A stretch of 20,000 nucleotides of DNA from an uncultured virus (IMG/VR IMGVR_UViG_3300046003_004339) (Duplodnaviria; Heunggongvirae; Uroviricota; Caudoviricetes). Positions within the stretch are counted from its first letter, which is position 1. Every line of letters begins with the position of its first letter. The stretch lies in IMG/VR virus record IMGVR_UViG_3300046003_004339; one strand, written 5' to 3'. Shown piece by piece: positions 1 to 20,000 of this stretch. The position numbers and the translations under genes were made by a program. The notes beneath the pieces are model-generated. The model searched no databases. It worked only from the letters and a program-made list of their open reading frames with translations, and had not been told where the DNA came from.

Positions 1-227
1 GTTTCATTTGGAGTAGAAAAAGTTATTGTTTCTTGTTTTAAAGTGGGATACCAGATCTCATTTTTATAGTGAATTGCGAAGGATTTTTTAGAAATGATCA
101 ATTTTTTTACAGTGCCATTTGTAAATAAAAAGAAATTTTCTCCTTCTCGTAAGAAGACGCTGCCTTTTGGTGCTATTACTATATTCTCCGGGTTTGAACT
201 TGATAGTTGGCTTGTTGAATTACTCAT
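1..227 (-). CDS. 5' part of a protein paralogous to the N-terminal domain of the 580..1881 protein (runs off the window edge)
   Basis: Not in ORF track. Manual translation from ATG at 227: MSNSTSQLSSSNPENIVIAPKGSVFLREGENFFLFTNGTVKKLIISKKSFAIHYKNEIWYPTLKQETITFSTPNE..., open to position 1. Shares SNPEN, FFL, KK.F and Y..EIWY with the 580..1881 N-terminus; TATATTTAT motif upstream. Confidence 0.85.
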   Translation of the reverse strand, partial: MSNSTSQLSSSNPENIVIAPKGSVFLREGENFFLFTNGTVKKLIISKKSFAIHYKNEIWYPTLKQETITFSTPNE

Positions 228-250
228 ATTTTATAATAATTTAATATATT

Positions 251-259
251 ATAAATATA
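251..259 (-). promoter_or_regulatory. TATATTTAT motif (putative phage late promoter)
   Basis: ATAAATATA on + strand, 23 nt upstream of the ATG at 227; same 9-mer precedes five other minus-strand starts. Confidence 0.6.
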
Positions 260-277
260 AGGTTGTGGCAAATACCA

Positions 278-538
278 TTAATTTTTCATCAATTGATCGC
301 CAACATATTGTTTTAACTCTCGAAGGTCTTTTATTTCCAATATTACCTCATCTCCGTATGGTCTGCCGTGCTTTAATATATACAATATGCACTTGATTCT
401 ATATTTCCAAGAAGGTTTGGTTGTATATCCTCGTTGCCAAAATGATATATACCACATATCATCCTCATGATCTTTTTCAACATGAAGTTCGTGACTATGA
501 CAAGAGCATGTTAGATGCAATTCATTATTTTTTATCAT
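278..538 (-). CDS. hypothetical protein (86 aa, CxCxxH motif)
   Basis: ATG start, fits co-directional packing; LTCSCHSHEL. Confidence 0.75.
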   Translation of the reverse strand: MIKNNELHLTCSCHSHELHVEKDHEDDMWYISFWQRGYTTKPSWKYRIKCILYILKHGRPYGDEVILEIKDLRELKQYVGDQLMKN

Positions 539-579
539 AAGTTATTATGCTTCACACGATGAAAAAATTAAATGTGTGT

Positions 580-1881
580 TTAAACTAGACTCGCCTGTAT
601 AATTCTCTCCGGGTCTCCGCCACTCTGAGTGATTGTCCACACTTCGCCAGTTAACGCGCTGGTAATTATAGTGTCGCCCGGAGAAGCATCCATTGCACTA
701 AACTTCGCGTGTACTTCCTCAAGAACATTACTTATCCATGCCTCGTATATCCTTCCTGATAACAATTGTATGTTTCCGTCAACGTTTCTACCCAATGACA
801 CTATCTGCGTAGTTCCCGATATTGGTTGTGTAATTGTGGCTTGTTGTGTTCCAATTTGCGTCCAATTATTACCGTCTGTGCTTTGGTAGAAATTCACGGT
901 GCTTTGTGAACTTCCATTGTTTACATCAAACTGCATCCGTAACCAACCATCGGTATTGTTTGTTAAAGAGATTGCTGCGTTTGACGTTAAATATGGCCCC
1001 GCACCATTCCACCAAAAAGTAGTAACTCCGGATGGGTTGATTGTCCAATGCCATTCTCTGCCGGTCGTTCCCCATTTACTAATGAGTGTCTGGTATCCGC
1101 CATTGGCATAACTGGTGGCTCTCAATTTAATTCTTAAATCCAAATCCACAGCGCGAACTGCCGAACTGTCGGGAGTGGAGATTCCATTGGTAGAAGTACC
1201 CGGAACATATAAATAATTTACAAATGACGGAGTAGCCGTTGGTGTTGGCGTTGGTGTTGGCGTAGGAGTCTGCGTCGGTGTCTCGGTTACCGTTGGTGTT
1301 ACGGTTGTAGTAACGGAAGGCGTCACCGTAATTGTTGGCGTAGGAGTCTGCGTCGGTGTCTCGCTCACCGTTGGTGTTACAGCGATGGACGGAGTCGGTG
1401 TCTGCGTCGGTGTCTCGGTTACCGTTGGTGTTACGGTGGAAGTAATGGACGGGGTTATCGTAGTTGTCGGCGTCGGTGTCTCGCCTACGGTCGGAGTAGG
1501 CGTCTGTGTCGGGGATAACGTGGGAGTCGGAGTTTGGGTAGCAGTCGGAGTCAATGGAATTTTTTCTTCTACCGCCAATGGCTTGTTGCTCACATATTTC
1601 CAACCATTCATGCTCGACGCATATCCGACCTTTTTCCATAATTCTGTTGTATATTTAAATACGATATCGGAATCTCTCGCGGTCGCATACCATATTTCGC
1701 CGGAGTATGCGGCAACAAACTTTTTCTTGGGAACGTCTATTCTGCGCCTCGTTGCTCCCTCTATCAAGAAAAACACGTCATTTCCAACCCTGTAAAAATA
1801 AGTGCCACCGCTGGCGGCTATTACGTTTTCTGGATTGGATTGGTCTAACTCGATTTTTCGAGTGAGCGGCGAGAATTTCAT
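580..1881 (-). CDS. putative virion surface/adhesion protein: N-terminal domain, Pro/Thr-rich linker, C-terminal LamG/concanavalin A-like domain
   Basis: About 110-aa TPT-rich linker; C-terminal beta-rich domain with LamG-like elements ([27 protein letters not shown]...GRIYE). Confidence 0.7.
1225..1557 (-). repeat. Pro/Thr low-complexity coding repeat
   Basis: 35-nt unit gtctgcgtcggtgtctcgNNNaccgttggtgttac at 1268-1302, 1346-1380 and 1400-1434, encoding VTPTV(T/S)ETPTQT, plus degenerate TP repeats. Confidence 0.9.
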
Positions 1882-1890
1882 GTATATATG

Positions 1891-1899
1891 ATAAATATA
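1891..1899 (-). promoter_or_regulatory. TATATTTAT motif (putative phage late promoter)
   Basis: TTATATTTATCATATATAC-ATG; 9 nt before the 1881 start. Confidence 0.6.
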
Positions 1900-1931
1900 A
1901 ACCCAAGGTCAATTTATCATATATTGAGTTA

Positions 1932-2225
1932 TTATAACTTGGGTGTTATTTTGTCTATTTCGACAACTATACTTTGAAGAACCTTTTTTCTCGCATTCAT
2001 TACTGTGTCATACTTGCGCATCCTTTTTATTTTATCGGATAGCAACCGGTCAAATTTTTCTTTCTGAACTTTGTACACAGCCATCACTTTTTCTTTCTCC
2101 GCGCTGTAGTCGGAAATCTCCAATTCTACTTTCTCTCTCCATTGGTTTAATAGAATAAGTTTCTTTTCTTCGGTGATTTCTTCACTTGGGTCTATTCTCA
2201 CCGATTGAGTTGGTTCTTCGCTCAT
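1932..2225 (-). CDS. hypothetical coiled-coil protein (97 aa)
   Basis: Charged helical composition; starts 1 nt after the upstream stop. Confidence 0.8.
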   Translation of the reverse strand: MSEEPTQSVRIDPSEEITEEKKLILLNQWREKVELEISDYSAEKEKVMAVYKVQKEKFDRLLSDKIKRMRKYDTVMNARKKVLQSIVVEIDKITPKL

Positions 2226-2226
2226 A

Positions 2227-2763
2227 TTAAATGCTCCCCGTCGTTGGACTATTATACGCTATCTCATCTTCATTTCCTATTTTAAATGTTTTTCTACATC
2301 CAAATGGGTTATTGACATACAAATAATAACAATTGTAGCAAATTAACTCTACATTTTCCCGCAATTTGTTTTTCGCATTTCCGTCGATATAATTAAGCAA
2401 CAACGGAACTTGATAGTCCGAGATTCTTTGTTCACTGAACCCACACTTATTACATTTTTTCTCGATTCTGTTGCATCGCAACATTCTGGTTTTCAATCGG
2501 TTGGTTGAATAGTTTGGAAATTTTCCCTCCAATATCTGATTCAATGGGTATTTACCGGCATCTTCGTTGCGAACCGGCTTATTAGTTCCCTTTCCCGCCG
2601 CGTTCGCACATCTTCCATATAATCCGTACATCTTTGCATATTTTCTGTATGTCATGAATGACACGCCAAGTTTTCTTCCGGCCTCTGCCTCTGTCTTACT
2701 TATACTTTGAGCGGCCATTATCTCACTCTCAAGCAACATTCTTTTTGGTCTTCCGTTTAACAT
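2227..2763 (-). CDS. HTH plus HNH-like zinc-finger protein, catalytic residues apparently degenerate
   Basis: HTH-like SKTEAEAGRKLGVSFMTYRKYAKMYG; CNKC...LLLNYIDGNAKN..RENVELICYNCY follows the HNH pattern CxxC...LxxHHIDG..N...NL..LCxNCH but lacks the His residues. Confidence 0.75.
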   Translation of the reverse strand: MLNGRPKRMLLESEIMAAQSISKTEAEAGRKLGVSFMTYRKYAKMYGLYGRCANAAGKGTNKPVRNEDAGKYPLNQILEGKFPNYSTNRLKTRMLRCNRIEKKCNKCGFSEQRISDYQVPLLLNYIDGNAKNKLRENVELICYNCYYLYVNNPFGCRKTFKIGNEDEIAYNSPTTGSI

Positions 2764-2765
2764 AA

Positions 2766-3026
2766 TTATACAGTTGAAATTGGATAGGTCATGGATTCTT
2801 TGCTATATGGTATCATTATAAAATCACCGACGTCTTTATTATCAAAACAGAAAGATTCCGTCTCGGTCCATATAAATGTATATCCCTCACATTCATAATA
2901 CGCACATCTACTAAATATTTTTGCACCAACGCCTTTTATGCTAATATATACATGCTCACAATATTCTTCCGGGAGAAGGTTTGCTCCCCAATCTTTGAGT
3001 AGATATGTAGATTGTTTTTTTGTCAT
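2766..3026 (-). CDS. hypothetical protein (about 86 aa)
   Basis: Track gives 3077; ATG at 3026 (MTKKQ), 1 nt after the upstream TAA, avoids a 50-nt overlap. Confidence 0.7.
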   Translation of the reverse strand: MTKKQSTYLLKDWGANLLPEEYCEHVYISIKGVGAKIFSRCAYYECEGYTFIWTETESFCFDNKDVGDFIMIPYSKESMTYPISTV

Positions 3027-3027
3027 G

Positions 3028-3384
3028 TTAGAATGAGTATCCAATGGTGTCATTGGCCAAATCTTTTCCATCGGCACTCTTTTTATAATTTTCTCTCAAA
3101 GTCTCGGCCAGAACATATTGTCCTATATTCAACAAACATAAATACGCGTTTACCATTGCAATTTTTTTCGCCGTCTTTGTTTTTCTAACTAGGAGCACAG
3201 CCCCCAGATTCAAATTCTCGTCGGTTTTTACTTCCGCCATTTGCTTTTCTATTGCGAGGGTGCCCGCTTCGAATAATTGTGACCGTTCGTCGTCAAATAT
3301 TTCTGGGTCCATGGAAACGGAGTGTTCCCAGTCTGGACCTTCCACAAAAAAAGTTATCAATTTTTCTTTACTCATCTTAATCAT
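3028..3384 (-). CDS. hypothetical protein (115-118 aa)
   Basis: ATG at 3384 or 3375, directly downstream of a sigma70-like promoter. Confidence 0.8.
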   Translation of the reverse strand: MIKMSKEKLITFFVEGPDWEHSVSMDPEIFDDERSQLFEAGTLAIEKQMAEVKTDENLNLGAVLLVRKTKTAKKIAMVNAYLCLLNIGQYVLAETLRENYKKSADGKDLANDTIGYSF

Positions 3385-3402
3385 ATATATTAGTTAATAG
3401 CA

Positions 3403-3431
3403 ATATTACTGCGATATGGTCGGTCTGTCAA
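3403..3431 (-). promoter_or_regulatory. sigma70-like promoter
   Basis: TTGACA (3431-3426), 17-nt spacer, TAATAT (3408-3403), intergenic. Confidence 0.7.
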
Positions 3432-3473
3432 CACTTAACGAGATTTTGTAGATTATATAGTGGATAGTTATTT

Positions 3474-5132
3474 TCACGGCACTTCAAATATTTCGGATGA
3501 TGATTGGAGGTCTCCGTCGTTTATTAAATCCAAGTTGTTAAGTTTCATCTTCAATTTATCACATACTTCCTCCTCTACTGTGTTCGCAACAAATACAATT
3601 TTTTGAAGGCTCTTAGTCTTTCCTCCCTGCCTCCACACTCGACCGAGACATTGCTTCAATATGACCGCCGATGGGTGTGGTGATATTAATGCTATTCGAG
3701 GATAATTCCCATTTAGGTCATGTAAACTTACCCCAGTGCCACCGGCTGCGCTATTCAATATGATGACCCGTCTTCTGTCGCTCTGGAAGTTTTCTATATT
3801 AACATCCCGCTCGTTTCGTTTATTTTCTCCCCATACTATACAGTCGGTTCCAAGTCTCGTAGATAATGCTCTAACCGTCTCACTGAAACTCACAAATATA
3901 GCCACGGACATGCCGTCTTCTAGTGCATCCTCGGCCATTTCTACGAACAATGGTACCTTTGTAAGCTCCGCCCGTTGCCTAGCCCTCAATTGAATTACCA
4001 TTGCGTTAACTTGGTACTCTTTAGTATTTTTACATTGTATTTGTAGAGCCTTCAACTCTTTTGCCATATCCTCATATATTTCCTTCAACCCCTTTTCGGA
4101 TTTTTCGTCTATATTATATGACTCGGCCATCACATCGCAGTCTGGGAAGTCTTTTATCTCTTCGCGCTTGATTCTCACTCCCCGATCCATAAACAAATCT
4201 CCGTGCAATTTTTTCAGCGCCATTTTGCTACCATTGAACTCCCATCCAAATCTACCTTTTTCGCAATCGTGGTCGCGCAGGAACGAAGTCCACTTTCCGG
4301 TTTTGTATATACCAAGAATTAGCCCCACAGTTTTTAATTCTATGGGATTTATCGCGTTCGTTGCGCTACAGCATAATATTTTGTATCCTTGTTTCTTTGC
4401 CGCCAACGCTATCTCTGAATTTTGGGTACCATGCCCTTTTAATCTATGACTCTCGTCAAAAATGATTAGTGTGTTCTTTGGAATGTTCCAGTGGAAATAT
4501 TCTCGGCTACTGATTTTACTCACATGCTTCCACACACCAATTTCTTTATATTTGCCAGTTTTTACCGACTCGTAGTTTAATATAAATTCCGATTTGAGAC
4601 CGAAATGCTTGGTTATTACTTTCTTCCACGCCGATATAACCGCCTTCGGACACACGACCGCGATTTTCATCCCAAGTTCTCTTGCAACTGCTACCGCAGA
4701 GTAGGTTTTCCCACTGCCGGTATCCGACCCATCCAACGCAGCACCATGCCGCGAAATAGCTGCACACAATTTAGAAACAGATGGAATCTGGAACTCGTGT
4801 AACCCCGATACGTTCTTTAACTTGTACTCGGGAAGCGTACTCTCGGTTTGAATTTTAAGTTGTTCCGTCGAAGCTTTGTTATCCCGCCCAAAGTTCTCTC
4901 GAAATTCGTTTTTGTTGGATTGCCACTCGCTGATAGCCCATAGCCCAGCATTGTTTTTACCTATACTATATCCTTGGGACTTTAGTACTGTCTTGTTTGC
5001 ATTCCAGAATATAAAAAATCCTTCAAGATAGTCTTTTGGTATAGCCCAAGACCGTAGCCATCTTTGGCCATATTTCGTGGACACTTTAATTGGTGTAGAC
5101 CAATTAATAAGAAGCTTAGACTTCTCGGACAT
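3474..5132 (-). CDS. superfamily 2 (DExH, SNF2/UvsW-like) helicase
   Basis: Walker A DTGSGKT, motif Ia VVCPK, motif II IIFDESHR, motif III SAT, motif V AAGGTGVSL, motif VI QCLGRVWR. Confidence 0.93.
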   Translation of the reverse strand: MSEKSKLLINWSTPIKVSTKYGQRWLRSWAIPKDYLEGFFIFWNANKTVLKSQGYSIGKNNAGLWAISEWQSNKNEFRENFGRDNKASTEQLKIQTESTLPEYKLKNVSGLHEFQIPSVSKLCAAISRHGAALDGSDTGSGKTYSAVAVARELGMKIAVVCPKAVISAWKKVITKHFGLKSEFILNYESVKTGKYKEIGVWKHVSKISSREYFHWNIPKNTLIIFDESHRLKGHGTQNSEIALAAKKQGYKILCCSATNAINPIELKTVGLILGIYKTGKWTSFLRDHDCEKGRFGWEFNGSKMALKKLHGDLFMDRGVRIKREEIKDFPDCDVMAESYNIDEKSEKGLKEIYEDMAKELKALQIQCKNTKEYQVNAMVIQLRARQRAELTKVPLFVEMAEDALEDGMSVAIFVSFSETVRALSTRLGTDCIVWGENKRNERDVNIENFQSDRRRVIILNSAAGGTGVSLHDLNGNYPRIALISPHPSAVILKQCLGRVWRQGGKTKSLQKIVFVANTVEEEVCDKLKMKLNNLDLINDGDLQSSSEIFEVP

Positions 5133-5449
5133 TAATTCCCGTTCACACCTTTGCTTTTCTGAAATGCGTTCGCTTGAAAGATGTTCGTTTTAACTGGCGT
5201 AGAACCTCCTCGGATTACTCCAATATTAAAATATTGTTCCATTTGGTCGTAAAATGCTCTGCCTGTCTGTTCATCTCCGCCATGACCCAAGCTCTCTACG
5301 TTATTCATGAACTCTTTGCGAGTTTGATTGAATTGTCTAGAACACATACCCTCAAGGTATGCTATAACTTTTGGAACGGCGTCGAATAGGTATACTGGGT
5401 TTTTACCGGCGGTCTTCTTCGTTGAATCTATAATATAATATTTTGACAT
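5132..5449 (-). CDS. hypothetical protein (105 aa)
   Basis: TAATG stop/start overlap with the helicase. Confidence 0.8.
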   Translation of the reverse strand: MSKYYIIDSTKKTAGKNPVYLFDAVPKVIAYLEGMCSRQFNQTRKEFMNNVESLGHGGDEQTGRAFYDQMEQYFNIGVIRGGSTPVKTNIFQANAFQKSKGVNGN

Positions 5450-5458
5450 ATAAAGTTT

Positions 5459-5614
5459 TTATCTTAATCTTAAGTCTCCGGTTATTTTAACCACATGCGA
5501 TATGTCGTTTTTTAGCCATATATCTCCACTTGAATCCACCGAGATTAAATTCAAATTTAAAGCGCCATCCACGCTAATCGGAGAATCTTTATAATATATT
5601 TGGCCCGCGTACAT
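5459..5614 (-). CDS. small hypothetical protein (51 aa), below ORF-track cutoff
   Basis: Manual translation MYAGQIYYKDSPISVDGALNLNLISVDSSGDIWLKNDISHVVKITGDLRLR*; fills the gap between the promoter at 5645-5673 and the gene starting at 5449. Confidence 0.65.
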   Translation of the reverse strand: MYAGQIYYKDSPISVDGALNLNLISVDSSGDIWLKNDISHVVKITGDLRLR

Positions 5615-5644
5615 AGTTTGTTTTTTATTTAAAATATCATAAAC

Positions 5645-5673
5645 ATTATCCTACATATTCTATCAATTGTCAA
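5645..5673 (-). promoter_or_regulatory. sigma70-like promoter for the helicase operon
   Basis: TTGACA (5673-5668), 17-nt spacer, GATAAT (5650-5645). Confidence 0.75.
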
Positions 5674-5689
5674 TATATAAGAACTCAAT

Positions 5690-6790
5690 TTATAATGACC
5701 CCGTCGTCGGAGATTTTTTTCCCGCGTCCAATTGCCCACTATTCATCAATTTACTCTTTATATAATTCTCTACATTCTTATCGACTTTCGTTATTACATT
5801 TCCGCGATGGTCCTTGCCATATGTTGAATTCCAAGAAGCCAAATTCTTCATGAGAATTTCCGCGTCTTCTCCCAATTCATTCTTGGTATCTTCTATTGCA
5901 TGAACTAAATTGTGATTTGTTTTTTCGGATATATTATGTGCTCTCAAATAATATATTCCGATTCCAGCAATTGCGGTTAGCCCACCAACCAAAATCATCC
6001 AACCTTCTATAAACGGTATCGCAGCAGTAACCGCAGCAAGAATTCCCGCAATCAACGCTAAACCTTCTTTGCATACCGGCGAATATATAGCAGCAACGAG
6101 TGCAATTGCTGCACCAATACCACACCACATCATAAGCTTAGTTTTCATTCTTTCTATTGAAGCTTGTTTATCGACCGCTTTTGCGGCGGCATCGGCAAGC
6201 TTATCGTTTGCAATCTTTAGGTCCGCTGCCAATTTACTATTTTCGCCAATATACTTTTGCTCGATTTCGAGTTTAGATTTTTCGAGCGCAGAAAGAGCCT
6301 TTTTTGTTTCTTCGGTGTCGTTGGCCAATTTTGCATTTTTTGATAGTGCATCTATGTGGTCTTTTCTGAGTTGGTCGATGGTGGTCAACTTTTCATTTAA
6401 TTCGGTGGTCAATCTTGCATTTTCTGTTTGGATTGCTTCAAAACTTGGAACTTTTCCGAGGGCCGCAGAAGCCTCTGTTACTCTATTGTTTATGATTAAA
6501 TCTAATCTTGTTGGTGATGCATAATATTTAAATGCCTCGTTCGCGCCATATAATTTATTGGCACCCTCTTGTAATTGCATATCCTGCTGCTTTATAATCG
6601 TTTCTTTTTTTTCACTGACTTCTTTTTCTTTTGCTCTCAAGTCAATATCATGTTGTGCTTTCAGTGCGTCCAATTGTACTTCAACTTGGTCCTTTTTTAC
6701 ATAGTATTTGGAGAGAGGATTATATAGAGAACAAGACGGTAATATGAATAGGAATGCCGTCGCCAATATTATTTTATAGTAACATTTCAT
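5690..6790 (-). CDS. lipoprotein with long coiled coil and three C-proximal TM segments
   Basis: Signal peptide with lipobox-like LPSC (Cys20); about 195-aa coiled coil; hydrophobic LMMWCGIGAAIALVAAIY, GLALIAGILAAVTAAIPFI, WMILVGGLTAIAGIGIYYL. Confidence 0.8.
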   Translation of the reverse strand: MKCYYKIILATAFLFILPSCSLYNPLSKYYVKKDQVEVQLDALKAQHDIDLRAKEKEVSEKKETIIKQQDMQLQEGANKLYGANEAFKYYASPTRLDLIINNRVTEASAALGKVPSFEAIQTENARLTTELNEKLTTIDQLRKDHIDALSKNAKLANDTEETKKALSALEKSKLEIEQKYIGENSKLAADLKIANDKLADAAAKAVDKQASIERMKTKLMMWCGIGAAIALVAAIYSPVCKEGLALIAGILAAVTAAIPFIEGWMILVGGLTAIAGIGIYYLRAHNISEKTNHNLVHAIEDTKNELGEDAEILMKNLASWNSTYGKDHRGNVITKVDKNVENYIKSKLMNSGQLDAGKKSPTTGSL

Positions 6791-6802
6791 ACGATTTAAA
6801 TT

Positions 6803-7534
6803 TTATCTATATTTCGCATCAGGTCTATCCATATCAGGATTGTCGTCATGTTTGTTGCGATTTTTTGGAAGTGATGTTCTCGGTGGAGCATCGAACTCAT
6901 CATGTTCTCCGCCCGGATTGTCCACTCCTATAGAAGTGCTTGGCTTCGCGTCTCCTCTTGCCGGTGGCATAGGTAAAAGTTTACCTTTATCGTCGTATGG
7001 CCAACTGTTCTCATCAATTCCTATATCCAACACGGCGTCAATTTTTGCACAATAATGACTCAAATGGTCCGCTTGCTTCGGAGATTTGCTGCTTCCGCCA
7101 ATCTCGGGTGTATTTCCTATTGTTACACCATGTGGCAATCCACCATGTTCAGGAGCCGGTTCCAGTGGCTTGGTAGTTTTGTCGGCTATAGTATTACTTT
7201 GTTCGATGGAATCCAACCCCGAACTTTTCAATGGTGCAGTGTTTTTGCCTAGATTGGATGTCCTCAATGCCGTCGCCTGCTTTCCCGCCATTTGTGTTGG
7301 CGTAACTGGCTTTGGTAGCGATACGCTACCTTTCTGACCCGACTCGGCGCGGTCCATCGCCGCCATCTGGGTGACCTCTGGTTCGTCCACTAACCCAGCG
7401 GACACAAGTCTGCTATAATAAATGGCATCTCCTTTGAGATGGTCCATCGCAATTTTTTGTGCCAACGCTAGATCTCCCGTGTGTTCTTTTTCTACGTTGA
7501 TTCCGAGGTTTAATTCTTTTGGTGATATGTTCAT
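6803..7534 (-). CDS. DUF5661-type domain protein with disordered Pro/Gly-rich tail
   Basis: N-terminal ELNLGINVEKEHTGDLALAQKIAMDHLKGDAIYYSRL matches the G..VE.EH...A..IA.DHL....YY..L pattern recalled for DUF5661; ATGA overlap with upstream gene. Confidence 0.75.
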   Translation of the reverse strand: MNISPKELNLGINVEKEHTGDLALAQKIAMDHLKGDAIYYSRLVSAGLVDEPEVTQMAAMDRAESGQKGSVSLPKPVTPTQMAGKQATALRTSNLGKNTAPLKSSGLDSIEQSNTIADKTTKPLEPAPEHGGLPHGVTIGNTPEIGGSSKSPKQADHLSHYCAKIDAVLDIGIDENSWPYDDKGKLLPMPPARGDAKPSTSIGVDNPGGEHDEFDAPPRTSLPKNRNKHDDNPDMDRPDAKYR

Positions 7535-8847
7535 ATTTTATCGCTGTTGAAATACATGTCCAAATCACTATAGTATTTTGGATTTTTTAATAGGTTGGCC
7601 ACCACAATTGGTCTGGCGACGTCTTTGTCCGGAAATTCCATTTTCTGCATTTCTTGTCGGAAGCCCGCAAACATTTCATCGGTGGAAAATCTCTTATCCG
7701 TCAAATCGTCGTTGGTTATGGTATCGTAGAGCGAGCTTCCGATCACTGTATTTCCCTGCATATACGTGTATCTACGGCTTGCTGGATAGTCCTTCAATCT
7801 ACGGGAAGTTTGTGGACTCGAATTAGTTCCGGCCCATCCCATTGGAGCCATTGGACCACCGGCCATAGCCCCACCGCCGTATCCACCAGAAGTGCCGACG
7901 TTGTATTCACTCATATTATTTTTATTTGGTTCTCTGTGCATGTTCCCGCGTAAATCCGGTCTGTATGATCGCTTGTCATAGTTACTCTTGAATCCAAATC
8001 TTGAATAGAATTTTTTCAATCTGTCGGTGGATGTTGTTTTCTTGAAAACTTCTGGAGCATTGCGATCTCTCAATCCCGTCGTCAGAGTAATTATCATTCC
8101 ATAATCATCCGCAATGGAAATCAAGTCTTTCATGAATGCTGTTCCTGTTCCAACAGGTGCGGTTTTCAATGCACGAAGATTGCCCAAACTTATACCTTTA
8201 TCATCTACAGAAATCCAGCTTTCCAAATGCTCTCTGTACTTACTTGATAGCGCATCAAGTTCTTTTTTTACACTCGATTCCGATTTTTTAGAATCGTTAT
8301 ATTCACTCATATTCACATAATGATTTTCGTCGCGTTTTCCGTTGCTATATAGGAATGCTTCAAACAGTACTTTTGTACCTTCGAACGTTTTATCTCCCAC
8401 CAACTCGTTGCATGTCCCTTTATTGATATAAGCCAATGTCACGTGCGGATTGTAGTTTGGCCACTTGTAATCGTTTTTGCATGTGCGCTTCAAGCTTTCG
8501 TGTATCATCGTCAAATGTGGGCTCTTCACTTCAATCTTTAATACGTCATATGGTTGGTCCGCATTCTCGAATTTAGATACTATGCCTAATTCTGCCACCA
8601 ATTTGCGCGGTATTTTAGATAAAATATTTTTCGCCTTACTTTCTTCCAAGGAGTCTAATCCATACATTACCGTGACATGTGGATTCTTCTCTTTACCATA
8701 ATCTTCCCCGACAATTTCGTAGACATGCTGCTGCGGGATTTTGTTGATATACTCCATGAGTTTTCCATCTTTTGGTATATCAACCATGACACAGTGACCT
8801 TCGGCCAAAATGTCAGGGTAAAATTCGTAATAGTGAAAATTATCCAT
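7531..8847 (-). CDS. multidomain protein: 2H phosphoesterase (Acb1/T4 gp57B-like) + GNAT-like domain + DUF5661-like C-terminal domain
   Basis: Two HxT motifs (NPHVTVMYG, YNPHVTLAY); GNAT-like GTGTAFMKDLISIADDYGMIITL...RLKKFYSRFGF; C-terminal DEMFAGFRQE...DVARPIVVANLLKNPKYYSDL. Confidence 0.8.
   Translation of the reverse strand: MDNFHYYEFYPDILAEGHCVMVDIPKDGKLMEYINKIPQQHVYEIVGEDYGKEKNPHVTVMYGLDSLEESKAKNILSKIPRKLVAELGIVSKFENADQPYDVLKIEVKSPHLTMIHESLKRTCKNDYKWPNYNPHVTLAYINKGTCNELVGDKTFEGTKVLFEAFLYSNGKRDENHYVNMSEYNDSKKSESSVKKELDALSSKYREHLESWISVDDKGISLGNLRALKTAPVGTGTAFMKDLISIADDYGMIITLTTGLRDRNAPEVFKKTTSTDRLKKFYSRFGFKSNYDKRSYRPDLRGNMHREPNKNNMSEYNVGTSGGYGGGAMAGGPMAPMGWAGTNSSPQTSRRLKDYPASRRYTYMQGNTVIGSSLYDTITNDDLTDKRFSTDEMFAGFRQEMQKMEFPDKDVARPIVVANLLKNPKYYSDLDMYFNSDKI
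7899..8313. repeat. 19-nt direct repeat (18/19 identical) flanking the GNAT module
   Basis: cgttgtattcactcatatt (7899-7917) vs cgttatattcactcatatt (8295-8313); 396 nt apart, in frame; both encode NMSEYN. Confidence 0.9.
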
Positions 8848-9181
8848 GGAGTATTCCTTTTCGTGTTTCCGGAATATATTTTCCGGGTGTTAGATGTTTG
8901 CCTTCGGTTTTTCCTTTTAACATGTTCAACACAGTCCGTGGGTTCATGCCATTGAAATTTACTCCTATAATACCACGCTGTTTGCAGAACGCTTCAAGTT
9001 CCAGCATTTCTTCCTGACTGTACTGTGGAATATCAGGATACCAGTCGAATGGTTGTTCTTCCGAACCTTTATGAAATGTTCTACCTTTCAAAAGCGAATT
9101 TATATCAACCGAACTGACCGACTCAGGTTTTCTGTGAGGCGGTATCATGGAGGTGTTCATCATTGGCCAAGATTCATTCAT
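8840..9181 (-). CDS. hypothetical protein (113 aa), first gene of the putative late operon
   Basis: ATG downstream of TATATTTAT motif; 8-nt overlap with next gene. Confidence 0.8.
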   Translation of the reverse strand: MNESWPMMNTSMIPPHRKPESVSSVDINSLLKGRTFHKGSEEQPFDWYPDIPQYSQEEMLELEAFCKQRGIIGVNFNGMNPRTVLNMLKGKTEGKHLTPGKYIPETRKGILHG

Positions 9182-9195
9182 ATATATATTACTTA

Positions 9196-9205
9196 TATAA
9201 ATATA
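9196..9205. promoter_or_regulatory. TATATTTAT motif (-) overlapping TATAAATA (+) in a 31-nt divergent intergenic gap
   Basis: TATAAATATA at 9196-9205 between divergent starts at 9181 (-) and 9213 (+). Confidence 0.55.
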
Positions 9206-9212
9206 ACTTCAT

Positions 9213-9911
9213 ATGAGAATCCGCACACTATTGACATTTTTTATGGTAATTTGCTCTAACCTATTGGCACAAACCTTCTCGGTCACCAAAGGCAGCGTTG
9301 AATGCCTATTGGCCGAGAATACAGCCATATATCTAGCCGAACATTGGACTTCATCCAAGTTCTTAGAAAATGGCCTCAAATTGAAGCTGGTGGAGCCCTA
9401 TGAATTGAACACGATTGGAAATAGTTCTCGATTGTTGTTGAAATTCAGCAATAATATGCAAGTATACTCCGACGGAAAAACTAGCTTACTCGTGGATAAC
9501 TTTGAACAGTTTATAGAAAAAGATGGTACCAAAAATATCTATGATTTCGTAGGAAACTTTAGACTCAAAGGAAAAGCTGAGTTTATATTAGAAAAACTGA
9601 CCGATCTTGGGTTTTTCTCAGTTCAAACTTCCGGAGCAGATTTGGAAATTAAATCTACTCATTTTTATATAATGACCGACGGAAACTCCACTGTTGTAGA
9701 GTGTTATGAAGGACAAATAACATTCACGGACAGTGTCACATTCAAATCAACCACGCTAAACTCCGGGAATTATGCGGAAGTATATGGTACAGACGGAGAA
9801 AAAAACACCATCATAAAAATATATCCACTTGCGGACATCAACAAAAACAAAATCACAGATCGGTCTCTTGAACGCAAGAAATTGTTAGCTGCCGTAAGTT
9901 CCAAGCCCTAA
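9213..9911 (+). CDS. secreted FecR-like domain protein
   Basis: Signal peptide MRIRTLLTFFMVICSNLLA; FecR-like pattern SRLLLKFSNNMQVYSDGKTSL...KGKAEF...FSVQTSGADLEIKSTHF...TVVECYEGQI. Confidence 0.7.
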   Translation: MRIRTLLTFFMVICSNLLAQTFSVTKGSVECLLAENTAIYLAEHWTSSKFLENGLKLKLVEPYELNTIGNSSRLLLKFSNNMQVYSDGKTSLLVDNFEQFIEKDGTKNIYDFVGNFRLKGKAEFILEKLTDLGFFSVQTSGADLEIKSTHFYIMTDGNSTVVECYEGQITFTDSVTFKSTTLNSGNYAEVYGTDGEKNTIIKIYPLADINKNKITDRSLERKKLLAAVSSKP

Positions 9912-10319
9912 ATGAATCTTATCGGCCTTGGTTAGTATACTTTTTATAAAGAATTTCACAAGTCTGCCCGACATTACGTTTGCCTCGTCTTCTATTTCTC
10001 CGCCAATCTCCGGTACAGGTTGGTCGAGCCTACCATCATAATCCTGCTTCATATGAGTCAATTCATGTGCTATCGTGCGGCAATAGTCTATCAGATGCCT
10101 ATTTGCTATAATCGTAGTTACCGTCTTAGTTTGAGGAGAATACGCACCGGTTGTTATAGGTTCGTTAGGTGCCCCACCTAATAGGCGTATCTTAATGTCC
10201 TTTCCTTCCAGCCCAAGTTCACTCACGGCATGTGTCAAAAACTTGAATAATATGGCAACGGTCTTGGGGTCCAACCGCGGAGAGTTCTTATCCTTCAATA
10301 CCCTTATTTTATTTGCCAT
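9885..10319 (-). CDS. zincin-like metallopeptidase (HExxH)
   Basis: TGAYSP...RTIAHELTHMKQ...EIEDEAN. Start moved from 10385 to ATG 10319 (MANKIRV), just downstream of the TATATTTAT motif and clear of the guaC promoter. Confidence 0.85.
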   Translation of the reverse strand: MANKIRVLKDKNSPRLDPKTVAILFKFLTHAVSELGLEGKDIKIRLLGGAPNEPITTGAYSPQTKTVTTIIANRHLIDYCRTIAHELTHMKQDYDGRLDQPVPEIGGEIEDEANVMSGRLVKFFIKSILTKADKIHLGLGTYGS

Positions 10320-10324
10320 ATGTA

Positions 10325-10333
10325 ATAAATATA
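10325..10333 (-). promoter_or_regulatory. TATATTTAT motif (putative phage late promoter)
   Basis: ATATATTTATTACAT-ATG; 5 nt before the 10319 start. Confidence 0.6.
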
Positions 10334-10349
10334 TGGCACTTATTACAAA

Positions 10350-10377
10350 TTGACATCTTTTTGAATTAGAATACCAT
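10350..10377 (+). promoter_or_regulatory. sigma70-like promoter of guaC (near-leaderless transcript)
   Basis: TTGACA (10350-10355), 16-nt spacer, TACCAT (10372-10377); ATG at 10386. Confidence 0.6.
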
Positions 10378-10385
10378 GAATCCAT

Positions 10386-11378
10386 ATGTCAAAAACCTAT
10401 TATTCATATCAAGATATTTGTCTTATTCCAAAATATAGCAAGTATCATTCTCGTTCCGAAGCAGACACTTCTGTAAAATTCGGAAAGAAAATATTCAAGT
10501 TGCCTGTTATGCCAGCCAACATGAAATGTACCATTGACCAAAAACTGGCGGGTTGGATGAGCGAAAATGACTATTTTTATGTTATGCATCGTTTCAATGC
10601 CAATACAAATGATGCGGCCAACACAGATAATAAAAAGTTTATTGAAATTGCCAACAAAGATGGTTGGAAGAACATTAGTATAAGTCTTGGAGTCAAGGAT
10701 GAAGATATGCAGTTGATTGAACATTGCATCAAAAACAATCTTCGCATTGATTATATCACAATAGACATTGCACATGCTCATAGCGTTCGTATGCAAGAAA
10801 TGCTGGCATATCTAAACAGAATGTATCGCAGCGATATTTGCAAAGTTGAGCGTCCATTTATTATTGCTGGTAATGTTGCATCTCCGGTGGCGGTTGTTGA
10901 TTTGGAGAATTGGGGTGCCGACGCAACCAAGGTTGGAATTGCTCAAGGAGACGCTTGTACCACATATGGTCAAACTGGGTTTGGTGTTCCTATGTTCACT
11001 TGTATTCAAGAATGTGCCCGAGTTGCCAAAAGACCCATTATTGCAGATGGCGGCATTCGCATGAATGGAGATTTTGCTAAAGCAATTGTGGCGGGTGGAA
11101 CTATGGTTATGGCAGGCAGCATCTTTGCTGCGTGTATTGATTCTCCAGCCGACACTGTAATAAGAGGATATGCTGCCACAACATATAAAACATATTACGG
11201 CAGTGCTTCAGCAAAGAACAAAGGAGCGAATGTTCATGTCGAAGGTCGCATTGTTGAGCTTGAATGCAACAAGATGACATACTCTGAGAAGTTGAAGGAG
11301 ATTGAAGAAAGTCTACAAAGCAGCATATCTTATGCTGGCGGCGATCTGAAGAATGTACAGAGCGGAACAAAAATCTAA
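10386..11378 (+). CDS. guaC: GMP reductase (short, CBS-less type)
   Basis: YQDICLIP, SRSEADTSV, LPVMPANM, FYVMHRF, YITIDIAHAHS, IIAGNV, DATKVGI, catalytic loop GDACTT..QTGFG, PIIADGGIR..GDFAKA, YYGSAS, LQSSISYAGG. Confidence 0.93.
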   Translation: MSKTYYSYQDICLIPKYSKYHSRSEADTSVKFGKKIFKLPVMPANMKCTIDQKLAGWMSENDYFYVMHRFNANTNDAANTDNKKFIEIANKDGWKNISISLGVKDEDMQLIEHCIKNNLRIDYITIDIAHAHSVRMQEMLAYLNRMYRSDICKVERPFIIAGNVASPVAVVDLENWGADATKVGIAQGDACTTYGQTGFGVPMFTCIQECARVAKRPIIADGGIRMNGDFAKAIVAGGTMVMAGSIFAACIDSPADTVIRGYAATTYKTYYGSASAKNKGANVHVEGRIVELECNKMTYSEKLKEIEESLQSSISYAGGDLKNVQSGTKI

Positions 11379-11554
11379 CTCATCAACTCTCTCAAGAATA
11401 TCAAATGGTGTTGACCCTCATAACGGGACAGGTAATAACAAAATGTTACCACCGTATGAGGGTCTTCTTTTAGCAAAAATTCGCGCAATGATTGATATTG
11501 TTCATCTCTGAACATATCTAAATATCGCACGCACTTATTATCAACAGTTTCCAT
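11375..11554 (-). CDS. small hypothetical protein (59 aa), below ORF-track cutoff
   Basis: Manual translation METVDNKCVRYLDMFRDEQYQSLREFLLKEDPHTVVTFCYYLSRYEGQHHLIFLRELMS*; fills the gap, stop overlaps the guaC stop. Confidence 0.55.
   Translation of the reverse strand: METVDNKCVRYLDMFRDEQYQSLREFLLKEDPHTVVTFCYYLSRYEGQHHLIFLRELMS
11413..11471 (+). terminator. long imperfect hairpin with U-rich tail downstream of guaC
   Basis: GACCCTCATA (11413-11422) / TATGAGGGTC (11455-11464) perfect 10-bp arms with additional inner pairing, followed by TTCTTTT. Confidence 0.5.
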
Positions 11555-11560
11555 AAAATA

Positions 11561-11594
11561 AAAAAAGACGACGATATTACTCGTCGTCTTTTTT
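11561..11594. terminator. bidirectional intrinsic terminator
   Basis: AAAAAAGACGACGA-tattac-TCGTCGTCTTTTTT: perfect 14-bp inverted repeat with T tracts on both strands, where guaC and the minus-strand block converge. Confidence 0.85.
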
Positions 11595-11732
11595 GGAATT
11601 GTTGTCTTTAGACTTTATGTTCTTTTTATTCTTGGGACGAAACTTCTCAAATTTCTCCGTATCTATTTCTTCTAACTTTTCAATGTCTAAGTGTGAATAG
11701 TCTTCTTTGTATCTATCGTGATTTTTACTCAT
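11577..11732 (-). CDS. small highly charged protein (51 aa)
   Basis: Likely start MSKNHDRY at 11732 rather than 11867; preceded by TATATTTAT motif; stop codon lies in the terminator loop. Confidence 0.7.
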   Translation of the reverse strand: MSKNHDRYKEDYSHLDIEKLEEIDTEKFEKFRPKNKKNIKSKDNNSKKDDE

Positions 11733-11740
11733 ATCACATA

Positions 11741-11749
11741 ATAAATATA
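11741..11749 (-). promoter_or_regulatory. TATATTTAT motif (putative phage late promoter)
   Basis: ATATATTTATTATGTGAT-ATG; 8 nt before the 11732 start. Confidence 0.6.
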
Positions 11750-11751
11750 TG

Positions 11752-12045
11752 TTAAGATTTATTTTCTTCTCGTGGTCGGCATAATGGTTGTGTACCAATA
11801 AAATCTTCAATAGAGAGTTTCGCAAATACTCGATCAACCATTGGCATAATAATCTTAGAAAAATCAAACGGATTTGTTTTCTTATTCTTTTGATTCGGTG
11901 GTCGTCTCCATCCTTCCCACACCACCGTCTTTCCAGATGGTGATACTCTACCCCAGCCTTTTATGGTGTCATGAACAAAACGGTCCTTGTGTGTAGAACA
12001 CACAAAGAACGTATTACCATTTATCTTTTCTCTAAATTTCTTCAT
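11752..12045 (-). CDS. 97-aa protein with C-terminal segment resembling the Gol region of T4-type major capsid proteins
   Basis: ATGA overlap with dut; contains IIMPMVDRVFAKLSIEDFIGTQPLCRP. Confidence 0.75.
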   Translation of the reverse strand: MKKFREKINGNTFFVCSTHKDRFVHDTIKGWGRVSPSGKTVVWEGWRRPPNQKNKKTNPFDFSKIIMPMVDRVFAKLSIEDFIGTQPLCRPREENKS

Positions 12046-12674
12046 ACAAAAAATTTATCCAACACTTGACCGGATGAATCTACTACACAAATTCCCGGTA
12101 TACCTTTTTCTGTACAACTATATATTTCTCCATCATGTCGCATCAGTCTAAATGATGCATTTGCCCACATATCTGTTGGAAGACCCTTTTCGATGGTGGT
12201 CTTTTGTCCCAGCTTGAATCCTTCGTCTCTTCTTGTGGGAGCTTGGCGATGCGGTTTGTCTGTGCTGCCAAACCCGCCGATCCCTCTATTTGTCTCATCA
12301 AGATCGTTTGCTTCAATAAAATCACATCTCGTGTAATTTTCAAAAATCATTTGAGCAATTTTGTCTCCGATGTTTATCTGCTTATCTTCGTCACCAAGGT
12401 TTATGAGTATAACGCCTATTTCTCCTCTATAATCTTCATCAATTACTCCCGCCATAACATCAATACCGTGTTTATATGCCAATCCGCTACGCGGGGCAAT
12501 TCTTCCGTATAATCCACTTGGAATTGCCATATACAACCCCGTTTTGAATAATTTTCTTTCTCTTGGGCGTAATGTATAGTTTTCAGTAGAAGACAGATCA
12601 CATCCAGCGGACTTGTTATTCCACGTTGGTATTACTCCACCATTAACTGTTTTTATTTGTATTTTTGTATTCAT
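12042..12674 (-). CDS. dut: trimeric dUTPase with 71-aa C-terminal extension
   Basis: Motifs I-V: AGCDL, IAPRSGLA, GVIDEDYRGEI, GDKIAQM, RGIGGFGST. Start set to MNTKIQ (12674). Confidence 0.95.
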   Translation of the reverse strand: MNTKIQIKTVNGGVIPTWNNKSAGCDLSSTENYTLRPRERKLFKTGLYMAIPSGLYGRIAPRSGLAYKHGIDVMAGVIDEDYRGEIGVILINLGDEDKQINIGDKIAQMIFENYTRCDFIEANDLDETNRGIGGFGSTDKPHRQAPTRRDEGFKLGQKTTIEKGLPTDMWANASFRLMRHDGEIYSCTEKGIPGICVVDSSGQVLDKFFV

Positions 12675-13548
12675 AAATAAATTCTTTCCATTGTTTTTCG
12701 TCGTTTTTTCCATAACCGTATTTTTTGTGAAATTGAATGTGTATTTTTCTTGAAACTGTAATTCCATTACTTACATCAAACCTCAAAATTTTGTCATTAT
12801 CCCAACTTCGGATATGATGGGCAACCAATTGACCACCGATTTGGCCGGACACTTGGCACTTGTGGTTATCTCTGAAAAAAATAAGATTTCTCCATTTTTT
12901 ATGGGCATCAGTATTCCATCTTCTTTTTCCAAGTTCTCTTTCTTTGCTGGATATTTCCCGTTTCCATCTAGGATGGTTTTCTTTTTTCATTTCATTTATC
13001 AAACAACCGCAACTCTTTGTGTTTCCAGATATGAGAGAAGCGGACCTAATACTCGCAACATTTCCGCATTCACATTTACATTTCCAATGAACATATTCTA
13101 GATCGTCTTTCTGATTATCATCCAATTCAATTACAAGAAGTCGCCCAAATTTATTACCAATTAAATTTTTTGTTCTTGTTTCTTTTATTCGTTTTTTCAA
13201 ATAACAGCCGCAACTTGTGGTGTGTCCGGATTTCAAAGCGTGTGAACTGGTCCGTGTTGTTTTTCCACATTCACACTCGCATTTCCACATTATATCATTT
13301 TTTCTTTTTCCGTCGTATTGTAAAACCGTCAGTTTGTTGAATTTTTTCCCATCCAACCGTTCAAATGTTTTACTACAACCGCAAGATTTATATGTTCCAT
13401 TTTTCAATCTGGCAGAAGTGACACTGAGTGTGTTTCCGCATTCACATTCACATTCCCATAAAATTCCATAATGGTTGCTTCCATTTTTTCGCAAGACCTT
13501 TAACATTCCAAATTTCATGTTAGATAAATCATTCATATGCTCGCTCAT
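12643..13548 (-). mobile_element. free-standing HNH homing endonuclease with three Cys-rich N-terminal repeats
   Basis: Three units L.G.KF..L.V...W.C.CECG......L..G...SCGC, then HNH domain WRNLIFFRDNHKCQ...LVAHHI...NGITV...H..FH; 3' end overlaps dut start by 32 nt. Confidence 0.88.
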
Positions 13549-13562
13549 ATAAATATATGAGC
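13543..13562 (-). promoter_or_regulatory. start-codon-sequestering hairpin containing the TATATTTAT motif
   Basis: Minus strand GCTCATAT-ATTT-ATATGAGC, perfect 8-bp stem; ATG (13548-13546) in the 3' arm; motif at 13549-13557. Confidence 0.7.
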
Positions 13563-13604
13563 AATATTCAAAACATCAAATTTATACTAATTATAATTTA
13601 AATA

Positions 13605-13946
13605 TTAGGAATAGTTGTTATAAAGTTTAAAATTAAATTCGTGTAGAGCATGTGCTTTTTCCGCATCAAACATGATGTCTATGACAGATTGTGTGAAGAA
13701 TGTCTTCATTATATCTTTTATCTTGTCGTGATGAGTTGTTTCGTGCCATTCATAAACATCCATGCCAACCGAAAAATAATCCACACAGTCTTGTATATGT
13801 TTTTCTTTTACCAATTCATTACACATATACTTTCTCACAAACTCTTTTTTGGCATTTTCTTCGTTCTCTGAACCAACAATAGCCATGCAGTATGTTAGTC
13901 CTTCGCCAGTAGCAAAGTGTTCTAAAAAGCAAAAGTATAGTTTCAT
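13605..13946 (-). CDS. hypothetical protein (113 aa)
   Basis: ATG start, tight packing. Confidence 0.8.
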   Translation of the reverse strand: MKLYFCFLEHFATGEGLTYCMAIVGSENEENAKKEFVRKYMCNELVKEKHIQDCVDYFSVGMDVYEWHETTHHDKIKDIMKTFFTQSVIDIMFDAEKAHALHEFNFKLYNNYS

Positions 13947-13950
13947 ATTA

Positions 13951-14259
13951 TCAAGCTACACTAACAACAACATCGTCGTGAGTCAAGCCATAATCACCTT
14001 TCCAACCTTCTTCACTCAATCCAAACACAATATGTTCTTCTGAACCATCTGTGCGATATACAACCATATTTGGATGATCTGGCGAAGTTTCTTTGGTAAA
14101 TTTCATGAGTTTGGCTATTTCTTCTCTGGATAGAAAAGCATCAAACAGTTTTGTCATGTCTTCCAATGTTGTTTTGCGTGTAATAACAACTCCACGGCCT
14201 TTGCCGCCAAGTTGCTTTACATGTGTTACAACAAAGATGAATAAGTTATCATAGTTCAT
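13951..14259 (-). CDS. hypothetical protein (102 aa)
   Basis: ATG start, 4-5 nt gaps to neighbours. Confidence 0.8.
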   Translation of the reverse strand: MNYDNLFIFVVTHVKQLGGKGRGVVITRKTTLEDMTKLFDAFLSREEIAKLMKFTKETSPDHPNMVVYRTDGSEEHIVFGLSEEGWKGDYGLTHDDVVVSVA

Positions 14260-14264
14260 AAATA

Positions 14265-14690
14265 TTATTTATTTGGTTCCCATTTTGGTAGTTGAAGATA
14301 AGATGTATCTTTTATATATCCAATCGGCCACCATTCTTCGCCGTTTTTATATTCTACCATAAGTGCATCTGCCATAAGTGTATTACCAGTTGATACAGAA
14401 TAGCGAAAAAATCCATCGTGGCAAGAAAATCCTTTCACAAAATCATGTGCAAGAAGTTGTTCGGTGGTTTCAAAATAAAAACCCCCATCGCCGGAATCAT
14501 CATGTGGATGGTGTGACCTAAATCTATTCCTTGGAACTGTTCCAACATTTGGAACATAATAAATGCACATTGACGAATGTCCGTCACAATGACAGAAGTT
14601 ACATGTAAAATTAAACTCAAGTTGAACATTCTTCTTGGCTTCTTTAGACCACAAATATTCCATGTAAATGCGTGTCGTGTCGTCGCTCAT
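14265..14690 (-). CDS. hypothetical protein (141 aa, Cys/His cluster)
   Basis: ATGA overlap; CNFCHCDGHSSMC. Confidence 0.8.
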   Translation of the reverse strand: MSDDTTRIYMEYLWSKEAKKNVQLEFNFTCNFCHCDGHSSMCIYYVPNVGTVPRNRFRSHHPHDDSGDGGFYFETTEQLLAHDFVKGFSCHDGFFRYSVSTGNTLMADALMVEYKNGEEWWPIGYIKDTSYLQLPKWEPNK

Positions 14691-14968
14691 ACTCGGTTAA
14701 TTTTTATCGTGAAGTTGTCGTCTTCTCCGTTTATGTAACATTTATATGTGTTCTCCGATTTCTGGTATATCTTTCCCCAAAATAGAACCTCACAGTCGCC
14801 GTCGATTAAAAACTCGTCTCCGTCTTCTACTATTGCACCGCTTCCGTGGCTCACTAAGAACTTCACACCAATTAGGTCAGGTTTGGCGTTCCATGCCCAC
14901 CAATATTGTTTTTCTTTTCTTCTTTCCATGAAAGAAATCATTTGGCATCTGGTGCAATCATGTTTCAT
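14687..14968 (-). CDS. hypothetical protein (93 aa)
   Basis: ATGA overlaps at both ends. Confidence 0.75.
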   Translation of the reverse strand: MKHDCTRCQMISFMERRKEKQYWWAWNAKPDLIGVKFLVSHGSGAIVEDGDEFLIDGDCEVLFWGKIYQKSENTYKCYINGEDDNFTIKINRV

Positions 14969-16170
14969 ACTTTTATAAGCGATTTGCTAATATCTTTTAC
15001 AGTCTTTGTTTTCAATTTGAATATACCCAGTTCCATTTCAGCATTGTCTTCCACACCTTCTGATATAATATCTGTTAGTTTCATCAAAATAGCGGAGTTT
15101 TCATTGCCATTGAGCATAAAATCCTTTTGGCTAAAATACAACAGTATGTCATTATTGATTTGTTCTATATAGCCATGATTATATATGCGAGCCTTCAAAT
15201 CAATTTTTGTGGTTGGTTGTTCTTTTGATATATATCTTTCAGCACAAGCCATGTTGTCAACAAAGATGTTGGATGCCCAAGTTTCAACAAAATGAAGAAA
15301 ATCTTCACTGGTTACATCAGTCAGTACAAATCCAATGTTATACACAGGATGTGTGATTGGCATTCTATATTCATCGTGACTCATCCACTTATGCCACTTT
15401 CTGAGGTAGTTTCTACTCGCTCTATTGTTATAGAATTGAAACATGTTGTCGTCTTTGAACACACCATTCTTGGCCCATCCTCGATGGCCCTTCGATATAA
15501 AATGAAAACATAGACTATCTCTGCTTTGTATTAGATTATATCCAGCAAGTTTCCAACGAAGGAATATGTCAAAATCTTCATGGGGGTATGGGGCCAGCTT
15601 TATCCAGTGTCCACCAACCGCAAGAAAATCTTCTTTGCTTATCATCCAAGGTGCGAACATACCATTGGTTTTTTTATCTTTGCTATCAATCTGCTCTTGA
15701 GATGCAAATGCTGTAAATTCTTCTTTCTTGAACTCATGAAACTCTATGCCAAATGGCTTGAGTATCTTTTCTTTGCCCGCTGGATAAATACCTTCTGGTT
15801 CAATGCGTGTGGCACATACAACAGTCTTTTCCTTGTAGTGCTTGAGCATATTCTCCAGATAGTTCTTGGCACAAATCATGTCACTGTGGAAAATAGTGAC
15901 GAGTGGATTTCTTGCCATCTTGATCCCTAAATCATATGTTATACAATGCCCAAGAATGTTTCCTGTTGTGTTATTCCATATACGCAGATTATCATCCAAC
16001 TTGATTTGTGCTTCAAGATAATCGGCAGTTCCATCTGTGCTACCATCGTCAAGTATAATAATCTCATTGCTTGGATAGAACTCTCGCAGGCTTCTATATG
16101 CCATCATTGTATAATTTAGAGTATTATACGATGGCAGTACAAATGTTACATCTTTAGTTGAGTATTTCAT
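14965..16170 (-). CDS. GT2-family (GT-A fold) glycosyltransferase with C-terminal extension
   Basis: VTFVLPSYN, EIIILDDGSTDGT, IFHSDM, HEDFDIFLR...GY, CFHF. Start set to MKYSTKD (16170, ATGA overlap). Confidence 0.9.
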   Translation of the reverse strand: MKYSTKDVTFVLPSYNTLNYTMMAYRSLREFYPSNEIIILDDGSTDGTADYLEAQIKLDDNLRIWNNTTGNILGHCITYDLGIKMARNPLVTIFHSDMICAKNYLENMLKHYKEKTVVCATRIEPEGIYPAGKEKILKPFGIEFHEFKKEEFTAFASQEQIDSKDKKTNGMFAPWMISKEDFLAVGGHWIKLAPYPHEDFDIFLRWKLAGYNLIQSRDSLCFHFISKGHRGWAKNGVFKDDNMFQFYNNRASRNYLRKWHKWMSHDEYRMPITHPVYNIGFVLTDVTSEDFLHFVETWASNIFVDNMACAERYISKEQPTTKIDLKARIYNHGYIEQINNDILLYFSQKDFMLNGNENSAILMKLTDIISEGVEDNAEMELGIFKLKTKTVKDISKSLIKV

Positions 16171-16370
16171 CCTATTATTCCTTTCGCACATCCCATGTCA
16201 TATTCGGCTTTTGTTATTTCAGCAAATGATGTAATACACCATGTTTCTGGTTGTTGAACCGTATTTTCATACAACTCAACAACGCTGTTTCCTTCAAACA
16301 AGTCGGTACCACAGTTCCAAGTTGATGAACCTTTGGTTTTCCATATAAAACTATAAACGTAGTATTTCAT
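16167..16370 (-). CDS. hypothetical protein (67 aa)
   Basis: ATGA overlaps at both ends. Confidence 0.75.
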   Translation of the reverse strand: MKYYVYSFIWKTKGSSTWNCGTDLFEGNSVVELYENTVQQPETWCITSFAEITKAEYDMGCAKGIIG

Positions 16371-16555
16371 ATCTTAGTTATATCCTTTTTACCCACAATG
16401 TCAAGCAATTCACGCTCTTTGTCTGTCATTTCATGATATGCTGCATCAAGTTGTTCGCGTAAATCATCTGCTTCGGATGTATGACTCTTTTCATCATCCA
16501 GCATACGTTCCAGTTTGTAGTATAATTTGAAATATTTTTGGGCTGCTGGCGTCAT
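16367..16555 (-). CDS. hypothetical protein (62 aa), begins MTPAAQKY
   Basis: ATGA overlaps at both ends. Confidence 0.75.
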   Translation of the reverse strand: MTPAAQKYFKLYYKLERMLDDEKSHTSEADDLREQLDAAYHEMTDKERELLDIVGKKDITKI

Positions 16556-16848
16556 ACTTTTTCATTTACTATAGTCGCTTCAAATTCATTGACATGGCAC
16601 CATTCACCGTCCCATCGCTCCTCGCCAACAGCCCATCCATTGCCATTTTCGTTTGGATTATCCTCACACACCCGAACTCCTCTAACACATATACCCGTCT
16701 CCTTTGTTGCCGTTTGCCATTGTTCCAATGTGACGCGATACAAATCATTTGTCGGATTGCAATCATAATCATATACTTCGGTTCCTTCTTTGAACCAAGT
16801 ATCATGTTTAGCTATCAGTTTTACATACTTTTGGGCTGCTGGTGTCAT
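16552..16848 (-). CDS. hypothetical protein (98 aa), begins MTPAAQKY
   Basis: ATGA overlaps at both ends. Confidence 0.8.
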   Translation of the reverse strand: MTPAAQKYVKLIAKHDTWFKEGTEVYDYDCNPTNDLYRVTLEQWQTATKETGICVRGVRVCEDNPNENGNGWAVGEERWDGEWCHVNEFEATIVNEKV

Positions 16849-17279
16849 GGTTTCAATAATTCAGGATAATGATGTATATTACCGATTATCGTTTTAGTTT
16901 CTTTACTATCATCTTCCCAGTTGTTTCCTAGCCAACCATTGTTAAAAGACTCACTACCTATTTTTTGATAATACCAACCACGATGGTATTCTTGTTCGTT
17001 GTCTCTGTATCTTCCAAACACAACCACACTTTTTACATCTGGATATTTGTGTTGAACAATATCTCCATCGTAAATCTCTTTGTTATTTTTGTCCTTTAGA
17101 CCAGTAGAAAATTCTATAACAACATCTTCTTCTTTCAATAACAATACATTATGTTTTGCTGGCCCGCCAGCATCATCCAAATCAATCTTATAGCTGAATA
17201 CATGACCGGATTCTCCAACTACAATAGAGTTTATCCAATTATTATATGGTTTATACCAAGTTCTAAAGTTTGTTTTCAT
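16845..17279 (-). CDS. YopX-family protein
   Basis: NFRTW...FSTGLKDKNNKEIYDGDIV...IIGNIHHYPELL; start set to ATG 17279. Confidence 0.88.
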   Translation of the reverse strand: MKTNFRTWYKPYNNWINSIVVGESGHVFSYKIDLDDAGGPAKHNVLLLKEEDVVIEFSTGLKDKNNKEIYDGDIVQHKYPDVKSVVVFGRYRDNEQEYHRGWYYQKIGSESFNNGWLGNNWEDDSKETKTIIGNIHHYPELLKP

Positions 17280-17283
17280 AAAA

Positions 17284-17598
17284 TTAAGCAGTTGCAATCC
17301 ATAGCCCCCGACGATTTTTATCTTCGGCGATTAAACTTTCTTTCAACGCTTTTAAGCACATCTCTAATTTTTCGTTCGCGTTTTTAACAGCATCTTCTTT
17401 TCTTAGTACTGGATGACTATATTCTTCGGCACATATAAGGTCTTCCATTGATGCTTTGACATAAGAAAGTATTGTAGCAGAACTTGGTGTAAAATCGTGA
17501 TGATACCTCTTCCTAATCTTTTCTACATTTCCTTCTTTACATAACGCTGCATTTTCCGAACTGAGTTGTTCGGAGTATTTGTTTACTATAGGATTCAT
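17284..17598 (-). CDS. hypothetical protein (104 aa)
   Basis: ATGA overlap with upstream YopX gene. Confidence 0.75.
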   Translation of the reverse strand: MNPIVNKYSEQLSSENAALCKEGNVEKIRKRYHHDFTPSSATILSYVKASMEDLICAEEYSHPVLRKEDAVKNANEKLEMCLKALKESLIAEDKNRRGLWIATA

Positions 17599-18050
17599 AG
17601 TTCGTATTTTACAAGTTTAGGATTTTGGTGAATGTTTCCAACGACTTCGGCGTATTCTATAAAATATGAAGATATTGGCTCATATTCATCACCATAATAT
17701 TCTTTTTGTCCACTGAGTCCCGTCCACACTTCTCTGGGCATTTTGAGATAAAATCCACCATTTTTCCAAGTAACAACTAAACTTTTATAACTGTAGTCTC
17801 CCGAGCTGTCTCTTTCATGCCCTGCGGAATATTCTACATCCAAAATATCACCCTCCCACATTTCTGTTCCATTGCAATCCTTTAGACCAGTGTATTGAGT
17901 AATGACATATTTATTTCTCCAATCACCTCCATTGCCATCATTATACAGTGGGCGTAATATGCCATCATCACTGAATACTTCTACGATAGCAGGATTGTCC
18001 CACTCTTTATCAACATTGTTCCATATTCTAAATTTTAGTTCTCTGTTCAT
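17595..18050 (-). CDS. YopX-family protein
   Basis: MNRELKFRIW...QYTGLKDCNGTEMWEGDIL...EVVGNIHQNPKL. Confidence 0.92.
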   Translation of the reverse strand: MNRELKFRIWNNVDKEWDNPAIVEVFSDDGILRPLYNDGNGGDWRNKYVITQYTGLKDCNGTEMWEGDILDVEYSAGHERDSSGDYSYKSLVVTWKNGGFYLKMPREVWTGLSGQKEYYGDEYEPISSYFIEYAEVVGNIHQNPKLVKYEL

Positions 18051-18961
18051 ACATCCTTTATGACATCACTATAGTCCCCTGTCAAGTATTTATCTCTGTT
18101 CTTGTTGTATATTTCACGCATTTTATCAGTCACTTTGATAAAACCATATTCATCATACGACGGTGGTTCTCCGCCCCATATCTTCAACCACTTTTGATAG
18201 TTGCGAGCCTCACCTTGTTTTTGTCGGTCAGATGTTCCAGTAAGTTTATCATGTTGTCCAAGAAAATGACTGCTGCGTGCTCCAAAGTGCCAAACCAATG
18301 CTTTGCCTGTCACAACAAAATCATATCCTTCCAACTGCATTCTTACACTTTGATCATGATCTTCGAAACTCGTGGGCCTATAAGCATCCGAGTTATTTAG
18401 AAAATACTTTGTTCGCATCATATAAGATACACCTTCTACTTTTCTAAAATCAGGAGCATTGGATATAGAAACAAAGTCATCTGCCCAATCCAAAAACTCT
18501 TGTTTCAAGAAGTCGTGATGATATACACCAAATCCACCATTTACAGGTGCAAACATAGTACCAAGTCTGTCTGTGTTGTTGAATATATTGGGTTCAAGTC
18601 TCCAAGAACAAGCAACCATCGGCTTTTCTGTGGATGATACAATATCAAACAATGGAGCATCATAATGACGACTGATATACATGTCACTATGAACAAGACA
18701 CATATATTCTGTTTTTACACGCTTGACTGCTTCATTTACTCCACCACCAATGCCCTTTGGTATAGCATTTTCTTCGTAGATATATTGTATATCTGGCTGT
18801 TGTGCTAACCAATCCCTCGTTTCTGTGTCATTTTCTGTATAAACAAGAATTGGCTGCTCTTTATAAAAAGCATTTTCGCGTATAGACTCAATCACTAATT
18901 TGAGATACGGAAGTGAGCGGAAAGTATTACAGACCCAACTAAATTTTGTTTCGTTATTCAT
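18047..18961 (-). CDS. GT2-family (GT-A fold) glycosyltransferase
   Basis: GGGVNEAVKRVKTEYMCLVHSDM, FEDHDQSVRMQLEGY, VWHFGARS; similar to 14965..16170. Confidence 0.85.
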   Translation of the reverse strand: MNNETKFSWVCNTFRSLPYLKLVIESIRENAFYKEQPILVYTENDTETRDWLAQQPDIQYIYEENAIPKGIGGGVNEAVKRVKTEYMCLVHSDMYISRHYDAPLFDIVSSTEKPMVACSWRLEPNIFNNTDRLGTMFAPVNGGFGVYHHDFLKQEFLDWADDFVSISNAPDFRKVEGVSYMMRTKYFLNNSDAYRPTSFEDHDQSVRMQLEGYDFVVTGKALVWHFGARSSHFLGQHDKLTGTSDRQKQGEARNYQKWLKIWGGEPPSYDEYGFIKVTDKMREIYNKNRDKYLTGDYSDVIKDV

Positions 18962-19227
18962 GATAATTCTTTCCGCAATTGGTTTATCAATTCTGATGCA
19001 GAATGAGGTTGTATAAATGTATACATGGAACCAGCAACGTCATGCACCGACCAGTCGAATGTGAAACTTTTTCTTATTTTATACCATTGTTTGAAGTGTA
19101 TGAGCACGACAGTTTTGGGAAGGTGGGTATACCACGGGGTGTATGTTCTTTCTTCCCAATATGAAACTTGGTCTATGTATGTTTTTGGTAATAGCATGTT
19201 ATGGTTTATAACTTTGTTGTGAGGCAA
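18958..19227 (-). CDS. hypothetical protein (up to 89 aa)
   Basis: ATGA overlap with GT2 start; 5' end uncertain. Confidence 0.65.
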   Translation of the reverse strand: MPHNKVINHNMLLPKTYIDQVSYWEERTYTPWYTHLPKTVVLIHFKQWYKIRKSFTFDWSVHDVAGSMYTFIQPHSASELINQLRKELS

Positions 19228-19522
19228 TCATAGCATCAGCAACATTCTTTGGAGCATTCAAAATGCCGTTCAAAAGTAAGTCTCTTTCAGCTCGCAACGA
19301 GGCGTTCTCTTTTTTCAGTTCAGCATTCTCTGTTTCAATTTTATGACGATATTCATTGCTCTCATGTGAGAGTTTTGTAAGGAACTCTCTCAATGCAGAT
19401 TCAGTAATAGCCATCTGCTTCAACTCATCATGAAGAAGAGTTATCTCAGTCCAAGGATCTTGTATATATCTATCATCATCTTTCCACCATTTATACATCA
19501 GTTTTTGTACGCTCATAATCAC
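19199..19522 (-). CDS. hypothetical coiled-coil protein (105-107 aa)
   Basis: GTG 19522 or ATG 19516 start; contains AELKKENASLR. Confidence 0.75.
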   Translation of the reverse strand: MIMSVQKLMYKWWKDDDRYIQDPWTEITLLHDELKQMAITESALREFLTKLSHESNEYRHKIETENAELKKENASLRAERDLLLNGILNAPKNVADAMIASQQSYKP

Positions 19523-19830
19523 ATTTCCTTTTTTAGTTCTGCATGTATGGCTTCACGCGATGCTTCGATAACATAAATCTCCGGTTCACCTGTTGTATGA
19601 TCTACAGTAATAAATGAACTACAGTTATTTAGCAGCCAATCTAACATTCGTACATCTTTTCGTAAAGCAGCGTTCTCTTTTTCCAGTTCAGCATACTTGC
19701 GAAGTAGATTCACAGCATCATCTATAGCAGCACCAATCTCTTTTGGATCTTGCATTTCAATAGTTTCATCACCTCTTCGCCACGAGTTGTGTTTGGTCAA
19801 TAATATAATTGTATCAGTTATTTTGCTCAT
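19519..19830 (-). CDS. hypothetical protein (about 103 aa)
   Basis: Start set to MSKITD (19830); contains HNSWRRG and AELEKENAALR. Confidence 0.75.
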   Translation of the reverse strand: MSKITDTIILLTKHNSWRRGDETIEMQDPKEIGAAIDDAVNLLRKYAELEKENAALRKDVRMLDWLLNNCSSFITVDHTTGEPEIYVIEASREAIHAELKKEM

Positions 19831-19866
19831 GATTTCCACTCTGTATTATATTTCTTTTTTTCATAA

Positions 19867-20000
19867 TCACGCTTCAATTGAATTTGTGCTACCCTGCCAC
19901 ATCGACCATATACCATTTTCATGTTTTTTATAACCGCGTTGATGCCGTAGGGTATAATCCGTTATAGGGCTACCGTCGCCGGTATCCCACATATCACATC
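19867..20000 (-). CDS. 3' end of a hypothetical protein entering from beyond the window
   Basis: Open frame ...CDMWDTGDGSPITDYTLRHQRGYKKHENGIWSMWQGSTNSIEA* ending TGA at 19869-19867. Confidence 0.6.
   Translation of the reverse strand, partial: CDMWDTGDGSPITDYTLRHQRGYKKHENGIWSMWQGSTNSIEA

Follow-up and report, generated by a model that had tools for sequence, protein, structure and literature searches.

A 2H phosphoesterase and a repeat-flanked minimal GNAT domain on a constant C-terminal module: a predicted counter-defence protein of an uncultured phage

What might a phage do with a single 438-aa protein that joins a 2H phosphoesterase to a minimal acetyltransferase fold, and which part of that protein defines its locus? 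The protein is encoded by the middle one of three overlapping genes in a 20,000-nt stretch of DNA from an uncultured freshwater virus of the Caudoviricetes (IMG/VR record IMGVR_UViG_3300046003_004339; the whole stretch is referred to here as the window). The original prediction took it for a multi-effector counter-defence polyprotein, expressed from a putative late operon and possibly packaged in the virion. A counter-defence role is plausible and is predicted here as well. What is new is a constant tail with variable cargo, together with a GNAT cassette flanked by direct repeats. The features of the locus are collected in Table 1.

Table 1. Features of the operon and its neighbours, with positions in the window
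Feature	Position	Strand	Basis
TATATTTAT promoter-like motif	9197..9205	-	16 nt 5′ of first ATG of operon
113-aa protein, operon gene 1	8840..9181	-	ORF; family not assigned by profiles
438-aa protein: 2H phosphoesterase, mini-GNAT and constant C-terminal module	7531..8847	-	ORF, Pfam, model
2H phosphoesterase domain, aa 16-181	8305..8802	-	Pfam, phrog_755, fold match, conserved residues
HxT motifs H57-V-T59 / H135-V-T137	8671-8679 / 8437-8445	-	
Upstream 19-nt direct repeat copy, encodes N-M-S-E-Y-N	8295..8313	.	
Minimal GNAT-fold domain, aa 186-308, inserted cassette	7924..8292	-	VIA-align fold match
Downstream 19-nt direct repeat copy	7899..7917	.	
Gly-rich segment, strongly conserved and predicted to be disordered, aa 314-371	7735..7908	-	near-invariant columns
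DUF5661-like helical hairpin, ~aa 387-433	7549..7689	-	helices pLDDT 71-91
243-aa protein: DUF5661 domain, then an extended low-complexity tail that bears short conserved motifs	6803..7534	-	
Zincin-like neighbour, HExxH motif (by motif alone), conserved upstream	9885..10385	-	ORF
366-aa predicted lipoprotein, coiled coil and C-terminal hydrophobic helices	5690..6790	-	conserved downstream neighbour

The operon and its surroundings

The three ORFs and the TATATTTAT motif said to precede them were all found again; the ORFs lie on the minus strand, with overlaps of 8 nt and then 4 nt. Six copies of TATATTTAT occur in the window, all on the minus strand, versus 0.78 expected, and at least six copies were reached in 1 of 200 shuffles of the window. 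Each of the six sits 0 to 33 nt 5′ of an ATG. Of 13 syntenic loci, at least 8 have the motif before the operon's first gene: TATATTTAT stands directly ahead of the 113-aa gene, with the spacing kept, in loci L004, L006, L007, L009, and L012, and ahead of an additional upstream gene in L001, L002, and L010. A complete related genome of 297 kb (G002) carries 47 copies, versus 27 of the reversed control.

Twelve of the 13 syntenic loci encode a homologue of the 113-aa protein immediately 5′ of the cargo gene (tblastn, E ≤ 1e-5), while at locus L016 the position is held by an ORF alone. The protein had no match in Pfam, PHROG, NCBIfam, or PADLOC and no usable match in the ESM Atlas. Translation of the zincin-like neighbour probably starts from the ATG at 10319, close behind the TATATTTAT copy at 10325-10333; this neighbour had no Pfam, PHROG, or PDB sequence match. 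On the other side of the operon, homologues of the 366-aa predicted lipoprotein are found downstream in loci L004-L012, L016, L018, and L034.

Elsewhere the window encodes a helicase, a dUTPase, a GMP reductase, HNH endonucleases, and glycosyltransferases. None of the genes in these 20 kb is structural, and the 16-kb syntenic regions used for comparison likewise hold no structural gene. Late expression and packaging in the virion had both been proposed from the motif. With replication and nucleotide-metabolism genes as neighbours and no structural gene in the window, neither proposal is supported.

Cultured phages gave no match to the locus (blastn) or to the C-terminal module (tblastn), and the helicase matched them at 26% identity at most, which indicates that there is no cultured relative. 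A single-protein search for the locus among viral contigs returned no match, nor did the nearest record (G001). A literature search for BCSR5 together with phosphodiesterase likewise found nothing.

A constant C-terminal module with varying cargo

Not recognized in the original prediction is that, across loci, the C-terminal module is the constant part and the enzymes vary. In syntenic phages the same tail follows an N-terminal cargo that may be a 2H domain, a GNAT domain, a repeat-bearing form, a small domain, or nothing, and loci L009, L010, and L012 have no enzyme cargo. The module begins with the Gly-rich linker noted earlier (GGYGGGAMAGG..WAGT..RRL..YMQGNT), in which pLDDT is below 40 over approximately aa 309-371 (25 to 35 across two models). 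The end of the 438-aa protein had been called DUF5661-like, and profile comparison alone bears this out: the hairpin aligns with DUF5661 by hhalign (probability 80%, E 1.5e-5, 43 columns), while Pfam DUF5661 (PF18905) had no match to the 438-aa protein at E values up to 0.1 and the hairpin is without the E-x-E-H and D-H residues. A true DUF5661 domain is encoded at the start of the following gene, at aa 8-43 of the 243-aa protein (nt 7406-7513; 29.5 bits versus a cut-off of 27), and in many relatives this gene is fused to the C-module. Nothing points to cleavage, and the term polyprotein is not supported.

In a naturally fused module (L009, 275 aa) two hairpins and disorder were modeled, with a mean pLDDT of 56. 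Complex prediction that paired the C-module (128 aa) and the DUF5661 N terminus (70 aa), run without controls, scored 0.01 versus a mark of 0.32, a score that weighs neither for nor against binding. The C-module matched viral hypothetical clusters alone in the ESM Atlas (scores ≤0.81), aa 1-60 of the 243-aa protein, used as a homology query, found nothing beyond their own cluster, and a full-text literature search found no mention of DUF5661.

The domain calls of the original prediction stand, but it overlooked that the GNAT domain is an inserted cassette. The cassette is 396 nt long and lies between copies of a 19-nt direct repeat (18 of 19 positions identical, spacing 396 nt); the GNAT domain is missing from a core family of ~305 aa. 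When the window protein is compared with its relative P0002, the 2H domain is 64% identical, whereas the GNAT domain (131/131) and the C-module (125/125) are identical throughout. The locus thus displays cassette exchange at the level of domains, with a flanking repeat, an identity that rises sharply from 64% to 100% where the 2H domain meets the GNAT domain, and alternative cargos, and modular recombination occurs at an N-M-[KS]-E-Y junction. Identical cassette-bearing DNA is present in contigs from independent lake runs. The cassette-less form was not seen in contigs of four runs, although contigs cannot prove its absence, and the contig from run X11 is only distantly related, some of its stretches having been replaced. 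In an RNA-library run (X20), two 151-nt contigs are identical to the 243-aa gene, for which DNA carry-over is a possible source.

A constant tail with variable cargo resembles the pattern of T4 internal proteins, which have a common targeting sequence. By analogy, the C-module and DUF5661 tail could be a capsid- or ejection-targeting signal, with the enzymes injected along with the DNA. A bona fide DUF5661 domain (E 1.2e-18) does lie inside the head-module protein (DUF2213) of Vibrio phage VPs20, adjoining cement and major capsid genes, and cyanophage S-SRM01 has another in a protein of 609 aa encoded between its terminase and virion genes; polyvalent proteins, moreover, are among those proposed to be packaged (PMC5512222). 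We nevertheless regard packaging as doubtful, because the window and the compared syntenic loci hold no structural gene, the protein is fused to neither MuF nor portal, and DUF5661 also occurs by itself or in the company of early and metabolic genes, as in Cr30 and Flavobacterium phage immuto.

A broader and likewise unlikely reading is that the Gly-rich, tandem DUF5661-type module is a new cargo adaptor shared by a clade of freshwater jumbo phages. Counter-defence enzymes would be swapped onto it at N-M-[KS]-E-Y and delivered to a fixed place, perhaps the capsid interior for injection, and the window protein would represent a recently assembled form with two warheads, a signal-degrading 2H domain and an AcrVA5-like acetyltransferase. 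If true, this would be a phage analogue of the logic of polymorphic toxins or T4 internal proteins.

The 2H and GNAT domains

The call of a 2H domain with both HxT motifs is borne out by Pfam, fold, and conservation together. H57, H135, and T137 are invariant among 37 family members, of which at least 90% also have T59. In the model of the 438-aa protein, the 2H domain (aa 16-181) and a second domain (aa 186-308) have pLDDT values mostly of 80 to 94. The 2H domain has a two-lobed beta fold with 41 Foldseek matches at E ≤ 1e-3, those listed all being 2H proteins, and with VIA Z scores of 10.4 to 13.9 against 2H structures. It also matches phrog_755 (E 5e-13).

Whether the domain should be called Acb1-like, as proposed, is less clear-cut. 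It passes Pfam Acb1 (PF23474; 31.5 bits for the 438-aa protein versus a cut-off of 27, 33.8 for the domain alone), but the generic 2H family 2_5_RNA_ligase2 (PF13563) is equally supported (28.2 bits, and 32.8 for the domain alone), and family members match the two at 37/37 and 36/37, respectively. The likeness of the second lobe to Acb1, pointed out in the original prediction, was recovered: Acb1 (7t26) is the sole solved-structure sequence match for the 438-aa protein (E 0.058, aa 84-147), and hhalign of the 2H family profile gave T4 Acb1 a probability of 87% in the second lobe, versus 62% for Escherichia coli ThpR. The fold comparison points the other way, with the highest matches being drCPDase, Usb1, and LigT-like chains (Z 12.8 to 13.9) and Acb1 at Z 11.5. 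In the hhalign alignment, W74 of T4 Acb1 falls on the invariant F93 and F107 on W129; E. coli ThpR is likewise aromatic at the F93 column. The aromatic base-stacking residues described for Acb1 are Y12, W74, F107, and W147, alongside E141 and a C-terminal lid at 145-152 (PMC9117128). Since the Pfam Acb1 model (144 positions) was matched at positions 33-113 alone, the N-terminal stacking residue and the lid could not be aligned. Relatives of the 438-aa protein are labeled "2′-5′ RNA ligase" in some sources.

For the second domain, VIA-align on the model confirmed the predicted GNAT-like fold. The best solved match is the anti-CRISPR protein AcrVA5 (6iuf_B; Z 9.9, rmsd 2.9, 93 of 95 residues aligned, 15% identity), followed by approximately 30 GNAT acetyltransferase chains (Z 6.8 to 8.6) aligned to model residues ~187-312. 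By sequence the domain matched no Pfam family (0), and its family profile had no match in the PDB. Among close relatives 3 of 20 reach Acetyltransf_7 (best E 0.012), and among the more distant relatives scanned a Pfam GNAT family falls at the homologous place in 8 of 17, above the cut-off in 5 of 17. The acetyl-CoA pyrophosphate-binding loop of GNATs reads Q/R-x-x-G-x-G/A. Here the local sequence is P-V-G-T-G-T-A, in which G233 and G235 are the same in all 20 relatives aligned and the Q/R position is not kept; there is also an extra conserved tail, Y-R-P-D-L-x-G-N-M-H-R-x-P. Alignment A5 was used; A3 and A6, in which stand-alone GNATs were misplaced onto other domains, were left out. As far as sequence can tell, both domains have intact catalytic motifs.

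The same 2H evidence bears on RNA-damage repair, in which a LigT/ThpR-type 2H domain would heal tRNA or mRNA ends cut by anticodon nucleases, together with a remote phage ligase and with the GNAT domain as a passenger. LigT/ThpR 2′,3′-cyclic phosphodiesterases share the superfamily and fold (Z 12.8 to 13.0), CPDase and LigT-like chains lead the fold matches, the ThpR alignment covers both HxT lobes over 113 columns, and the ligase name given to relatives agrees. The complete genome G002 also has an RNA_ligase family match (91 bits), which keeps RNA-end healing under consideration. That gene is ~63 kb from the locus, however, RtcB is missing in 5 of 5 related records, and none of the 29 window ORFs scanned is a ligase or kinase-phosphatase. 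The 2H domain reached 19.7 bits against the NCBIfam ThpR equivalog (TIGR02258; cut-off 65.7), and the window family is phage-specific. In their account of polyvalent-type 2H domains, Iyer et al. describe these as never associated with RNA ligases (PMC5512222). We consider repair improbable.

Least probable is host takeover by a Usb1-like 2H RNase acting on host RNA and a GNAT domain acetylating host transcription or translation proteins: Usb1 is among the leading fold matches (Z 13.0), replication and nucleotide-metabolism genes surround the locus, and Iyer et al. offer RNase activity as one of two possibilities and assign polyvalent GNATs to a RimI-like protein-modifying clade (PMC5512222), but the sequence affinity is with Acb1 and 2′-5′ ligase-type families and not Usb1, and such a role would be expected to be conserved, yet loci L009, L010, and L012 lack any enzyme cargo.

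Proposed role and comparison with known systems

Our preferred reading, to which we give a probability of about one half, is that the 438-aa protein is a small effector of the polyvalent type that blunts host immunity with a 2H and a minimal GNAT domain on the C-module. Its chain pairs the 2H domain with the minimal GNAT domain upon a clade-specific C-terminal module, which continues in the true DUF5661 domain and motif-bearing tail of the next gene. The substrate of the 2H domain may be a nucleotide or oligonucleotide used in host defence, whether a cyclic oligonucleotide signal of the kind that Acb1 degrades or a related 2′,3′-cyclic or 2′-5′ linkage. The GNAT domain may acetylate a host protein, much as AcrVA5 modifies Cas12a. 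The two enzymes would act jointly early in infection, with the C-module as a shared adaptor placing any cargo that it bears. A 2H domain is present in 78 of 115 C-module proteins of at least 225 aa, so the tail may instead be a 2H-specific partner and not a general adaptor. The varying cargo, the flanking repeat, the contrast of 64% with 100% identity, and the presence of the cassette in independent lake runs form an arms-race signature, which we count in favor of this reading.

If both domains do target host immunity, the protein would be a natural fusion of two counter-defence chemistries, signal destruction and protein acetylation, and as such a compact candidate for assays. The conserved tail and DUF5661 would gain their first functional hypothesis, and such loci can guide mining for more anti-defence enzymes.

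Acb1 (T4 gp57B; Erwinia phage FBB1, PDB 7t26/7t27), an anti-CBASS 2H phosphodiesterase, shares with the window protein the compact 2H fold and the HxT/HxT tetrad. At ~20% identity, the likeness is joint highest among the 2H structures matched, and in the hhalign alignment aromatics fall at the W74 and F107 positions. Acb1 is a stand-alone protein of 152 aa, whereas the window 2H domain has ~166 aa and is fused to the GNAT domain and tail, and the N-terminal stacking residue, E141, and C-terminal lid of Acb1 are not recognisable in it.

AcrVA5 (PDB 6iuf) and AcrVA5Bsp are phage-encoded minimal GNATs of ~95 to 125 residues, as in the window protein. AcrVA5Bsp is described from Bacteroidota-associated phage contigs, beside HNH endonucleases (PMC10799925). 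The likeness of AcrVA5 to the window GNAT is one of fold alone, with no sequence-level link, and a shared fold proves no function. Of 311 relatives, 80 loci were compared, and the AcrVA5Bsp contig lies outside these 80, a result compatible with kinship. In contrast with AcrVA5, the window GNAT is a domain of a larger protein and has an added conserved tail.

Polyvalent proteins (Iyer, Burroughs, Anand, de Souza, and Aravind 2017) also combine disparate enzymes in one chain, and the earlier statement that the enzyme domains here are typical of them was confirmed, as 2H and GNAT were each found again within giant phage chains of the polyvalent kind, alongside ART-PolyVal, LPD38, and helicase domains. 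Among the best 150 matches, 33 are proteins of 1,000 to 5,614 aa bearing one of the two enzyme domains. GNAT lies inside ORFs of more than 1,000 aa in 21 of 58 viral loci examined, and the chains of GNAT relatives also carry ART-PolyVal (4/17) or LPD38 with Helicase_C (1/17). The sections of Iyer et al. that deal with these domains describe a phage GNAT neighbouring ART and predict that polyvalent-type 2H domains degrade defence nucleotides (PMC5512222). The virion-packaging link of the polyvalent type, a MuF or portal fusion or structural neighbours, was not found in the window or the syntenic loci. Unlike the polyvalent giants, the window protein has 438 aa and two enzymes, and in place of a MuF or portal anchor and a structural neighbourhood, it is anchored on a clade-specific, Gly-rich, tandem DUF5661-type module.

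Operon organization and a promoter-like motif

ORF calling placed three overlapping minus-strand genes exactly where they had been predicted, with start/stop overlaps of 8 and 4 nt. The operon had also been predicted to follow a short motif, TATATTTAT, and its first ATG lies 16 nt downstream of that sequence. Six copies of TATATTTAT are present in the window, all on the minus strand, compared with 0.78 expected by chance; only 1 of 200 shuffles reached six. Each copy in the window lies 0 to 33 nt from the following ATG. Among viral loci with related genes, the motif recurs at equal spacing ahead of the 113-aa homologue in L004, L006, L007, L009, and L012 and precedes an additional first gene in L001, L002, and L010. 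This copy excess, ATG spacing, and recurrence in syntenic loci demonstrate that TATATTTAT is a genuine conserved promoter-like element. It is similar to both the T4 late consensus TATAAATA and the Bacteroidota -7 box TAnnTTTG. None of the window genes that it precedes is structural; their products are the HExxH protein, an HNH endonuclease, and proteins of unknown function.

Features of the operon and its surroundings
Feature	Coordinates	Strand	Basis
366-aa lipoprotein-type gene	5690-6790	minus	
243-aa gene	6803..7534	minus	ORF call
438-aa gene	7531..8847	minus	ORF call
113-aa gene	8840..9181	minus	ORF call
TATATTTAT ahead of the operon	9197-9205	minus	
232-aa FecR-family gene	9213-9911	plus	
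HExxH (H-E-L-T-H) gene	9885-10385	minus	
TATATTTAT ahead of the HExxH gene	10325-10333	minus	
dUTPase ORF	12042-12767	minus	
HNH endonuclease ORF	12643-13548	minus	
Family-2 glycosyltransferases	14965-16191, 18047-18961	minus	
YopX proteins	16845-17297, 17595-18050	minus	

The DNA originates from an uncultured lake or freshwater phage, and 19 coded sequencing runs each contain half or more of the words sampled from the window; nine of these runs may be its source. Since viral contigs bearing syntenic relatives reach 297 kb and one of them, G002, is rated 100% complete, the source phage belongs to a jumbo-phage lineage. Searches with the locus DNA, the constant C-terminal module (C-module), and the helicase found no close cultured phage. 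Families among 29 scanned window ORFs included a SNF2/DEAD-type helicase, a dUTPase, a GMP-reductase/IMPDH-family enzyme, and two each of HNH endonucleases, family-2 glycosyltransferases, and YopX proteins; no structural genes were found among them.

The HExxH protein is a conserved neighbor upstream of the operon, zincin-like by motif only, with no family match and no PDB sequence match. Its annotated start is probably too far upstream, since alignments with homologues begin only around residue 9-33 and an ATG at 10319 is directly preceded by a copy of TATATTTAT. Between this gene and the 113-aa gene, on the opposite strand, lies a gene for a secreted-looking 232-aa protein with a FecR-family match (27.7 bits; cutoff, 24). 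It was not found at the equivalent place in syntenic loci, L018 carries a partial homologue at another location in reversed orientation, and the gene looks like an inserted moron. Most syntenic phages also keep, on the downstream side, the 366-aa protein, whose sequence shows a lipoprotein-type signal, a long stretch of coiled coil, and hydrophobic helices at the C terminus; superinfection exclusion and lysis are possible roles. The dUTPase and HNH ORFs are listed with a 125-nt overlap, and the true dUTPase start is probably further downstream, because the Pfam match starts only at residue 49. Inside 4 kb, two paralogous glycosyltransferases, whose targets might be DNA or the cell surface, accompany two paralogous YopX proteins.

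The 2H and GNAT domains

The 2H domain (aa 16-181) matched the Pfam families Acb1 (31.5 bits) and 2_5_RNA_ligase2 (28.2 bits; cutoff, 27 for both) as well as PHROG 755 "RNA ligase" (E 5e-13). The ThpR equivalog profile gave 19.7 bits, far under its cutoff of 65.7. A likeness to the second half of Acb1 had been proposed for a stretch corresponding to aa 84-147, and this same segment gave the sole sequence match to a solved structure, Acb1 7t26 (E 0.058). Residues H57, F93, H135, and T137 are invariant in a 37-member alignment; Acb1 was matched by all 37 members and 2_5_RNA_ligase2 by 36. Aligned with T4 Acb1 (gene 57B), the family profile reached 87% probability across 62 columns, all in the second lobe; with E. 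coli ThpR, it reached 62% across 113 columns. The predicted structure was confident and matched 2H structures broadly: drCPDase (Z 13.9), Usb1 (13.0), LigT-like chains (13.0 and 12.8), Acb1 7t27 (11.5; 134/140 residues aligned, 20% identity), rotavirus VP3 PDE (11.5), penguinpox cGAMP PDE (11.2), and Burkholderia phage BCSR5 PDE (10.7; 20% identity). In Foldseek, the top target-normalized TM score was that of Acb1 (0.68; rmsd, 3.5). The Acb1 study (PMC9117128) gives as defining residues a catalytic tetrad, Y12, W74, F107, E141, and a lid. Of these, the tetrad was found, W74 and F107 align on F93 and W129, and Y12, E141, and the lid have no placeable counterpart. Judged by motifs and model, the domain appears to be a catalytically intact phage 2H enzyme with an Acb1-like core. 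The proposed comparison of Acb1 with LigT/ThpR, run by profile and fold, supported that core but did not single out Acb1, and computation does not separate the domain's activity from other 2H activities.

The middle domain (aa 186-308) matched no Pfam family, but its confident structure model bore out the predicted GNAT likeness. The best match in an all-against-representatives search was AcrVA5 (6iuf_B; Z 9.9, rmsd 2.9, 93/95 residues aligned), followed by about 30 GNAT acetyltransferases (Z 6.8-8.6), every one of which aligned over that same part of the model. Viral contigs commonly carry relatives, with 311 of 422 pattern matches confirmed. We kept 80 of the 311 and examined 58, the other 22 having been omitted by eye, before results were known, as apparent duplicates of kept rows. 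Among the 58, 21 lie inside ORFs of >1,000 aa and 18 inside ORFs of ≤150 aa. A Pfam scan of 17 of the larger GNAT-bearing proteins gave a GNAT-family match at the homologous place in 8 (5 over cutoff), ART-PolyVal in 4, an ADP-ribosyl exotoxin-type domain in 1, and LPD38 with Helicase_C in 1. The relatives with ART-PolyVal agree with the phage GNAT family that has ART as a typical neighbor in Iyer et al. 2017 (PMC5512222). P0131 is a relative with two tandem mini-GNAT copies.

Cargo exchange on a constant module

By alignment, members of the core family are about 305 aa long and consist of a 2H domain joined through a Gly-rich segment to a C-terminal region. Residues 314-371 (GGYGGGAMAGG..WAGT..RRL..YMQGNT) are nearly invariant and were predicted to be disordered in two structure models. 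The helical hairpin that follows supports the predicted DUF5661 likeness (80% alignment probability) but lacks the E-x-E-H and D-H residues of that family; true DUF5661 instead opens the 243-aa protein, ahead of a low-complexity tail in which short motifs are conserved. The two genes are fused in many relatives (P0014, P0072, P0119, P0120, and others).

Syntenic loci share the order HExxH protein, 113-aa protein, cargo plus C-module, and DUF5661 tail, followed by an ~118-aa protein (several loci), a lipoprotein, and, farther off, a helicase. The cargo is 2H in L001, L002, L013, L014, L016, and L018; an N-terminal domain, leucine-rich-like repeats, and 2H (692 aa) in L003; GNAT plus a small beta-rich domain in L004 and L005; that small domain alone in L006 and L007; and absent in L009, L010, and L012. 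Precomputed Pfam assignments found 2H in 78 of 115 C-module proteins of ≥225 aa and not in the other 37. The form combining 2H, GNAT, and C-module is rare, comprising three 90%-identity clusters (P0001-P0003) among the best 120 of 166 matches.

The window GNAT is a 396-nt cassette between 19-nt direct repeats (18/19 identical) coding for N-M-S-E-Y-N, a peptide that also opens the constant module in all relatives. The sister cluster P0002 shares with the window protein only 117/182 residues of 2H but 131/131 of GNAT and 125/125 of the C-module. A second contig form in two lake runs diverges inside the 2H end, beside the upstream repeat; we infer that its loose end is a P0002-type 2H end. An assembly artifact was ruled out as the origin of the architecture because window-identical contigs cover the cassette in two independent lake runs. 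The window GNAT shares 32% identity with its counterpart in the equivalent slot of L004 and 45-55% with copies that stand alone or belong to polyvalent proteins, which suggests separate acquisitions.

Some relatives carry additional genes within the otherwise syntenic block (L001 8927-9703; L003 12022-13021), including a Cys-rich 258-aa ORF between the 2H and DUF5661 genes of L001, a pattern consistent with gene traffic of the homing-endonuclease type near this locus. In L004-L012, the DUF5661 tail proteins terminate in D-P-[LI]-[DN]-H-[FY], and the conserved ~118-aa gene that comes next (e.g., L004 9515-9871) opens with this motif again. At the corresponding position the window 243-aa protein reads A-D-H-L-S-H-Y, and these proteins may share a motif for docking or processing. 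Two 151-nt contigs in X20, a freshwater metatranscriptome library, are identical to the 243-aa gene (7033-7183 and 7276-7426), a weak hint of transcription, with DNA carryover possible.

Predicted function

The likeliest reading, to which we assign a probability of about one-half, is that the 438-aa protein would act as a two-enzyme effector directed against host defense. It draws on the counter-defense role predicted for polyvalent-type 2H domains by Iyer et al. (PMC5512222) and on the demonstrated anti-defense roles of Acb1 and AcrVA5, the nearest characterized relatives of the 2H and GNAT domains. Alternatively, the 2H domain could heal RNA ends with a ligase encoded far off. G002 has an RNA_ligase-family match ~63 kb from the locus, none of the 29 scanned window ORFs encodes an RNA ligase, and RtcB was absent in 5/5 related records searched. 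A further alternative is host takeover by an RNase joined to a protein acetylase.

Packaging of the enzymes into the virion is a subhypothesis concerning delivery. A full-text search for "DUF5661" found no paper. The domain stands alone in Caulobacter phage Cr30, accompanies DUF6321 in a cyanophage protein adjoining terminase genes, occurs in a Flavobacterium phage protein amid metabolic genes, and, in Vibrio phage VPs20, lies within a DUF2213 head-module protein whose gene borders those for the cement and major capsid proteins. On these settings, a link to the capsid is no more than a lead.

The arrangement of genes and domains originally described holds, and its reading as an anti-defense module is supported in part. 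In PMC10799925, AcrVA5 inactivates Cas12a through acetylation, and AcrVA5Bsp, a structural homologue from Bacteroidota-associated phage contigs, likewise blocks Cas12a. The individual parts of the 438-aa protein are of known kinds; what is new is how the domains are combined, the constant module that carries them, and the cassette exchange visible at the locus.

What the first reader, a model, noticed from the sequence alone, without database searches (positions are those of the whole stretch)
7899..8313. GNAT module is an in-frame 396-bp cassette bounded by an NMSEYN direct repeat
Seen: a 19-nt repeat (one synonymous mismatch) at 8295-8313 and 7899-7917, exactly 132 codons apart, brackets the GNAT domain; removing the segment would leave a seamless 2H-linker-DUF5661-like ORF. 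Inference: an effector domain gained or lost by recombination at a conserved linker, i.e. plug-in domain shuffling.
Basis: partly seen in the sequence, partly recalled or inferred. Interest (0 to 1): 0.75.

Follow-up and report, generated by a model that had tools for sequence, protein, structure and literature searches.

The report
Swappable acetyltransferase cassette in phage protein
A lake-water phage gene for a likely immune-signal-degrading enzyme carries an extra acetyltransferase-like domain as a 132-codon plug-in between two copies of a short junction motif, and related phages lack it at the same spot, so this is a well-documented case of domain shuffling.

Summary
ORF 7531-8847 (-) encodes 438 aa. 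A 19-nt repeat (18 of 19 identical, 396 nt apart, in frame) encodes NMSEYN twice, at aa 179-184 and 311-316.

The bracketed segment is a mini-GNAT fold. Its best solved match is the anti-CRISPR acetyltransferase AcrVA5 (Z 9.5). The N-terminal domain is an Acb1-type 2H phosphoesterase. The C-terminal module is conserved and has no Pfam hit.

Of 119 listed homologues, 106 join 2H directly to the C module, and only 2 share 2H-GNAT-C. Each GNAT-bearing protein is exactly 132 aa longer than a GNAT-less counterpart (438/306, 439/307, 436/304). The modules have separate histories:
- P0002 has a 2H module 99% identical to a GNAT-less protein, and GNAT and C modules 100% identical to the window.
- In lake metagenome contigs this genotype forks from the window's at 8304/8305, inside repeat copy 1.
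- A syntenic 297-kb relative carries the GNAT-less form.

The motif is also the near-universal boundary [M/L/I]-x-E|Y of the C module, seen in 126 of 129 proteins. It resembles T4 gp21 cleavage sites, so the junctions may be prohead-protease processing sites. That is inference, at about 0.3. The precise deletion of this allele was not found.

The parts
7531..8847 (-). Whole gene, 438 aa (P0001): leader, 2H phosphoesterase, mini-GNAT, conserved C module. The stop is TGA at 7531-7533.
8800..8847 (-). N-terminal 16-aa leader MDNFHYYEFYPDILAE ending L-A-E before G-H-C. It is predicted disordered.
   Evidence: pLDDT is below 50 for residues 1-15 and the first strand is at 18-23. 80 of 84 2H modules have [LIMV]-x-E directly before GHC.
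8314..8799 (-). 2H phosphoesterase domain (aa 17-178), Acb1-type. The two H-x-T motifs are at aa 57-60 (8668-8679) and aa 135-138 (8434-8445).
   Evidence: Pfam Acb1 31.5 bits (cut-off 27) and 2_5_RNA_ligase2 28.2 bits (cut-off 27). The only PDB sequence hit is Acb1 7t26, E 0.0077. Foldseek gives 37 matches at E<=0.001, all listed ones 2H enzymes. The motifs were read.
8295..8313 (-). Repeat copy 1, N179-M-S-E-Y-N184 plus 1 nt: the junction between 2H and GNAT. The genotype fork lies at 8304/8305.
7918..8294 (-). Mini-GNAT module (aa 185-310), with G-x-G at aa 233-235 within APVGTGTAF, and RLKKFYSRFGF.
   Evidence: AF2 pLDDT is 86.7. VIA-align gives AcrVA5 6iuf_B at Z 9.5, rmsd 2.9, 93 aligned, and almost all of the other 49 rows are acetyltransferases at Z 6.2-7.9. 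Stand-alone homologues are 128-148 aa.
7899..7917 (-). Repeat copy 2, N311-M-S-E-Y-N316 plus 1 nt: the junction between GNAT and the C module.
   Evidence: It lies in a segment with pLDDT below 50.
7732..7898 (-). Conserved Gly/Ala/Tyr-rich first half of the C module (aa 317-372, VGTSGGYGGGAMAGG...YMQGNT). It is predicted disordered despite many invariant residues.
7534..7731 (-). Helical second half of the C module (aa 373-438). A genotype breakpoint lies near aa 369-379.
   Evidence: Helices are at 389-402, 408-421 and 428-433. P0061 is identical to P0001 up to aa 378 and then diverges. Assembly forks occur near 7742.
6803..7534 (-). Next ORF, 243 aa, beginning with a true DUF5661 domain. 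Its ATG overlaps the target's TGA as ATGA. In relatives the same module is fused in frame behind the C module.
   Evidence: Pfam PF18905 29.5 bits (cut-off 27). hhalign probability is 99%, E 9e-18, to the extension carried by P0119, P0120, P0125 and P0133.
8840..9181 (-). Upstream 113-aa ORF overlapping the target start by 8 nt. It is conserved in synteny in relatives.

Best explanation
The gene encodes a small modular, polyvalent-type phage protein. It consists of an intact Acb1-type 2H phosphoesterase (probably degrading cyclic or 2'-5' nucleotide immune signals), an AcrVA5-like mini-GNAT (probably acetylating a host protein), and a constant C module of unknown role.

The GNAT is a gene-sized 132-codon cassette. 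It sits exactly at the conserved [M/L/I]-x-E|Y boundary that normally joins 2H to the C module, so that boundary motif appears twice. The modules are exchanged between co-circulating phage genotypes by recombination at or within a few codons of this motif. The result is a presence/absence polymorphism.

Shown: the repeat, the fold assignments, the presence/absence pattern, the mosaicism and the DNA breakpoint.
Inferred: the biochemical activities, the anti-defence role, and that the short shared motif itself serves as the crossover substrate.
Unresolved: whether the GNAT was gained once and then spread, or was lost repeatedly.
For: - Repeat and frame.
- Architecture tally among the 119 listed homologues: 106 are 2H+C without GNAT, 2 are 2H+GNAT+C, 3 are GNAT+C without 2H, 7 are C only, and 1 is 2H only.
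- Exact 132-aa length differences and identical junction placement.
- Module identities, computed on 85 proteins: P0002 N is 99% identical to P0023. P0003 N is 96% identical to P0040 and its C 98% to P0077. P0001 and P0002 have C and GNAT at 100% but N at about 64%.
- Contigs: a 4,426-nt contig of run X20 matches 6800-8326 with 8 differences, then continues unlike. The same loose end in X16, X18 and X20 translates to the P0002-type 2H tail. Contigs break at 8304.
- Synteny: 20 of 34 window ORFs have collinear homologues in the complete 297-kb record G002, which has the 307-aa GNAT-less gene at the same slot.
- Stand-alone GNAT homologues of 128-148 aa end within a few residues of GNMHR.P.
- The same GNAT family (48% identity) lies in 3,055-aa and 3,146-aa proteins with ART-PolyVal domains. 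This matches the GNAT-next-to-ART family described for polyvalent proteins (PMC5512222, passages read).
- GNAT fold.
- 2H.
- A natural deletion variant, P0106, is 386 of 387 identical to GNAT-bearing P0061 from NMSEYN onward. It lacks the GNAT and the 2H catalytic core, and its right deletion end lies at junction 2.
Against: - No contig joins across the 396-bp segment in the 4 runs laid (table 5: none). No GNAT-less protein carries this window's own 2H allele; the best is 68%. So the precise deletion of this allele is unobserved.
- Nucleotide identity of the two copies is not beyond what the shared peptide predicts (P about 0.15). A recent duplication or recombination scar is therefore not demonstrated.
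- Three of ten stand-alone GNATs natively carry x-E-Y before the first helix. Copy 1 may be native to the GNAT module and not a duplicated junction.
- Pfam GNAT models do not hit this protein, and a profile search of PDB sequences gave only one weak hit, E 0.23.
- Enzyme activities and targets are untested.
- Only protein sequences, not DNA, of P0002 and P0003 were available, apart from short contig ends.
Confidence: 0.78

Rival explanations
1. The junction is a processing site. This reading is not exclusive of the best explanation. The repeated N-M-S-E|Y-N is a duplicated T4 gp21-type prohead-protease cleavage site (L/I-x-E|, here M/L/I-x-E|), and the N-terminal 16 residues act as a capsid-targeting leader. 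The protein would be packed into the head as a polyprotein, cut into 2H, GNAT and C, and injected with the DNA. Fused and split gene forms would then give the same mature modules, which would explain why modules can be swapped freely at this boundary.
For: - 126 of 129 C-module proteins have M, L or I two residues before the conserved Glu, in 46 different 5-residue contexts. The background P(M/L/I at that position given E) is 0.19.
- Upstream contexts include 2H, GNAT, a small unrelated domain, and the short leaders MAKSIAE| and MKKSQLKQLIKEVIKE|.
- 80 of 84 2H modules have [LIMV]-x-E just before the first strand.
- 14 of 16 GNAT-first proteins have [LIVM]-x-E ending at residues 8-20. This compares with 0.16 for other windows of the same proteins and 3 of 33 for other window ORFs.
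- 6 of 8 multidomain proteins with sequence after the GNAT have such a motif soon after it.
- Both junctions and the leader are predicted disordered.
- The two most complete related records (G002, 100% complete; G003, 78%) encode Peptidase_S77, the gp21 family, at 88.7 and 89 bits.
- G002 has 6 ORFs sharing an MKKSELKxLIKEV..E leader before unrelated sequences, three of them next to the 2H-C gene.
- The gp21 motif L/I-X-E and 10-residue capsid-targeting sequences on diverse anti-defence internal proteins are in print (PMC9026906 passages; PMC3012670 passages; PMC5694885 passages).
Against: - There is no proteomic or biochemical evidence.
- Met, the commonest residue at that position here (91 of 129), is not in the published L/I-X-E consensus.
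- [LIVM]-x-E is a common tripeptide in helical, Glu-rich leaders.
- The sequences counted are homologues, so the counts are not independent.
- A stricter positional test gave only 7 of 16, against a background of 0.17.
- The window's own genome is not held, so its protease is not seen.
- Three of 5 related records show no Peptidase_S77; they are 21-64% complete.
- The motif could simply be the first residues of the C-module fold.
Confidence: 0.3
2. The repeat marks relic or still-used internal start codons. The modules were once separate genes, each starting M-(S/K)-E-Y, and were fused by loss of stops. The repeated AAT ATG AGT GAA TAY AAC would then be two internal initiation regions giving nested products: full length, GNAT-C and C.
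For: - Met is the residue at that position in 91 of 129 proteins although Met is rare overall.
- Other boundaries at this locus are alternately fused or split at an ATG. The downstream DUF5661 ORF starts by ATGA overlap here and is fused as ..IME|NI.. in relatives. The 2H start is ..ENNMDKI.. when an upstream module is fused.
- The GNAT cassette has the size of a stand-alone gene.
Against: - Stand-alone C proteins do not start at that Met. They carry 7-17-aa leaders ending I-x-E.
- When the residue is not Met it is Leu or Ile in 35 of 38 cases, not a random residue.
- No Shine-Dalgarno-like sequence is visible by eye before either internal ATG (printout).
Confidence: 0.12
3. The repeat is a scar and nothing more. 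A single illegitimate insertion of a GNAT gene duplicated 4-6 codons of the target, like a target-site duplication. The motif would then have no function beyond being the start of the C module.
For: - The second copy is the universal start of the C module. In P0002 and P0003 the first copy (PMKEYN) matches the junction of their GNAT-less 2H relatives.
- The two copies in the window are 18 of 19 identical.
Against: - Distant independent 2H-GNAT fusions and some stand-alone GNATs have their own hydrophobic-x-E before the GNAT helix. Examples are P0155 (ELKE|AAGHIDSK), P0139 and P0158.
- The GNAT is 83% identical between P0001 and P0003, so the arrangement is old. Yet both motifs are kept.
Confidence: 0.15
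4. Assembly chimera: the GNAT segment was joined into the gene by metagenome mis-assembly at the short repeat.
For: Short-read contigs do break near both repeats, at 8304 and at 7925-7944.
Against: - 20 runs of 20 studies hold at least 0.61 of the stretch's words, though 10 may be the source.
- Single contigs run through junction 2 and the whole GNAT: X20 record 20 covers 6800-8326 and X16 record 2 covers 7762-8304.
- Three separate protein clusters (P0001; P0002 with 13 members; P0003 at 66% identity from another source) show the same architecture.
Confidence: 0.02

Closest known systems
Polyvalent proteins of phages and conjugative elements (Iyer et al. 2017, PMC5512222; passages and section 20 read)
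   Same: Several counter-defence catalytic domains sit in one polypeptide. 2H phosphoesterase and a RimI-like GNAT are both listed as polyvalent-protein domains with solo versions in phages. The window's GNAT is 48% identical to a domain in 3,055-aa and 3,146-aa proteins that carry ART-PolyVal.
   Different: This protein has only 438 aa and two catalytic domains, and no peptidase, MuF or portal domain. It has a constant C module that was not matched to any described family here. The cassette-like indel and the repeated junction motif were not among the passages I read.
Acb1, anti-CBASS 2H phosphodiesterase (Pfam PF23474; PDB 7t26/7t27; PMC9117128 seen as search listing and abstract)
   Same: The protein passes the Pfam Acb1 cut-off (31.5 against 27 bits). 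Both H-x-T motifs are present. Acb1 is the only PDB sequence hit, and the fold is 2H.
   Different: Acb1 is a single-domain protein of about 140-150 aa. Here it carries a 16-aa leader and two further modules. By fold it is no closer to Acb1 (E 7.6e-4) than to Usb1, LigT or CPDase (E 2e-5). The substrate is unknown.
AcrVA5, GNAT-fold anti-CRISPR that acetylates Cas12a (PDB 6iuf; abstracts in the listing)
   Same: It is the best structural match: Z 9.5, rmsd 2.9 A, 93 of 95 residues aligned. Both are minimal GNATs of phage or mobile-element origin.
   Different: Sequence identity is 15%, and no sequence-level link was found. The target is unknown. Nothing ties this module to Cas12a.
T4 internal proteins: capsid-targeting sequence plus gp21 cleavage at L/I-X-E (PMC9026906, PMC3012670, PMC5694885; passages read)
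   Same: Short N-terminal leaders end in hydrophobic-x-E. The cargo proteins behind a conserved leader are diverse and linked to anti-defence. Related phages encode the gp21-family protease.
   Different: Here the motif also lies between domains of one polypeptide, and Met dominates at the hydrophobic position. Packaging and cleavage are untested.
Viral 2H phosphodiesterases with extra domains (bioRxiv 10.1101/2025.08.21.671373; one passage read)
   Same: The preprint states that 13 of 75 detected viral 2H PDEs lie in proteins with additional putative domains, including acetyltransferases.
   Different: The passage gives no architecture or junction detail. Its Supplementary Table 2 could not be opened, because bioRxiv supplements are closed. 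I therefore cannot tell whether this family is among them.

Membership tests
Acb1 / 2H phosphoesterase (PF23474, PF13563) | Profile match above the curated cut-off | tested here: met
   Acb1 scores 31.5 bits (cut-off 27) and 2_5_RNA_ligase2 scores 28.2 bits (cut-off 27).
Acb1 / 2H phosphoesterase (PF23474, PF13563) | Two H-x-T/S-x catalytic motifs. The definition is recalled from general knowledge of the 2H superfamily. | tested here: met
   H57-V-T-V and H135-V-T-L were read from the translation. They are conserved in alignment A1.
Acb1 / 2H phosphoesterase (PF23474, PF13563) | 2H fold | tested here: met
   Foldseek on the whole model gives 37 matches at E<=0.001. The listed ones are Usb1, CPDase, LigT, cGAMP PDE and Acb1. 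pLDDT is 80-93 over the domain.
Acb1 / 2H phosphoesterase (PF23474, PF13563) | Cleaves CBASS cyclic oligonucleotide signals | not testable with these tools
   This needs an enzyme assay.
GNAT acetyltransferase superfamily | Pfam GNAT profile match | tested here: not met
   No GNAT family matches P0001 at E<=1, nor 17 close homologues of the module at E<=0.01. The distant homologue P0155 does pass: Acetyltransf_7 at 46 bits (cut-off 27) and Acetyltransf_1 at 35.8 bits (cut-off 20.7).
GNAT acetyltransferase superfamily | GNAT fold | tested here: met
   The model has pLDDT 86.7. AcrVA5 matches at Z 9.5 and almost all of the other 49 rows are acetyltransferases at Z 6.2-7.9. The Foldseek top rows are all GNATs, but at E 0.014 or weaker.
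GNAT acetyltransferase superfamily | Acetyl-CoA pyrophosphate-binding loop x-x-G-x-G/A after strand 4. The motif is recalled. | tested here: inconclusive
   V-G-T-G-T is present, and both Gly are invariant in 11 sequences (G55 and G57 of A2). The usual Q/R is absent, and no cofactor docking was done.
Polyvalent proteins (Iyer et al. 2017) | Two or more conflict-related domains in one polypeptide of a phage or mobile element | tested here: met
   2H plus GNAT lie in one ORF of a phage-like region containing helicase, HNH and dUTPase genes, and 20 of 34 ORFs are shared with a 297-kb virus record.
Polyvalent proteins (Iyer et al. 2017) | Domains shared with bona fide large polyvalent proteins | tested here: met
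   GNAT homologues lie in P0138 and P0151, which carry ART-PolyVal. 2H homologues lie in many 2,000-5,600-aa proteins.
Polyvalent proteins (Iyer et al. 2017) | Delivery with the DNA (packaged in the capsid) | not testable with these tools
   Only indirect hints are available: leader-like N-termini and a gp21-family protease in relatives.
DUF5661 (PF18905) | Profile match in the C-terminus of this protein | tested here: not met
   There is no hit at E<=1, and no BLASTP similarity between aa 373-438 and the neighbouring DUF5661 ORF. The neighbour itself passes at 29.5 bits (cut-off 27).
T4-type capsid-targeted, gp21-processed internal proteins | L/I-X-E cleavage motif at the leader or module boundary | tested here: inconclusive
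   Hydrophobic-x-E occurs at all three boundaries: LAE|G, MSE|Y and MSE|Y. Two of the three have Met, which is not in the published consensus.
T4-type capsid-targeted, gp21-processed internal proteins | Phage encodes a gp21-family protease | tested here: inconclusive
   Peptidase_S77 is present in 2 of 5 related records, the two most complete. The window's own genome is not held.
T4-type capsid-targeted, gp21-processed internal proteins | Cleaved and present in virions | not testable with these tools
   This needs virion proteomics.

The most novel reading that the evidence does not exclude
The locus is a plug-and-play polyprotein of capsid-delivered counter-defence effectors. Every module (2H, GNAT, C, and in relatives DUF5661) is preceded by a [M/L/I]-x-E| site for the phage's gp21-type prohead protease. 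Genes can then be fused, split or have cassettes inserted at these sites without changing the mature products. An Acb1-like nuclease and an AcrVA5-like acetyltransferase would be injected ready-made with the DNA. The same short site would be both the processing signal and the microhomology that drives module shuffling.
Probability: 0.25. Interest if true: 0.8.

Novelty: new variant of a known kind. Interest (0 to 1): 0.55.

Why it matters
Domain shuffling in phage counter-defence proteins is usually inferred from architectures alone. Here the same locus shows more direct evidence. There is an exact 132-codon presence/absence polymorphism, near-identical modules in different combinations, and a DNA breakpoint inside the junction motif between genotypes that co-occur in the same lakes. 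This makes it a tractable natural system for asking how phages rewire anti-defence proteins.

The locus also pairs an Acb1-type nuclease with an AcrVA5-like mini-GNAT, which points to two countermeasures in one product. If the junction motif is a prohead-protease site, it would link effector modularity to capsid delivery. It would also bear on the recent report that prohead proteases activate CBASS (PMC12991175, abstract read).

Tried and rejected
- Reads or contigs across the precise 396-bp deletion: none in the contigs of X16, X18, X19 and X20 (table 5). All 24 runs listed are kept as contigs, which drop rare variants, so this says nothing about absence.
- Close relatives in viral contigs and metagenome contigs using the single protein: none confirmed. 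The alignment query gave 19 viral loci, none with 2H-GNAT-C.
- The phage GenBank collection gave only 2H-domain hits at identity below 60% by tblastn, and no megablast match.
- The window's own assembly is not held. The nearest record, G001 (34.6 kb), has no match.
- A profile of the GNAT module against PDB sequences gave one weak hit, an integron cassette protein at E 0.23.
- The ESM Atlas search on the C module gave only unnamed viral clusters at 0.76-0.81, below the level of a lead.
- Including stand-alone GNATs in the whole-protein alignment misaligned them (A3), so they were dropped for A4. The GNAT region of the whole-protein model therefore rests on 3 sequences and is poor at aa 257-264 and 288-310.
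- The positional test of leader motifs by offset from HMMER coordinates was crude: 7 of 16. I replaced it with a fixed window of residues 8-20.
- Literature: 'Acb1' with 'GNAT' gave 13 papers, and the 8 listed are unrelated. 'DUF5661' gave 0 papers.
- Earlier findings of this scan: nothing.
Full report
**1. What is there**

The window is a phage-like region. It holds a helicase, HNH endonucleases, a dUTPase and many small ORFs on the minus strand. The finding lies in ORF 7531-8847 (-), 438 aa (P0001).

The repeat finder reports the 19-nt direct repeat at 7899-7917 and 8295-8313, 18 of 19 identical and 396 nt apart. A mismatch-tolerant search finds only these two sites in the window. None of 200 shuffles gave a match. 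On the coding strand both copies read N-M-S-E-Y-N, at aa 179-184 and 311-316.

With this window's codon usage, two copies of the same hexapeptide would share at least 4 of 5 degenerate codons about 15% of the time. What is unusual is the repeated peptide, not the extra DNA identity. Among 19 ORFs of the window, the only other exact 6-residue internal repeats are in 2 low-complexity proteins.

**2. The modules**

N-terminal domain, aa 17-178:
- It passes the Pfam cut-offs of Acb1 (31.5 bits against 27) and 2_5_RNA_ligase2 (28.2 bits against 27).
- It keeps both H-x-T motifs, at H57 and H135.
- Its only PDB sequence hit is Acb1 (7t26, E 0.0077).
- It folds as a 2H phosphoesterase, with 37 Foldseek matches at E<=0.001.

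Bracketed segment, aa 185-310:
- It has no Pfam hit.
- With an 11-sequence alignment it gives a confident model, pLDDT 86.7.
- The model's best match among 48,161 chains is the anti-CRISPR acetyltransferase AcrVA5 (Z 9.5, rmsd 2.9 A, 93 residues). Almost all of the other 49 listed rows are acetyltransferases at Z 6.2-7.9.
- The Foldseek top rows are also GNATs, but at E 0.014 or weaker.
- A distant homologue that matches both the 2H and this segment (P0155, E 8e-23) does pass Pfam GNAT models (Acetyltransf_7, 46 bits).

I therefore accept 'mini-GNAT' by fold and by a transitive sequence link.

C-terminal module, aa 317-438:
- It is very conserved, with 22 invariant columns in 30 sequences.
- It has no Pfam hit, DUF5661 included.
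- In the whole-protein model its Gly-rich first half is disordered and only aa 373-438 is helical.

A true DUF5661 starts the next ORF, 6803-7534 (29.5 bits against 27). Its ATG overlaps the target's stop. In relatives that same module is fused in frame behind the C module.

**3. Is the GNAT a cassette?**

The search for homologous proteins gave 166 hits, of which 120 were listed. I split the query into 2H, GNAT and C and ran each against the 119 other listed proteins:

| Architecture | Count of 119 | Notes |
|---|---|---|
| 2H and C, no GNAT | 106 | One of them, P0106, has a truncated 2H |
| 2H-GNAT-C | 2 | P0002, P0003 |
| GNAT and C, no 2H | 3 | P0061 (a fragment), P0109, P0110 |
| C only | 7 | |
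| 2H only | 1 | |

In the GNAT-less proteins the 2H tail runs straight into ..V-x-M-K-E-Y-x-V-G-x-S-G-G-Y-G-G-G. So M-x-E-Y is the normal single-copy junction.

The three GNAT-bearing proteins have this motif on both sides of the insert. Each is exactly 132 residues longer than a GNAT-less counterpart: 438 against 306 (P0004), 439 against 307 (P0023), and 436 against 304 (P0077).

Stand-alone homologues of the GNAT are 128-148 aa and stop within a few residues of the conserved G-N-M-H-R-x-P. The insert is therefore gene-sized.

**4. Recombination at the junction**

Module-wise identities were computed on 85 proteins:
- P0002's 2H is 99% identical to GNAT-less P0023. Its GNAT and C are 100% identical to the window, whose own 2H is only about 64% identical to P0002's.
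- P0003's 2H is 96% identical to GNAT-less P0040. Its C is 98% identical to GNAT-less P0077. Its GNAT is 83% identical to the window's.
- P0061 is identical to the window from L221 to T378 and then diverges, with 25 mismatches in the last 60 residues.

The three modules therefore have different histories.

At the DNA level, 20 lake or freshwater metagenome runs hold the stretch, 10 of them flagged as possible sources. I laid the contigs of four runs:
- A 4,426-nt contig of X20 matches 6800-8326 with 8 differences and then runs on unlike.
- The same loose end occurs in X16, X18 and X20. It translates to the FMYSNGIREL tail of the P0002-type 2H.
- Short contigs covering 8275-8326 carry 7 differences. 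This fits the S181K, N179P and Y177A replacements of P0002, which is my inference from the protein.
- Window-type contigs end at 8304.

The two genotypes thus part between 8304 and 8305-8307, inside repeat copy 1. A second fork lies near 7742, in the C module.

No contig joins across the 396-bp segment. The precise deletion of this allele is unobserved, and contigs cannot exclude it.

**5. Synteny**

Twenty of 34 window ORFs have collinear homologues in G002, a 297-kb virus record rated 100% complete. At the same slot G002 has the 307-aa GNAT-less gene, between the same upstream small ORF and a DUF5661 ORF. In another record the slot holds a 519-aa protein: a distant GNAT, a small domain, the C module, and DUF5661 with its tail.

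Among 15 viral loci with the C module, the sequence before E|Y is one of the following:
- 2H, in 3 loci;
- GNAT plus a small domain, in 2 loci;
- the small domain alone, in 4 loci;
- MAKSIAE or MDKSIAE, in 4 loci;
- MKKSQLKQLIKEVIKE, in 1 locus;
- an open frame without a clear start, in 1 locus.

One distant protein, P0122, has a different ~165-aa insert with no Pfam hit between 2H and C. P0106 is a natural deletion form. It is 386 of 387 identical to GNAT-bearing P0061 from NMSEYN onward, but its 2H stops after about 50 residues and joins ..GEN|NMSEYN.. directly.

**6. What the motif may be**

The Glu before the Gly-rich region has M, L or I two residues upstream in 126 of 129 proteins (M 91, L 24, I 11). 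Tyr follows the Glu in 121 of 129. This holds in 46 different local contexts, against a background of 0.19 for M/L/I at that position given a Glu.

Other observations point the same way:
- The 2H module is preceded by [LIMV]-x-E in 80 of 84 cases, after leaders of 8-17 residues.
- 14 of 16 GNAT-first proteins have such a motif ending at residues 8-20. This compares with 0.16 elsewhere in the same proteins and 3 of 33 in other window ORFs. A cruder positional test gave 7 of 16.
- 6 of 8 multidomain proteins have one soon after the GNAT.
- The leader and both junctions are predicted disordered.

This matches the published gp21 motif L/I-X-E and the short capsid-targeting leaders of T4 internal proteins, which are diverse anti-defence proteins (passages in PMC9026906, PMC3012670 and PMC5694885).

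The two most complete related records encode the gp21 family, Peptidase_S77. G002 also has 6 ORFs with a shared MKKSELKxLIKEV..E leader before unrelated sequences, three of them beside the 2H-C gene.

I rate the processing-site reading at about 0.3. The reasons for caution are:
- Met is not in the published consensus.
- The tripeptide is common.
- The counts are on homologues and are not independent.
- The window's own protease is unseen.
- Nothing was measured.

A rival for the prevalence of Met is a relic or active internal start codon.

**7. Function**

By family knowledge, the 2H domain most likely degrades nucleotide immune signals. Iyer et al. proposed this for polyvalent-protein 2H domains (section 20 of PMC5512222), and Acb1 does so for CBASS signals (PMC9117128, abstract in the listing).

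The GNAT belongs to the family found next to ART domains in giant polyvalent proteins (PMC5512222 passage). It most likely acetylates a host protein, as AcrVA5 does with Cas12a (abstracts in the listing).

The C module is the constant part behind variable effectors. Its role is unknown. A virion-incorporation role is my guess.

**8. Novelty**

Domain shuffling and multi-effector phage proteins are known. A 2025 preprint notes that 13 of 75 viral 2H phosphodiesterases carry extra domains, including acetyltransferases (one passage; its supplement could not be read).

What is new here is the documented cassette behaviour at a defined, duplicated junction motif, with population-level breakpoints, and the possible link to protease processing. 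In the held library, a search for 'DUF5661' found no paper. None of the 8 listed of the 13 papers holding both 'Acb1' and 'GNAT' is relevant.

Noticed in passing
window 6803-7534 (-) and 7531-7537: The downstream 243-aa ORF begins with DUF5661 and starts by an ATGA overlap with the target's stop. In relatives (P0014, P0061, P0109, P0119, P0120, P0125, P0133) the same module is fused in frame behind the C module. The gene boundary is therefore itself polymorphic.
   Followed up: yes
G002 (loci L022-L036) at about 139.6-140.4 kb, 95.7 kb, 248.4 kb and 50.9 kb; L001 2069-2658: Six open frames share an N-terminal MKKSELKxLIKEV..E leader followed by unrelated sequences. Three lie directly upstream of the 2H-C gene. 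A stand-alone C-module protein (P0124, L010) carries the same leader. It looks like a shared targeting or propeptide signal.
   Followed up: partly
P0106 (protein only, no locus): This is a natural deletion variant. A leucine-rich-repeat-like N-terminal part and the first ~50 residues of 2H are joined directly to NMSEYNVGTSGG. Both H-x-T motifs and the GNAT are lost. From NMSEYN onward it is 386 of 387 identical to GNAT-bearing P0061.
   Followed up: yes
L001 3927-4703 (+): In the 297-kb relative a 258-aa Cys-rich ORF sits between the 2H-C gene and the DUF5661 gene. The window has nothing there. It may be a homing-endonuclease-type insertion, but it was not searched.
   Followed up: no
L004 5989-6390 (-): A second, stand-alone 133-aa mini-GNAT of the same family lies about 1.5 kb downstream of the GNAT-C-DUF5661 gene in that record.
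   Followed up: no
P0155 (592 aa) and P0131 (273 aa): In P0155 the mini-GNAT occurs twice, before and after a 2H domain. In P0131 it occurs as a tandem pair. The 2H-GNAT pairing therefore recurs in distant proteins.
   Followed up: partly
window 16367-16555 (-) and 16552-16848 (-); 16845-17297 (-) and 17595-18050 (-): There are two pairs of neighbouring paralogues. Two small ORFs both begin MTPAAQKY. Two ORFs of about 150 aa both match phrog_98.
   Followed up: no
window 9191: A one-base length difference occurs in the intergenic A/T run upstream of the locus. One base is left out in an X20 contig and an extra T is present in an X18 contig. Several contigs switch to unlike sequence at 9152-9206, so the region upstream of the 113-aa ORF is variable between genotypes.
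   Followed up: no
window 580-1881 (-): This 433-aa ORF contains a Thr/Pro/Gln-rich low-complexity repeat ([12 protein letters not shown]).
   Followed up: no
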